Below are positions 1-64,000 of a stretch of 64,000 nt of DNA, in pieces. The notes beneath the pieces are model-generated. The model did not search any database. It saw only the letters and a list, made by a program, of their open reading frames with translations, and was not told the origin of the DNA. Position 1 is the first letter of the stretch. Each line of letters starts with the position of its first letter. Source of the DNA: an uncultured SAR86 cluster bacterium (GTDB taxonomy: Bacteria > Pseudomonadota > Gammaproteobacteria > Magnimaribacterales > D2472); the NCBI GenBank assembly GCA_902586925.1, contig CACIJE010000001.1, positions 747,449-811,448 on the forward strand, in the 5' to 3' direction. A program made the translations under genes and the position numbers.

Positions 1-1
1 A

Positions 2-208
2 AAAAATCATCAAGGCGAAGATTCGCAACTAATGATTGATTCAAAAAATAAAAAAGATGATCCAGAAGCTGAACCCACTGTAATAAAAGACAATGAAAAG
101 GATGTTTTATCAAATAATGAAAAAAATGTTACAGAAGTGGCTAATTCTGATAATGAAAGCACTGGCGAGTTAAAACAAAAATCTGAGGAAAATCACGAAA
201 ATGAATAA
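2..208 (+). CDS. 3' end of an upstream gene entering the window (no start in window). It encodes a strongly acidic low-complexity tail and by position is possibly ribosomal protein S6.
   Basis: Frame 2 is open from nt 2 to TAA at 206-208. My translation reads ...[17 protein letters not shown]...[13 protein letters not shown]. It overlaps the rpsR start by 8 nt. rpsF normally precedes (priB-)rpsR-rplI, and S6 has an acidic C-terminus. It is absent from the supplied ORF track because it has no start. Confidence 0.35.
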
Positions 209-395
209 ATTTGAGATACCAAAGAATTTCGATTACAAAAATGTAAATATACTTAAGCAATTTATAACTGAAACAGGAAAAATTATACCGGCTAGAGTAA
301 CTGGTATTTCTGCATCTAATCAAAGAAAATTGACCAGAAATATTAAAATTGCCAGATTTTTAGCTTTAATACCTTATACAGACATGCATAAATAG
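201..395 (+). CDS. rpsR: 30S ribosomal protein S18
   Basis: [41 protein letters not shown] matches the conserved S18 core (E. coli YITESGKIVPSRITG...LLPYTD). rplI lies directly downstream. Confidence 0.9.
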
Positions 396-397
396 TC

Positions 398-844
398 ATG
401 AAAATTATATTACTTGATAAAATTCAGCGATTGGGGAACATAGGCGATATTGTTGAAGTAAACAGTGGTTATGCAAGGAATTTTTTGATTCCCCAAAAGA
501 AAGCAGCTTTTGCAAGTGAAAAAAATATTGCCGAGGTTGAATCAAAAAAAGATGAATTGGCAGCATTGTCAGAAGATATTTTATTACAAGCACAATCACG
601 ATCAAAAGATATAGAAGGTTCGGAATGCGAAATCTCAGTTCCTGTTACTGATGAAGGAGCACTGTACGGTTCTGTTGGAACAAGAGAAATATCTGATGCT
701 TTTTCATCTAAAAATATAGAAATTGATAAAAGTGAGGTCCAGCTTCCAGACGGACCAATTAAAGAAGTTGGCGAACACAGCGTAATGATAAGCGTCCATC
801 CAGAGGTTTCTTTTGAAGTGCTAGTAAAAGTATCTCCAGAGTAG
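398..844 (+). CDS. rplI: 50S ribosomal protein L9
   Basis: N-terminus MKIILLDKIQRLGNIGDIVEVNSGYARNFLIPQKKA is the typical L9 N-domain. It sits in rpsR-rplI-dnaB synteny. Confidence 0.9.
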   Translation: MKIILLDKIQRLGNIGDIVEVNSGYARNFLIPQKKAAFASEKNIAEVESKKDELAALSEDILLQAQSRSKDIEGSECEISVPVTDEGALYGSVGTREISDAFSSKNIEIDKSEVQLPDGPIKEVGEHSVMISVHPEVSFEVLVKVSPE

Positions 845-882
845 TTGTATATTTTTAGATATGATGTAAAAATCATATTTCA

Positions 883-2259
883 ATGTCAGATTCAAATATC
901 ATTCAAAGCGAGCAAGCAAGAGAGGCTGAAAAAGCTGTTTTAGGTGGCTTGATGTTAGAGACGCATAGATTTGATACTGTAATTCAAGTTATAAAAGAGA
1001 ATGACTTTGATGGAAAAGATCATCAGATTATTTTTCAATCAATGTCTGAGCTTATTGAAGAAAATAAACCACTTGATCCTCTTACAGTATCCGAAAAGTT
1101 AGATAACAAAAATTCTCTTAATAAAATTGGCGGTAAAGATTATTTAATTGAACTTGCGACTTCTACACCATCTGCCGCAAACCTAGAAGCATACGCTGAA
1201 ATAATCAGACAAAGATCAATTACAAGAAAATTGATGAAAGCAAATTCTGAGATATCCGAATTAATTATAAATCCTCAAGGACAAGATGGGGCTTCTTTAT
1301 TAGATAAAGCTGAAAGTATGATTTTTGCCTTAAATGAGGAATCATCGCAGGATAATGAATCGCTAAGATCAATGAAAAATTTAGTTCCAGCTTCATTAGA
1401 TAGGCTTTATGAGCTATCTAACAATCCAAATGGTTTGATAGGGTCTTCATCTGGATTTAAGGATTTAGACAAAAATTTACAAGGCTTGCAGAAAGGAGAT
1501 TTATTAGTAGTTGCAGGCCGACCTAGTATGGGCAAAACGTCTTTTGCAATGAATATTGCTGAAAATATTCTCACCAATGAAGAACATGAGGGATCTGTTT
1601 TAATTTTTAGTCTTGAAATGCCTGCTGAATCATTGACGACTAGAATGCTGGCAAGTATGACAAAAATTAATCAACAAGATGTAAGAGCCGGTTCGCTTAA
1701 AGATAGTGAAATGAAAGAACTCTTATTACAGAGTGCAAAATTAAAACATTTACCTTTGTGGATTGATGATAGTTCAATTTTATCTCCAATGGAGCTTAGG
1801 GCTAAGGCAAGGAGACTTGCAAGAAGTGAAAAAAAAGGCCTTTCTTTAATTGTTGTTGACTACCTTCAACTTATGCAACTCCCACTTTCAACAGAAAATA
1901 GAGTCAATCAGATATCTGAAATATCAAGATCTTTAAAATCTTTAGCAAAAGAACTTAACGTTCCTGTTATTGCAATATCACAGCTAAATAGAGCAGTCGA
2001 CCAAAGACCTACTAAAAGACCAATAATGTCAGATTTAAGAGATTCAGGGGCAATTGAACAAGATGCTGACGTTATTTTATTCGTATACAGAGAGGAAGTT
2101 TATGATCCTGAAAAAGAAGGTGTTGAAGGAAAAGCAGAGATAATAATAGGCAAACAAAGAAATGGACCTATTGGTACAGTAAAACTTACTTTCTTAAAAG
2201 AATTCACAAGATTTGAAAATTATGTCTCTGAAAATTTTCAACAAAATTTTGATGAATGA
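883..2259 (+). CDS. dnaB: replicative DNA helicase DnaB
   Basis: 458 aa. Walker A GRPSMGKTSFAMN, the DYLQLM motif and the SQLNR...RPIMSDLRDSGAIEQDADV block are present. Confidence 0.95.
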   Translation: MSDSNIIQSEQAREAEKAVLGGLMLETHRFDTVIQVIKENDFDGKDHQIIFQSMSELIEENKPLDPLTVSEKLDNKNSLNKIGGKDYLIELATSTPSAANLEAYAEIIRQRSITRKLMKANSEISELIINPQGQDGASLLDKAESMIFALNEESSQDNESLRSMKNLVPASLDRLYELSNNPNGLIGSSSGFKDLDKNLQGLQKGDLLVVAGRPSMGKTSFAMNIAENILTNEEHEGSVLIFSLEMPAESLTTRMLASMTKINQQDVRAGSLKDSEMKELLLQSAKLKHLPLWIDDSSILSPMELRAKARRLARSEKKGLSLIVVDYLQLMQLPLSTENRVNQISEISRSLKSLAKELNVPVIAISQLNRAVDQRPTKRPIMSDLRDSGAIEQDADVILFVYREEVYDPEKEGVEGKAEIIIGKQRNGPIGTVKLTFLKEFTRFENYVSENFQQNFDE

Positions 2260-3317
2260 CAGCTATAAATTCTGAATTAATTATCGATGGAAATGTTTTA
2301 AGAACAAACATTTCTTATATAAAAAATAAGCTTGAAAATAAATCAAAATTTATGGCAGTAATAAAGTCTGATGCCTATGGTCATAATCTTGAAGAAGTTA
2401 CAGAAGATATTGATGACCTTGCAGATGGATATGGTGTAGTAAGGATTGATGAAGCAAGAAAAATAAGAAGTTTATCTAATAAAAAAATTTTGTTAATGCA
2501 GGGAATATATTCTAATGATGAATTCCTTGAGGCAAAGGATCTTAATCTTGATATGGTTGTTCATAATCAAGATCAATTTCAAATAGTTAAAAAAAATAAT
2601 ACCTTTAATAATTTATGGTTAAAGATTAACACTGGTATGAATAGATTGGGATTTGAAATAGATGATTTTATTGATATTTATAATAAGTATCTTAGCAATA
2701 AAAGATTTACTCTCATGACTCACCTAGCAGCCTCAAATGATAAAGATTCTATTTCTAATCAGAATCAATTTAAGTTATTTAAAGATTTATCCAATAAGAT
2801 GCATAAAGATGTTGATAAAAGTATTGCAAATACTGGATGTATTATGAATTTTCCAGATAAATTATATGATTGGGTAAGATGTGGAATAGGAATGTATGGC
2901 GGTTATTTTAAAGACGATCAAATCCAAACCGCAATGACACTTAGATCACCAGTTGTAAATTTAAGAAAGATAAAGAAAGATGAAAGAGTTGGTTATGATG
3001 GAAGAGCTGTTGCTGAAAAAGATATGCTAATTGCTACTGTTTATCTTGGTTATGCTGATGGATTACCTTTAAACATAAAAGATGGCACTAATGTATTAAT
3101 CAAAGGTCAAAAAGCAAAAGTTTTTGGAAGAGTCAGTATGGATTTAACTACAATAGATGTAACAAACATAAATGATTGTAATATAGGTGATTGGTGTGAG
3201 TTTTTTTCAAAAGACCTATCGATTTCAAATATAGCCAAATCAAATGATCTAATTTCTTATTATTTGATGACTGGAGTTAAGTCTAGGGTTGAAAAAATAT
3301 ATAAAAGAGCAGATTAA
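2256..3317 (+). CDS. alr: alanine racemase
   Basis: PLP-lysine motif AVIKSDAYGHN and C-terminal GRVSMD motif. dnaB-alr adjacency matches E. coli and Pseudomonas, with an ATGA overlap on dnaB. Confidence 0.85.
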   Translation: MTAINSELIIDGNVLRTNISYIKNKLENKSKFMAVIKSDAYGHNLEEVTEDIDDLADGYGVVRIDEARKIRSLSNKKILLMQGIYSNDEFLEAKDLNLDMVVHNQDQFQIVKKNNTFNNLWLKINTGMNRLGFEIDDFIDIYNKYLSNKRFTLMTHLAASNDKDSISNQNQFKLFKDLSNKMHKDVDKSIANTGCIMNFPDKLYDWVRCGIGMYGGYFKDDQIQTAMTLRSPVVNLRKIKKDERVGYDGRAVAEKDMLIATVYLGYADGLPLNIKDGTNVLIKGQKAKVFGRVSMDLTTIDVTNINDCNIGDWCEFFSKDLSISNIAKSNDLISYYLMTGVKSRVEKIYKRAD

Positions 3318-3343
3318 TCTGTTATTCTAATATCCCATCATGA

Positions 3344-4981
<1,638 letters not shown>

Positions 4982-4986
4982 ATGGA

Positions 4987-5817
4987 ATGAAACTAAGAAA
5001 CTTTGATATCGATAACTCTGAACCTATGATACTAATGGGGGGCATGAATGTTCTTGAATCAAGAGATTTAGCAATGAACGTTGCTGAAAAATTTAAGGAA
5101 GTTACTGATAAAAACGCTATAGGGTATATCTTTAAAGGCTCATTTGATAAGGCAAATAGAAGTTCTATAAATTCATTTAGAGGACCTGGCATGGATGAGG
5201 GATTAAAAATACTTCAAGAGATTTCAAATGCCTTTGATGTTCCTGTCATAACTGATATTCATGAACCTGAGCAAGCTTTACCAGTAAGTGAAATATGTGA
5301 AGTTATCCAAATACCTGCCTTTTTAGCTAGACAAACAAACCTTGTGAGTGCTGCTGCACAAACAAAATCGATTATTCAATTTAAAAAACCACAGTTTTTA
5401 TCTGCTCAGGAAATGGCTAATGTTGTTGAAAAGTGTGAATCAGCTGGTAACAAGAATATCACCTTATGTGAGAGAGGAAATTCATATGGTTATAATAATT
5501 TGGTTGTTGACACTTTAAATTTTCAAATTTTAAAAAAAATTTCAAAACCAGTTATTTTTGACGTAACTCATTCTCTTCAACTTCCAGGAGGTCTAGGAAC
5601 CTCTACTGATGGTAGAAGGGAGTTTGTTTTAAGTCTTGCAAAAGCTGGAATGTCACAATCAATAGCTGGCCTTTTCCTAGAGGCTCATCCAAATCCTGAT
5701 GAGGCAAAATGTGATGGTCCTTGTGCACTTCCATTATCATGTCTTGATGAATTTCTCAGTCAAATAAAAGATCTTGATGATTTCGTTAAAAATCAAAATA
5801 ATTTTGAGATTAAATAA
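4987..5817 (+). CDS. kdsA: 3-deoxy-8-phosphooctulonate (KDO-8-P) synthase
   Basis: 276 aa with GMNVLES, KGSFDKANRSS and DVTHSLQLPGG motifs. pyrG-kdsA-eno order as in Pseudomonas. Confidence 0.93.
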   Translation: MKLRNFDIDNSEPMILMGGMNVLESRDLAMNVAEKFKEVTDKNAIGYIFKGSFDKANRSSINSFRGPGMDEGLKILQEISNAFDVPVITDIHEPEQALPVSEICEVIQIPAFLARQTNLVSAAAQTKSIIQFKKPQFLSAQEMANVVEKCESAGNKNITLCERGNSYGYNNLVVDTLNFQILKKISKPVIFDVTHSLQLPGGLGTSTDGRREFVLSLAKAGMSQSIAGLFLEAHPNPDEAKCDGPCALPLSCLDEFLSQIKDLDDFVKNQNNFEIK

Positions 5818-5819
5818 TA

Positions 5820-7097
5820 ATGTCAAAGATATCCGATGTTAAAGCTATTCAAGTTTTCGATTCTCGAGGTTTCCCCACAATTTCATGCAAAATAACTCTT
5901 GAAAATCAGATATCTGCTTTCGCGATGGTTCCTAGTGGTGCCTCTACAGGATCAAAAGAAGCACTTGAATTAAGAGATAATAACCTAATGTATCACGGTA
6001 AGGGAGTACTTAAAGCTGTCTCAAATATAAATGATAAGCTTGCTCCATTAATAATAGGTAAAGATCCAAATAATCAGATTGAACTTGACAAAATTCTTAT
6101 TGATTTTGACGGAACAGATGACAAGTCCTTAATGGGTGCAAATGCGATATTAGCCATTTCACTTGCAAACTCTCATGTAGCAGCTAAAAGTAAAGGTTTA
6201 AATCTTTACGAGCATTTTTCTAAAATATACTCAGATATTACAGGCGAAAATGTTAATAGTTGCATACCAATGCCAATGTTTAATATTCTTAATGGCGGAG
6301 AACATGCAGACAATAATATTGATATCCAGGAATTTATGATTGTCCCAAATGGCGCTGATGATTTTTCAGAAATTATGCAGTGGTCTTCGGAAATATATCA
6401 TAATTTAAAACAGATCATCCGTTCTAGGAACCACTCAACAGCTGTTGGAGATGAAGGAGGATTTGCACCAAATCTTCAGTCAAACGAAGAAGCGGTTAAA
6501 TTGATTATTGAATCAATACAAAAATCGAATTTAATACCAGGTAGTGATGTAAATATCGCACTTGATTGTGCGGCTAGTGAGTTTTTTGATGGAGGTAAGT
6601 ATTTTTTCAGAGGCGAGAATAAAAAGTACTCTTCTTCAGAATTAGTAGATTATTTTGAAAACTTAATAACTAAATATCCAATAATATCAATTGAGGATGC
6701 TATGGATGAAAACGATTTTGTTGGCTGGAAGTTAATAACAGAAAAATTAGGTAACCGGTGCCAATTAGTTGGTGATGATCTATTTGTAACAAATGAAAAG
6801 ATTTTTTTAGATGGAGTAAGTAAAAATATTGCAAATTCAATTTTAATTAAATTTAATCAGGTTGGAACAATTACTGAAACAATTAAAACCATATTTAGTG
6901 CTCGAAAAAATAACTATAAAACAATAATTTCGCACAGATCTGGAGAAACTGAAGATACTACAATTTCAGATTTAGCAGTTGGTTTAGGTGTAGCACAAAT
7001 AAAAACTGGAGCTCCTTGCAGATCTGATAGGATTGCAAAATATAATAGATTGCTTTGGATAGAAAATGAAAGCACTAATATTTTGTTAAATGAATAA
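5820..7097 (+). CDS. eno: enolase
   Basis: SRGFPT, PSGASTG, LIKFNQVGTITET and SHRSGETEDTTISDLAVG motifs. Confidence 0.97.
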   Translation: MSKISDVKAIQVFDSRGFPTISCKITLENQISAFAMVPSGASTGSKEALELRDNNLMYHGKGVLKAVSNINDKLAPLIIGKDPNNQIELDKILIDFDGTDDKSLMGANAILAISLANSHVAAKSKGLNLYEHFSKIYSDITGENVNSCIPMPMFNILNGGEHADNNIDIQEFMIVPNGADDFSEIMQWSSEIYHNLKQIIRSRNHSTAVGDEGGFAPNLQSNEEAVKLIIESIQKSNLIPGSDVNIALDCAASEFFDGGKYFFRGENKKYSSSELVDYFENLITKYPIISIEDAMDENDFVGWKLITEKLGNRCQLVGDDLFVTNEKIFLDGVSKNIANSILIKFNQVGTITETIKTIFSARKNNYKTIISHRSGETEDTTISDLAVGLGVAQIKTGAPCRSDRIAKYNRLLWIENESTNILLNE

Positions 7098-7383
7098 ACT
7101 ATATTATTTAATTTTTATTTTTATAATTATTCTTTTATTAAATAGCATTTTTTTTAGTGAAAACAGTTACTCAAAAAGAAACGAATTAATAGAAGAAAAT
7201 TCGATTCAAAAAGCTAAAAATGCAGATATCAAGAAACAAAATACTATTCTTGAATTTGAGATTAACAATGCTCAAAATTCAAATGATCATGTAGAAAATT
7301 TTGCAAGAGAGAAACTGAATTTAACATACCCAGATGAGGAATTTATATCTTTTAAAAATGAAGATATACAAGATAATGAATAA
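7090..7383 (+). CDS. ftsB: cell division protein FtsB (septum formation initiator family)
   Basis: 97 aa with an N-terminal TM helix, then a coiled-coil and the conserved ...VENFAREKLNLTYPDE tail. It occupies the position between eno and ispD. Confidence 0.7.
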   Translation: MNKLYYLIFIFIIILLLNSIFFSENSYSKRNELIEENSIQKAKNADIKKQNTILEFEINNAQNSNDHVENFAREKLNLTYPDEEFISFKNEDIQDNE

Positions 7384-8521
7384 GAATAGTCTACTAGTAA
7401 TTATTGCTGCAGCTGGAATTGGTAAAAGGTTTGGTAAACATTTACCAAAGCAGTATGAAAAAATTAATGGAAATACCATCATAGAAATGGCAGTTAAACC
7501 TTTTGTTGATTCTATTTATGTTACTAAAATAATAATTGCAGTTGCTGATGACGACGAACATATTAAAGATCAAAATTTTTATAATTTAGAAAAAATTGAA
7601 TATGTTGTTGGAGGTTCAAGCAGACAAGAATCCATTTATAACGCACTCGACGCAGCAAGCGATCAATATGAATTTGTCATTACTCATGATGCTGCAAGAC
7701 CAAATATAGATGAAGATGTTATTGTAAAGTTATACGAGGATATAATTAAATCTCAATCAAGTTGTTCATATTTATATACTCCAGTTTATGAATCAATTAG
7801 AGGAATTGATGAACAAGATAAAACATTAGATAAAAATAAATTTTACTTAGTACAAACACCACAAATATCAAATTTTAATGATCTCAAGAAATCTATTAAG
7901 AAATGTTTAGAGGAAGATATTGAAAGTCCTGATGAATCTTCCGCTATCGAGCATTCAAATTTAAAATTATCAAAAGTAAAGGGTGCTAGATCAAATATTA
8001 AAGTAACGGAAAAAGAAGATGTAAAAATTCTAAATAAATTCCTTACACGAAGTGGTACTGGCTTTGATCTTCATAAATATGAGCCAGGAGATGGAATTGT
8101 TTTAGGCGGTTGTAAAATAAAGTGTAATTATAAAATTGTTGCACACTCAGATGGCGATGTTTTACTTCATTCTATCGCAGATTCCATTTTAGGTGCTGCT
8201 GGAATAGGAGATATTGGAATGTTTTTTTCTGATAAAGATAATACTAACAAGGGCCTCGACAGTAGCTTAATTATTGAATATTGTCTTGATCAACTAAAAA
8301 AATTAAATCTTGAGATTTACAATATTGATACTACAGTTATTTGTGAAAATCCAAAAATAAATCCATTTAGAGATAAAATCCTTAAAAAAATATCTTTGTT
8401 ATTGCAAGTTCCTATTTCTAGAATTGGCCTAAAGGCAACAACTTCTGAAAAAATAGGAATTATTGGAAATAATCAAGCTATTGCTGTCCAAAGTCTAGTT
8501 AATCTTAAAGATAAAATATGA
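7376..8521 (+). CDS. ispDF: bifunctional IspD/IspF: 2-C-methyl-D-erythritol 4-phosphate cytidylyltransferase fused to MEcPP synthase
   Basis: N-terminal half carries the IspD motif IIAAAGIGKRFG...HDAARP. C-terminal half carries the IspF motif GTGFDLHKY...VAHSDGDVLLHSIADSILGAAGIGDIG. It is one uninterrupted frame. I chose the ATG at 7376 (MNKNSLLV...) rather than track start 7334, which lies deep inside ftsB. Confidence 0.85.
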   Translation: MNKNSLLVIIAAAGIGKRFGKHLPKQYEKINGNTIIEMAVKPFVDSIYVTKIIIAVADDDEHIKDQNFYNLEKIEYVVGGSSRQESIYNALDAASDQYEFVITHDAARPNIDEDVIVKLYEDIIKSQSSCSYLYTPVYESIRGIDEQDKTLDKNKFYLVQTPQISNFNDLKKSIKKCLEEDIESPDESSAIEHSNLKLSKVKGARSNIKVTEKEDVKILNKFLTRSGTGFDLHKYEPGDGIVLGGCKIKCNYKIVAHSDGDVLLHSIADSILGAAGIGDIGMFFSDKDNTNKGLDSSLIIEYCLDQLKKLNLEIYNIDTTVICENPKINPFRDKILKKISLLLQVPISRIGLKATTSEKIGIIGNNQAIAVQSLVNLKDKI

Positions 8522-9273
8522 AAATATTATTAACAAACGATGATGGTTATGATGCATTAAATATTAAAAGCCTGTATTCACAATTAAAAAAAGAACATGA
8601 TGTTTGGATTGTTGCTCCAAAAAATAATTGCAGTGGTATGAGTGCTGCAATCTCATATCTCAATGAAATCGAGGTTACTAAGATTGAAGATAAAATTTAT
8701 GCTGTTGATGGTACACCAGCAGATTGCAGTTATTTAGGACTTTTGAGCATAGTAGATTTTGAATTTGATATAGTTATATCTGGGATTAATCACGGTGCAA
8801 ATATTGGTAATGATGTGCTTTATTCAGGAACAGTTGGCGCAGCAGTTGGTGGCAGAAATTTAAAGTATCCTCCCATAGCTATTTCAGTAGCAACATATGA
8901 TGCAAAAGATATCGAGTTTATATCAAAGAAATCAATAGAATTGATTAATATGATTATTAAATCTGAGGAAATTTTTATGGGCAAAATAATAAACATTAAT
9001 TTTCCGGATATTACTGAAAATGAATTTAAAGGCTGCCTTGCCACAGGATTATCAAAAAGGGATGTACCAGCAGAGCCTATCAAGATCGATGAGAGTTCTT
9101 CACCTAAAGAATCTTATAAATATAGATATAATCTTTCAGGAGAACCACTAAGTGATAGCTTTTTAACTGACGCTGAAGCAGTAAAAGATGGCTATGTTTC
9201 AATATCCGTTCTTGATTACAGCCTCGGTTCGTCTAGTTACATAAATGATATTAAAAATATATTAGATGACTAA
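8518..9273 (+). CDS. surE: 5'/3'-nucleotidase SurE
   Basis: MKILLTNDDGYDA N-terminus, GINHGANIG and LYSGTVGAA motifs. surE-pcm synteny. Confidence 0.9.
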   Translation: MKILLTNDDGYDALNIKSLYSQLKKEHDVWIVAPKNNCSGMSAAISYLNEIEVTKIEDKIYAVDGTPADCSYLGLLSIVDFEFDIVISGINHGANIGNDVLYSGTVGAAVGGRNLKYPPIAISVATYDAKDIEFISKKSIELINMIIKSEEIFMGKIININFPDITENEFKGCLATGLSKRDVPAEPIKIDESSSPKESYKYRYNLSGEPLSDSFLTDAEAVKDGYVSISVLDYSLGSSSYINDIKNILDD

Positions 9274-9946
9274 TTCAGGTTTTACCTTTAGAAGAGTTCG
9301 TGAGGAATTAATAGAAACTCTTTTAGACTTGGGCATCAAAGACTTTAGGGTTCTTGATGCCATATCACAAATACCCAGACATACTTTCCTTGATGAAGCT
9401 CTTTGGTCAAGAGCTTATGAAAATAGATCACTAACAATTGGATATAAACAAACAATTTCTCAACCTTACATTGTTGCCAAAATGACTGAGTTACTGGTTT
9501 CTCATACTAAATCAAGAGGGAAGGTATTTGAAAGAATATTAGAGATAGGATCAGGATGTGGATATCAATCAGCTGTTTTATCTTTTTTTAGTGAAGAGGT
9601 TCATGCCATTGAACGGATTAAACCACTTGTTCAGAAGTCTAGAGAGAATTTATCAAAGCTGAAGATTAATAATGTTTTAGTGAAGCATGGCGATGGATAT
9701 CAAGATTGGGAAAAAGAAAAAAAATATGATGGCATAATTTGTGCTGCTGCACCAAGAGAATACCCCAATGATTTAATTTCTGTCCTAAATAATGATGCGA
9801 AACTTGTAATTCCTGTAGGCGGAGCAACCCAAAAATTAAATATGATCACAAAAATTAATCAAGATGAAATAAAAGAAGAAGAATTTGATGATGTATCATT
9901 TGTGCCAATGCTTGCTGGTAAATCTGAAGATGGAAATGATGTATGA
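9266..9946 (+). CDS. pcm: protein-L-isoaspartate O-methyltransferase
   Basis: TISQPYIVAKM and SAM motif ILEIGSGCGYQSAVL. It follows surE with an 8-nt overlap. Confidence 0.9.
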   Translation: MTNSGFTFRRVREELIETLLDLGIKDFRVLDAISQIPRHTFLDEALWSRAYENRSLTIGYKQTISQPYIVAKMTELLVSHTKSRGKVFERILEIGSGCGYQSAVLSFFSEEVHAIERIKPLVQKSRENLSKLKINNVLVKHGDGYQDWEKEKKYDGIICAAAPREYPNDLISVLNNDAKLVIPVGGATQKLNMITKINQDEIKEEEFDDVSFVPMLAGKSEDGNDV

Positions 9947-10674
9947 AAGAAAAAATTAGATATTTTGTAGCTGGTATTTTTATTGGACTTTCTGAATTAT
10001 TACCAGGTATATCTGGAGCCACAGTAGCATTAATGTTTGGAGTATATGAGAAAATATTAAATTTTCTTACTAAGTTAAAAGAATTGAACTTAATACTTCC
10101 TCTCTTATTAGGAATGTTGATAAGTGTATTTACATTTTCTTCATTTATATCTTTTCTTTACGAGAATTTTACTAAATATTTCAATATCTCAATTACTTTG
10201 TTAATGGTTGGTTACGGTCTTTTTTTATTAATAAACACCGCATTGAGAGAAAATATTATTAAAGACCGATACTTCTATTTGAATGTATTTCTAGCAATTT
10301 TAATTGGCTTTTCATTAAGTGGATTTCATATGACTGGACTATATACGCCTGATGGACCATTTATTCCAATATCAGGTGCTTTAGTAATATTTGGTTTTTT
10401 TGCTTGTACTTTTTTATTATTCCCTGGGATTTCGGGAAGTGCTTTTCTTTTGGCAGTAGGAATTTATCCATATATTATTGGAAGTATTTCTAATTTAGAT
10501 TTTGAAGTTTTAGTTCCTTTTGTGTTTGGTATGTTAATTGCGCTTATTATAATGCCAAGATTAATTAATAAAGCTTATGAGAAATATGGAAAATCTATAT
10601 TGATATTTTTTGGAGGATTAATTCTTGCTGCTGGGCTATTAGATCTCTCAGAATCTCTTAATAATCTTTTATAA
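9943..10674 (+). CDS. DUF368 family membrane protein (PopT-type candidate polyprenyl-phosphate transporter)
   Basis: Polytopic membrane protein. It has duplicated [12 protein letters not shown] and [12 protein letters not shown] motifs, characteristic of DUF368. Confidence 0.7.
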
Positions 10675-10986
10675 AAACTCTTTCTTATTTTTTATGTCTT
10701 TAAATTGTTCTGCTTCAGGTAATGGTTCTTTTGACTCAGTAATATTTTCATAAACTTCAGAAAGTTTTAGATTTATTTCTATGAATTCAATTTGATCTGA
10801 TGGAAGCTCGTCATCTGCGTAAATTGCTTCAATAGGGCATTCTGGCTCACATAGACCACAATCAATACATTCGTCAGGATGAATTACAAGAAATTCAGGA
10901 CCTTCGTAAAAACAATCAACAGGACATACTTCAACGCAATCTGTATATTTACATTTAATGCATGATTCTGTTACTACGTATGTCAT
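10669..10986 (-). CDS. fdxA: ferredoxin, 7Fe / 2x[4Fe-4S]-type (Azotobacter FdI-like)
   Basis: [29 protein letters not shown]...[12 protein letters not shown] cysteine pattern. Confidence 0.9.
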
Positions 10987-11068
10987 AATTACTTAAGAAA
11001 GTGTGAATTTTAGCTTAGTAATTTTTAAATTTACACAAAAGACTTCAAAAAAACATAAAATTATCATA

Positions 11069-11088
11069 TACTGTATAAATATACAGTA
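11069..11088 (+). promoter_or_regulatory. LexA (SOS) box upstream of recA
   Basis: TACTGTATAAATATACAGTA differs by one position from the E. coli-type palindrome TACTG(TA)5CAGTA. It lies 17 nt upstream of the recA ATG and just 5' of the AAGGAG ribosome-binding site (11093-11098). Confidence 0.7.
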
Positions 11089-11104
11089 ATATAAGGAGTT
11101 AATT

Positions 11105-12106
11105 ATGCCTAAATCAAAAGATACTACTTCAAAATCACTCAAGGATACTCTTGCAGATATAGATAACCATTTTGGTAAAGGAACAGTCATGAGAATGGGT
11201 GATCGAGAAAATTTAGATATTCCGTCAATCTCTACTGGATCATTAGGTCTTGATATAGCCTTAGGAATTGGGGGTATTCCAAAAGGAAGAGTAACTGAGA
11301 TATATGGACCTGAATCATCTGGAAAAACCACTTTAACTCTTCAAATAATTGCTCAATGTCAAAAACAAGGAGGAACATGTGCTTTTATAGATGCCGAGCA
11401 TGCTTTAGATCCTCAGTATGCTGAAAAGCTTGGTGTGAATGTAGATGAATTACTTTTATCTCAACCCGATACTGGTGAGCAAGCTTTGGAAGTTGCGGAT
11501 ATGCTCGTAAAGTCAAAAAGTGTAGATTTGGTGATAATTGATTCTGTAGCTGCTCTTGTTCCTAGAGCTGAAATAGAAGGTGAAATGGGTGATCATCATG
11601 TTGGTCTTCAAGCTAGACTTATGTCGCAAGCACTTAGAAAGATAACTGGTAATATTCAAAGATCAGGCGCCACAGTTGTATTTATAAATCAAATAAGAAT
11701 GAAAATTGGCGTAATGTTCGGAAGTCCAGAGACAACAACTGGAGGTAATGCATTAAAATTCTACTCATCAGTTAGATTAGATATCAGAAGAATTGGTTCT
11801 GTTAAAGAGGGTGATGAAGTCATGGGTAACGAAACAAGGGTTAAAGTTGTAAAGAACAAAGTTTCTCCTCCATTTAAACAAGCTGAGTTTCAGATAATGT
11901 ATGGCCAAGGAATCAATCAAGAGGGTGAGATTCTTGACTTTGGTCATAAGCTTGGTCTAGTTGATAAGTCTGGTGCTTTTTATAAATTAGATGGTGAAAG
12001 CATTGGCCAAGGAAAAGTAAAAGCTAGTACTTTTCTTAAAGAGAACGCCAAAGTTAGAGACAAGCTTGTAAAAGAAATAAGAACTTCTTACATTACAAGC
12101 AAATAG
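11105..12106 (+). CDS. recA: recombinase RecA
   Basis: [17 protein letters not shown] Walker A, the FIDAEHALD motif, and L2 loop region [26 protein letters not shown]. Confidence 0.98.
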
Positions 12107-12161
12107 AAATAGTTTTTTGATACAATTATCCTCATTGACATTAGTTAGTGGGGATTTTTTT

Positions 12162-13343
12162 ATGACAGAAAAAGCATATATTGTAGAGGCGGTTAGAACA
12201 GCAGGCGGTAAAAGAGATGGAAGACTAAGCCTTTGGCATCCAGCTGACTTGGGAGCTAAGGTGCTTGACGAATGTGTTAAAAGATTAGATATTGATCCTT
12301 CAATTGTAGATGATGTAATTTTTGGTTGTGTTGACCAAGTTGGAGCTCAATCAGGTAATGTTGCGAGAAATGCAGTCCTATCATCTTCTTTTCCTGAATC
12401 TGTTCCAGCTACTTCTGTGGATAGACAATGCGGATCATCTCAACAAGCTATTCATTTTGCCATTCAAGCTGTTATGTCTGGCACACAAGATATAGTTATT
12501 GGTGGTGGTGTTGAAGTAATGTCAATGGTACCGATAGGAGCATCTGTAATAGATGGACATAAAGCAGGTCACGGTTTTCCATTTGATTCTGAAGGAATCA
12601 AGAAGCGCTATCCAGGTGTATTTTTCTCTCAATTCACAGGAGCTGAGCTTGTAGCAGATAAATGGAATTTGACTCGAGAAGATTTAGATAAATTTGCACT
12701 GGAAAGCCACCAGAAAGCTGCAAGTGCTACTGAACTAAAATATTTTTATAGAGAGATTCTTCCTGTTGAAGGTAAAAATGCAGAAGGAATAGATGATTTA
12801 GTTCTGTCTGACGAAGGTATAAGATTTGATGCTAGTTTAGATAAACTTTCAGGACTTAAACCTGTCAGTGAAGGTGGAAAAATTACTGCTGGAAATGCAA
12901 GTCAAATTACAGATGGTGCTGCTGCAGTTGTTATATGCAACGAAGTTGGATTAAAAAAAATTCAATCTAATCCTAGAGCAGAGATTGTTTCAATATCTGT
13001 AGTTGGTGATGATCCTGTTTTCATGTTGACTGGACCAATTCCAGCATCTCAAAAAGCTTTAAAAAATGCTCAACTTAGCATTGATGATATTGATATTTAT
13101 GAAGTTAATGAAGCATTTGCGCCTGTTCCACTTGCATGGGCCAAAGAGCTTAAAGCAGATAAGGATAAATTAAATGTTAATGGTGGTGCAATGGCGCTTG
13201 GCCATCCTTTAGGAGCAACAGGTGCAAAACTAATGACAACAATGTTACACGAACTTGAAAGGAGAAAAGCGCGATACGCACTTCAGGCTATTTGTGAGGG
13301 TGGTGGCACTGCAAATGCAACAATCATAAAACGTCTAGATTAA
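12162..13343 (+). CDS. acetyl-CoA C-acetyltransferase (thiolase II family)
   Basis: Active-site Cys in VDRQCGSSQQAI, NGGAMALGHPLGATGA, and C-terminal CEGGGTANA. I chose the ATG at 12162 (MTEKAYIVEAVRTAGGK) over the TTG at 12117. Confidence 0.85.
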   Translation: MTEKAYIVEAVRTAGGKRDGRLSLWHPADLGAKVLDECVKRLDIDPSIVDDVIFGCVDQVGAQSGNVARNAVLSSSFPESVPATSVDRQCGSSQQAIHFAIQAVMSGTQDIVIGGGVEVMSMVPIGASVIDGHKAGHGFPFDSEGIKKRYPGVFFSQFTGAELVADKWNLTREDLDKFALESHQKAASATELKYFYREILPVEGKNAEGIDDLVLSDEGIRFDASLDKLSGLKPVSEGGKITAGNASQITDGAAAVVICNEVGLKKIQSNPRAEIVSISVVGDDPVFMLTGPIPASQKALKNAQLSIDDIDIYEVNEAFAPVPLAWAKELKADKDKLNVNGGAMALGHPLGATGAKLMTTMLHELERRKARYALQAICEGGGTANATIIKRLD

Positions 13344-14305
13344 TCGTATAGTAGGTAATCTAGGATACTTTTGAATCTTTCTCCAAAAAATTTCGGTTCG
13401 TGATCGTGATCTAAATGAACCTCCATTTTAAATTTTACGTAGTTATCATTTAAAATTTTATTAATGTCTTCTTGAGGGTTTTTATAAAGAGAATCTAATC
13501 CAACTGTTCCATGATCAAAATATAATTTATCAAGTAATAACTCACTTATATTATCTTCGACATAGCTCTTGATCGCACCTGTGGTGGCTTCATCTCCATA
13601 AATAAGAGCCTCTGTCGTAGATTGATTACCACTCATATTCATTTTAAAAGGAAGCGTAAGATATTCAGTTATTTTTATACCAACCCAATGAGTTGATAAC
13701 GATCCAACAAATCCAAATGTTTCAGGATTTTCAATTGCAATATTTAATGCTGCCAATCCTCCCATGCTCGCGCCAATAATGCCAAGGTTACTTTTTTTAA
13801 GTTTTAAGTTAAATTTCTTTTCAATGTATGGAATGACTTCTTTGATAATAAAAGACTGATAATCGAATTTCTGTGTGTCTATGAAATTAGAATAAATTGA
13901 TCTTTTAACGTTTTCATTAATGTATTTAATTGATTCTTTTGGAAAATACTCAGCATATCTCCTTGTTTCATCTATTAGATTACCCCGATATCTTTTTGCA
14001 CTGTCTATTGCAATTACTATAACGTTAAGATCCCTTCCTTCTTTTTTGAGGTCTTTGAAGCTATTGTCAATATTCCATGATTGTCCATTCCATGAATCTT
14101 TTTCAAAAAATAATTCTTCACCATCATTCATGATTATGAATTTAGTCTCTGAATTTATATCGGTTTTAACTGGGTAATATATTTGTATTCTTCTTTCGTT
14201 AGAGCCACTTTTTAAATAAGTTTCTTCAATAAAGCCTATTGATAAATCATCGCCATATGAATTAATACTTATAAAAAAAATAATTAAGAAATTTTTAAAT
14301 TTCAT
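13340..14305 (-). CDS. secreted alpha/beta-hydrolase, 'putative esterase' family (esterase D / enterochelin-esterase-like)
   Basis: Nucleophile elbow GASMGG. Sec-type signal MKFKNFLIIFFISINSYG/DD when started at ATG 14305. The track start 14323 is a TTG that would overlap the upstream gene. Confidence 0.7.
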   Translation of the reverse strand: MKFKNFLIIFFISINSYGDDLSIGFIEETYLKSGSNERRIQIYYPVKTDINSETKFIIMNDGEELFFEKDSWNGQSWNIDNSFKDLKKEGRDLNVIVIAIDSAKRYRGNLIDETRRYAEYFPKESIKYINENVKRSIYSNFIDTQKFDYQSFIIKEVIPYIEKKFNLKLKKSNLGIIGASMGGLAALNIAIENPETFGFVGSLSTHWVGIKITEYLTLPFKMNMSGNQSTTEALIYGDEATTGAIKSYVEDNISELLLDKLYFDHGTVGLDSLYKNPQEDINKILNDNYVKFKMEVHLDHDHEPKFFGERFKSILDYLLYD

Positions 14306-14310
14306 TAAGT

Positions 14311-15033
14311 TTATTCTTCCCAATCGAATTTAGGCAATTCTCCAAAAAGATTTCTCAACCCCTCAGACCATTTGCTTGAAAGGTCTGAAAAAAATGGTGT
14401 TTTAAATTGAAGATGTTCTTCTAGTGAGATTTGAATAGAATCTTTTTTGTAAACTACTAAATCAATCGGTGGACCAACTGTAAGATCACTTTTCATAGTT
14501 GAATCAAATGATACAAGGGCACATCTTGCTGCATCCCCCAGAGATGTTTCATTTCTTATAAGTCTGTCAAGGATAGGCTTACCATATTTAGTTTCACCTA
14601 ATTGAAAAAAGGGTTTAATCTCAGATGCTCTTATGTAGTTGCCTACTGGATAAACCATCATAAGGTCCGGTTCTTGACCATCAATTTGGCCACCAATAAT
14701 AAAATTTGAACCTAAATGAGTATTTACAGAAATACCATCTGTTTTTGAGTGATTTAGTGAGATTTTTCCAACATAATCAGCAATCTCGTCAAAATTTTTA
14801 CATAAATTTAAGCTATTAATAGGATTATTAGAATTTAAATCATTCTTTAGTGTTTTAAAAACATGTTGAGATGTAGATAGATTTCCTGAAGTAACAATTA
14901 TGATTGATCTATCACCAACAGAATAAGTAAACATTTTTTTATATGTAGACACATTATCTAAACCTGCATTTGTTCGTGAATCTGATGCCATGACAATGCC
15001 ATCATTCATTTTCATTCCAACACAATATGTCAT
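14311..15033 (-). CDS. Anbu (ancestral beta-subunit), a proteasome-type Ntn-hydrolase (peptidase T1 family)
   Basis: Begins MTYCVGMKMNDGIVMASDSRTNAG, so Thr follows Met directly and Asp falls at mature position 17 with Lys-Lys at 31/32. That is the proteasome beta catalytic spacing. Its neighbours are a CP ATP-grasp and an alpha-E protein, the known Anbu gene neighbourhood. Confidence 0.8.
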   Translation of the reverse strand: MTYCVGMKMNDGIVMASDSRTNAGLDNVSTYKKMFTYSVGDRSIIIVTSGNLSTSQHVFKTLKNDLNSNNPINSLNLCKNFDEIADYVGKISLNHSKTDGISVNTHLGSNFIIGGQIDGQEPDLMMVYPVGNYIRASEIKPFFQLGETKYGKPILDRLIRNETSLGDAARCALVSFDSTMKSDLTVGPPIDLVVYKKDSIQISLEEHLQFKTPFFSDLSSKWSEGLRNLFGELPKFDWEE

Positions 15034-15230
15034 ATTTAATTTATTTATCCAGAAGAACTTATTCTATATTTATATAATAAAAAAATACATAATATCTACT
15101 ATCTTTATACCATCTATTTGTTAAAGTAGATTAAACGTTCATCTTTTAATAAAAGACGGAAGTAGGTTAGAACCGAAGGAACGCATTTCTTTACCCTTTC
15201 TAGTATTTTTATTAATTGAATTTATTAATA

Positions 15231-16664
15231 ATGAAAACTAAAAAATATAATACAGATAAATTTTTTGATGAGTATATAAACAAAAATAACACATCAAGAA
15301 AAAATTTTAAGGATTCATTTAATTTTTTTAAAGCCTTAAGTAATAACAAAAAGAAACTTCTTTCAAATATAAGAGATTCTATTATTAGGTCTATGGGAGT
15401 TACTTTTCGAGTTTATGATAATAATAGATTAATTGACAGAGAGTGGCCATTAGATTTGGTTCCAAGAATAATAATTAAAAAAGAATGGAATGAGGTAAAA
15501 GATGGATTAATACAGAGAATAAAAGCAATTAATTTTTTCATTCATGATGTTTATCATAAACAAGAGTTCTTAAACCAAAATCCTGTTTTAAAATCACTAA
15601 TTTTAGATTCCCCAAATTTTTTAAAAGAATGTAAAGGAGTTGTTCCTAAGAATAAGATTTGGGCAAATATATCTGGCACAGATTTAATAAAAGACCATCG
15701 AGGTAACTTTTATGTGTTAGAAGACAATTTAAGAGTTCCATCTGGAGTAGCTTACATGCTTGAAAATAGAAATGTAATGAAAAAAGTTGTTACTGATTTA
15801 TTTAATAAATATCAGGTTTCGCCTATCGATGATTATACATCTCAATTATATAAATGTTTGTCAGACGCAAGTTACTCAAAAGATAAACTGAAAACTATTG
15901 TCATTTTGAGTCCAGGCATTTTTAATTCTGCTTATTTTGAGCATGCATATTTAGCACAACAGATGGGAATTGATCTTGTAGAGTCTTCAGATTTGATTTT
16001 ATCTAAAGATAATTATGTATATATCAAAACAATTTCTGGTAGAAAAAAAGTAGATGTGATTTATAGAAGGGTAAATGATGATTACCTAGATCCAAATGTA
16101 TGGGTAAAAGATTCAACATTAGGATTGCCCGGAATTATTAATTCTTGGAAAGAAAAAAAAGTTGCGATTGTTAATGCTCCGGGATCAGGAGTTGCTGATG
16201 ACAAAGCTGTGTATGCTTTTGTCCCAAAGATGATAGAGTTTTACTTAAATGAAAAACCAAAACTTAAGCAGGTCAAGACATACCTTTGCGCATTTGAAAA
16301 AGACATGAAATATGTTTTAAGCAACATTAGTAAACTTGTTTTAAAGCCAGTAAATGAATCAGGTGGTTATGGAATTTTAATTGGGCCAAAGGCATCAAAA
16401 AAAGAGTTGGATGAATATAAAGCAAAAATTATTGATAATCCAAGAAATTTTGTAGCACAACCATTAATTAAACTTTCTACAAGTCCTTCTATGATAAATA
16501 CGAGTATAGAACCAAGACATATCGATTTAAGACCATTCATATTGTCCGGTAATAATATTTTTGTAACAAATGGTGGATTGACAAGAGTTGCTCTTACTAA
16601 AGGATCTACTATTGTCAATTCTTCTCAGGGTGGTGGGAGTAAAGATACATGGATAATTCATTAA
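15231..16664 (+). CDS. circularly permuted type-2 ATP-grasp protein (COG2308-like amidoligase)
   Basis: DREWPLDLVPRII, QRIKAINFFIHDVY, GTDLIKDHRGNFYVLEDNLRVPSGVAYMLENR and C-terminal SSQGGGSKDTW match the family signature as I recall it. I chose the ATG at 15231 over the TTG at 15216. Confidence 0.8.
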   Translation: MKTKKYNTDKFFDEYINKNNTSRKNFKDSFNFFKALSNNKKKLLSNIRDSIIRSMGVTFRVYDNNRLIDREWPLDLVPRIIIKKEWNEVKDGLIQRIKAINFFIHDVYHKQEFLNQNPVLKSLILDSPNFLKECKGVVPKNKIWANISGTDLIKDHRGNFYVLEDNLRVPSGVAYMLENRNVMKKVVTDLFNKYQVSPIDDYTSQLYKCLSDASYSKDKLKTIVILSPGIFNSAYFEHAYLAQQMGIDLVESSDLILSKDNYVYIKTISGRKKVDVIYRRVNDDYLDPNVWVKDSTLGLPGIINSWKEKKVAIVNAPGSGVADDKAVYAFVPKMIEFYLNEKPKLKQVKTYLCAFEKDMKYVLSNISKLVLKPVNESGGYGILIGPKASKKELDEYKAKIIDNPRNFVAQPLIKLSTSPSMINTSIEPRHIDLRPFILSGNNIFVTNGGLTRVALTKGSTIVNSSQGGGSKDTWIIH

Positions 16665-17549
16665 ATGTTATCAAGTATTGCTGAAAAAACATATTGGCTC
16701 TCAAGGTATATTGAAAGAATTGAGAATACATCAAGATTGATTAATGTGAATTCAGATTTACTCTTAGACATACCACATGATGAATCAGATGATTTAAAAC
16801 ATCTAATTCAAATAACTGGACACCTAAAAGATTTTAAGAAAAAAAATACTAAAGAAAATGTTTTTTTCTTTTTAATTCAAGACGAAAAAAATCCATCTTC
16901 TATTAAATATTCAATCGAGATGGCAAAGATGAATTCAAGATACCTTTTAACAATGCTTCCAAAGTCAGCATGGGAGCAATTTAATAATTTATATACTGAT
17001 TTTATTAGTAAAAATAAATCATATAATGAAGATCTTTACCAAATAATTAGAAATTCTCAGAGGTTTTTTGCAATTATTTCTGATGGAATGCAAAGAAACG
17101 ATGTTTTTAATTTTATAAAGCTTGGAAGATTTATAGAGAGAGCTGATATGCTTTCAAGAATTATTGAAGATCAGATTTTAAGAAAAGAAAATTTTGTAAA
17201 TAAGTATTATCAAAACTTGCAATGGAGTAGTGTTTTAAAATCTATCAATGGTTTTGAATCATTTAAAACTGAAAATAAAGAGAACTTGAATCAAGAAATT
17301 GTTCTTAAATTTATAGTAATGGAGAAGTTATTTCCAAGATCTTTAAAATACTGTGTTGACAAATTACTAGAAGTGCAAAGATTTTTACCTAAATCTCAGA
17401 AAATAAGAAAATATATGAGTGAGCTTTTAATTGAGTTTTCATATGATGATTTATATAAAAATGATAAAAAAATTTTAAAAGTGCTTGATGATTTTCAGTT
17501 TGGCTTAATAAAATTAGATAAAGAAATTAATGCAAGATTTTTTAATTAA
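16665..17549 (+). CDS. alpha-E domain protein (COG2307-like), partner of the CP ATP-grasp
   Basis: N-terminus MLSSIAEKTYWLSRYIERIENTSRLINV and a second GRFIERADMLSRII repeat are typical of alpha-E. Its start abuts the ATP-grasp stop. Confidence 0.8.
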   Translation: MLSSIAEKTYWLSRYIERIENTSRLINVNSDLLLDIPHDESDDLKHLIQITGHLKDFKKKNTKENVFFFLIQDEKNPSSIKYSIEMAKMNSRYLLTMLPKSAWEQFNNLYTDFISKNKSYNEDLYQIIRNSQRFFAIISDGMQRNDVFNFIKLGRFIERADMLSRIIEDQILRKENFVNKYYQNLQWSSVLKSINGFESFKTENKENLNQEIVLKFIVMEKLFPRSLKYCVDKLLEVQRFLPKSQKIRKYMSELLIEFSYDDLYKNDKKILKVLDDFQFGLIKLDKEINARFFN

Positions 17550-18823
17550 TCTTTAAAAAAATCAAGTATGGTTTTTACATCATCAATTGGATTCATTGAA
17601 CTATCTCCATTTCTTCTGAGTAATTCAATCTCTTTATTTTCAAGAAATTTCTTTCCAACAACTATATTTAATGGAATACCAATCAATTCTGAATCTTTTA
17701 TTTTCGTTCCGTACCCATCTTTTCTATCATCAAGAAGAACCGAATAGCCCATTTCATTTAAATCTTTATATAATTTATTAGAGGCCGTCGCGATTTCTTT
17801 ATTTTTATCATGACCTATTGAAATTATATTTATATCAAATGGAGAAATGCTATGGTGCCAAATAATACCTTTATCATCATAATTTTGTTCAATTGCTGCT
17901 GCAACCAACCTTGAAACCCCAATCCCATAACAGCCCATGTATAGTAAAGAGGCTTTTCCATTTGAATCAAGAACACTTGCTTTCATTGACTCAGCATAAA
18001 TCTTTCCTAGTTTGAAGATATGACCAACCTCAATACCTTTTTTAATTTGAATTGTACCTTGACCATCTGGAGAGGGCTTTCCCTCTAAAGAGCTTATATC
18101 TTCTCCGTCTTTTAATAGTAGTTCACTATTAACTGCAAACTCTGAACTATCACTTATGGCTATAATATCTTCACCATTTTCTGCTAAAACATGAAACTCT
18201 TCAGAGCTATCTCCTCCAATGGAACCTGAATCAGCTCTAGAAATTTTATATTCCAGTCCAATTCTATCTAATATTTTTTTATATGTTTCTCTCATAGTTA
18301 AATATGTTTCTTGTAACGATTCTTCATCAATATTAAAACTGTAAGAATCTTTCATTAAAAACTCTCTTCCTCTCATAATTCCATATCTTGGTCTTACTTC
18401 ATCTCTAAATTTAGTTTGTATTTGATATATATTTAAAGGAAGTTCTTTATAACTTTTGACATTATTTCTTATAATGTCAGTTATGATTTCTTCATGTGTT
18501 GGACCCAAGCAGAAATCTCTATTATGTCGATCCTTTATTCTAAGCAATTCAGGACCCATTTTTTCCCATCTATTTGTTTCTTCCCATAGTTCTCTTGGAA
18601 GCACCATAGGCATACAAACTTCTTGAGCACCAGATAAATCCATTTCTTCTCTGACAATATTTTCAATTTTTTTAAGAACTTTTAATCCAAGGGGCAGCCA
18701 CGTATAAATGCCTGATGCAACTTTTCTAATTAAACCCGCTCGAAGCATTAACTGATGACTAACAATCTCTGCTTCTTGAGGTGAATCCTTAAGAGTTGGT
18801 AAAAGTAGCTTTGAAACTAACAT
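17546..18823 (-). CDS. proS: prolyl-tRNA synthetase, bacterial type, lacking the INS editing domain
   Basis: Bacterial-type N-terminus LLPTLKDSPQEAEIVSHQLMLRAGLIRK. Class II motifs FRDEVRPRYGIMRGREF and GCYGIGVSRLVAAAIEQ. Only about 30 residues separate FHVLAENGED... from GIEVGHIFKLG, where E. coli ProRS carries the INS domain of roughly 180 aa. Confidence 0.92.
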   Translation of the reverse strand: MLVSKLLLPTLKDSPQEAEIVSHQLMLRAGLIRKVASGIYTWLPLGLKVLKKIENIVREEMDLSGAQEVCMPMVLPRELWEETNRWEKMGPELLRIKDRHNRDFCLGPTHEEIITDIIRNNVKSYKELPLNIYQIQTKFRDEVRPRYGIMRGREFLMKDSYSFNIDEESLQETYLTMRETYKKILDRIGLEYKISRADSGSIGGDSSEEFHVLAENGEDIIAISDSSEFAVNSELLLKDGEDISSLEGKPSPDGQGTIQIKKGIEVGHIFKLGKIYAESMKASVLDSNGKASLLYMGCYGIGVSRLVAAAIEQNYDDKGIIWHHSISPFDINIISIGHDKNKEIATASNKLYKDLNEMGYSVLLDDRKDGYGTKIKDSELIGIPLNIVVGKKFLENKEIELLRRNGDSSMNPIDDVKTILDFFKD

Positions 18824-18854
18824 AGTTTATAATTTTATCTTTTTTTGAGGACTT

Positions 18855-19145
18855 ATGCCGATTTATGATTACAAATGTTCCAATTGTGGATATCAAGTTG
18901 AAATAATTCAAAAGATAAGTGACAAACCTTTAAAGATTTGCCCAAAATGCGGAAAAAGTAGCTTTAAAAAACTAATTTCTGCTCCTAGCTTCAGATTAAA
19001 GGGAGGAGGCTGGTATGAAACAGACTTTAAAACTGGTCAAAAGAGAAATTTAGTATCAAGTGAGTCTGAAAAAAGTAATAAAACTAAAGAAACTTCTAAA
19101 ACAAACTCCAAGAAAGGCCCTAAACAAGATAAAATTAAAGATTAA
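18855..19145 (+). CDS. FmdB-family zinc-ribbon protein (CxxC...CxxC) with a Lys/Ser-rich tail
   Basis: MPIYDYKCSNCGYQVE...CPKCGKSSFKKLISAPSFRLKGGGWYETDF is the canonical FmdB/CxxC_CxxC_SSSS pattern. Confidence 0.75.
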   Translation: MPIYDYKCSNCGYQVEIIQKISDKPLKICPKCGKSSFKKLISAPSFRLKGGGWYETDFKTGQKRNLVSSESEKSNKTKETSKTNSKKGPKQDKIKD

Positions 19146-19158
19146 ATAGGGAAAAATC

Positions 19159-20925
19159 ATGAAATCTCATTATTGTGGTGAAATTACAGCAGCTAATCTT
19201 AAAGAAGATATAACTATTTGTGGGTGGATACACAGAAGAAGAGATCATGGTGGCGTAATATTTTTAGATGTAAGAGATATCAAAGGAATATGTCAAGCAG
19301 TTGTAAATCCAGATAATAAAGAATCATTTAAATTAGCAGAATCAATAAGAAACGAATTTGTAGTCCAGATACATGGTGTTGTTAAGAGAAGACTAGAAGG
19401 AACAATAAATAAAAATATGTATACAGGTGAAGTTGAGATAGAGGTTATAAATTTAAATATTCTAAATAATGCAAAAACACCAGTATTTCCGATAGATGGG
19501 TACCAGGACGTTAATGAAGATGTGAGATTAAAAAACAGAGTGCTTGACCTAAGAAGACCTGAAATGAATGAGAGAATTATAACGAGATCAAAAATCACAT
19601 CATTGATAAGAAATTTTCTTGATAAAAATGACTTTCACGAAATTGAAACTCCAATTTTAACAAAAGCCACTCCAGAGGGTGCAAGAGACTATATTCTTCC
19701 AAGTAGGGTGCAGCCTGGAAGTTTTTACGCCTTACCTCAATCCCCTCAATTATTTAAGCAACTTCTTATGATTGGGGGTCTTGATAAATACTACCAAATT
19801 GCAAGATGTTTTAGAGACGAAGATCTTAGGGCAGATAGACAACCAGAATTTACTCAAATAGATATCGAGGCTTCTTTTCTTGATCAAAAGGAGATTATGA
19901 AAATAAGTGAAAAGATGATAAAGGATATCATTTTAAAATTTTGTGATGAAAAGCTTGAAAAATTTGAAGTCATCAATTGGCATGATGCTATGCGTGATTA
20001 TGGATGTGATAAGCCTGACTTAAGAATCCCTCTAAAATTAATTGAAATATCTAATCTTGTTATTGATGAAGAGTTTAAAGTATTTTCTGAACCAGCAAAA
20101 AAAGATGGCTCAAGAGTAGTTGCTCTTAAGGTTCCTATGGGTAATAAAATGTCAAGAGGACAGATTGATGACTATACAAAGTTTGTATCTAAGCTTGGTG
20201 CAAAAGGACTTGCTTATATAAAAATAAATGATGTAAATGATTTAGAAAATGGTATTCAATCTCCAATATTAAAATTTTTAAATAAACAAACCATTTCAGA
20301 TATTATTAAAACTTCAGAAGCTAAGACAGATGATTTAATATTTTTTGGTGCTGGCTCAGAAGCAATAGTAAATTTGACAATGAGCAGCTTAATTAAAAAA
20401 TTAGGCAGCGATCTGAATCTATACAAAAAAAAATGGGCTCCATGTTGGATAATTAATTTTCCAATGTTTGAATTTAATAATGAAGCTAATTTAACACCAC
20501 TTCATCACCCATTTACTTTACCAAATGCATCCAAGAAAGAACTTTTAGAAGGGCCAGAAAAGGTCTTAGCTCATGCCTATGATATTGTTTTAAATGGATA
20601 TGAGATTGGAGGCGGGTCACTTAGAATTTATGAACAAGGTATGCAAGAAACAATTTTTAATGTTTTGAAAATTTCAAAAGAAGAGGCAAACAATAAATTT
20701 GGCTTTCTCTTAAAAGCTTTGTCTTCCGGTTGTCCTCCCCATGGCGGAATTGCATTTGGATTAGATAGGATTGTCATGTTGGTTACAGATACAACAAATA
20801 TCAGAGATGTAATTGCATTTCCTAAAACTCAAAGTGCTACATGTCTTTTAACGGATGCTCCAAGTAAAGTGGATAAGGAACAGTTAGAGGAATTAAAAAT
20901 AATTAGCACACATAAGGAAGAATAA
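19159..20925 (+). CDS. aspS: aspartyl-tRNA synthetase
   Basis: 588 aa with [33 protein letters not shown] and [12 protein letters not shown] motifs. Confidence 0.97.
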
Positions 20926-20928
20926 TTT

Positions 20929-21666
20929 ATGGCTGGTCATTCAAAATGGGCAAACATAAAACATAGAAAAGCAAGGCAAGACGCCTCACGTGGCAAGGTT
21001 TGGACAAAGGTAATAAGAGAAATTACTGTCTCTGCAAAAGACGGCCCAGATCCAAATGATAATCCAAGATTAAGACTTGCTCTTGAAAAAGCAAATTCTG
21101 CAAATATGCCAAAAGATACCATCAAAAGAGCCATTGAAAAAGGTTCTGGTACTGGAGATACAGGAGATCTAGAGGAAATTATATTTGAGGGGTATGGTCC
21201 GGGCGGCGTTGCAATTTTAGTACAAACAATGACAGATAACAGGAATAGAACTGTATCAGATGTAAGACATGCATTTTCAAAATTTGGAGGTAATTTAGGA
21301 ACTGATGGGTCTGTCGCATACTTATTTAAAAAACTCGGCATTATTCAAATCAATAAAAATTATTCAGAAGAAGAACTTATGGAAAATGTCATTGAATCTG
21401 GAGCGATTGATTTCACAGAAGAAGAAGATTTTTTTGAAGTGACAACAGACCCAAATCAATTTAGTAGGATTATTGAGTATTTTAAACAAAATAAAATTGA
21501 ATATTTGAATGCAGAATTATCCTTAAGAGCTGATACGCTTGTAAATTTAAATCAAGACATGTCTGAGAAAGTTTTAAATATCATGGAATTTATGGATGAT
21601 CTTGATGATGTTCAGGAAGTTTATACTAATGCAGAGTTTCCTGAAAATTTTGAGGTGAAAGGATAA
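20929..21666 (+). CDS. yebC: YebC/PmpR family DNA-binding regulator / translation-associated protein
   Basis: MAGHSKWANIKHRKARQDASRGKVWTK N-terminus. aspS-yebC synteny. Confidence 0.93.
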   Translation: MAGHSKWANIKHRKARQDASRGKVWTKVIREITVSAKDGPDPNDNPRLRLALEKANSANMPKDTIKRAIEKGSGTGDTGDLEEIIFEGYGPGGVAILVQTMTDNRNRTVSDVRHAFSKFGGNLGTDGSVAYLFKKLGIIQINKNYSEEELMENVIESGAIDFTEEEDFFEVTTDPNQFSRIIEYFKQNKIEYLNAELSLRADTLVNLNQDMSEKVLNIMEFMDDLDDVQEVYTNAEFPENFEVKG

Positions 21667-21669
21667 ACT

Positions 21670-22095
21670 TTGTCTATTAACTCAAGAAATAAAGGTGCTG
21701 CATTTGAGAGACAGATTGCAAATGCACTTATAAAAGATCTAAATCTTAAAAATCCAGTCAAAAGAATATTAGAGCAGACCCGTACAAAAGAATTACCTGA
21801 TCTTATGCTAGGAAAATGGTGCATTGAATGTAAAGCTTATGGTGCTGGCGCTGAACCAAGACCAGATTGGTGGGAGCAGGTTCTTGCTTCTGCAAGACAA
21901 GATAACTTCAGACCAGCTTTAGTATATAAATTTAATAATAGACCAATTAAGGTTCGTATATTAGCAAAATCGATTAATAACAAAATAAGCAACAATCTTG
22001 TCACTGTAGATCTTTTATGGCCAGATTTTATTCAAATAATACTTGAATTATTCCAAGAGGATATTGAGTTACATGAACAAAATTATCAAGTGTAG
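21670..22095 (+). CDS. small PD-(D/E)XK-fold nuclease, archaeal Hjc-like candidate Holliday-junction resolvase (hypothetical)
   Basis: 141 codons with a TTG start 3 nt after the yebC stop. RNKGAAFERQIA, then LPDLML and CIECK, give an E...PD...ExK arrangement resembling Hjc (KGxxxER...PD...E-x-K). It occupies the ruvC position. The call rests on motifs only. Confidence 0.5.
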   Translation: MSINSRNKGAAFERQIANALIKDLNLKNPVKRILEQTRTKELPDLMLGKWCIECKAYGAGAEPRPDWWEQVLASARQDNFRPALVYKFNNRPIKVRILAKSINNKISNNLVTVDLLWPDFIQIILELFQEDIELHEQNYQV

Positions 22096-22483
22096 TGAAT
22101 TAAGTTTTGATATTTATATCGAAGACACAGATTTTCAAGGTGTTGTATATCATTCTAATTATTTGAAGTATTTCGAAAGATCGAGATCGAGATTTCTTTC
22201 AAGTATTGGTATCTCTCAAAAAGAACTAAGGTTTAAAGATTTAGCATTTGTTGTTAAAAGTATTTATATAAATTATCTTTCAGCAGCTGAACTCGGCGAT
22301 CAAATAATAGTCCAATCAAATGTAGAAAAAAAATCTAATGCAAGAATGATTTTTCATCAAAAGATTATCAATAAAGCAAATGGAAATGAGTTTGTAGATG
22401 GTGAAGTAGAAGTTTGTTTTATTAATCTTTTAACAAAAAAACCAAAAAAGTTTCCAGATGATTTATTATTAATTTTTAATTAG
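22073..22483 (+). CDS. ybgC: tol-pal associated acyl-CoA thioesterase YbgC (4HBT family)
   Basis: IYIEDTDFQGVVYHSNYLKYFERSR is the hot-dog thioesterase catalytic motif. It lies immediately upstream of tolQ. I chose the ATG at 22073 over the TTG at 22043. Confidence 0.8.
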   Translation: MNKIIKCSELSFDIYIEDTDFQGVVYHSNYLKYFERSRSRFLSSIGISQKELRFKDLAFVVKSIYINYLSAAELGDQIIVQSNVEKKSNARMIFHQKIINKANGNEFVDGEVEVCFINLLTKKPKKFPDDLLLIFN

Positions 22484-22492
22484 GAAGAATTT

Positions 22493-23164
22493 ATGGAAGA
22501 AGTTTCAGTATTAAATCTCTTTTTAGATGCTGGTATTGTAGTTAAGATTGTCATGCTACTTCTTTTTGTTGCCTCTATATTATCTTGGATAGTGATTGTC
22601 GAAAGATATAATTTTTTTAAAAAGGTCAAAAAAGAAAATAAGGCTTTTTTAGAAAAGTTTTGGGGAGGAAAAGACCTAGATATCTTATTCAAAGAAATAA
22701 ATAGGGATGATTTTTTATACGGCGCAAGAAACTTATTTAAAAATTCTTTTGATGAGTTTAGCTCTCTAAAAGAAGTTGATGATATTTCTGAATTAGATTT
22801 AGAAAGCATTAATCGATCAATGAGAGTCTCTATAGCATCAGATGAGGAGGAAATGAACAAACATCTACCATTTCTTGCCAATGTTGGGTCTGTTAGTCCA
22901 TATGTTGGTTTGCTGGGAACTGTTTGGGGGATAATGACATCTTTCATAGGATTATCAGATGCAACTCAAGCAACTATAAATGCAGTTGCTCCTGGAATAT
23001 CAGAAGCATTAATTGCAACAGGCATGGGACTATTTGCTGCAATACCTGCAGTTGTCGCATTTAACAAGTTTACATCCGAGTCTGAAACTATAAGTCAGGG
23101 GACACTTATCTTTGCAGAAGAATTAGCGAGTATTTTTTACAAGCAAACAATCAATAAAAAATAG
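22493..23164 (+). CDS. tolQ: Tol-Pal system protein TolQ
   Basis: MotA/TolQ/ExbB channel family with the VSPYVGLLGTVWGIM motif. tolQRAB order. Confidence 0.9.
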   Translation: MEEVSVLNLFLDAGIVVKIVMLLLFVASILSWIVIVERYNFFKKVKKENKAFLEKFWGGKDLDILFKEINRDDFLYGARNLFKNSFDEFSSLKEVDDISELDLESINRSMRVSIASDEEEMNKHLPFLANVGSVSPYVGLLGTVWGIMTSFIGLSDATQATINAVAPGISEALIATGMGLFAAIPAVVAFNKFTSESETISQGTLIFAEELASIFYKQTINKK

Positions 23165-23586
23165 TGATATACAGGTTAGCAAAGAAGAAAAATCTCAAGG
23201 CAGAAATTAATGTAGTCCCTTACATTGATGTAATGTTAGTTTTACTGATTATTTTTATGGTCTTATCACCTCTTTTAATTCAGGGTATTGAAGTAAATTT
23301 ACCTAAAACAGATACTACCAAGATGAGCGTTCAAAATGAACCTCTTGTAATTTCTATTGATAACAATGGAAATTATTTCCTTAACGTTGGTGATGAATCT
23401 CTAACAATTACTTTAGATGAACTTAAAAGAAAATCTAAGGTAATCTTTGAAGCAAATCCTGAAATTGAGATAGTTTTTCAAAGCGATAAAGATGTTGCGT
23501 TTGACTTTGTTGCAAAAGCAATGGCATCTGTTCAAAGTGTTGGCATCACAAAAGTAGGAATTGTAACTTCAGGTTATGAGAATTAA
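23164..23586 (+). CDS. tolR: Tol-Pal system protein TolR
   Basis: LKAEINVVPYIDVMLVLLIIFMV matches E. coli TolR LKSEINIVPLLDVLLVLL. GTG start shares one nt with the tolQ stop. Confidence 0.85.
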   Translation: MIYRLAKKKNLKAEINVVPYIDVMLVLLIIFMVLSPLLIQGIEVNLPKTDTTKMSVQNEPLVISIDNNGNYFLNVGDESLTITLDELKRKSKVIFEANPEIEIVFQSDKDVAFDFVAKAMASVQSVGITKVGIVTSGYEN

Positions 23587-24193
23587 TAAAATATATCTTG
23601 AAGCATCTTTTGTATCCTTTGTAATTCATGCTTCAATTATATTATATCTCTTAGGATTTTTTTATTTTGAATCTCAGGAAAGGTCATTACTAAGCAAACC
23701 GATTGAGGTAAGTCTTATTTTTCAAGATAATGTAAAAGAAATTAAGAAAAATAATTCGATATTAGAAACAAAGAATTTTAAAATCAATGAAATCCCAGAT
23801 AGTGCTATAGACAAAAAATCTATATCATTTGATTCCCTCATTCCTTCAATTAGTTTAAATGATCTTATTGCTGAAGATAAATCAATTTCAACAGATTATG
23901 AAGAAAATCAAATAGATATACTTAGTTCTTATATTATTGAAAATATTCAATCTGCATGGAGAAAGCCAATAAATATACAAGACGGCTTGGTTTGTGATTT
24001 AAGATTATCAATTAACAAAAATGGCAGAATTATAGATATTAATTTGATTAAAAGCAGTGGAAACTTGAGATTTGATAACTCCGCTCTAAAAGCAGTTCAA
24101 AGAGTTGAAACTTTTAGTTTTTTACAAGATATTCCAATGAGTATATACAATTCAAATTTTAGGAGTATCGTGATTACCTTTAATCCATCATGA
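23576..24193 (+). CDS. tolA: Tol-Pal system protein TolA (short form, 205 aa)
   Basis: It lies between tolR and tolB. It has an N-terminal TM anchor and a C-terminal TonB/TolA-like domain (SAWRKP...CDLRLSINKNGRIIDINLIKSSGNLRFDNSALKAV). Confidence 0.6.
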   Translation: MRINKIYLEASFVSFVIHASIILYLLGFFYFESQERSLLSKPIEVSLIFQDNVKEIKKNNSILETKNFKINEIPDSAIDKKSISFDSLIPSISLNDLIAEDKSISTDYEENQIDILSSYIIENIQSAWRKPINIQDGLVCDLRLSINKNGRIIDINLIKSSGNLRFDNSALKAVQRVETFSFLQDIPMSIYNSNFRSIVITFNPS

Positions 24194-25446
24194 ATAAAAA
24201 ATTACTTGTTTTAATATTTTCTAATTTCTTGAATGCAGAACTTATTCTTGAAATTACACAGGGAACTGAAGACCCTTATAGAGTAGCTTTAGTTCAATTT
24301 GAAGGAAATAAAAATATATCAAAAAATATCAATGAAATTATTAGAAATAATTTAACAAGGTCAGGTGAATTTAAAATATTCGGAAATGATGATCTGATAT
24401 CAAATCCATCAGATGAAACAGAAGTTATATTTAATGATTTTAAGATTCTTGATATAGATTATTTAATCTTAGGAAAAATTATCGAGGAAGGTGCTGGTAT
24501 TTCTGTTATTTACGAGATTTATGATATCAACATGAGTAAAAAAATAAGAACATCAACGGTTTTTGGAATTCCCAATAAGAATAGACAGCTAAGTCATTAC
24601 ATTAGTGATGGGATTTATGAAGAAATCACTGGTATTAAGGGAATTTCATCAACAAAAATTCTTTATGTAACAGAAAAAGATAATTTTAATCTTGTAATTG
24701 CTGATGCTGATGGAAGCAATGAACAAATCCTTTTAAAAAGTAATGATCCAATAATTTCTCCATCATGGTCTCCTGATTCAAAAAAAGTCGCTTACGTGTC
24801 ATTCGAGACAGGTATGGCAAAAGTTTATATACAAAATATAGCAACTGGAAAAAGAGAACTTGCAATTGAAAATTCATCTCAAATTAGTTCACCTTCATGG
24901 TCGCCAGATGGAAAATTTTTATCATTAACAATGTATCAAGATGGCAATGCTGAAATTTATATTTTAAATTTGAAAAACAAAAAGCTTACTAGACTTACAA
25001 ATCACTATTCAATTGATACCGAATCATCTTGGTCACCAAAAGGATCAAAAATAATCTTTACGTCAGGAAGATCGGGTTCGCCTCAAATTTATGAATTAAA
25101 TTTGAAGAGATCTAATTCAAAACCAAAAAGATTAACATTTGATGGTAATTACAATGCCAAAGGATCATATTTACCTGATAATGATGGAATTATATTTGTT
25201 CATAGAGAGAATTCAAACTTTCAGATCGCAATCAAATATTTCGACGAGAATTATGTTAGACCTTTAACTCAAGCACAATTAGACGAATCGCCTAGCATTT
25301 CACCTAATGGAAATGTTATAGTCTATGCTATAAAAGATGATGGAATGGGACTCCTTGCTGGTATAACTTTGAGTGGAGTTAAATTCAGACTTCCAGCAAA
25401 AATGGGTAGTGTCAGAGAACCAGCTTGGTCAGGTTTTTTAAGATAA
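24190..25446 (+). CDS. tolB: Tol-Pal system beta-propeller protein TolB
   Basis: Repeated SPSWSPDG/SWSPKG propeller blades plus a signal peptide. Confidence 0.92.
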   Translation: MNKKLLVLIFSNFLNAELILEITQGTEDPYRVALVQFEGNKNISKNINEIIRNNLTRSGEFKIFGNDDLISNPSDETEVIFNDFKILDIDYLILGKIIEEGAGISVIYEIYDINMSKKIRTSTVFGIPNKNRQLSHYISDGIYEEITGIKGISSTKILYVTEKDNFNLVIADADGSNEQILLKSNDPIISPSWSPDSKKVAYVSFETGMAKVYIQNIATGKRELAIENSSQISSPSWSPDGKFLSLTMYQDGNAEIYILNLKNKKLTRLTNHYSIDTESSWSPKGSKIIFTSGRSGSPQIYELNLKRSNSKPKRLTFDGNYNAKGSYLPDNDGIIFVHRENSNFQIAIKYFDENYVRPLTQAQLDESPSISPNGNVIVYAIKDDGMGLLAGITLSGVKFRLPAKMGSVREPAWSGFLR

Positions 25447-25450
25447 CTTT

Positions 25451-25942
25451 ATGGAGAAAAAAATGTTTTTAAGAAATAAAATAAATTTTTTAATCGCAGT
25501 AATTTTTCTATCTTCATGTTCAAGTATGAACGTTACTGAGGAAAGAGTTTACTCAGATGATGTCAAAACTGTAGAGGCATCATCAAGCGATAGTATTCAA
25601 TATGATAATAAAGCCGTATTCGCTAGCGCAACAATATATTTTGAATTTGATAAATCAAATTTGACAAGCAAATCAATCCAAATATTAAAAAGTGTGGCTA
25701 GTGCTTTAAATGAAAATAAATCCATTCAAGTTACTCTTGCTGGACATGCTGATGAAAGAGGAACACGAGAATATAATCTTGCATTAGGTCAAAGAAGAGC
25801 AGAAACAGTTAGTGATTATTTTATATTGAATGGTATAAGCAAAAATAGAATAAGTGTTAAAAGCTATGGTGAAGAAAGACCATTAGCAATAGGCCAAGAT
25901 GATGATAGCTACTCAAAAAATAGAAGGGTTGAAATCAATTAA
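25451..25942 (+). CDS. pal: peptidoglycan-associated lipoprotein Pal (OmpA-like domain)
   Basis: Lipobox FLSSC. OmpA-C motif LAGHADERGTREYNLALGQRRAETV...NRRVEI. Confidence 0.9.
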   Translation: MEKKMFLRNKINFLIAVIFLSSCSSMNVTEERVYSDDVKTVEASSSDSIQYDNKAVFASATIYFEFDKSNLTSKSIQILKSVASALNENKSIQVTLAGHADERGTREYNLALGQRRAETVSDYFILNGISKNRISVKSYGEERPLAIGQDDDSYSKNRRVEIN

Positions 25943-26601
25943 TGAGATTGAAATTTCTAATCTCAAAATATCTTTTTATAATACTTTTTTCTTCTAATAA
26001 TATTGTTGCGAATGAAAACGAAGATATTAAAACAGATATCTTATTTCTAAAAATTCAAGAATTAGAATCAGAGATTGCTGATCTAAGAAATAGAATTGAG
26101 TCTCAAAATTTTCTAATTGAAAAATTAATTCAAGAATCATTTGATAATCAGGTAGATAATAAAGAAGATGAAATTGAAGAATTGACACTCAATTCTGATA
26201 TTAGGTTTGAAGGTATTGATGATCTAAGGAGCAAAGAACAAATTTATGACTCAGCCATTGAAGCTCTTGAGAGTCAAAATTTTGAAAGAGCTTTTAATTT
26301 ATACAAATATTTTGTTGATAATTTCAATGATGAAGAGAAAAGGCCACTATCACTTTTTTGGTTAGGAGAAATAAGCATGATAAATAATGATCTTGAAAAT
26401 GCTAAGGTTTTTTTTATGGAACTAATAAGCAAATATCCAAGTCATTATAGAATTCCTTTATCTCATAAAAAGATTGGAGATATTTATTTAAAATCTAGTC
26501 AAACTGAGAACGCTAGAGAAAAATATAATTTTGTTGTCAGGGAGTATCCTAATAATACCGCCTCTTCTTTAGCCTTGCAGTTATTGAAAAATATGGAATA
26601 A
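25942..26601 (+). CDS. cpoB: cell division coordinator CpoB (YbgF), coiled-coil plus TPR
   Basis: Signal peptide, N-terminal coiled coil (LKIQELESEIADLRNRIESQ) and C-terminal TPR-like repeats. It is the last gene of the tol-pal cluster. Confidence 0.75.
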   Translation: MRLKFLISKYLFIILFSSNNIVANENEDIKTDILFLKIQELESEIADLRNRIESQNFLIEKLIQESFDNQVDNKEDEIEELTLNSDIRFEGIDDLRSKEQIYDSAIEALESQNFERAFNLYKYFVDNFNDEEKRPLSLFWLGEISMINNDLENAKVFFMELISKYPSHYRIPLSHKKIGDIYLKSSQTENAREKYNFVVREYPNNTASSLALQLLKNME

Positions 26602-26634
26602 TCACCATCTTTTGATATGTGCATTTATAAATGT

Positions 26635-26710
26635 GGGTCGCTAGCTCAGCTGGTAGAGCAGTTGGCTTTTAACCAATTGGTCACAGGTTCGAATCCTGTG
26701 CGACCCACCA
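26635..26710 (+). tRNA. tRNA-Lys (anticodon UUU)
   Basis: GGGTCGCTAGCTCAGCTGGTAGAGCAGTTGGCTTTTAACCAATTGGTCACAGGTTCGAATCCTGTGCGACCCACCA is near-identical to E. coli tRNA-Lys. It has anticodon loop CTTTTAA, an encoded CCA and 76 nt. A tRNA-Lys follows ybgF in E. coli and Pseudomonas too. Confidence 0.95.
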
Positions 26711-26725
26711 CTTTTTGGAGTAAAT

Positions 26726-27964
26726 TTGTTTAGTTTTATAAAAAGCTCCATATCTAAAGAATCAATTCTTGGTTCTTCACTATTTTTCTTAGTTTTATCG
26801 TCTTGGTATACCTTAAGGCCTGTTAGAAATGAAATGGCTGTAGCTAATGTAAATGAACTTCCTTACCTTTTAGCAGCTGGTGCCATAGCAATGCTCATTG
26901 TCAATCCATTGTATTCTTGGATAGCCTCAAAGTCAGATTTAAAAAAAATAATACTTTTTTGTTATTCGTTTTTGATTTTAAACTTAATGCTATTCCTCTT
27001 TAGTTGGAAAATATTAGATCTTGGTGATTCAATTTGGTTAGGTAGAATTTTCTATGTATGGTGTAATGTATATTCTTTTTTTGTTGTTTCTATCTTTTGG
27101 GTTGTAATAATTAATTTATATAGAACTGCTGAGAAAAGATCTTTTTACGGCATTATAATGGCTGGTGGTTCTTTAGGTGCTGTATTTGGTTCCGAAATTT
27201 CGAAAAGATTTTCAAGTTCATTTAATGAGCTTGGCTTAGAATTATTTAGCATATCAGCAGCACTTTTTCTGTTTTTAGCAATGTTACTAGCTATATACAT
27301 GTTATCGACTTCAAACAACGATGAAGCTGTTGAAATAGATAATATTGGTGGGGGAAGTTTTGATGCTATAAAAAATTCTATTCAAATTAGTGAAATAAGA
27401 AATATTTCTTATTATGTTTGGTTGTGGACTGCTTTAATGACAATACAATGGATTACAGCAATAAATATAGTTGAAGAATGGTCACAAGATTCCGGCCAGA
27501 GAATTATATTTTTTGCAACTGTTGAACAAGTAACATCTCCAATAACCCTGATAGTTCAACTTTTCTTCACAAATTTAATTATCAAAAAAATTGGAATTAA
27601 GAATATCTTAGTATCATATGGATTTTTATTTTTCTTAGCATATTTACTTTACGGATTAATTCCATCAATAGTATCTGTTGGAATTGTTACAGTGCTTTTG
27701 AGAGTCTTTGAGTATGGTATAAATAAACCAACGAGAGAGATGATTTTTAGTGCTTTAAAAAAGAATGATAGATATAAATCAACAGTCTTTATTGATACGT
27801 TTATCTCTAGATTTGGGGATTTATCAGGCAGTGGTTTTATCGCATTAGGAAAGTTGACAACACTTGCTGCTAATATTTATCCAATAATTGCTATACCAAT
27901 CACTGGCATACTATCGATATTTGGATCAAGAATCTCAAAAGATTTAAAAACTAAAGACCTCTAG
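26726..27964 (+). CDS. polytopic membrane transporter, MFS-fold. The N-terminal motif resembles COG3202 / Npt-TLC-like (AAA family) transporters.
   Basis: 412 aa with about 11-12 predicted TM segments. The SWYTLRPVRNEM motif near TM1 resembles the Y-x-LRP-x-R-D/E signature I associate with that family. Only a TTG start is available. Subfamily assignment is tentative. Confidence 0.5.
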   Translation: MFSFIKSSISKESILGSSLFFLVLSSWYTLRPVRNEMAVANVNELPYLLAAGAIAMLIVNPLYSWIASKSDLKKIILFCYSFLILNLMLFLFSWKILDLGDSIWLGRIFYVWCNVYSFFVVSIFWVVIINLYRTAEKRSFYGIIMAGGSLGAVFGSEISKRFSSSFNELGLELFSISAALFLFLAMLLAIYMLSTSNNDEAVEIDNIGGGSFDAIKNSIQISEIRNISYYVWLWTALMTIQWITAINIVEEWSQDSGQRIIFFATVEQVTSPITLIVQLFFTNLIIKKIGIKNILVSYGFLFFLAYLLYGLIPSIVSVGIVTVLLRVFEYGINKPTREMIFSALKKNDRYKSTVFIDTFISRFGDLSGSGFIALGKLTTLAANIYPIIAIPITGILSIFGSRISKDLKTKDL

Positions 27965-29387
27965 AGTTGCTAATAACTTTTTTTATTTGAATTATTTTGG
28001 TCATTATCCGCTCAGATATTTGGAAGTTATTTTGTGTAAGCTTTAGAGCAAATTCTAGTTGATTAAGAGCTCTTTCATTTTGACCTAGTAGCAAAAAGTA
28101 CTCGGCTCTACTTTGATGATACCCTACGATATTTTTGCTACTTCTTTGAATTTCGGATAAAAGAAGCCAAAGCTCAGGACTATTGTTTTTTGTTAAAAGT
28201 TGGTCCCTTATTATTTCTTCAGATTCAAAATGTTTCTGCATCGCTAAAAGAATTTTCGCTTTTGAAATTGAAAGTGGATAGTTTCTTGGTGATATTTCTA
28301 AAAACTTATTTACGAGTAAAAAAGCCTCCTCATTCTTATTAAATTCATACAAGATATCAATCTTTGTATTGTTTAAAACGAGATTTTTAGGATACTTTAA
28401 AATAATTTTATTGATAACATCTAAGCTTTTTTGATAATCATTATTTTTTTTATATGCAAGGGCTAAACCATATAAGTTAGCATCTGTTTGTTCTTCTTTA
28501 GCTCTTTGTTGGAATCTTCTCAAAGCATTTGAGGGTATATTTTCGTAATATACTTCAAGTCTTGTTTTCATTAGTGAAAATTCTAGTGAGTCTCTTTTTG
28601 TATTTTCGCTTGATAAATTCTCAGCAGCATTGAATGCGTCACTTATTCGCGAGGAAGATAAGGGATGTGTTAGTAAAAACTCAGGTGGTAAATCTCCAGA
28701 AAGCCTTCTTATCTCATTCATATTTTCAAACATTTCGCCCATTGAGTTTGGGTCATATCCTGCCTTTACAAGATTAGAGAAGCCAACTCTATCAGCTTCT
28801 TTTTCAAAAAGACGACTATATCTTAAATTTTGTGACTGCAATATTGCTGGTCCAACAGCCATTGCATTTGGGTTGTTACTAATTAGGGCAATTGCTATGG
28901 AGGATACCATAACTAAAGCAGACGCAAGGTTACTGTCTTGTGATTTTAAAACATTTCTGGCAAAGTGTCTTTGACTTAAATGAGCTAACTCATGAGCAAT
29001 AACTGAAGAAAATTGGCCCTCGTTATCTGAATAAAGAAAAAGTCCTCCATTTACACCAATTACACCTCCAGGTGCAGCAAAAGCATTCAGAGAATCATCA
29101 TCTATTAAGAGTAGGGTAAAATACCTATCTTTTACCTGACTATATTCAGAAAGTCTGTATAAGAGATGTTCTGTGTATTCATATAGGAGTGGATCGGATA
29201 TTAATGGTGCTTGGGAGTATACTTGCTCGAGAAACATTTCACCAATCGCCTTTTCTTGTGAGTAAGATACGGCTCCAGAAACTCTATCTCCAAGTTCTGG
29301 CAAAGATACTTCATCAATCTCATCATTAAATGCAGAAAGATTTAAACAAAAAAATATTCCTAATAAGCATTGAAATAAGACTTTCAT
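27951..29387 (-). CDS. bepA: periplasmic M48 metalloprotease with TPR domain (BepA/YfgC-like)
   Basis: Signal peptide, zinc motif HELAHLSQRH and C-terminal TPR repeats. It is divergent from perM, as in E. coli. Confidence 0.8.
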   Translation of the reverse strand: MKVLFQCLLGIFFCLNLSAFNDEIDEVSLPELGDRVSGAVSYSQEKAIGEMFLEQVYSQAPLISDPLLYEYTEHLLYRLSEYSQVKDRYFTLLLIDDDSLNAFAAPGGVIGVNGGLFLYSDNEGQFSSVIAHELAHLSQRHFARNVLKSQDSNLASALVMVSSIAIALISNNPNAMAVGPAILQSQNLRYSRLFEKEADRVGFSNLVKAGYDPNSMGEMFENMNEIRRLSGDLPPEFLLTHPLSSSRISDAFNAAENLSSENTKRDSLEFSLMKTRLEVYYENIPSNALRRFQQRAKEEQTDANLYGLALAYKKNNDYQKSLDVINKIILKYPKNLVLNNTKIDILYEFNKNEEAFLLVNKFLEISPRNYPLSISKAKILLAMQKHFESEEIIRDQLLTKNNSPELWLLLSEIQRSSKNIVGYHQSRAEYFLLLGQNERALNQLEFALKLTQNNFQISERIMTKIIQIKKVISNSRGL

Positions 29388-29485
29388 TACAAAAATAATA
29401 TATAAAATAAATAATTAGAACATTATAACAATGTAAAAGTTTAATATTTTCAATAAATTCTTATATATAATGTAAATTAATTTTT

Positions 29486-30550
29486 ATGATTGAAAATTTA
29501 TCAAATATATTTAAACGCATTTTTAATAATGAAGAGACAATAATATTTTCTATAATTATTATCTTTTCTCTAATAGCATTTAGTTTATTTATTGAGGTTT
29601 TAACTCCATTTATAATAAGTATTATTGTTGCCTATTTACTAGTTGGACTGCAAAAAAATATTGAGACCTATAATATCTCTCAGCCAATATCCACAATTAT
29701 CGCATTTTCAATATTTATTATCGTTGGAGCTGCAATGTTCACATGGTTAATACCTCTTATATACGTTCAACTTCAATCATTTGTTTTAGATATACCGAGA
29801 TTATTCAATGAATTTTTAGGTTTTGTATCTACAATACCTACTGCATTTCCGGAGTTAGTGAATTCAGATCAAATTAGTGTTTTTTTTCAAGCTGTATCAT
29901 CTGAGTTAAGTTCCATAACTCAAAATATAGTTAAATCCTCTATTTCAGGCATACAAAGCACAATTACTGTTCTTCTTTATGTAATTTTATTTCCTATTCT
30001 TGTTTATTTTTTTTTATTTGATAGGAAAAATATTATAGAAGGTTGTCTTAAAATTATTCCTGGTGATAGAGCTATGTTGTCACAGGTATGGTCAGAAATG
30101 GATATTCAATTAAGTAACTATGTTAGAGGAAAAGTTCTTGAAATATTTATTGTTGGAATTGCAGCAGGAATTTTATTTGCTGCATTTGGTTTAAATTATG
30201 GAGCTCTTTTGGCAGTGCTAGTTGGTCTTTCAGTTCTTATACCTTTTGTTGGTGCATTTTCTGTAACTATTCCCATTGTAATTATTGGGTTATTACAATT
30301 TGGTCTAGGAACAGAGTTTTATTTATTAATTGGTTTATACCTTTTACTTCAATTCATCGATGGTAACCTTCTTGTTCCAATAATATTTTCAGAGGCTGTA
30401 AAACTTCACCCAATAGTGATTATTCTTGCTGTATTTATCTTTGGAAGTATATTTGGTTTCTGGGGAGTATTTTTTTCAATACCACTTGCGACATTCATAA
30501 AAGCTGTTTGGAATGCATGGCCAGGAATTTCACCTAAAAATGAAGGGTAA
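29486..30550 (+). CDS. perM: AI-2E family transporter (PerM/YfgO-like, UPF0118)
   Basis: 354 aa polytopic membrane protein with the typical LLQFIDGNLLVPIIFSEAVKLHP motif. Divergent pairing with bepA. Confidence 0.8.
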   Translation: MIENLSNIFKRIFNNEETIIFSIIIIFSLIAFSLFIEVLTPFIISIIVAYLLVGLQKNIETYNISQPISTIIAFSIFIIVGAAMFTWLIPLIYVQLQSFVLDIPRLFNEFLGFVSTIPTAFPELVNSDQISVFFQAVSSELSSITQNIVKSSISGIQSTITVLLYVILFPILVYFFLFDRKNIIEGCLKIIPGDRAMLSQVWSEMDIQLSNYVRGKVLEIFIVGIAAGILFAAFGLNYGALLAVLVGLSVLIPFVGAFSVTIPIVIIGLLQFGLGTEFYLLIGLYLLLQFIDGNLLVPIIFSEAVKLHPIVIILAVFIFGSIFGFWGVFFSIPLATFIKAVWNAWPGISPKNEG

Positions 30551-31496
30551 GCTATTTATATTATTATTTTTTCACTCCCTTATGGTAACTAGCGAAAATT
30601 ATGGAATAGTCGTTCATGGCGGTGCTGGCGTATTGTCGAATCTAACTGAAGCTCAGCAAAAAAATATTGAGCAAAAACTTACAAAAACACTTATTGCTTC
30701 ATATCAAATTTTAGAAAATGGAGGGTCTAGTTTAGATGCAGTTGAGTTTGCTGTGTCAGAATTCGAAGATTCACCATTATTCAATGCTGGAAAAGGTTCT
30801 GTTTATGCTTCAAATGAGACTCAAGAAATGGATGCATCAATCATGTTTGGTAAAAATAGATTAGCTGGGGCAGTGGCATCAGTAAAAGTCATCAAGAATC
30901 CAATTAAACTTGCAAGAGTTGTAGCTGAAGAAACATCTCATATATTACTAGTAGGTGATGGAGCAGAATCATTTGCAAAAAAAAATGGATTAGATATTGT
31001 TGATCCAAATTATTTTTACTCTGAAAAAAATTTAAAAAGATTAAAAATGTTAAAAAATAAAGTTGCAAAAAATTCAACAGTTCAAGATAAAATAGGAACA
31101 GTAGGTGCAGTTGCGATTGATAAAGATGGTAATATCTCAGCAGCAACATCAACAGGAGGAATGACCAATAAGATGCCTGGGAGAGTTGGCGACTCTCCAA
31201 TTATAGGATCGGGTACCTGGGCTCAGAATGGGGTTTGTGGAGTATCATCAACTGGTCACGGAGAGTTTTTCATAAAATATCAAGTTGCACGTGAAGTTTG
31301 TACAAGAATGGAGTATTTAAATCAATCTTTAAAAGAATCGTCTTCAAATATAATCAATGAGTTAGAGGAAATTGGTGCATCAGGAGGTTTAATCGCGATC
31401 GATAAAGAAGCAAATATATCAACACCATTTAATACAGACGGCATGATAAGAGGAAGTATTACTAACAAGAAAGCTTTGAGTGTCGGAGTATATTAA
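30540..31496 (+). CDS. iaaA: isoaspartyl peptidase / L-asparaginase (plant-type Ntn hydrolase, IaaA-like), apparently secreted
   Basis: HGGAG, autoprocessing site GTVGAV and STGGMTNKMPGRVGDSPIIG. I chose the ATG at 30540 (MKGKLFILLFF..., signal-like) over 30513. Confidence 0.85.
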   Translation: MKGKLFILLFFHSLMVTSENYGIVVHGGAGVLSNLTEAQQKNIEQKLTKTLIASYQILENGGSSLDAVEFAVSEFEDSPLFNAGKGSVYASNETQEMDASIMFGKNRLAGAVASVKVIKNPIKLARVVAEETSHILLVGDGAESFAKKNGLDIVDPNYFYSEKNLKRLKMLKNKVAKNSTVQDKIGTVGAVAIDKDGNISAATSTGGMTNKMPGRVGDSPIIGSGTWAQNGVCGVSSTGHGEFFIKYQVAREVCTRMEYLNQSLKESSSNIINELEEIGASGGLIAIDKEANISTPFNTDGMIRGSITNKKALSVGVY

Positions 31497-31960
31497 AGAT
31501 TTTCCACTGCTTCAAGAACTTCCTCAACATGTCCTTTAACTTTAACCGATCTCCATTCTTTGATAATTTTTCCTTCTTCCGATACTAAAAACGTTGATCT
31601 ATCTACACCCAAATATTGTTTACCATACATTGATTTGAGTTTTATAACGTTAAAAGATTTACACATTTTTTCATCAGGGTCTGATAAAAGCTCAAAAGGA
31701 AACGATTGTTTTTGTTTAAAGTTTTCATGAGACTTTACGCTATCCCTTGATACTCCTAGTATTTCAGTATTTAGTTTCTGAAAAGACTTAAAGTTATCAC
31801 TAAAGTCATTTCCTTCAACAGTACATCCTGGAGTACTGTCCTTAGGATAGAAATAAATAATTAAGTTTTTTCCTTTAAAATCTGCTAAAGAAAGACTCTT
31901 ATTGCTAGTACATTCACCCGAAAATTCCGGGCATTTTTTTCCTTCAAGTTTTTTTTCCAT
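31493..31960 (-). CDS. bcp: thiol peroxidase Bcp (peroxiredoxin Q)
   Basis: YFYPKDSTPGCTVEG peroxidatic Cys motif. bcp/dapA adjacency as in E. coli. Confidence 0.9.
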   Translation of the reverse strand: MEKKLEGKKCPEFSGECTSNKSLSLADFKGKNLIIYFYPKDSTPGCTVEGNDFSDNFKSFQKLNTEILGVSRDSVKSHENFKQKQSFPFELLSDPDEKMCKSFNVIKLKSMYGKQYLGVDRSTFLVSEEGKIIKEWRSVKVKGHVEEVLEAVENL

Positions 31961-32022
31961 ATTTTCCTTTGAATAATTTTTAAATAAAATAGTGTATAGT
32001 CATATTTTTACTTATTTTGAAA

Positions 32023-32913
32023 ATGATGCAAGCTTTAAAAGGAAGTATAGTGGCGTTAGTCACACCAATGATGGAAAATGATGACATTGACTATAAATCG
32101 TTAGAAAGTCTAATAGACTGGCATATTGAACAGGGAACTAACGGAATAGTATCTGTAGGCACGACTGGAGAGTCTGCAACACTTGATGTAAAAGATCATC
32201 TAGATGTAATTAAACATACTGTTGATTATGCAAATTCAAGAATCCCCATTATTGCTGGCACAGGTGCTAACTCCACAACCGAAGCTATTGAATTGACTGA
32301 AGAATCAAAGAAGCATGGAGCAGATTATGCTTTAATAGTTACCCCTTATTATAATAAACCTAATCAAAATGGCTTAATAAAACATTATTTAAAACTTGCT
32401 GATAGTGTTGATATCCCTCAAATTTTATACAATGTTCCCTCACGAACTGCATGTGATTTATTACCTTCGTCAGTAAAAGTGCTTTCGGAACATAAAAATA
32501 TTATTGGAATTAAAGAGGCAGTAAACACTGATAAAAGAGTAAATGATTTGTTAGATATTTCAAAAGATAATTATGACTTTATGTTGTTTTCAGGAGATGA
32601 CCCAACATTTCTTTCAATGATGCAAAAAGGCGGAAATGGTGTTATTTCTGTTGCTGCAAATGTTGTGCCTAATTTTATTTCAAATATTTGCTCACTAATT
32701 AATAATGGCAAAAATGAAGAAGCTATAAATATTAATAAGAAACTATGCAATCTTTATGATCTTTTGTTTATTGAATCTAATCCCATTCCAGTAAAGTGGA
32801 TGTTATATAAAATGAATTTTATTCAAAATTCAATAAGGCTTCCATTATTAGAACTAAACAAAAAATATCAAGAAAACGTTTTAAATGAGATGTTAAAATT
32901 AGAATTATTATGA
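32023..32913 (+). CDS. dapA: 4-hydroxy-tetrahydrodipicolinate synthase
   Basis: GSIVALVTPM, GTTGES and YNVPSRT motifs. ATG at 32023 is preferred over TTG at 32017. Confidence 0.92.
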   Translation: MMQALKGSIVALVTPMMENDDIDYKSLESLIDWHIEQGTNGIVSVGTTGESATLDVKDHLDVIKHTVDYANSRIPIIAGTGANSTTEAIELTEESKKHGADYALIVTPYYNKPNQNGLIKHYLKLADSVDIPQILYNVPSRTACDLLPSSVKVLSEHKNIIGIKEAVNTDKRVNDLLDISKDNYDFMLFSGDDPTFLSMMQKGGNGVISVAANVVPNFISNICSLINNGKNEEAININKKLCNLYDLLFIESNPIPVKWMLYKMNFIQNSIRLPLLELNKKYQENVLNEMLKLELL

Positions 32914-33896
32914 TTAAGCAAACATCATCAATTTTTATAATACTCATGATAAGTTCTTGTTCAATGCTAGGAGGCCCCGATGGTTATTTTCCTGATAAAA
33001 AATATGACTTTCTCAAAGAAGAGATTGAAGAAACAATAAGTGTTCCAGATGAGCTAGATTCCCCTAATCTTGAGAATCATTACCCAGTTAACAAAATTCT
33101 AGAAGTTGATAAAAATTTAGAAATACCTAAGCCCAGACAAATTTTTGCATCAGCTGGAGATAGTTCTGTTCAGTTAAGAAGGCTTGGAGAACTCATGTGG
33201 ATTTATATAGAAACACTTCCTTCAACATCATGGCCCATTTCTAAAAATTATTGGGATACTTCTTCATATGATGTTACAAAAGCAGATCCACTATCTGGAG
33301 AGATCGACATTGATTATGATCAATCTTCAAAACTATTAATGAGAGTAGAACATGGTATCAAAGAAGCATCAACAGAGATATTTTTATTTAAAGTCAACAA
33401 AACCAGTATGGAAATTGAAAGCGATCCTGAGTTTATTCAGGCTGAAATGGAAAAAATGCTAAATTATTATGCTGAATCATTATCAACTTTTTCAGGTACA
33501 TCACTAGCAGCACAAAATCTAAATGAAATGAAAAAGGCAAGCATATTTTCTGAAAATGGAAAAACAGTTATTGCACTTGATCTAAATTTTGATAGAGCTT
33601 GGTCCTCAGTAAGTAAAGCTTTAGATGCGGCAGAAGTGGTAACAAACGATAGAGATAGAAGTAAAGGAATATTTTTTGTAAGTTTAGCCAAAGATGAGGA
33701 GAGAAGATTTTTTGGCCTTTTTGGTGGCAGAAACTCAAATGATAGTTCTCAAAGTTTAATTTTAAGTGAGGATGCTGAATTTGAGATCATAATTACACCT
33801 GAAGATAACAAATCATATGTAAGAGCAATATCAAAAGATGGTAATATTGAAAAATCCGAAGAACTTTTATCAAAAATTAATGAATCTTTAAGCTAA
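32910..33896 (+). CDS. bamC: outer membrane protein assembly factor BamC (NlpB) lipoprotein
   Basis: Lipobox MISSC. It lies between dapA and purC, in conserved synteny. Sequence similarity was judged only loosely. Confidence 0.6.
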   Translation: MIKQTSSIFIILMISSCSMLGGPDGYFPDKKYDFLKEEIEETISVPDELDSPNLENHYPVNKILEVDKNLEIPKPRQIFASAGDSSVQLRRLGELMWIYIETLPSTSWPISKNYWDTSSYDVTKADPLSGEIDIDYDQSSKLLMRVEHGIKEASTEIFLFKVNKTSMEIESDPEFIQAEMEKMLNYYAESLSTFSGTSLAAQNLNEMKKASIFSENGKTVIALDLNFDRAWSSVSKALDAAEVVTNDRDRSKGIFFVSLAKDEERRFFGLFGGRNSNDSSQSLILSEDAEFEIIITPEDNKSYVRAISKDGNIEKSEELLSKINESLS

Positions 33897-34612
33897 TGAA
33901 AAAAATTCAAGAGATAACAAAAGGTAAAGCAAAGTCCATGTATACAACTGAAAATGATGATCATTTGGTTATGCATTTTAGTGATGATACATCTGCTTTT
34001 GATGGTAAGAAAAAGGAAGCGCTTTTAGGCAAAGGCTCAGTAAATAATCAATTTAATGCATTTATTATGAAACACCTCAAAGAAAATGGTGTTGAAACGC
34101 ATCTTATAGATGTAATTGATAGTACAGATTCTCTTGTATTTAAATTAGACATGTTTCCAATCGAATGCGTTATTAGAAATAGGGCATCAGGTTCAATATG
34201 TCAAAGACTGGGAACTCAAGACGGACTAGTTCTTGAAAATCCATTATTTGAGTTTTTTTTAAAAGATGATGATTTAGGTGACCCGTTAATTAATGATGAA
34301 CATATAATTTCTTTTGGTTGGGCAAACAATGAACAAATTGAAGAAATGAAAAAACAAACCTATCGAGTAAATGAAATATTGTCAAAATTGTTTCTAGACT
34401 CAGGTCTTATATTAGTTGATTTTAAAGTCGAATATGGTGTTTACAAAGATAAAATTTTATTAGCAGACGAGTTCACACCAGATGGATGTAGATTGTGGGA
34501 TTCAAAAACAATGAAAAAAATGGATAAGGATCGCTTCAGGCAAGGATTAGGAGATGTTGTCGAATCCTATCATCAAGTTGCAGAAAGGCTTGGCATGAAT
34601 ATTGAAACTTGA
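33896..34612 (+). CDS. purC: phosphoribosylaminoimidazole-succinocarboxamide (SAICAR) synthase
   Basis: GKAKSMYTTEN, FDGKKKE and LADEFTPDGCRLWD motifs. Confidence 0.93.
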   Translation: MKKIQEITKGKAKSMYTTENDDHLVMHFSDDTSAFDGKKKEALLGKGSVNNQFNAFIMKHLKENGVETHLIDVIDSTDSLVFKLDMFPIECVIRNRASGSICQRLGTQDGLVLENPLFEFFLKDDDLGDPLINDEHIISFGWANNEQIEEMKKQTYRVNEILSKLFLDSGLILVDFKVEYGVYKDKILLADEFTPDGCRLWDSKTMKKMDKDRFRQGLGDVVESYHQVAERLGMNIET

Positions 34613-34636
34613 CTAATTTAGTCAGGTATTTATAAT
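34605..34636 (+). promoter_or_regulatory. isc promoter with an overlapping IscR type-1 operator
   Basis: AAACTTGACTAATTTAGTCAGGTAT (34605-34629) matches the type-1 IscR motif ATASYYGACTRWWWYAGTCRRSTAT at 24 of 25 positions. It embeds a -35 TTGACT (34609-34614), followed by a 16-nt spacer and a -10 TATAAT (34631-34636). The site is 8 nt upstream of the iscR GTG. Confidence 0.55.
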
Positions 34637-34643
34637 CTCTTCC

Positions 34644-35078
34644 GTGAGATTAACTACTAAGAGCAGATATGCTGTAAATGCACTTACAGAGCTAAGTTTT
34701 CTTCAATCTAGAGGACCAGTATCTTTAAGTGATATATCAACAAATCAAAATATTGACTTGAGTTATTTAGAGCAAATTTTTAGGAAGCTAAGAATTGCAG
34801 GAATTGTTAAAAGTATTCGAGGTAGAAATGGTGGTTACGTTTATGCCAAAAATCCTGCTAATATTTCTATAAAAGAAATTATGTTTGCTGTTGATGAAGT
34901 TCTTGATGCAACTAAATGTAATGGCACTTTCGCTTGTCAAAATGGAAAAAAATGTGTCACACATGATTTATGGCATGATCTTAACTTAGTAGTTGAAGAT
35001 TATTTAGAAAAAATAACAATTGAAAGCCTTGTAGAAAGGAATGATAACCCATATATAAGGGTAAACGAGATTAATTAG
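34644..35078 (+). CDS. iscR: Fe-S cluster regulator IscR (Rrf2 family)
   Basis: MRLTTKSRYAVNAL... Rrf2 HTH and a three-Cys cluster ligand region C-x5-C-x5-C (CNGTFACQNGKKC). GTG start. It heads the isc operon. Confidence 0.88.
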   Translation: MRLTTKSRYAVNALTELSFLQSRGPVSLSDISTNQNIDLSYLEQIFRKLRIAGIVKSIRGRNGGYVYAKNPANISIKEIMFAVDEVLDATKCNGTFACQNGKKCVTHDLWHDLNLVVEDYLEKITIESLVERNDNPYIRVNEIN

Positions 35079-36299
35079 ATGAGCACACAATCTACAATTT
35101 ATCTAGACTACGCGTCTACAACTCCTGTTGATCCCAGAGTTGCATCCAAAATGATGGAATTTTTAACACCTGAAGGTGAATTTGGTAATCCTGCATCACG
35201 TTCTCACAGGTTCGGTTGGAAAGCAGATGAGGCTGTTGAACAAGCAAGATCGCATGTTGCTAATCTTGTAAATTGCGACCCAAGAGAAATTGTATGGACT
35301 TCAGGTGCTACTGAAGCAGATAATTTGGCAATAAAAGGGGTTGCAAGATTTTATAAATCTAAAGGAAATCACATTATCACGTCAAAAATTGAACACAAAG
35401 CTGTGTTAGATCCATGCCGACAACTTGAAAGAGAAGGTTTTGACGTCACATATCTGGACCCAGATGAAAAAGGAGTTATTAGCCCAAGCGCAGTAAAGTC
35501 AGCAATTAAAGATACAACTGTTCTAGTTTCAATTATGCATATTAATAATGAGTTAGGAACTGTTAATGACATTGAAGAAATTGGGAATATAACTAGAGAT
35601 AATGGTTCATTTTTCCATGTAGATGCTGCACAAAGCACAGGTAAAGTTGATATTGATCTTGAGAAAATAAATGTTGATTTGATGTCATTTTCTGCTCATA
35701 AAACTTATGGACCAAAAGGAATTGGAGCTTTGTATGTAAGAAGAAAACCAAGAGTTAGACTAGAAGCTTTAATTCATGGAGGAGGACACGAAAGAGGCAT
35801 GAGATCTGGTACATTAGCTACTCATCAAATAGTAGGAATGGGCGAGGCATTTCGTATCGCAAATAAAGAGATGAATCAAGATTGCAATAAGATATCAAAA
35901 TTTCATGAAAAGTTTTTAGACAAAGTAAAAGAAATCGATCATGTTTATATTAACGGTGATCTCGATAATAAAGTCCCTAACATTTTAAATATAAGTTTTA
36001 ATTTTGTAGAAGGCGAGTCATTAATCATGGGTTTAAAAGACATTGCAGTATCCTCTGGCTCTGCGTGTACATCAGCAAGTTTAGAGCCTTCATATGTTTT
36101 AAGAGCTTTAGGTAGAAAAGATGAATTAGCTCATAGCTCAATTAGATTTTCCTTTGGTAGATTTACTAGCGATGATGATGTCAATAATACTTTGGATATA
36201 TTAGCTAATGTTGTCTACAGATTAAGAGAGCTTTCACCTTTATGGGAAATGCATCTTGACGGCATTGACTTAGATACTGTTGAATGGAATGCACACTAG
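35079..36299 (+). CDS. iscS: cysteine desulfurase IscS
   Basis: [31 protein letters not shown] and active-site SSGSACTS motifs. Confidence 0.97.
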
Positions 36300-36308
36300 G
36301 GAATAATT

Positions 36309-36713
36309 ATGGCTTATAGCAAAAAAGTAGTAGAAAAATTTGAAAATACACTCAATAATCCAGAAGCTTTCAAGGTTGGAAGATTTGATCCAAAAGATTC
36401 TGATGTTGGTACGGGCATGGTAGGTGCTCCTGCATGTGGCGATGTTATGAAACTTCAAATTAAGTGTGAACCAAAAGGTAATACTCATGTTATTAAAGAT
36501 GTTAAATTTAAAACTTATGGCTGTGGTTCTGCAATTGCTTCGTCCAGTGAATTGGTAGAAATGCTTATTGGGAAGACTCTCGAAGAAGCTAAATCAATTA
36601 AAAACATAGAAATTGCTAAGGCTTTAGAGTTACCTCCCATAAAGATTCATTGTTCTGTTTTAGCAGAAGATTCGATCAAACAAGCAATAGAGGATTACGA
36701 AACAAAACAATAG
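36309..36713 (+). CDS. iscU: Fe-S cluster scaffold IscU
   Basis: GAPACGDVMKLQ, TYGCGSAIASSS and LPPIKIHCSVLAED motifs. Confidence 0.97.
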   Translation: MAYSKKVVEKFENTLNNPEAFKVGRFDPKDSDVGTGMVGAPACGDVMKLQIKCEPKGNTHVIKDVKFKTYGCGSAIASSSELVEMLIGKTLEEAKSIKNIEIAKALELPPIKIHCSVLAEDSIKQAIEDYETKQ

Positions 36714-36716
36714 ATA

Positions 36717-37058
36717 ATGGAAACATTTACTGCCTCAGATTTAAACTTTTCAAATAGCGCTATAGCACATTTCAACAAGGTTTTAAAAGATAGAGGAAGA
36801 GGTGAGGGCGTAAGATTAGGTATCAAAAAAGCTGGCTGTTCTGGCTATGAATATACTTTTAATTTTGTTGATGAAGTTTTAGACAATTATATAGCTTTTG
36901 AAAAAAATGGATGTAAGATTTTTGTTGATTCTAATAGCTTTTCTTTTCTCAAGGGTAGTTTAATTGATTACGTTGATGATGGTTTAAATCAAGGTATCAA
37001 ATTTGTAAATCCAAATGCTAAAGCTGTTTGCGGTTGCGGCGAAAGTTTCACTCTTTAA
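36717..37058 (+). CDS. iscA: Fe-S cluster carrier IscA (A-type carrier)
   Basis: GCSGYEY and C-terminal CGCGESF cysteine motifs. Confidence 0.92.
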   Translation: METFTASDLNFSNSAIAHFNKVLKDRGRGEGVRLGIKKAGCSGYEYTFNFVDEVLDNYIAFEKNGCKIFVDSNSFSFLKGSLIDYVDDGLNQGIKFVNPNAKAVCGCGESFTL

Positions 37059-37061
37059 ATT

Positions 37062-37403
37062 ATGGCAAAAATTAAAATATGGCCTCATGAGGAAATTTGT
37101 CCTAATGGTGCAGAAATAGAATCTCTTCCAGATGAGACTATATGTGAGGCAGCTCTTAGAAATCATATAAAGATTGAACATGCTTGCGAGATGTCAGCAG
37201 CATGTACTACTTGTCACTGTATAGTTAGAAAAGGTTTTGAAAGCCTTGAATCTGCAAGTGATATTGAGGAAGATTTGCTCGATAAAGCCTGGGGTCTTGA
37301 GCAGACATCTAGACTAAGCTGCCAGGCAGTTCCGCCCTTAAATGAAGAGATAGAGATAGAACTACCAAAATATAATATCAACATGGTTTCAGAAGATCAC
37401 TAA
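37062..37403 (+). CDS. fdx: [2Fe-2S] ferredoxin of the ISC system (adrenodoxin-type Fdx)
   Basis: Near-colinear with E. coli Fdx: AALRN.I.IEHACE.S.ACTTCHCIVR.GF...LDKAWGLE..SRLSCQA. Confidence 0.92.
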   Translation: MAKIKIWPHEEICPNGAEIESLPDETICEAALRNHIKIEHACEMSAACTTCHCIVRKGFESLESASDIEEDLLDKAWGLEQTSRLSCQAVPPLNEEIEIELPKYNINMVSEDH

Positions 37404-37606
37404 TGGAAAAAATTGATTGGCTCGATGTTTTAGAAATTGCAATACAACTGAATGAAAAATTTCCAGAACTTGATCCTCAATGGATAAGCTTTCCTGATCT
37501 ACACCAAAAAATCTGTGAACTGGATAATTTTGAAGGCGATAAAGATAAGTCTAATGAAAAGATATTAGAAGCTATTCAGATGCATTGGATAGAAGAATAT
37601 CAATAA
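37403..37606 (+). CDS. iscX: Fe-S assembly protein IscX (YfhJ)
   Basis: 67 aa acidic protein with W at position 6 and the ...ILEAIQMHWIEEY tail typical of IscX. It is the last gene of the isc cluster. Confidence 0.8.
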   Translation: MEKIDWLDVLEIAIQLNEKFPELDPQWISFPDLHQKICELDNFEGDKDKSNEKILEAIQMHWIEEYQ

Positions 37607-37647
37607 CTCTAATATAATAGCGAATAATTTTTTAAAGGTTACTAAAT

Positions 37648-38073
37648 ATGTCAACTGAAAAAACTCTTTCAATTATTAAACCTGACGCAGTAAGTAAAAA
37701 CATTATTGGAAAAATAATATCAAGATTTGAGGAAAATGGTCTAAGTATTGTTGCGGCTAAATTAATTCAATTATCTGATGAAACCGCATCTGGATTCTAT
37801 GCTGAACATCAAGGGAAGCCCTTTTTTGATGCTTTAAAAAAGTTTATGACTTCGGGCCCAGTATTCATTCAGGTACTAGAAGGAGAAAACGCAGTACAAA
37901 AAAATAGAGATTTAATGGGAAGCACCGATCCTAAAGAAGCAGATAATGGCACAATAAGAGCAGATTTTGCATCTAGTATAGATGCAAATGCTGTTCATGG
38001 ATCTGATTCTGTAGAGAGTGCATATAGGGAGATTGAGTATTTCTTTAAGGCTGAAGAAATATTGAATAAATAA
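37648..38073 (+). CDS. ndk: nucleoside diphosphate kinase
   Basis: [18 protein letters not shown] and NAVHGSDS (active-site His) motifs. Confidence 0.96.
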
Positions 38074-38074
38074 A

Positions 38075-39154
38075 TTGTTAAAAAAAATTAATCTTTTGGG
38101 CTTCTCACTTGAATCGCTCGAAAGTTTTTTTTCTGATCTCGGGGAACCAAAGTTTAGAGCCAAACAATTATTAAGTTGGATTCATCAAAGAGGAGTTACT
38201 AAATTTGATTTGATGACAGATTTCAATAAACTTTTGCGTAAAAAATTAAATTCAATCGCAGTCATAAAGCCTCCAAAAATACACAAAGAATTTTTGTCTG
38301 ATGAAGGAACAAAAAAATTTCTTATTGAATTGGATTCAGGCTCAATGATCGAAATGGTTATTATTCCAGAAAAAAGTAGAACAACCTTATGTGTTTCTTC
38401 TCAAGCAGGCTGTGCTTTGCAATGCACGTTTTGTGCAACTGGAGCTCAAGGATTTGATCAGGATCTAGGAAGCGATGAAATTATTGGACAACTATGGCTG
38501 GCAAATTTCATGACTAAAAAACTAAATCCCATTACAAATGTTGTTTTTATGGGTATGGGTGAGCCTCTTTTAAATTATGATGCAGTTCTTGAGTCAGCTA
38601 AGATTATGAAAAATCAATGCGCATATGGATTATCGAGAAAAAGGATAACTATTAGCACTTCTGGTATAGTCCCAAAAATTGATAAATTATCAAAAGATAT
38701 TGATGTTTCGCTTGCAATATCATTGCATGCACCAGATGATAACTTGCGAGATGAAATAGTTCCAATAAATAAGAAATATCCTATCAAATCTCTAATAAAA
38801 GCATGCGAGGATTATTTAAAAAGTTTTAGTAATAAGAAAAATATTACAATGGAATATGTCTTGATAGATGGAGTGAACGATTCTATCGACCATGCAAAAA
38901 AACTTTCTATTCTTTTGAAAGATGTCTCATGCAAAATAAATTTAATACCTTTCAATAGTTTTGAAGGGTCAAGTTACAAAAGACCTAAGAATAAACAAAT
39001 GAATTCTTTCAAAAAATATCTTATGGGAAAAGGCTATATTACTACTTTGAGGACCACAAGGGGTAATTCAGTTAGTGCTGCCTGTGGCCAGCTTGTAGGC
39101 GACTTATCTAATACCATAAAAGGTAAAAATCTGATAAACCACAGAACAATATAA
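38075..39154 (+). CDS. rlmN: 23S rRNA/tRNA m2A methyltransferase RlmN (radical SAM)
   Basis: FRAKQLLSWIH, radical-SAM CALQCTFCATG and C-terminal GNSVSAACGQL. The TTG start comes directly after the ndk stop. Confidence 0.92.
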   Translation: MLKKINLLGFSLESLESFFSDLGEPKFRAKQLLSWIHQRGVTKFDLMTDFNKLLRKKLNSIAVIKPPKIHKEFLSDEGTKKFLIELDSGSMIEMVIIPEKSRTTLCVSSQAGCALQCTFCATGAQGFDQDLGSDEIIGQLWLANFMTKKLNPITNVVFMGMGEPLLNYDAVLESAKIMKNQCAYGLSRKRITISTSGIVPKIDKLSKDIDVSLAISLHAPDDNLRDEIVPINKKYPIKSLIKACEDYLKSFSNKKNITMEYVLIDGVNDSIDHAKKLSILLKDVSCKINLIPFNSFEGSSYKRPKNKQMNSFKKYLMGKGYITTLRTTRGNSVSAACGQLVGDLSNTIKGKNLINHRTI

Positions 39155-39915
39155 TGACTATAGAATTAAAATCTGCAAGTTCAGTTAAAACGGGTAAAAA
39201 GTTTTTGGAAAAAAGAAAAGATTTAGGTATTTCAATAAAAGAAGCATCAAAAATTTTATATATAAATAAAGACTATCTTCAAGCAATTGAAACTGGGACT
39301 TATAATATTTTTCCAAGCGAATCATTTGCAAAGGCATATTTTAAAAAATATGAAGACTTTTTAAAAATTAAAGAAGAATTTCCAAGCGTTTTTGACTTAA
39401 AGCCAAGTACAAATCAACCAAAGATATCACAAGAAATTATTATTAATGAGAATCGAGATGTAAAGAAAATTTTTATTTCGTTGGGTTTAGCAATTTCTTT
39501 GATATTAGCAATATATCTTTTTTTTGCACTTGATTCTTCATATAAAAATCTAAATGAAGAGAGCATTTCCGATATAGAAAATCAACCTGTAAATGAAATA
39601 GACTATCAGAATAATGCTGAGATAATTGAATTAATCGAAGCTGAAAAGCTAGTAGCACCAATTGAAAATGCCAACAATGTACTCAAACTCCAATTTCAAG
39701 GAGAGTCCTGGATGGAAATTTATATCGAAAATAAAATAAGCGTAGCACAACTATTTAATGCAGGAGATTCGTTTGAAAGAGAGATTTTAAGATCATTTAA
39801 AATTGTTGTTGGTAATGCTGATTTTGTGAAAGGAACATATAATGGTTATGAAATTGATTTTATTGCTGATGCTAATAGACTATCAGGAGTGAGCACTATT
39901 ATTTTAAATGAGTAA
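39154..39915 (+). CDS. rodZ: cytoskeleton protein RodZ-like (XRE HTH, one TM helix, DUF4115 C-domain)
   Basis: N-terminal HTH ([33 protein letters not shown]), a central TM helix and a C-terminal beta domain. It lies in rlmN-rodZ-ispG synteny. Confidence 0.7.
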
Positions 39916-41011
39916 TTGGATAAAACGAAAGAATACCAAGGTTGTAAATGTTGGTAATGTTCCAGTTGGCGGTGGAAATCCGATTTCTATTCAGTCAATG
40001 ACAAATACTGACACTAAGGATGTTGTATCAACTATTAAACAAATTAAGAATCTTGAATTAGCCGGTGCAGATATTGTAAGAGTCTCAGTTCCAGGTTTTG
40101 AGGAAGCACAAGCATTTAAAGAGATTAAAAAGGGCGCAGATATTCCTTTAGTTGCAGATATTCATTTTGATTATAAAATTGCTTTAGAAGTAGCTGATAC
40201 GGCTGATTGTTTAAGAATAAATCCAGGCAACATTGGAAAAGAGAATAGGGTCAAGGAAGTCATAAACTCTGCAATTGATAATAATATTCCTATAAGAGTT
40301 GGTGTAAATGCTGGTTCATTAGAAAAAGATCTGCAAAAAAAATATGGAGAGCCAAATGCTGATGCTCTTGTTGAGTCTGCTCTTCGGCACGTAGAAATAC
40401 TCGATAAGTTCAATTTTGAAAATTACAAAATGAGTCTTAAAGCTTCAAATATTGAAATGACTGTAGATGCATACAGAAAAATCTCTACACTCATAAATCA
40501 ACCTCTCCATCTTGGAATAACTGAGGCAGGAAGCTTCAGAGCTGGAACTGTAAAGTCTTCAATAGGAGTAGGCATGCTTTTGTCAGAGGGTATCGGTGAT
40601 ACTATAAGAATCTCATTAGCTTCAGATCCCATTGATGAAATTAAAATCGGATGGGATATTTTAAAGAGTCTTAACATTAGAAGTCGTGGAGTAAAAATTA
40701 TTGCATGTCCGAGCTGCTCAAGACAAAACTTTAACGTAATAGAAGTTGTGAATGAACTTGAACAAAGACTTGAAGACATTTCTGATGATATAGAAGTAGC
40801 AATAATTGGATGCTATGTTAATGGTCCAGGTGAGAGTAAAGCAGCAAATATTGGATTAACAGGCGCTAGCCCAAATAATTTGTTATATATTGATGGGGCA
40901 CCTAATAAGAAAATTGCGAATGAAAACCTGGTGGACGAGCTTGAAGATCAAATAAGAGTTAAGATTTCTAAAAATAAAACTGAATCAGAAAAAATTATAC
41001 TAAGAAGCTAA
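39908..41011 (+). CDS. ispG: 4-hydroxy-3-methylbut-2-enyl diphosphate synthase
   Basis: [16 protein letters not shown] and ACPSCSR...[10 protein letters not shown] motifs. Confidence 0.95.
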
Positions 41012-41012
41012 C

Positions 41013-42281
41013 ATGGAAAAAATTAACTCTTTGACAGGAATGCTTGATTTAATATCCAGTAAATCAGATCAAAATGAATTTGCAAATAAGATATTTTCTA
41101 CCGAAGAGTCTCTGAGGGTGATTTTTGAAAATTTTTCTCTTTGTGAAATCAGAACACCTGCTCTAGAAAATACAAATCTCTTTAAAAGATCAGTTGGAGA
41201 CACCTCAGATATTGTAAATAAGGAGCTATACACATTTTTAGATAAGAATGAAAAAAGTATTAGTCTAAGACCAGAAGGAACTGCAAGTGTCATAAGATCA
41301 GTTGTTGAAAAAAAACTTGATGGACAACTTCATAAATTATGGTACCTAGGACCAATGTGGAGATATGAGAGACCTCAAAAAGGGAGATTTAGGCAATTCA
41401 ATCAAGCTGGAGTTGAAATTTTAGGATACGAAGAGGGTGTTGCAGAGTTTGACTTAGTTTCTTTGATTTGCAGCATTAACAAAGAGTTAAAAATTCATGA
41501 ACCAATTTTAAAGATTAATCATTTAGGAGATAAAGATGCAAAAAAAGAATATTGCAAGGCTCTTAGAGATTTTTTAAAACCTATGGAAAATGATTTAGAT
41601 GAAAAAGATCAAGAAAGGCTTAAAAAGAACCCATTAAGAATTTTAGATTCAAAAAATGAGGAAATAAAAAAGATATTGGTAAATGCACCATCTATATCAG
41701 ATTTTCTTCCTTCAAGCAGTATAGATTTGTTAACGAAACTAAAAAAAACTTTTTCAGATGATTGCAATATACAAATTGATTACAACTTAGTCAGAGGTTT
41801 GGATTACTACACAGGGTTGGTTTTTGAGGCAATCTCCTCAGATTTAGGAGCTCAAGATGCATATCTTGGTGGAGGCAGATATGATAGTTTATGCAAGAAT
41901 TTAGGAGGTAAAGATTTACCGGCAATTGGTATGGCTATTGGAATTGAGAGACTGGCGTTGATTTCAAATTATAAGCATAAAAATAAAACATCGATATCTT
42001 TCATAATAATATCTGGTAATGAGGAGCCAAAAGCATATAAAATAGCGCACGACTTGAGGGCACTTAATAAACAAATTAATATTGATGTCCAGTTGTCATA
42101 TGGAAGTTTAAAGTCAAAACTTCGTAAGGCAAATAAGAATAATGCTTCTTATGCCGTTATTATCGGAGATGAAGAGTTGACTTCAAATACTGCAATTTTG
42201 AAATCGCTGAAAGAAAAGGATTCTGAGCAGTCGATTTTGAAGATTGATGAACTTAAAAAGTTTATCTTAAATTTAGAGTAG
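41013..42281 (+). CDS. hisS: histidyl-tRNA synthetase
   Basis: LRPEGTASVIR, YLGPMWRYERPQKGRFRQF and GGGRYD motifs. Confidence 0.93.
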   Translation: MEKINSLTGMLDLISSKSDQNEFANKIFSTEESLRVIFENFSLCEIRTPALENTNLFKRSVGDTSDIVNKELYTFLDKNEKSISLRPEGTASVIRSVVEKKLDGQLHKLWYLGPMWRYERPQKGRFRQFNQAGVEILGYEEGVAEFDLVSLICSINKELKIHEPILKINHLGDKDAKKEYCKALRDFLKPMENDLDEKDQERLKKNPLRILDSKNEEIKKILVNAPSISDFLPSSSIDLLTKLKKTFSDDCNIQIDYNLVRGLDYYTGLVFEAISSDLGAQDAYLGGGRYDSLCKNLGGKDLPAIGMAIGIERLALISNYKHKNKTSISFIIISGNEEPKAYKIAHDLRALNKQINIDVQLSYGSLKSKLRKANKNNASYAVIIGDEELTSNTAILKSLKEKDSEQSILKIDELKKFILNLE

Positions 42282-42290
42282 GTTTAGATA

Positions 42291-42935
42291 ATGAATAATG
42301 TTTACGAAAATAATATAAGATTTTTACCATTATTAAAGTTTTTAGATAAATACAAGATATTGTTAATATCTTTAACTATTTTACTTTTGGGAATCATAGT
42401 TTTTTTTGTTATTAATAATCAAATTCAGGACAAAAAATCAGAACAAGCTTCTGATCTTTATAAGGAATGGTTAACTATATTTTCAGAGGATAATCCTGAT
42501 ACAGTAGAAATTAACAAAATGTTAAAAATTTTTTTAAACGATTATAAAAAAACTGGTTACACAAAACTTGCTCTTTTAAGCAAAGCTAATTTAGATGCAA
42601 AATTAGAAAATTATGAAGAGTCAATTAAGAACTTCAAAGAAATTATTGAACTCACAAACGGTTATAGTGGAAATAAAATTTTTAATAAAATTGCTAGAGT
42701 GAGTGCATCAAGACTGCTTTTATCTTCTGATAAATATGAAGAAGCGCTTCAGATGCTTGATATTTATTCTTCTTCAGACACGAATGCATACATTCATGAA
42801 TTAATGGGTGATATTTTATATAAACAGCAAAAAAATGAACTTGCTATGTCTCAATACGAAATGGCTGCTGAGAAATATACTGATGAAACATCAAAATCTA
42901 TTATTTCAATGAAGATCTCTAATATAGATAACTAA
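42291..42935 (+). CDS. yfgM: YfgM-like membrane-anchored TPR protein (ancillary SecYEG translocon subunit family)
   Basis: Single N-terminal TM helix plus a helical-repeat periplasmic domain. It holds the conserved position between hisS and bamB. Confidence 0.6.
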   Translation: MNNVYENNIRFLPLLKFLDKYKILLISLTILLLGIIVFFVINNQIQDKKSEQASDLYKEWLTIFSEDNPDTVEINKMLKIFLNDYKKTGYTKLALLSKANLDAKLENYEESIKNFKEIIELTNGYSGNKIFNKIARVSASRLLLSSDKYEEALQMLDIYSSSDTNAYIHELMGDILYKQQKNELAMSQYEMAAEKYTDETSKSIISMKISNIDN

Positions 42936-42936
42936 C

Positions 42937-44097
42937 ATGAATTTCCAAAAGATATATCCATCAATTTACTTAAGTTTGATTATTGTTTTAAGTTCGTGCT
43001 CAACAATTGATGGTCTAAGATTTTGGAAAAGTGACGAAATTGATCCAGATGAGCCAAAAAAACTAGTTCAAATACCTAATCAACAAGATATTAAAATTTT
43101 GTGGAAAAATTCATTTGATGGTTTAAATGAAATTGGAAATTTTTTACCTGGTTTTAGTAAAGAAAATCTTTATTTTAGTGATTCAACAGGAAATGTATCT
43201 TCAATAAATTCAAAAACTGGAAAAGAAAATTGGTCTGTTGAACTTAATTTTTTAGCTGCTGGAACATCTGCTGGATTTGATATTTTAATTGTTTCTGATG
43301 TTGATGGAAATGTTATTGCCTTAAATCAAGTGGATGGAAGCAAATTATGGTCTACAAATGTGCAAGGAGAGGTTTTAAGTAGGGCCGCTATTGATGCAAA
43401 GGTGGTTGTTGTAAAGACAAATTCAGGCGAGTTAATTGGTTTAGATAAAAGTGATGGAAATATTATTTGGTCATATAGATCAAAATTACCATTATTAACT
43501 ATAAGAGGCAGTAGCAGCCCTGTAATTGAAGACAATTTAATATATGCATCTTTTGACAATGGTAGATTGGGTGTTTTTGAGCTTGCTTCAGGATTTCAAA
43601 TTTGGGACGGTGCTATATCTTACGTAAGAGGAGTGTCAGAACTTGAAAATTTAATTGATTCTGATTCAGATCCTGTTGTTGACTCAGGTCTTATATACAC
43701 CACTAATTATCAGGGAAATGTTAATATTTTTGATACTTCTCAAAGAAGATCTATATGGAATTATGAAACATCATCATTTTATTCGCCTTTAATATCAAGA
43801 GGCATGATGGCTGTTGTTGAGACAGATTCAACTATTAGAGCTTTTGCATTAAAAACATTGCAAGAATCATGGGTAAGTGATGAATATTTAAATAGAGAAC
43901 TATCAAATGCTGTCAACTTTAAAGGTAGTCTGGTTGTTGGTGACTTTGAAGGACACATTCATATTATCGATCTATTAAATGGAAGAACGCTTAGCAGAAA
44001 AAAAGTTTCAAAAAAACCAATTAAGACAATTTTTAGTAGAAGTGATAGCTTGTATGTAGTTGACGAGGCTTTTAATTTAATTTCAATTAACATATAA
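42937..44097 (+). CDS. bamB: outer membrane protein assembly factor BamB (PQQ-like beta-propeller lipoprotein)
   Basis: Lipobox LSSC. Repeated G.....D..dG...W propeller motifs (e.g. ALNQVDGSKLWS, GLDKSDGNIIWS). yfgM-bamB-der synteny. Confidence 0.85.
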   Translation: MNFQKIYPSIYLSLIIVLSSCSTIDGLRFWKSDEIDPDEPKKLVQIPNQQDIKILWKNSFDGLNEIGNFLPGFSKENLYFSDSTGNVSSINSKTGKENWSVELNFLAAGTSAGFDILIVSDVDGNVIALNQVDGSKLWSTNVQGEVLSRAAIDAKVVVVKTNSGELIGLDKSDGNIIWSYRSKLPLLTIRGSSSPVIEDNLIYASFDNGRLGVFELASGFQIWDGAISYVRGVSELENLIDSDSDPVVDSGLIYTTNYQGNVNIFDTSQRRSIWNYETSSFYSPLISRGMMAVVETDSTIRAFALKTLQESWVSDEYLNRELSNAVNFKGSLVVGDFEGHIHIIDLLNGRTLSRKKVSKKPIKTIFSRSDSLYVVDEAFNLISINI

Positions 44098-44110
44098 ATG
44101 ATTCTCAGAA

Positions 44111-45496
44111 ATGGTTACCTCAATTGCAATAATAGGGCGTCCAAACGTAGGTAAATCGACCTTATTTAATAAATTAACAAATTCAAGAGACGCAATTGTC
44201 TCTGACTTTCCTGGTTTAACTAAAGACAGGAATTACGGATATATTGATCTTAAAAATAAAAAAACGCTTTTAATTGACACAGGTGGAATAGCAAGCGAAA
44301 AGGATAAGATAATTGAGGCAATTTCAAATCAAGCATGGTTAGCTGTGGAGGAATCAGAACTTGTAATTTTTTTAATGGATGGCTCTGAGGAGCTTAATAA
44401 TTATGACTATGAAATTATATCCAAATTGAGAAAATTAAATAAACGGTTTATAAGTGTTTTAAATAAGCTTGACAAAAAATCAAAATCATCAATAAAAGTT
44501 GATTTAGAAAAAAACGGAATTAAAGATTTTATTGAGATAAGCTCAGAACATTCATTAAATCTTAATGATCTAAAGTCTGTGCTAGAAAAGAAAATAATAC
44601 ACAATGCCATTGAGGTGCCAGATGGTAAAAAGGTTGCAATTCTGGGAAGACCAAACTCAGGCAAATCAACTTTCATCAACAACTTAATTAATGAAGATAG
44701 ATTAATAGTAAGTGAGATTGCTGGAACAACTATAGATGCTATAAGTATCCCTTTTGAATTTGATAACGAAAAATTTATCCTAATTGATACCGCTGGAATA
44801 AGAAAAGGATACAAATATAATCACAAAGTAGAGTACTTCTCTTATGTCAGAGCAATACATGCAATCGATCAAAGTGATATTGTAATTCTCATATGCGATA
44901 TAAATGAGGGAGTTGTCGATCAAGATTTAAAGATACTAAATATGGTTGTTGAAAATGGAAAACCAGTTATTTTGGCGCTCAATAAAATTGATTTAATTTC
45001 AAAATCAGAACTAGAAAAAAAATATGATTCAAAAAAAATGCAAAGTGATTTTTTTGATAACTATGAGCGTGTTGAGATATCAGCCCTCAAGGGAAAGGGC
45101 TTTAAAAAAATATTTAATTTAACAAATAAAATCCTAAAAAAATCCCAAGAAACTTTCACGACATCAGCACTTAATAAGATGCTTGAAAAATTTGTAAACG
45201 CAAATTCTCCGCCATCAATTTCTGGAAGGCAAATTAAATTTAAATATGTTCACTTTGGTGGAGTTAATCCAACAACTTTAATTATCTACGCAAGTCAAGA
45301 TAAGAAAATACCTCAAAATTATAGAAGATATTTGGAAAATTCATTTAAATCTGCACTTAACTTCAAAAGTATTCATCTAAAGATCATATTTAGAAAATCT
45401 GATAATCCTTTTGAATCTAAAAAAAATCAATTATCAGAGAGACAGACTAAAAAAAGAAAACGCTTAATTAAACATATAAAAAAATCAAAGAAGTAA
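44111..45496 (+). CDS. der: ribosome-associated GTPase Der (EngA), tandem GTPase domains
   Basis: Two P-loops (GRPNVGKST and GRPNSGKST), two DTAG/DTGG motifs, NKLD/NKID motifs, a KH-like C-domain and a Lys-rich tail. Confidence 0.93.
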   Translation: MVTSIAIIGRPNVGKSTLFNKLTNSRDAIVSDFPGLTKDRNYGYIDLKNKKTLLIDTGGIASEKDKIIEAISNQAWLAVEESELVIFLMDGSEELNNYDYEIISKLRKLNKRFISVLNKLDKKSKSSIKVDLEKNGIKDFIEISSEHSLNLNDLKSVLEKKIIHNAIEVPDGKKVAILGRPNSGKSTFINNLINEDRLIVSEIAGTTIDAISIPFEFDNEKFILIDTAGIRKGYKYNHKVEYFSYVRAIHAIDQSDIVILICDINEGVVDQDLKILNMVVENGKPVILALNKIDLISKSELEKKYDSKKMQSDFFDNYERVEISALKGKGFKKIFNLTNKILKKSQETFTTSALNKMLEKFVNANSPPSISGRQIKFKYVHFGGVNPTTLIIYASQDKKIPQNYRRYLENSFKSALNFKSIHLKIIFRKSDNPFESKKNQLSERQTKKRKRLIKHIKKSKK

Positions 45497-45574
45497 TGTT
45501 TATTATTTAATTAGAGAGAAAAATCTACTGTATAATTCCTTAGTAAATTATTAGTATTTATAATCTAGCACACA

Positions 45575-45958
45575 ATGCAAGAACGACCAGTATATTTAGA
45601 TTTAAGTAAAATTAGACTCCCAATGTCTGCTTTGATCTCTATAACACATAGGCTATCAGGCATGTATATTTTTTTTGTTACATTACCCTTATTATTGTTT
45701 GTAATTGATCAATCTACATCCTCAAAAGCAAATTATGAAAGATTAATTATGGATATGAGTTCAATATCTTTATATTCAATGTTCATATTTTTAAGTGTCT
45801 CTATTTTTTGGTATCACATTCTTACTGGAATCAGACATTTGATTATGGATTTTTTACATTTGGGTGAGTCTTTAAAAGGTGCACACTATTCATCTATTTT
45901 TACAATAATATTTTGGATTAGTTCTTCTTTAATTTTCTTTGGATATATTTTTGTATGA
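45575..45958 (+). CDS. sdhC: succinate dehydrogenase cytochrome b556 subunit
   Basis: RPVYLDLSKIRLPMSALISITHRLSG matches the SdhC N-terminus. Three TM helices. It heads sdhCDAB. Confidence 0.8.
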   Translation: MQERPVYLDLSKIRLPMSALISITHRLSGMYIFFVTLPLLLFVIDQSTSSKANYERLIMDMSSISLYSMFIFLSVSIFWYHILTGIRHLIMDFLHLGESLKGAHYSSIFTIIFWISSSLIFFGYIFV

Positions 45959-46311
45959 AAGGCTCAATAATATGGAATATACAAAGGTATAGCTCGTTGA
46001 TAGTCCTTAGTTACATTTTTTATGTGGTCACATTTGTTCTTAGAAATGAATTAAATTTTTTTTCTTGGTCTAACTTCTTTTTATCATTTGAAATTAGATT
46101 TATTACAACTTTAGTTTTTCTTTTAATTGTTACACATGCTTTTATAGGGCTGTGGACAGTTGGAACGGATTATTTAACAAATAGAACTTTAGGATTTCTA
46201 AGTAAAAATCTTGCAAGGAGGGCAGATTTTTTAAGATATGTATTTTTTAGTGCTTTTTGTTTGTTAGGTTTTGTTTACTTAACTGCCATTTTTTATATAA
46301 TATGGTTATAA
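45955..46311 (+). CDS. sdhD: succinate dehydrogenase hydrophobic membrane anchor subunit
   Basis: 118 aa with three TM helices, a conserved His in [11 protein letters not shown] and an ATGA overlap with sdhC. Confidence 0.7.
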
Positions 46312-46339
46312 TAAATTATTATATTTAATTATAAATTTT

Positions 46340-48124
46340 ATGAATAATATATTCACAAATAACATTAAAAAAATTGAATTTGATGCATTAATCATTGGTG
46401 GAGGCGGTTCTGGAATGCGTGCCTCATTAGAACTTGCTAAATCTGGATTAAAAACAGCGGTAGTATCAAAAGTTTTTCCAACAAGATCTCATACCGTGTC
46501 TGCTCAAGGTGGCATAACATGCGCTATTGCAAGTGCTGATCCAAATGATGATTGGAGGTGGCACATGTATGATACTGTCAAAGGTGCTGACTTTATTGGT
46601 GACCAAGATGCTATCGAATATTTATGCTCTGAAGGTCCTAAAGCAGTTTTTGAGTTAGAACACATGGGCCTTCCTTTTTCAAGATTTGAAAATGGAAGAA
46701 TATATCAGAGGCCATTTGGAGGACAGTCGAAAGATTTTGGAAAAGGTGGTCAAGCTGCACGTACTTGTGCTGCTGCTGACAGAACAGGCCATGCTCTTCT
46801 TCATACCCTATATCAAAATAATGTTAAAGAAGGAGCTAATTTTCTTAATGAATGGTTCGCTGTTGATTTAGTTAAAAATTCAAAAGATGAGGTAACTGGC
46901 GTAATTGCATTTTCTATTGAAAATGGTGAGGTGGCATATTTAAAAGCACAGGCAACTGTTTTAGCGACTGGTGGCGCTGGAAGAATATATGCATCGACAA
47001 CTAATGCTCTAATAAATACTGGCGATGGTTTAGCAATGGCCCTAAGAGCAGGATTTCCAGCTCAAGATATGGAAATGTGGCAGTTCCACCCAACTGGAAT
47101 ATATGGTGCGGGCTCATTAGTGACTGAGGGATGTAGAGGTGAGGGTGGTTTTTTAATAAACAAAGACGGCGAAAGATTTATGGAAAGATATGCACCTAAC
47201 GTTAAAGACCTTGCAGGCAGAGATGTTGTTGCGAGATCAATGGTACTTGAAATTTTAGAAGGAAGAGGTTGTGGTGAAAATAGCGATCATATTTATCTTA
47301 AACTAGACCATTTAGGTGCCGAAGTTTTAAACTCAAAGTTACCAGGTATATGTGAGCTTTCAAAAACATTTGCTCATGTAGATCCAATTTATGAACCTAT
47401 CCCTGTCGTACCAACATGTCACTATATGATGGGAGGAACTCCTACAAATGTTTCAGGACAGGCGTTTAATAGAGTTGATAATCAAGATTATTTAATACCT
47501 GGATTATTCTCTGCAGGTGAAGCAGCATGTGTTTCTGTTCATGGAGCAAATAGACTTGGTGGAAACTCTTTGCTGGATTTGGTTGTCTTTGGAAGAGCAA
47601 CTGGCAAACACATACAAGGAGAATTAAAGTCTGGAGGAGGAGTTGAATCAGCATCTAAAAGTGATATTGATAGCTCGCTCGAGAGATTAAACAAATTAAA
47701 TGAGTCCTCTGAAGGATTTGATCCAGCTGAAGTCAAAAAAGAACTTCAAGAATGTATGCAGAATTACTTTGGTGTATTCAGAAGAGGCGAATATATGAAA
47801 AAAGGTCTCGATAAACTAAATGAGCTGAGAGAAAAAGTTGATAATTTACATCTCAAAGATAAGAGTGATGCTTTTAATACTAATCGGGTTGAAGCTATTG
47901 AACTACAAAACTTATTCGAAGTTGCTGAATCAACTGCAATTTCTGCATATAGAAGAACTGAAAGTAGAGGTGCCCACGCTAGAGACGATTACCCAGATAG
48001 AGATGACGATAATTGGTTATGCCATTCTATTTATGATCCAATATCAAAAGAAGTATCCAAAAGAGAAGTTAATTTTGAACCACAGAAGGTTGAAGCTTTC
48101 CCACCAAAGATAAGGACTTATTAA
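46340..48124 (+). CDS. sdhA: succinate dehydrogenase flavoprotein subunit
   Basis: [14 protein letters not shown] fold, the covalent-FAD His in [11 protein letters not shown] and the [14 protein letters not shown] motif. Confidence 0.97.
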
Positions 48125-48864
48125 TGTTTGATAAAAAATTACAAGTCAGCCTATATAGATACAATCCGGAAGAAGATAAGTTCCCTTATATGAAAAATTA
48201 CACTATTAATAAACCTGAAAAAGATATTATGGTTTTAGATCTTCTACACTTACTAAAAGAGGAGGATCAATCAATATCCTACAGAAGATCATGTCGAGAA
48301 GGTGTTTGTGGTTCTGATGGAATGAATATAAATGGCAAAAATGGTCTTGCTTGCATCACACCAATCTCCTCAGTTGTAAAAAGAAATAAAATTGAATTAA
48401 GACCTTTGCCTGGTCTTCCAGTAATTCGTGATTTAGTAGTAGATATGACTGAATTCTATGCACAGTATGAAAAAATTAAACCTTTTCTACAAAATGAAAC
48501 TACAGCACCAGAACAAGAAAGACTCCAATCTCCCGAAGAAAGAGATAAATTAGATGGATTATACGAATGTATACTATGCGCATGTTGTTCAACAAGTTGT
48601 CCATCTTTTTGGTGGAATCCGGACAAATTTGTTGGTCCTGCTGCACTTCTTCAAGCATACAGATTTCTTGCAGATTCAAGAGATCTAAAAACTAAAGAAA
48701 GGCTTGAAGCACTGTCTGATCCGTTCAGTGTATACAGATGTCATGGAATTATGAATTGTGTAAGTGTTTGTCCAAAAGGCCTTAATCCAAATAAGGCAAT
48801 TGGAGAAATAAAATCAATGTTACATAAAAATAAAAAGGATATAATTGTCTCGGATGGGGTATAA
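48124..48864 (+). CDS. sdhB: succinate dehydrogenase iron-sulfur subunit
   Basis: SCREGVCGSDGMNING, CILCACCSTSCP and CHGIMNCVSVCPKGL cluster motifs. Confidence 0.96.
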   Translation: MFDKKLQVSLYRYNPEEDKFPYMKNYTINKPEKDIMVLDLLHLLKEEDQSISYRRSCREGVCGSDGMNINGKNGLACITPISSVVKRNKIELRPLPGLPVIRDLVVDMTEFYAQYEKIKPFLQNETTAPEQERLQSPEERDKLDGLYECILCACCSTSCPSFWWNPDKFVGPAALLQAYRFLADSRDLKTKERLEALSDPFSVYRCHGIMNCVSVCPKGLNPNKAIGEIKSMLHKNKKDIIVSDGV

Positions 48865-48885
48865 ATAAGATTAAGTATACATAAA

Positions 48886-51693
48886 ATGACAATATCAATG
48901 AAAGAGCTATGGGGGAGCTCACATGTCTCGGCAGGGCATGCAGCATACCTCGAAACCCTCTACGATACTTTCTTAAAAAATCCAGAACATTTATCAGAAG
49001 ACTGGCTAGATTTTTTTAACAATCTTCCAAAACAGCCTAATTCCAATGGTGAAATATCACATCTTGAGATTATCAAAGAGTTTAAAAATTTTTCAAGAAG
49101 CAAAGCTACTCCAAAAAATGAGACTACGCTTGATGATAAACAGGGTAAAGTCATTAGATTGATTCAGTCATACAGAAATAGAGGTCACCTCAAGGCAAAG
49201 CTTGATCCTTTGGGTATGATGGAAAGAAGGGAGATAGAAGATTTAAATATTGAGTTTCATGGCCTATCTCATAGTGACTTAGATCGAGATTTTTTTACAG
49301 ATACTTTTACTGAAAGCAATAAATTGTCATTAAGAGACATTATTAAAACCCTCGAAGAGGTATATTGTGGAAAAATTGGCATAGAGTGTAATCATATTCT
49401 TGATTCAGAAGAGAGAAGATGGTTTCAAAAAAAATTTGAATCAAAGCTAACTGAATATGTATTTGATGATGATGAAAAAGTAAATATATTCGAACGACTA
49501 AATTCTGCAGATGGATTAGCTAAATATCTATCTGCAAAGTATCCAGGAATGAAACGTTTTGGAATTGATGGCGCTGAAGCATTAGTACCTCTAGTAGAAA
49601 GTGTTATTCAAAATTGTGGTTCAATTGGTGCATCACAAATTTGCTTGGGTATGGCACATAGGGGAAGATTAAATCTTCTGGTAAATGTTTTAGGTAAACT
49701 TCCAAGTGAGCTATTTTCTGCCTTTGATGAGGATTTTGAATTAGAGGGAGCTAGCACTGGTGATGTTAAGTATCATTTAGGATTTTCTTCTAATTTTGAG
49801 ACACCTGGTGGAGAAGTGCACGTATCATTGTTTAATAATCCATCTCATCTTGAAATTGTAGATCCAGTTGTTCTTGGTTCTGTTAGAGCAAGACAAGATC
49901 GAATTGGTGATACAGACAGAACTGAAGTAGTACCAATTCTTCTTCATGGAGACGCATCTTTTTCAGGCCAAGGGGTTGTAATGGAATCATTGCAGATGTC
50001 ACAAACAAGAGGATTTAATGTAGGCGGAACTATTCATATTATTGTGAATAATCAAATCGGTTTCACAACAAGTAATGTTAATGATTCTAGATCTACTGAT
50101 TATTCCTCTGATGTTGCAAAAATTATTCAAGCTCCGGTAATCCATGTTAATGGTGATGACCCAGAAATGGTTCTTAACGCTGCAAAAATAGCATGTAAAT
50201 ATAGAAAAAGATTTAAAAAAGATATTGTTATTGACTTATTTTGCTACAGAAGAAGAGGACATAATGAGGCAGATGACCCTTCTGCAACTCAACCATTGAT
50301 GTATCAAAAAATTTCAAAACATCCTTCAGTATTAAGTCAATACGAAGATTATTTAATTAATACTGGAGTTTTGACACCTGATAAAGTAAATAAAATTAAG
50401 AGTGATTATAGAAAATCTCTTGAGACTGGAGAGTCTGTTGCAAAAAACTTGTCAAAGAATCCTAATAATGAACTTTGGTTTGATTGGAAGCCATATCTTA
50501 ATGTAAAGTGGTGGTCAAAAGTTGATACTAAGTTTAATGCAGAAAAGCTAAACAAACTTGGACAAGAAATTTGTGAAATACCTGATTCCTTTGTTTTAGG
50601 AAATCAGGCTAAGAAAATTTTTGAAGAAAGAAAAAAAATGAATCATGGTGATATCCCAGTTAATTGGGGATATGCTGAGAGCATGGCTTATGCATCCTTA
50701 CTTGAAGAGGGTTATCCAATTCGAATTACAGGACAAGATGTGAGGCGGGGCACTTTTTCTCACAGACATGCATGTGTTTTTGATTCAGATTCTGGAATGG
50801 GCTTTATACCTCTTCACGAAATAGCAGAAAAAAATAATACAAAATTTGATATTTATGATTCATTACTATCTGAAGAAGCTGTTCTTGCATTTGAGTATGG
50901 TTATTCCGCTACTTGGCCAAGTGGCTTAACAATTTGGGAAGCTCAATTTGGTGATTTCGCAAACGGCGCACAAGTTGTCATTGATCAGTTTATTGTCTCT
51001 GCTCAACATAAATGGGAAAGATTATCTGGCTTGGTTATGTTATTACCTCATGGATATGAGGGTCAAGGACCCGAACATAGCAGTGCAAGAATTGAGAGAT
51101 TTTTACAACTATGTGCTACTGAAAATATTCAAGTATGTGTGCCAAGTTCTCCAAAACAGATATTTCATTTGCTCAGAAGACAGGTTATTAGAAAAATGCG
51201 AACCCCGTTAATAGTTATTTCACCAAAAAGTCTTTTAAGAAACCCAAAGGCCGTTTCAAGTATAAAAGAATTAACAAATGGGACTTTTGAATGTGTCATT
51301 GATGATGAAATTAAGAAAAATGAGAATGTCAAAAAAGTAATAATGTGTTCAGGGAAGGTTTATTATGATTTATTGAATAAACGAGATAAAGAAAAGTATG
51401 ACGATATAGCAATTATCAGGATAGAACAATTGTATCCTTTTCCTTATGATGACCTTGAAGAAATCTTAACAAAGTATCAAAATGTAGAAGAATATATATG
51501 GTGTCAAGAAGAACCAAGCAATCAAGGAGCATGGTTCAGTCACAGGCATAGAATTCAGAGAGTTTTAGATAGACTTGGAGGTAGTAAAGAAGCCATTTTA
51601 ATTAGCAGGCCACCTGCAGCAGCACCTGCAGTTGGTTTGATGAAGCTGCATCTTCAACAACAAAAAGATCTAATAAATGAGGCAATTTGTTAA
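48886..51693 (+). CDS. sucA: 2-oxoglutarate dehydrogenase E1 component
   Basis: 935 aa with YRNRGHLKAKLDPLG, GMAHRGRLNLLVNV and HGDASFSGQGVV motifs. Confidence 0.96.
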   Translation: MTISMKELWGSSHVSAGHAAYLETLYDTFLKNPEHLSEDWLDFFNNLPKQPNSNGEISHLEIIKEFKNFSRSKATPKNETTLDDKQGKVIRLIQSYRNRGHLKAKLDPLGMMERREIEDLNIEFHGLSHSDLDRDFFTDTFTESNKLSLRDIIKTLEEVYCGKIGIECNHILDSEERRWFQKKFESKLTEYVFDDDEKVNIFERLNSADGLAKYLSAKYPGMKRFGIDGAEALVPLVESVIQNCGSIGASQICLGMAHRGRLNLLVNVLGKLPSELFSAFDEDFELEGASTGDVKYHLGFSSNFETPGGEVHVSLFNNPSHLEIVDPVVLGSVRARQDRIGDTDRTEVVPILLHGDASFSGQGVVMESLQMSQTRGFNVGGTIHIIVNNQIGFTTSNVNDSRSTDYSSDVAKIIQAPVIHVNGDDPEMVLNAAKIACKYRKRFKKDIVIDLFCYRRRGHNEADDPSATQPLMYQKISKHPSVLSQYEDYLINTGVLTPDKVNKIKSDYRKSLETGESVAKNLSKNPNNELWFDWKPYLNVKWWSKVDTKFNAEKLNKLGQEICEIPDSFVLGNQAKKIFEERKKMNHGDIPVNWGYAESMAYASLLEEGYPIRITGQDVRRGTFSHRHACVFDSDSGMGFIPLHEIAEKNNTKFDIYDSLLSEEAVLAFEYGYSATWPSGLTIWEAQFGDFANGAQVVIDQFIVSAQHKWERLSGLVMLLPHGYEGQGPEHSSARIERFLQLCATENIQVCVPSSPKQIFHLLRRQVIRKMRTPLIVISPKSLLRNPKAVSSIKELTNGTFECVIDDEIKKNENVKKVIMCSGKVYYDLLNKRDKEKYDDIAIIRIEQLYPFPYDDLEEILTKYQNVEEYIWCQEEPSNQGAWFSHRHRIQRVLDRLGGSKEAILISRPPAAAPAVGLMKLHLQQQKDLINEAIC

Positions 51694-52890
51694 ATGAGTA
51701 TTGAAATAAAAGCACCAACTTTCCCAGAGTCAGTGGCTGATGGAACTATTGCTAATTGGATTAAGAAAGAAGGAGAAAGTGTAAATCAAGATGAAGTAAT
51801 TGCAGAAATTGAAACTGACAAAGTTGTTTTAGAGGTGCTTGCACAATCTAATGGAATAATATCAAAAATTCATAAAGCAGAAGGTGAAACGGTATTGAGC
51901 TCAGAGGTTATTGGTGAATTCAGTGAATCTGAAGGCAAGCCAGAAACCCTACAGAAAAATAATGAAACAATTGTTGAGTCAAAAGAAGACAAAAATGAAG
52001 AGCAAGAACTAGAAAGCGATCACAAAAAAATAAGCCCAGCTGCAAAAAAAATAGTAATTGAAAACAATATAGAGACAGAAGATATAAAATCTTCTGGTAA
52101 AAATAATAGAATTACTAAAGCTGATGTCATAAATCATATAAGTTCAGATATTGAAGAAAGTTCTAAGTTATCTGAATTCTCTGAAGATGATAGGCCTCAA
52201 AAACGAGTGCCTATGTCAAGGCTAAGATCAACCATTGCCAAAAGGCTTGTTTCTGTTAAGCAAGATACTGCAATGTTAACTACTTTTAACGAAGTGGATA
52301 TGTTGCCTATTAAAGACTTGAGATCAAAATATGGTGAAGAGTTTGAAAAAGAGCATGGAGTAAAATTAGGATTTATGGGTTTCTTTGTTGTAGCAGCAGT
52401 TCAAGCTCTTAAAAAGTTCCCAGTGGTAAATGCATCTATTGATAAAAATGACATTGTATATCATGGTTTCCAAGATATTGGTGTTGCAGTATCAACAGAG
52501 CGAGGTTTAGTGGTGCCTATTATAAAAGATGCAGATACCAAATCTCTTTCTGAAATAGAAAAATCAATTCTTGAATACTCAAAAAAGGCAAAAGAAGGGA
52601 AATTATCCATTGATGAAATGCAAGGTGGAACATTTACAATATCTAATGGTGGTGTTTTTGGCTCGTTATTGTCAACACCAATACTGAATGCGCCGCAAAC
52701 AGCAATACTTGGAATGCATGCTATTCAGGAAAGACCAATTGCCATTGCTGGCGAGATAGTTATAAGGCCTATGATGTATCTAGCTCTGAGCTATGATCAT
52801 AGATTACTTGATGGCAAAGAAGCTGTAACTTTTCTTGTATCTATCAAAGAGCAGCTTGAATCGCCAGAAAGGTTACTATTAAATTTATAA
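51694..52890 (+). CDS. sucB: dihydrolipoyllysine-residue succinyltransferase (E2o)
   Basis: Lipoyl site [10 protein letters not shown] and catalytic [12 protein letters not shown]. Confidence 0.95.
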
Positions 52891-52900
52891 TATTGAAAAT

Positions 52901-54319
52901 ATGTTTGACGTAGTTGTAATAGGAAGTGGCCCAGCTGGTTATGTTGCTGCAATTAGGGCATCCCAACTTGGCCTAAAGACCTTATGTATCGAGGAAGCTC
53001 TCGACAAGAAAGGAAAACCAACATTTGGTGGAACTTGTTTGAATGTTGGATGTATTCCATCGAAAGCATTGTTAGATTCATCACATAGATATCATGAAGC
53101 TAAAAAAAATCTTGGTTCACATGGTGTCAAAATTGAAGGCATTAAATTAGATCTTCAATCAATGATGAAAAGAAAAAATGATATCGTTTCAAAATTGACC
53201 GGCGGAATTGATGGTCTTTTTGCATCTAACAAAGTCGAGGCTATTTCTGGAAAAGGAATGATAGTTTCATCTAATAAAATTAGAGTTGAAAAAATGGATG
53301 GATCGTATGAGGAAATTGATACTAAGAATATTATTATTGCCACTGGCTCAACTCCAATAGAAATACCTTCAGCAAGTTTTAGTGAAAATATTGTAAATAG
53401 TACTGGGGCACTTTCATTTGAAACTGTGCCTAAGACATTAGGAATTGTTGGTGCTGGAATAATTGGGTTAGAGCTGGGAAGTGTTTGGTCACGACTTGGT
53501 TCAGATGTAACAGTTTTAGAAGCAATGAATGATTTTTTACCAATGACGGATCCAGATATCTCAAAAGATGCTTTCAAGGAGTTCAACAATCAAGGTCTCA
53601 ATATTCAATTAGGAGCAAAGGTTACAGGCACGAAGGATTTAAAGAATTCTGTTAAAGTTAAATACGATCTTAAAGATAAAGAAGTTGAAGTAGATTTTGA
53701 AAAATTAATTGTTGCAGTTGGAAGAAAACCAAATTCATCAGAAGTATTTTTAAATGATTTAAATATAAAAATAAATAATGGATTTATTGAAGTAAATGAA
53801 TTTTGCCAGACATCAATTGATAATATTTGGGCGGTTGGAGATGTTGTCAGAGGACCAATGCTTGCTCATAAAGGGAGCGAGGAGGGTACTATGGTTGCAG
53901 AACGAATAGCAAATAAATTTATGCAGGTAAATTATGACTTAGTACCGTCTGTTATCTACTCACATCCAGAAATAGCTTGGGTTGGTAAAAATGAAAATGA
54001 ACTTAAATCTGAAGGTGTAAATTATAAAGTTGGTAAATTTCCATTTGCTGCAAGTGGAAGAGCTTTGGCTGTAGATCAATCTGTTGGATTTGTAAAAGTT
54101 TTATCTGAAGAGAGAACAGACACTATTCTTGGTGTTCATGTTATTGGACCTGCTGCCGCCGAAATAGTACAACAGGCTTTAATATCTATGGAATTTGGAT
54201 CTAGTGCTGAAGATATTGCTCTTACAATGTTTAGTCATCCAACAGTATCGGAAGCATTTCATGAGGCTGCTCTTGCTGCAAATAACCAGGCAATTCATAT
54301 CGGAAATAAAAGAAGATGA
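52901..54319 (+). CDS. lpdA: dihydrolipoyl dehydrogenase (E3)
   Basis: VIGSGPAGY and redox disulfide [13 protein letters not shown]. Its position between sucB and sucC matches Pseudomonas lpdG. Confidence 0.95.
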
Positions 54320-55476
54320 ATCTTCACGAATATCAGGGCAAAGCTTTATTTGCTGAATTTAATTTACCTGTTTCAAAAGGTAAGGTTGTTTTCGATGCAG
54401 ATGAAATTATTGATGCATGTAACGAAATAGGTGGTTCAAAATGGGTAGTGAAAGCCCAAGTTCATGCTGGAGGACGAGGAAAAGCAGGGGGTGTAGAGTT
54501 GATTGATAACCCTCAAGATGGAGTAGAATTTGCAAAAAAATGGCTTGGTAAAAATTTAATCACTTATCAAACTGACAAAAAAGGACAACCAGTCAATTCT
54601 ATTTTAGTTGAAGAATGTATGACCATCGCTAAAGAACTTTATTTAAGTGCTGTAATTGATAGAGAATCCCAAAAAATAGTATTTATAGGATCAAGCGAGG
54701 GTGGTGTAAATATTGAAGATGTTGCTAAAAAATATCCTGAAAAAATAATTTACGAAGGTGTAGTTTATGGAGATAAAGCCCTTTCAGAAAATGCAGAAAA
54801 TATAGCTAAGGTACTTAAATTAAATAAAGATCAAACAAATCAATTTATACCTATGATTGAGAATTTATTGAGATTATTTGTAGAAAAAGATTTAAGCCTT
54901 TTAGAAATAAACCCCTTAGTAATAACTGAAAATGGAGATTTGCATTGTTTAGATGCAAAAATAAATATTGATTCAAATGCTTTGTACAGACAACCTGATT
55001 TAGCTGAAATGTATGATCAATCCCAAGAAGATCCTCAAGAAGCTGAGGCTGCAAAAAATGATCTTAGTTATGTTTCATTGGATGGAAATATTGGCTGTAT
55101 GGTAAATGGCGCTGGCTTGGCAATGGGCACGATGGATACCATTAAATTTTATGGAGGAAATCCTGCAAATTTTCTCGATGTTGGAGGAACTGCAACTCAA
55201 CAAAGAGTGGCTAAGGCTTTTAAAATTATCCTTGATGATCCTGATGTTAAAGTTGTTCTTGTTAATATATTTGGTGGCATTGTAAGATGCGACTTAATTG
55301 CCGAGGGAATTATTTCAGCAATCAAAGAGGTTGATGTGAAAATACCTGTTGTCGTTAGATTGGAAGGAAATAATGCCGAAAAAGGATCACAAATTTTATC
55401 AAAGGCAAGTATTAAAATTGATAGCATAAATAATTTAGCTGATGCAGCAAAAAAAGCAGTTGATTTTGCAAAATGA
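54316..55476 (+). CDS. sucC: succinyl-CoA synthetase beta subunit
   Basis: [28 protein letters not shown] and [14 protein letters not shown] motifs. Confidence 0.96.
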
Positions 55477-56342
55477 GTATCTTAGTAAACAAAGATACAA
55501 AACTTATTGTTCAAGGATTTACAGGTTCTCAAGGTACTCTTCATTCAGAGCAATCCATTGAGTATGGAACAAATATTGTAGGCGGTGTCACTCCTGGGAA
55601 AGGAGGTATTAAACATCTTGGAAAACCTGTCTTTAATTCAGTTCATGATGCAGTAAAAGAGTTAAATCCAAATGCCTCTATAATTTTTGTGCCAGCAAAA
55701 TTCTGTAAAGACTCAATAATGGAAGCAGCAGATGCAGGCATTAAGTTAATTATTTGTATCACAGAAGGTATTCCGACTATTGATATGCTTGATGTAAAGA
55801 GGCATATAGATGATCTTGGAATTAGATTAATTGGACCTAATTGTCCAGGCATTATTACTCCTGGAGAGGCTAAGCTTGGAATAATGCCTGGAGATATTCA
55901 TATACCTGGCTCTATTGGAATTATTTCTAGATCAGGAACACTTACATATGAGGCAGTAAAACAAACCACAGACCTGGGTTTCGGTCAAAGCAGTTGTGTT
56001 GGAATTGGTGGCGATCCTATTCCAGGCTCATCATTTATAGATATGCTGAAATTATTCGAGGATGATGATAAGACTGAAGCAATCGTGATGGTTGGTGAAA
56101 TTGGAGGATCAGCGGAAGAAGCTGCTGCAGAATATATTAAAAATAACATTACAAAACCTGTAATATCATATATTGCTGGACAAACTGCACCAGCTGGGAA
56201 AAGGATGGGTCACGCTGGAGCTATTATTGCTGGAGGAAAGGGAACCGCAAAAGATAAAATTGAAAAGCTAAAAAAATGTGGTGTTCATATTGCAGACAAC
56301 TTAGTCTCAATTGGCAGTAAAGTGGCTGAAGTTATTAATTGA
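55473..56342 (+). CDS. sucD: succinyl-CoA synthetase alpha subunit
   Basis: [18 protein letters not shown] and the phospho-His in GHAGAII. Confidence 0.96.
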
Positions 56343-57689
56343 GGTTTTTTTAATTTGATTTTTTACAACCCATTTCAACCTAAAAATTGCAAGAAAAGAA
56401 AAAATTGTTAGACCAATAATCATTCCAAACCACATTCCTTTGGCGCCTAAAGGAGTACCAAATCCAAAATTAGTAAGATAGTATCCAATAGGCATTGCAA
56501 AAATCCAGTAAGATATCATTAAAAGTATCATTGGGATAAAAGTGTCTTTATATCCCCTTAGACTTCCAAGAGCTCCCATTTGAATACCATCAGGTAATTG
56601 AAATATTGCTGCAAACAATATCAAACTTATAGCAAGCTCAAGAACAGGAACTTCTGTAGTATATAAACCAACAATAAATGAGCCAAATAAAATTATTATT
56701 ATACTGTTTATAAGCGCACCAGAAATACAAAGTAAAATTGTTGAAGTTGCAGCTATTTTTGCTTGATATGGATTTTTTTCACCAATCAAGTTACCAACCC
56801 TTGTTGATGAAGCTAAACCAATTGCCAGCGGCACCATAAAAAATAAACTTGCAATACTAATAGCAACAGAATGACTTGCTACAACAATTTCTCCAAGAAC
56901 ACTCAATATTATTGCAGCACCAGAGAACATACTTAATTCGATAAAAATTCCAAGACCAATTGGGAGGCCCAATTTAAATACTTCTTTTGTAGTCTTTAAC
57001 GAAGGAAGTGAAAATCTAGAAAATGGCTCTGTTTTTTTATAATTTTTTGAGTAATTTATATAAACAAATATTGATATCATCATGATAAAAGAAACAATAG
57101 ATGTTGCAATTCCACAACCAATACCTCCAAGTTTTGGTGCGCCAAACCATCCATATACAAATATCAAATCAAGAGGAATATTTAAAAGCATTCCTGAAAA
57201 AGCAATATAAAATACTGGTTTGGTAAATGTCATACCTTCGCTATAACATCTAAGACAGGTAAAAATTGTTACAAAAAACCAACCAATTGAAACAGCTTTT
57301 AAGTAGCCAATTGTCACCGATGTAATTGAATTTTTAATTGGAAGAAGCTCAATAATGATATCCATATTATAAAAAATAAATGCCATCAACAATCCAAGTC
57401 CTGCAGCAACCCAAATAATTTCTCTAAGTTTTTGCCCAATTTCTAGAAATTTCTTTGCTCCATATAGTTGAGCAACAATTGGAGTAACTGCAAAAATAAT
57501 TCCTGTGAAAAAAAACCAAATCGTATTTGAAAAAGCTGTACCAACTGCTAACCCTGCAAGATCATTAGCGCTTGCTCTGCCAGCTATTATGGTGTCAGTA
57601 GCTCCCATAAGTGTATAAGATAATTGAGAACCAAATATTGGAACGCCAATCTTTATAAGTTGTTTAAATTCAAATAAATACTTCGCCAT
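56307..57689 (-). CDS. MATE family multidrug/sodium efflux transporter (NorM-like)
   Basis: 460 aa with 12 TM helices. The N-terminus [28 protein letters not shown] is typical of MATE. Confidence 0.85.
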
Positions 57690-57819
57690 ACAGAAATAAA
57701 GTTGTTATTAATTAAATTTTGAGTACTTTATCATATTAAAATACCAATTTTCGGAGAAAATTATTAGAAAAGATAACCGACCATACTGGCTCAAAAAATA
57801 TACAACCAAATTAAATAAT

Positions 57820-58482
57820 TTGTATGTAAGACATTTTTTAAAGCCACAATTTAAATTTTTAGGAAAAGGAGGTGCATTCTTTAAACCAAGATACATAAAG
57901 GTATTTGGTTTTAATGTAAGTATTGATGACTATCCTACAATTATTGGTGCAAGTGATGCCAATGTCCAACTTACTGCATGGAATATTGGTGATCACAAAG
58001 GGGAGATAATTATTGGAAAATATTCTCTAATTACACCTGGAGTAAGAATAATTTCTGCGGAAAAAATTGAAATTGGTAAGGCATGTATGATTGCTCATGG
58101 AGCATATATTTCTGACGCTGACTGGCATGGAATATACGATAGAGCTGAGCCAGTAGGTAAAACCAAACCAATTAAATTTAAAGATAATGTCTGGATAGGA
58201 GATAGCGCTATAATTTGTAAAGGCGTAACCATTGGTAAAAATAGTATTATTGGCGCAGGATCTGTTGTAACCAAAGATGTGCCTGATAATTGTGTTTTTG
58301 CAGGAAACCCAGCAAAGCTAGTTAAAAAACTTGATGCTGGAGATTTCAATACAAGAGAGGATTTTTTTAAAGATCCAAAAAAACTAGCTCAAGATTTTAA
58401 AATGCTTGATAAATATGCACTAAAAAATAATACATTTTTGAATTGGATAAAAAGCATCATTTCACCAAACGAAACCCATTAA
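57820..58482 (+). CDS. left-handed beta-helix (hexapeptide-repeat) acyl/acetyltransferase. The start codon is uncertain.
   Basis: Hexapeptide turns IGKACMIAHGAYI, VWIGDSAIICKGVTIGKNSIIGAGSVV and then FAGNPAK. The track start is a TTG with no SD, and the frame stays open upstream to 57712 (see findings). Confidence 0.7.
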   Translation: MYVRHFLKPQFKFLGKGGAFFKPRYIKVFGFNVSIDDYPTIIGASDANVQLTAWNIGDHKGEIIIGKYSLITPGVRIISAEKIEIGKACMIAHGAYISDADWHGIYDRAEPVGKTKPIKFKDNVWIGDSAIICKGVTIGKNSIIGAGSVVTKDVPDNCVFAGNPAKLVKKLDAGDFNTREDFFKDPKKLAQDFKMLDKYALKNNTFLNWIKSIISPNETH

Positions 58483-58544
58483 CTAACTTTGTATATATAA
58501 AAAACAATTATATTAAAAATATATACTATGTAATATAAACATAT

Positions 58545-58560
58545 TGGCATATTAATTGCA
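58545..58560 (+). promoter_or_regulatory. candidate sigma-54 (-24/-12) promoter element
   Basis: TGGCATATTAATTGCA has GG and GC separated by exactly 10 nt, as in the consensus TGGCACG-N4-TTGCW. It lies 56 nt upstream of the TTG of the 130-aa ORF. It is a single occurrence in an AT-rich spacer, so chance cannot be excluded. Confidence 0.3.
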
Positions 58561-58615
58561 TACAATAGGTTAGTACTTCTCTTTTTTTTGATTATTTTCA
58601 CAACTGGAGGTTTTT

Positions 58616-59008
58616 TTGAGTTTATTAAAAAAAGATAGTCACATTTCGAAAGCAAAGATTCTGATCAATACCATTTTAAAAAATATGGATAATCCTATGA
58701 AACCTGAATCACTTAATTTTTTTCAAGCAGATGCATACAGATTTTATTTTCTTATGAGTTTTATGAACGAACACATTGAAGAAAATGAGATGTCGCAAGA
58801 GTACGCTATTTCACTGGTACCAAAAAAATATGCATCAAGGATTAAACGTCTCCAGGTATTAAAACAAGCGGTAACTCTGGGTTACATAAGTGAAAAGTCA
58901 TCTTCAATTGACAAAAGGAGAAGAATTTATGAACCCACAGAAATCTTAATTAAAGATTTTTTAGAATACTCAGAATCTATACTCCGCGATAATAGTTCTT
59001 CCGCATAA
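58616..59008 (+). CDS. hypothetical protein, possible winged-helix (MarR-like) DNA-binding protein
   Basis: TTG start preceded by a strong SD (GGAGG at 58606-58610). The C-terminal half (ASRIKRLQVLKQAVTLGYISEKSSSIDKRRRIYEPTE) resembles the MarR recognition helix plus D-x-R wing pattern. I recognise no family. Confidence 0.45.
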   Translation: MSLLKKDSHISKAKILINTILKNMDNPMKPESLNFFQADAYRFYFLMSFMNEHIEENEMSQEYAISLVPKKYASRIKRLQVLKQAVTLGYISEKSSSIDKRRRIYEPTEILIKDFLEYSESILRDNSSSA

Positions 59009-59053
59009 AATCTATTACCTACCTAAATACCATCTTTTTAATTACAATTAGGT

Positions 59054-59449
59054 ATGACAAAGAATACCAAAACAGATAATGACTGGAAAAATCTTTTGGA
59101 TGCAGAATCATATCGTGTAACTAGACAATCTGGAACCGAGAGACCCTTTACTGGGAAATATTGGAATTTTTCCAAGGAAGGTGTCTATAAATGTATCTGT
59201 TGTGGCGAAAGTCTATTTGAGTCTGAAACAAAATTTGACGCTGGGTGTGGTTGGCCCAGCTTTTTTATTCCTCATAACGAAAGTTGTATAAATGAGTTTG
59301 AAGACAATTCTCTTGGAATGAGAAGAGTTGAGGTAAAATGCTCGAATTGTGATGCCCATCTTGGGCATGTCTTTAATGATGGCCCTCATCCAACTGGCCT
59401 AAGATATTGTATAAATTCTGCCTCTTTAGATTTTGAAGACAATCAGTAA
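59054..59449 (+). CDS. msrB: peptide-methionine (R)-S-oxide reductase MsrB
   Basis: Zn-binding CxxC pairs (CICCG and [12 protein letters not shown]) and catalytic RYCINS. Confidence 0.93.
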
Positions 59450-61001
59450 AAATCATAATGATATTTCTAATGGATTATTTAATAATCTAAAGAAGGTTTT
59501 ATCTGGAACTAGTTTATCAAGAATTTTTGGTCTCATAAGAGATATATCTACTACAAATCTTTTAGGTGCATCACTATTTCATGACATCTTTGTGATATGT
59601 TTAAAAATACCAAATCTTTTTAGAAGATTTTTTGCTGAGGGAGCATTTAATCAAGCATTTATTCCTATATACAGTGATTATGAGCGAGTAAATAATATTG
59701 ATGAAACAAACAAATTTCTTAGCTCACTCTTGGGCGTACTCATAACTTCTTTATTTATATTTACAATACTAGTTTTAATTTTTGCACCTATATTTATTTT
59801 TGTCTTTGCGCCTGGATTTTATTTCGATCCTGTCAAAAAAGACTTATCTGTAGATATTCTCAGAATTATGTTTCCCTATCTTGCTCTTATATCTTTGGTA
59901 GCTTTTGCTGGAGGAATACAAAATACGCATAAAAAATTTTCTATTCCTGCATATACACCAGTACTCTTTAATCTTAGTCTTATTATTGCTGCAATTTTTA
60001 TTGCTCCAATATATGAGATGCCAATATATGTTCTCGCATGGGGAGTATTTTTGGCGGGAATACTTCAACTTTTAATTCAAATATTACCCCTTAAAAGAAT
60101 TGATAGGCTTCCAGTGCCAAAGTTTAATTTAAAAAATCCTGGCTTAAATAAATTTTTTAAATTAATTATTCCTGCAATTCTTGCAGGTGGAATCATTCAA
60201 ATTAATCTTTTAGTTGATACAATCTTTGCTTCTTTTCTTGAAACTGGAAGTCCAACATGGCTATATGTTTCTGATAGATTGATTCAATTTCCAATGGGTA
60301 TTTTTGCTATAGCAATTGGAACTGTACTTCTACCAACATTATCAAAGTTTGATTTAAACCATGAGAAAGATAAATTTGTTAACGGTATAAGAAAAGGACA
60401 GAAATTTATTTTGTATATTGGAATACCTTCAATGATAGGCTTATTTTTCTGTGCTGAAGATTTAATAAGTACAATTTTTTATAGAGGAGCTTTTTCTGGA
60501 ATAGATGTTATTAATTCTTCATATAGCTTAATGGCTTTTTCATTTGGATTACCATTTTTTATGTTAATGAAAGTATTGACTCCTGCTTTTTTTGCTAGAA
60601 AAGATACTAAAACTCCAATGTATGTTGCAGGCATGTCATTATTTATAAATGCTTTCTTAAATTTTTATTTAGCATTTATTTTAGATCTGGGACACATAGG
60701 TATTGCATTAGGAAGTTCAATAGCAGCAATAATAAGTGTTTGTGTTCTTGAGATAGCCTTGTACAAAAACGGATTTATTCAGCTTAGAAGCATTTTTAAT
60801 AAATTTAATTTTAATATTTTTATTTCGAGTTTATTTTTAATCGCATTCTTATATTTTTATACATCAGAAATAAATTTTTTAAAATTAACTCAATATGAAA
60901 GAGTTTTTTATTTATTAATTGAAGTTATAGTCTCTATCTCAATATATTTTTTTATTTCTAGATTGGTATTAAAGAAACCTTTAAAATTTTTATTAAATTA
61001 G
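59433..61001 (+). CDS. murJ: lipid II flippase MurJ (MviN)
   Basis: 522 aa with about 14 TM helices. N-terminal [21 protein letters not shown] and [18 protein letters not shown] motifs. The only in-frame canonical start is the TTG at 59433, which overlaps msrB by 17 nt. Confidence 0.85.
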
Positions 61002-61002
61002 T

Positions 61003-61965
61003 ATGTATTTAATTAGAGGCCAACATAATCTCAGTTTATTTAAATCAAGATATCCTGATATTTCTTTGTCAGGAACCATTGGAAATTTCGACGGATTACA
61101 CATTGGACACCAAGCAATTTTAAATAAGATACAAAATAATGCTAAAAAATTTCGAGCAAAAACTATAGTATTTTTCACTGAACCCCATGCATCAGAGTAT
61201 TTCTCTAAGGTACAAAATTCGAATAAAAATCCTCCTCCAAGAATATGTCCCTGGAGGGAGAAGGTAAAACTCTTAGAAAAAAGTGGGATAGATTTCGCGT
61301 GTTTCCTAAAATTTAATAATGCTTTAAGAACAATGTCTCCAGAGAATTTCATATCTGAAATTTTAGATTCAATTAATTTAGTGAGTTTCACAGTAGGTGA
61401 TGATTTTCGATTTGGTGCTGATAGAAAAGGCGATACCGATTTATTAAAAGATTGGGGACAAAAAAATGGAATTTTGGTTGAAAATACTGAAACAGTTATT
61501 TTAGATGGGCAAAGAGTTAGCAGTACTAGAATAAGAGAGGAACTCCTAAATAATAATTTTAATAATGCTGAAAAATTACTTGGAAGGCCATATACCTTCT
61601 CTGGAAAAGTTGTTCATGGTCAACACTTAGGAAGAACAATTAATATTCCAACAGCAAATATATGGCTTCCTAATCAAAGACTACCAATTACAGGAGTTTA
61701 TGCTGTTAAATGTAAATTAAATAATTTAAATCTTAAAGGAATTGCAAATATGGGAGTTAGACCAACTGTTGGGGGAGAAAAACCTGTGTTGGAAGTTCAC
61801 TTATTTGAATTTAATGAAAATATTTATTCTCAACGACTTCAAGTTAAATTTATAGAAAAAATAAGAGATGAAAGGAAATTTGAAAATTTAGACATGTTAA
61901 AATCCCAGATTCAAAAGGATATATCAATAGCAAAAAATATTTTAAGTACTCCAAATGACAGTTAA
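61003..61965 (+). CDS. ribF: bifunctional riboflavin kinase / FMN adenylyltransferase
   Basis: GNFDGLHIGHQAIL, RVSSTRIRE and GRPYTFSGKVVHGQHLGRTINIPTANI motifs. murJ-ribF-ileS synteny. Confidence 0.92.
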   Translation: MYLIRGQHNLSLFKSRYPDISLSGTIGNFDGLHIGHQAILNKIQNNAKKFRAKTIVFFTEPHASEYFSKVQNSNKNPPPRICPWREKVKLLEKSGIDFACFLKFNNALRTMSPENFISEILDSINLVSFTVGDDFRFGADRKGDTDLLKDWGQKNGILVENTETVILDGQRVSSTRIREELLNNNFNNAEKLLGRPYTFSGKVVHGQHLGRTINIPTANIWLPNQRLPITGVYAVKCKLNNLNLKGIANMGVRPTVGGEKPVLEVHLFEFNENIYSQRLQVKFIEKIRDERKFENLDMLKSQIQKDISIAKNILSTPNDS

Positions 61966-64000
61966 TTACAGAGATACATTAAATCTTCCAGACACTGATT
62001 TCTCAATGAAAGCTGGTTTGCCAAGAAAAGAACCAGAAATATTGGATAAATGGTCTAGTACAGATTTATACGGAAAGATAAGAAAAAAATATGAGGGTAA
62101 AGAATTATTTCTTTTACATGATGGGCCTCCCTATGCAAATGGTGACATACATCTTGGACACTCAGTAAATAAAATACTGAAGGATATCACTATTAAATAT
62201 AAAACTCTTCAAGGTTTTGATGCTCCTTATGTACCTGGTTGGGATTGCCACGGTCTTCCAATCGAGCTAAATGTTGAAAAGAAACATGGAAAAAATAGCG
62301 AGCTTGTAAAAAATAAAGAGAGTTTTCAAAAAGCTTGTAAAGAATATGCTGAGAGTCAAATAAATAAACAGTTAGATGACTTTAAAAGACTGGGTGTACT
62401 TGGTGATTGGGAAAATTCATACAAATCATTAGATCCAAAATTTGAAGCAGATATCGTTAGATCTTTAGGCATTATCTATAAAGAAGGTCACCTTGAAAAA
62501 GGTGAAAAACCTGTTCATTGGTGTCAAGAAAGCGGATCGTCCCTTGCAGAGGCAGAAGTTGAATATATTGATAAAACTTCAAAAGCTATTGATGTTGCAT
62601 TCAAGGCTCATCATTCATCTTTAAAAAAGTTGAAAGATGTTTTTAATGCTGAAGATTTAGATGAAGTGTCATTTGTAATATGGACTACAACACCATGGAC
62701 GATTCCATCAAACGTAGCTGTATGTATAAATCCTAAATACAAATACTCACTAATTAAAATGAATAACAAATTTTATGTCATTGCATATGAAATGATTGAA
62801 CAGTGCTCTAATAGATGGAAGCAAAAATTTGATGTTATATCGACAACGCAAGGTAAAAAATTGTGTGATATTGATCTTGTCCATCCCTTTTTAGATAGAA
62901 AATCAATTCTTCTTCATGCAGATCACGTAACAACCGAAACAGGAACAGGTTGTGTTCATACTGCTCCTGCTCATGGCATGGATGATTATTTAATATGTAA
63001 GAAAAATAATATTGATATAATCCACTCTCTAAATAATAAGGCTTTTTTCAAAGATGAATTGGATTTCATTGCAGGACTTCCTGCTATGAAAGCAGATCCA
63101 TTAATCGTTGAAAAATTAAAAGAATATAATGCTTTAATTAATATAGAGGACTATCATCATTCTTATCCTCATTGTTGGAGACGAAAAACGCCTCTAATTT
63201 TTACATCCACTCCTCAGTGGTTTATTTCAATGAATAAAAATAATCTAAACAAAGATGCTCTTAAACATATAAAAAGCGTTAATTGGGAACCTTCATGGGG
63301 TCTTCAAAGAATTGAATCTATGCTTACTGATAGACCAGATTGGTGTATATCTAGACAGAGAAATTGGGGTGTTCCGATAACTTTAGTTGTTCACAAAGAT
63401 ACGGGAGAAATTCATCCTGATCAGAAGGATTTATTTGAAAAATTTGCACAAATTATTGAGAAAGATGGGATTTCAGCATGGGATAATCTGGATTTAAAAG
63501 ATTATATAGATGATTATGAAGAATATATTAAAACCTCTGATTCACTTGATGTTTGGTTTGATTCTGGAGTAACTCACTATGCAGTTTCTGCAAAGAAATT
63601 TGGTAATAATGTTGTTGCAGATCTTTACTTAGAGGGTTCAGACCAGCACAGGGGATGGTTTCAATCATCATTATTAACAAGCATAGCTATGAATAACCAA
63701 GCGCCATATAAAACAGTTCTGACACATGGGTTTGTTGTTGATGAACAAGGAAGAAAACAATCAAAATCACTTGGAAATGTTGTTTCTCCTCAGAAAGTTT
63801 GGGATAGCTTAGGAGCTGACATTTTAAGATTGTGGGTAGCTTCAACGGATTTTAGAAGTGAAATGGTTGCATCTGATGAAATATTAAGGAGAACCTCAGA
63901 TCAATATAGACGTATTAGGAATACTTTTAGATTTATTTTAGGAAACTTAAGCGACTTTAGTGACAAATATAAAATTTCTCTTGAAGAACAAGTTGAATTA
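61955..64000 (+). CDS. ileS: isoleucyl-tRNA synthetase, 5' part (continues past the window end)
   Basis: Not in the ORF track because there is no stop. My translation from ATG 61955 reads [33 protein letters not shown]...[23 protein letters not shown] (HIGH motif), and later [10 protein letters not shown] (KMSKS-like). 682 codons are open to nt 64000. It overlaps the ribF stop by 11 nt. Confidence 0.93.
   Translation, partial: [682 protein letters not shown]

What the first reader, a model, noticed from the sequence alone, without database searches (positions are those of the whole stretch)
13340..17549. Reduced, split Anbu / circularly permuted ATP-grasp / alpha-E cluster without the transglutaminase gene
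Three genes of the poorly understood Anbu neighbourhood are present. Comparative genomics has predicted this neighbourhood to be a peptide-tagging and degradation system, and Anbu structures exist, but no physiological substrate is known. The genes are Anbu (14311-15033, minus strand), a CP type-2 ATP-grasp (15231-16664) and an alpha-E protein (16665-17549). Anbu begins MT-YCVG, giving mature Thr1 and Asp17 with Lys31/32. As I recall it, the usual arrangement is a co-directional operon of ATP-grasp, alpha-E, transglutaminase-like protease and Anbu. Here the transglutaminase-like gene is absent. Anbu is transcribed divergently from a shared spacer of about 200 nt, the longest non-coding stretch in the window. 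Anbu is followed after 5 nt by a signal-peptide-bearing alpha/beta-hydrolase (13340-14305). Retention of this cluster in a genome that has shed ruvCAB, hscBA, rpoS and other genes from the loci in this window suggests real selective value. The two-plus-one architecture could help define the minimal functional core.
Basis: partly seen in the sequence, partly recalled or inferred. Interest (0 to 1): 0.65.

Follow-up and report, generated by a model that had tools for sequence, protein, structure and literature searches.

The report
Glutamine-riboswitch-controlled minimal Anbu gene module

Summary
Anbu (14311-15033, -), a circularly permuted ATP-grasp (15231-16664, +) and Alpha-E (16665-17549, +) are real, and no transglutaminase (TGase) lies in the 64-kb window. 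The window is from SAR86.

- **Conservation:** the divergent, TGase-less layout is present in all of about 25 SAR86 genomes examined, in at least 5 flanking contexts. All three genes are under purifying selection as strong as the neighbouring tRNA synthetases.
- **Esterase:** it occurs only in one subclade and is a bystander.
- **Main new result:** the 197-nt spacer holds a full-length type-1 glutamine riboswitch (RF01739; 15134-15187, +; 66 bits against a gathering score of 35), 43 nt upstream of the ATP-grasp start codon. A conserved alternative helix, with one compensatory change, suggests a translational ON switch.
- **Other clades:** a sister SAR86 clade has a sigma-54-type promoter element at the same place. 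A second low-GC marine lineage keeps only ATP-grasp | Anbu, without Alpha-E.
- **Limits:** one SAR86 genome has deleted the module. Absence of TGase from the whole genome could not be tested.

Verdict: a new variant of a known system, with a useful new handle (glutamine) on Anbu function.

The parts
14311..15033 (-). Anbu (Anbu-1 subtype), an Ntn-hydrolase homolog of the proteasome beta subunit, with its own divergent promoter
   Evidence: Matches PDB Anbu structures at E=2.9e-68 and 3e-58. Thr1, Asp17, Lys32 and the Anbu-1 S1-pocket residues are conserved (compared with PMC5666114). dN/dS is 0.03-0.05.
15034..15230 (.). Divergent 197-nt spacer, the longest non-coding stretch in the window
   Evidence: Deeper SAR86 clades have only 67-101 nt here.
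15061..15094 (.). Block A, a 34-nt AT-rich block that is 96% conserved; probably back-to-back promoters (TATAAT/CATAAT-like boxes). This role is inferred.
   Evidence: Spacer alignment. Pairwise identity is 0.96 against 0.56-0.68 for the flanking spacer. The function is inferred only.
15134..15187 (+). Type-1 glutamine riboswitch aptamer (glnA RNA, RF01739) in the 5' leader of the ATP-grasp gene
   Evidence: Rfam score 66 bits against a gathering score of 35, E=1.7e-14, full model 1-53. Orthologs score 61-67 bits in L008, L012, L014, L015, L017 and L020. Identity is 93%, and substitutions fall only in loops or preserve pairing through wobble.
15207..15219 (+). Downstream box that can pair with aptamer stem P1a (15146-15154). 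This putative anti-aptamer/sequestering helix ends 11 nt before the AUG.
   Evidence: A 9-12 bp duplex is present in all 9 orthologs. There is one A-U to G-C compensatory change (L017/L018) and three wobble changes. Energies beat shuffled flanks (p<=0.024 each).
15231..16664 (+). Circularly permuted ATP-grasp type 2 (predicted amidoligase). The conserved start is the ATG at 15231, not the TTG at 15216.
   Evidence: PF14403 E=1.4e-147. dN/dS is 0.06-0.08. The start codon is conserved in orthologs.
16665..17549 (+). Alpha-E protein, whose start abuts the ATP-grasp stop (co-translated pair)
   Evidence: PF04168 E=3.3e-63 over profile positions 1-294/294. dN/dS is 0.04-0.10.
13340..14305 (-). Secreted esterase-D-type alpha/beta hydrolase downstream of Anbu; a subclade-specific passenger, not part of the module
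   Evidence: PF00756 E=3.8e-16. It is absent in L012, L014-L020 and L025. dN/dS is more relaxed at 0.08-0.15.

Best explanation
This is a functional, reduced Anbu module of SAR86. It pairs an ATP-dependent amide ligase (CP ATP-grasp plus Alpha-E, one transcript) with a Thr1 Ntn amidohydrolase (Anbu, divergent transcript). It works without an adjacent transglutaminase and is wired to nitrogen status.

In the window's clade, the ligase mRNA carries a type-1 glutamine riboswitch. When glutamine is low, the aptamer's P1a segment pairs with a box just upstream of the AUG and damps translation. When glutamine binds, the aptamer folds, the box is released, and ATP-grasp/Alpha-E are made (an ON switch, as proposed for cyanobacterial gifB). 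Anbu is expressed from its own promoter. Glutamine therefore sets the ligase-to-hydrolase ratio on a shared amide-linked substrate, either a peptide tag or a small peptide.

Shown: the gene identities, conservation, purifying selection, local absence of TGase, the riboswitch, and the alternative helix.
Inferred: ligand response, the sign of the switch, promoter positions, and the shared substrate.
For: - Gene families.
- The unit is conserved in all SAR86 loci down to 57% Anbu identity and sits in at least 5 different flanking contexts.
- dN/dS is 0.03-0.10, equal to or lower than proS and aspS.
- No TGase, DUF2126 or Peptidase_Mx in the window or within +/-10 kb in any SAR86 locus.
- Riboswitch at 66 bits, the only cis-regulatory RNA in 64 kb, on the same strand, 43 nt from the AUG, with no terminator between. 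It is conserved at 61-67 bits in six other species-level genomes although dS exceeds 1 in flanking genes.
- Alternative helix with a compensatory change. The mechanistic precedent is PMC6212724.
- Independent nitrogen link: a sigma-54 -24/-12 consensus (TGGCATAATTATTGCA) lies at the same position in clade L022-L024, and the motif is rare, with 9 hits per 1.05 Mb.
- The homologous cluster is NtrC/sigma-54-dependent in B. cenocepacia (PMC5491218) and most induced under N limitation in P. putida (note in PMC3235984).
- ATP-grasp | Anbu persist together without Alpha-E in a second lineage, and all three genes were lost together in L037. Both points argue for a functional link.
Against: - No biochemical activity is known for any Anbu, and no interaction with its operon partners was detected in Y. 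bercovieri (PMC6376114).
- The ON direction conflicts with induction under N limitation in Pseudomonas and Burkholderia.
- The alternative helix is AU-rich and short, and the orthologs are closely related, so covariation rests on one compensatory event.
- No SD sequence is visible, so what exactly is sequestered is unclear.
- The riboswitch has decayed in one sub-lineage (L009 37 bits, L010 26 bits, L013 below threshold) and is absent from the deeper clades. It is therefore not essential to the module.
- A TGase could be encoded elsewhere in the genome.
Confidence: 0.55

Rival explanations
1. The system is canonical but dispersed. A transglutaminase-like partner is encoded elsewhere in the SAR86 genome, and the four proteins still work together as one regulon.
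For: Valas & Bourne found no Anbu genome without a transglutaminase, and found split operons in the same regulon (PMC3235984). I could inspect only 64 kb plus +/-10 kb around the locus in relatives.
Against: No TGase in the window or in any of about 25 SAR86 loci across 5 contexts. The genomes are small at about 1.3 Mb (L021 record). An independent loss of TGase is visibly in progress in L034, where remnants remain. A second lineage has shrunk even further.
Confidence: 0.2
2. Same module, but the riboswitch is an OFF switch. Glutamine represses the ligase, so it is made under nitrogen limitation, matching NtrC/sigma-54 control in other proteobacteria. The module then scavenges nitrogen by protein or peptide turnover.
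For: Induction under N limitation elsewhere (PMC5491218; PMC3235984 note). A sigma-54 element in the sister clade. The same riboswitch class precedes amt, gltB and glnA in low-GC marine contigs, where negative control is considered reasonable (PMC6212724).
Against: The only conserved alternative pairing competes with the aptamer and occupies the region just upstream of the AUG, which is the geometry of an ON switch. No terminator or ligand-state-dependent RBS-sequestering helix was found.
Confidence: 0.25
3. Anbu and ATP-grasp/Alpha-E are functionally unrelated neighbours. Anbu is a stand-alone protease and the adjacency is historical.
For: No stable complex and no mutual stimulation in vitro (PMC6376114). 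Anbu stands alone in Hydrocarboniphaga, with no ATP-grasp or Alpha-E within 10 kb (L032). The genes are in separate transcription units here.
Against: The pair stays adjacent through at least 6 different genomic contexts and about 40-50% sequence divergence, including the two-gene lineage. All three genes were deleted together in L037.
Confidence: 0.1
4. The cluster is a decaying remnant of the four-gene operon with no current function.
For: Loss of TGase. Deletion in L037. Riboswitch decay in L009, L010 and L013.
Against: Intact ORFs in about 25 genomes. dN/dS is 0.03-0.10. Catalytic residues are invariant. Anbu is as conserved as RecA-class proteins, at 90-93% identity where the aaRS genes are at 82-86%.
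Confidence: 0.03

Closest known systems
Canonical Anbu operon (P. aeruginosa Anbu PA1733; Y. bercovieri): ATP-grasp - Alpha-E - transglutaminase-like - Anbu
   Same: The same three protein families. Anbu is of the Anbu-1 type with the same catalytic and S1-pocket residues. ATP-grasp and Alpha-E are adjacent and in the same order. Both are linked to nitrogen status.
   Different: No transglutaminase gene. Anbu is inverted and divergently transcribed. Regulation is by a glutamine riboswitch instead of NtrC/sigma-54. The host genome is streamlined, at about 31% GC and about 1.3 Mb.
Extended gammaproteobacterial system (Oleiphilaceae L035): Anbu -> TGase-DUF2126 fusion, converging with ATP-grasp -> Alpha-E -> Peptidase_Mx
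   Same: Among the closest non-marine Anbu relatives found (41-50% identity). Anbu is on the opposite strand from the ligase genes.
   Different: SAR86 lacks TGase, the DUF2126 amidoligase-like domain and the Zn-peptidase. The orientation is divergent, not convergent.
NtrC/sigma-54-dependent DUF404/407-DUF403-transglutaminase cluster of Burkholderia cenocepacia (I35_5080-5083)
   Same: An ATP-grasp + Alpha-E pair under nitrogen control.
   Different: It contains two transglutaminase-domain proteins. No Anbu is listed in that cluster. It uses a protein-based activator rather than an RNA sensor (PMC5491218).
Type-1 glutamine riboswitch of Synechocystis gifB (IF17)
   Same: The same aptamer class (RF01739). 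The proposed mechanism is the same: ligand binding melts a helix that blocks translation initiation.
   Different: The downstream gene is an ATP-grasp ligase rather than a glutamine-synthetase inactivating factor, amt, gltB or glnA. The host is a gammaproteobacterium. 0 of 120 sampled riboswitch loci carry these genes.

Membership tests
Anbu (Anbu-1 subtype) | Sequence much closer to solved Anbu proteins than to proteasome beta or HslV | tested here: met
   E=2.9e-68 (5LOY, Anbu-1 consensus) and 3e-58 (5NYJ), against 1e-6 for archaeal proteasome beta.
Anbu (Anbu-1 subtype) | No propeptide; Thr directly after the initiator Met; Asp17 and Lys32(33) present | tested here: met
   MTYCVG...; T2, D18 and K33 (precursor numbering) are invariant in 15 aligned sequences.
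Anbu (Anbu-1 subtype) | Anbu-1 S1 pocket T20/F30/T48/L52/S55, as opposed to the basic Anbu-2 pocket | tested here: met
   The SAR86 protein has T20, Y30, T47, L51 and S54 (a one-residue deletion shifts the numbering). Alignment was compared with PMC5666114.
Anbu (Anbu-1 subtype) | Open split-ring or helical dodecamer with a C-terminal H5 helix | not testable with these tools
   The C-terminal region aligns end to end with 5LOY. The oligomeric state needs experiment.
Circularly permuted ATP-grasp type 2 | Pfam PF14403 / PF04174 above the gathering score over the full domain | tested here: met
   492 bits (cut-off 32), profile positions 1-374/374.
Circularly permuted ATP-grasp type 2 | ATP-dependent carboxylate-amine ligase activity | not testable with these tools
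   Only ATP hydrolysis has been shown, for the Y. bercovieri homolog (PMC6376114).
Alpha-E | Pfam PF04168 full-length match | tested here: met
   214.6 bits, profile positions 1-294/294.
Canonical four-gene Anbu operon | Co-directional order ATP-grasp, Alpha-E, transglutaminase-like, Anbu | tested here: not met
   Anbu is divergent from ATP-grasp->Alpha-E in the window and in all SAR86 loci.
Canonical four-gene Anbu operon | Transglutaminase-like gene adjacent to the cluster | tested here: not met
   No hit at E<=10 in six-frame searches of the window and the SAR86 loci. Positive controls L035 and L034 were detected. Pfam on flanking and unassigned ORFs found none.
Canonical four-gene Anbu operon | Transglutaminase present somewhere in the genome (Valas & Bourne rule) | not testable with these tools
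   Only 64 kb plus 20-kb loci were accessible. The complete genome CP097973.1 could not be read in full.
Glutamine riboswitch type 1 (glnA RNA, RF01739) | Covariance-model score above Rfam's gathering score, over the full-length model | tested here: met
   66 bits against 35, model positions 1-53/53. Orthologs score 61-67 bits.
Glutamine riboswitch type 1 (glnA RNA, RF01739) | Conserved core (CGUUCA ... ACGGAAGUAGG ... CGAAGGAACGC) with P1, P1a and P3 pairing maintained | tested here: met
   All consensus upper-case positions match. Substitutions among orthologs fall only in loops or give G-U pairs.
Glutamine riboswitch type 1 (glnA RNA, RF01739) | Cis position in the 5' leader of the regulated gene, with an expression platform | tested here: met
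   Same strand, 43 nt upstream of the ATP-grasp AUG. A conserved alternative helix is present.
Glutamine riboswitch type 1 (glnA RNA, RF01739) | Selective binding of L-glutamine and ligand-dependent gene control | not testable with these tools
   Needs in-line probing or ITC, and reporter assays.
   The esterase is absent in L012, L014-L020 and L025 and in all deeper clades.

The most novel reading that the evidence does not exclude
Glutamine is the physiological signal for the Anbu system, and possibly also a substrate or product. In this reading the ATP-grasp | Anbu pair is a self-sufficient minimal ligase/amidohydrolase cycle. It is switched on when glutamine is plentiful and acts as a nitrogen-buffering or protein-tagging device, functionally analogous to glutamine-riboswitch control of GS-inactivating factors in cyanobacteria. 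Transglutaminase and Alpha-E would then be accessories rather than core parts.
Probability: 0.2. Interest if true: 0.85.

Novelty: new variant of a known kind. Interest (0 to 1): 0.62.

Why it matters
Anbu was defined in 2008 and has solved structures, but it still has no known substrate, activator or physiological role. This locus offers three practical handles.

1. **A defined small-molecule input.** A glutamine riboswitch sits directly on the partner ligase genes, and it can be tested in vitro within days.
2. **Natural minimal versions.** The three-gene form here, and a two-gene ATP-grasp | Anbu form in a second marine lineage, show which parts stay together when the transglutaminase is gone. 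That simplifies reconstitution.
3. **Regulatory convergence.** A riboswitch in one SAR86 clade, a sigma-54-type element in another and NtrC control in Pseudomonas/Burkholderia all point to nitrogen status.

It also adds a new, non-canonical target gene class to the glutamine riboswitch, in one of the most abundant heterotrophs of the surface ocean.

Tried and rejected
- **Sigma-54 site in the window's own spacer:** none within 2 mismatches. The nearest hit is inside the Anbu coding sequence.
- **Sigma-70 and terminator consensus scans:** fewer promoter-like hits than in shuffles, and no terminator in the leader, so these were uninformative.
- **MFE folding of the leader:** z-score 0.51, not informative by itself. 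It was useful only as a pointer to the alternative helix.
- **Esterase as a partner:** rejected because the linkage is not conserved.
- **Riboswitch control of ATP-grasp as a common pairing:** 0 of 120 sampled riboswitch loci carry these genes.
- **Riboswitches in other clades:** none in the deeper SAR86 clades, the two-gene lineage or the outgroups.
- **Literature:** no paper in the library mentions a glutamine riboswitch together with ATP-grasp or Anbu. DUF403/404/407 and COG2307/2308 do not appear in the first 200 held supplementary files of Weinberg 2010. Ames & Breaker 2011 and Iyer 2009 are not held, so their gene lists could not be checked.
- **Taxon of the two-gene lineage:** cluster look-up gave no organism names.
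- **Sigma-54 or NtrC in SAR86:** nothing found in the literature.
- **L001's odd ATP-grasp/Alpha-E identities:** explained as a probable assembly chimera that breaks at window position 15967.
Full report
**1.

ORFs are present exactly as described.
- Pfam places 15231-16664 in CP_ATPgrasp_2 (E=1.4e-147), 16665-17549 in Alpha-E (E=3.3e-63, full profile) and 13340-14305 in the esterase-D family PF00756.
- Pfam has no Anbu model. A search of PDB sequences settles the point: the 240-aa protein matches Anbu structures at E=2.9e-68 (the Anbu-1 consensus design 5LOY) and 3e-58 (5NYJ), against about 1e-6 for proteasome beta.
- It begins MTYCVG. In an alignment with 12 relatives and two solved Anbu proteins, Thr1, Asp17, Lys32, the GGQ motif and the GExKYGKPILDR motif are invariant. 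The Anbu-1 S1-pocket residues described by Fuchs et al. (T20, F30, T48, L52, S55) are retained as T20, Y30, T47, L51, S54.
- The conserved start of the ATP-grasp is the ATG at 15231.
- The spacer is 197 nt and is the longest non-coding stretch. The two longer apparent gaps contain iscX (37403-37606; TIGR03412, E=4e-26) and rpsR.

**2. No transglutaminase is present locally, and this is not an assembly artefact**

- The window is from SAR86, with a 100% tblastn match to MAG MED709 contig NZFS01000006.1.
- The identical arrangement is found in at least 6 independent metagenome assemblies.
- The outgroup locus L035 (Oleiphilaceae) served as a positive control. There Anbu is followed by a 1093-aa Bact_transglu_N + Transglut_core + DUF2126 protein, and the ligase genes by a Peptidase_Mx.
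- phmmer with these queries against all six frames of the window and all SAR86 loci found nothing at E<=10. The same search did pick up degraded remnants in L034.
- Every window ORF that I could not assign by eye to a housekeeping family was scanned with Pfam, and none is transglutaminase-like.
- The literature confirms that the canonical order is ATP-grasp, Alpha-E, transglutaminase-like, Anbu (PMC6376114). Valas & Bourne saw no Anbu genome without a transglutaminase (PMC3235984).
- I could not test the whole genome.

**3. Comparative anatomy**

In 31 genome loci, annotated offline:
- The divergent Anbu | ATP-grasp -> Alpha-E unit without TGase is present in every SAR86 genome that has Anbu, from 100% down to 57% Anbu identity.
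- It sits between different neighbours in at least five contexts: proS/thiolase in the window's clade, and other flanks in L021, L023, L026/L028 and L031. The three genes therefore travel as a block.
- The esterase is present only in the window's closest relatives (window, L001, L006-L011, L013). It is absent in L012, L014-L020 and L025, where Anbu abuts the thiolase. It is a passenger.
- Pairwise dN/dS against five relatives is 0.03-0.05 for Anbu, 0.06-0.08 for ATP-grasp and 0.04-0.10 for Alpha-E. The comparable values are 0.05-0.075 for proS/aspS and 0.08-0.15 for the esterase. dS is saturated in most pairs, so these are rough values.
- The module is not indispensable. In L037, proS is followed directly by only the last ~95 codons of Anbu. 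A deletion has removed Alpha-E, ATP-grasp, the spacer and the catalytic N-terminus of Anbu.

**4. A still smaller version exists**

- A database search with Anbu returned many ~58%-identical proteins.
- Their contigs (SAGs GCA_902616625.1 and GCA_902546795.1, plus JGI/Tara contigs; GC about 30%) show ATP-grasp | Anbu divergent across about 106 nt. There is no Alpha-E and no TGase within +/-8 kb.
- In some of these genomes the ATP-grasp gene is followed by glucosyl-3-phosphoglycerate synthase-like and phosphatase genes.
- The low-GC marine Anbu clades are 50-61% identical to each other and 41-50% identical to the other gammaproteobacterial outgroups. This is consistent with one lineage of reduced modules.
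- The organism of the two-gene lineage was not determined.

**5. The spacer holds a glutamine riboswitch**

- Aligning the spacer across the window's clade showed two strongly conserved blocks in an otherwise variable AT-rich spacer.
- Rfam identifies the second block as a full-length type-1 glutamine riboswitch aptamer (RF01739) at 15134-15187 on the + strand: 66 bits against a gathering score of 35, E=1.7e-14.
- Apart from one tRNA, it is the only Rfam match in the 64-kb window.
- Orthologous aptamers score 61-67 bits in L008, L012, L014, L015, L017 and L020. The score is 37 bits in L009 (P1 damaged) and 26 bits in L010 (core substitutions), and L013 falls below threshold. The element has therefore decayed in one sub-lineage.
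- It is absent from the deeper SAR86 clades (spacers of 67-101 nt), the two-gene lineage and the outgroups.
- Among intact copies the aptamer is 93% identical, against 56-68% for the neighbouring spacer segments. Every substitution is in a loop or preserves pairing through G-U.
- Block A (15061-15094, 96% identical) probably carries the two back-to-back promoters. This is an inference.

**6. Expression platform**

- There is no terminator in the leader and no visible SD.
- In all nine distinct orthologs, aptamer stem P1a (positions 6-14, UUAAUAAAA, 15146-15154) can pair with a box that ends 11-16 nt before the AUG (15207-15219 in the window).
- The duplex energies beat shuffled flanks in every case (p<=0.024).
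- There is one A-U to G-C compensatory change (L017/L018), three wobble-compatible changes and no disruptive ones.
- This helix excludes P1a, so ligand-stabilised folding of the aptamer should release the region upstream of the start codon. That is the logic proposed for the cyanobacterial gifB ON switch (PMC6212724).
- I therefore favour an ON switch (about 55-60%), but the evidence is thin.

**7. Nitrogen context**

- The homologous cluster is NtrC/sigma-54-dependent in B. cenocepacia (PMC5491218) and was the most induced under nitrogen limitation in P. putida (note in PMC3235984).
- DUF403/404/407 and Bact_transglu_N co-vary with urea genes in marine metagenomes (PMC3597751).
- In SAR86 clade L022-L024, the 67-nt spacer carries TGGCATAATTATTGCA facing the ATP-grasp gene. 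This strict sigma-54 motif occurs only 9 times in 1.05 Mb of SAR86 sequence, and three of those hits are this one site. Whether SAR86 has rpoN was not established.
- Two different nitrogen-type control devices at the same position in sister clades are good independent evidence that the ligase genes belong to nitrogen physiology.
- The likely ON sign in the window's clade is opposite to induction under N limitation, and this remains unresolved.

**8. Is the riboswitch-ligase pairing known or common?**

- Published target lists are GS, GOGAT, PII, Amt, PMT1479 and IF17-like peptides (PMC2864571, PMC6212724).
- A 2025 study notes RF01739 inside deletions in SAR86 populations but names no target (PMC12379486).
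- A metagenome scan with the aptamer core returned 120 loci before truncation. The downstream genes are small peptides, amt (with tandem aptamers), gltB, glnA and a TonB receptor. None of the 120 loci contains ATP-grasp, Alpha-E or Anbu.
- No paper in the searchable library combines the two topics.
- Ames & Breaker 2011 and Iyer 2009 could not be read.

**9. Verdict**

- The finding is real, and the family assignments are right.
- The "minimal core" idea is sharpened: ATP-grasp + Anbu is the part that persists.
- The important feature of the spacer, a glutamine riboswitch on the ligase genes, was missed.
- This is a new variant of a known system, not a new kind.
- It matters because it gives the orphan Anbu system a defined metabolite input and natural minimal forms to test.

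Noticed in passing
window 21670-22095 (+): The slot after yebC, where gammaproteobacteria normally have ruvCAB, holds a 141-aa phage-type PDDEXK_15 nuclease (E=2.4e-11), followed directly by ybgC-tolQRAB. It may be a non-orthologous replacement of the Holliday-junction resolvase in a genome lacking ruvCAB at this locus.
   Followed up: partly
window 58545-58560 (+), upstream of ORF 58616-59008: A near-consensus sigma-54 -24/-12 element (TGGCATATTAATTGCA) lies in an intergenic gap 56 nt upstream of a 130-aa ORF with no Pfam or NCBIfam match. This suggests that SAR86 uses sigma-54 promoters.
   Followed up: partly
L037 10136-10423 (SAR86 MAG SP266, PBKO01000007.1): proS is followed directly by only the C-terminal ~95 codons of Anbu. 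A deletion has removed Alpha-E, ATP-grasp, the spacer and the Anbu N-terminus, so the module is dispensable in this lineage.
   Followed up: yes
L034 2001-2797 (Chromatiaceae MAG): Fragments of the TGase N-terminus and of Peptidase_Mx lie between Anbu and Alpha-E. This looks like an independent, ongoing loss of the transglutaminase and peptidase genes outside SAR86.
   Followed up: partly
L158-L164 (SAGs GCA_902616625.1 and GCA_902546795.1; JGI/Tara contigs): A second low-GC marine lineage has a two-gene ATP-grasp | Anbu pair without Alpha-E. In L158-L160 the ATP-grasp gene is followed by glucosyl-3-phosphoglycerate synthase-like and MPGP-family phosphatase genes. From my own knowledge, glucosylglycerate is an osmolyte associated with nitrogen limitation. 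The taxon was not determined.
   Followed up: partly
L009, L010, L013 spacers (e.g. L010 9849-9901): The glutamine riboswitch is decaying in one sub-lineage of the window's clade (37, 26 and below 35 bits), with substitutions at core positions, while the ATP-grasp, Alpha-E and Anbu genes stay intact.
   Followed up: yes
L001 (ERZ505268 NODE_384), breakpoint at window position 15967: The contig is 98% identical to the window up to the middle of the ATP-grasp gene, then switches to unrelated, higher-GC ATP-grasp/Alpha-E sequence. It is probably a metagenome assembly chimera joined inside the conserved gene.
   Followed up: yes
L087, L120, L126, L132, L150 (metagenome contigs, GC 0.28-0.34): Ammonium-transporter genes in low-GC marine contigs are preceded by tandem glutamine aptamers. 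gltB leaders (L046, L104, L157) share a conserved pair of alternative hairpins after the aptamer.
   Followed up: no
window 30513-31496 (+): A second Ntn-hydrolase in the window: an Asparaginase_2 family protein (isoaspartyl peptidase/L-asparaginase, E=4.6e-101) with an N-terminal hydrophobic signal-like segment.
   Followed up: no
L036 (labelled Rhodospirillaceae SP147) and L031 (labelled SAR202 AG-893-A15): Both contigs carry SAR86-type loci. L036 is 92% identical in Anbu and has the same proS/aspS synteny. The organism labels probably reflect mis-binning or contamination.
   Followed up: no
iscX is retained.
   Followed up: partly
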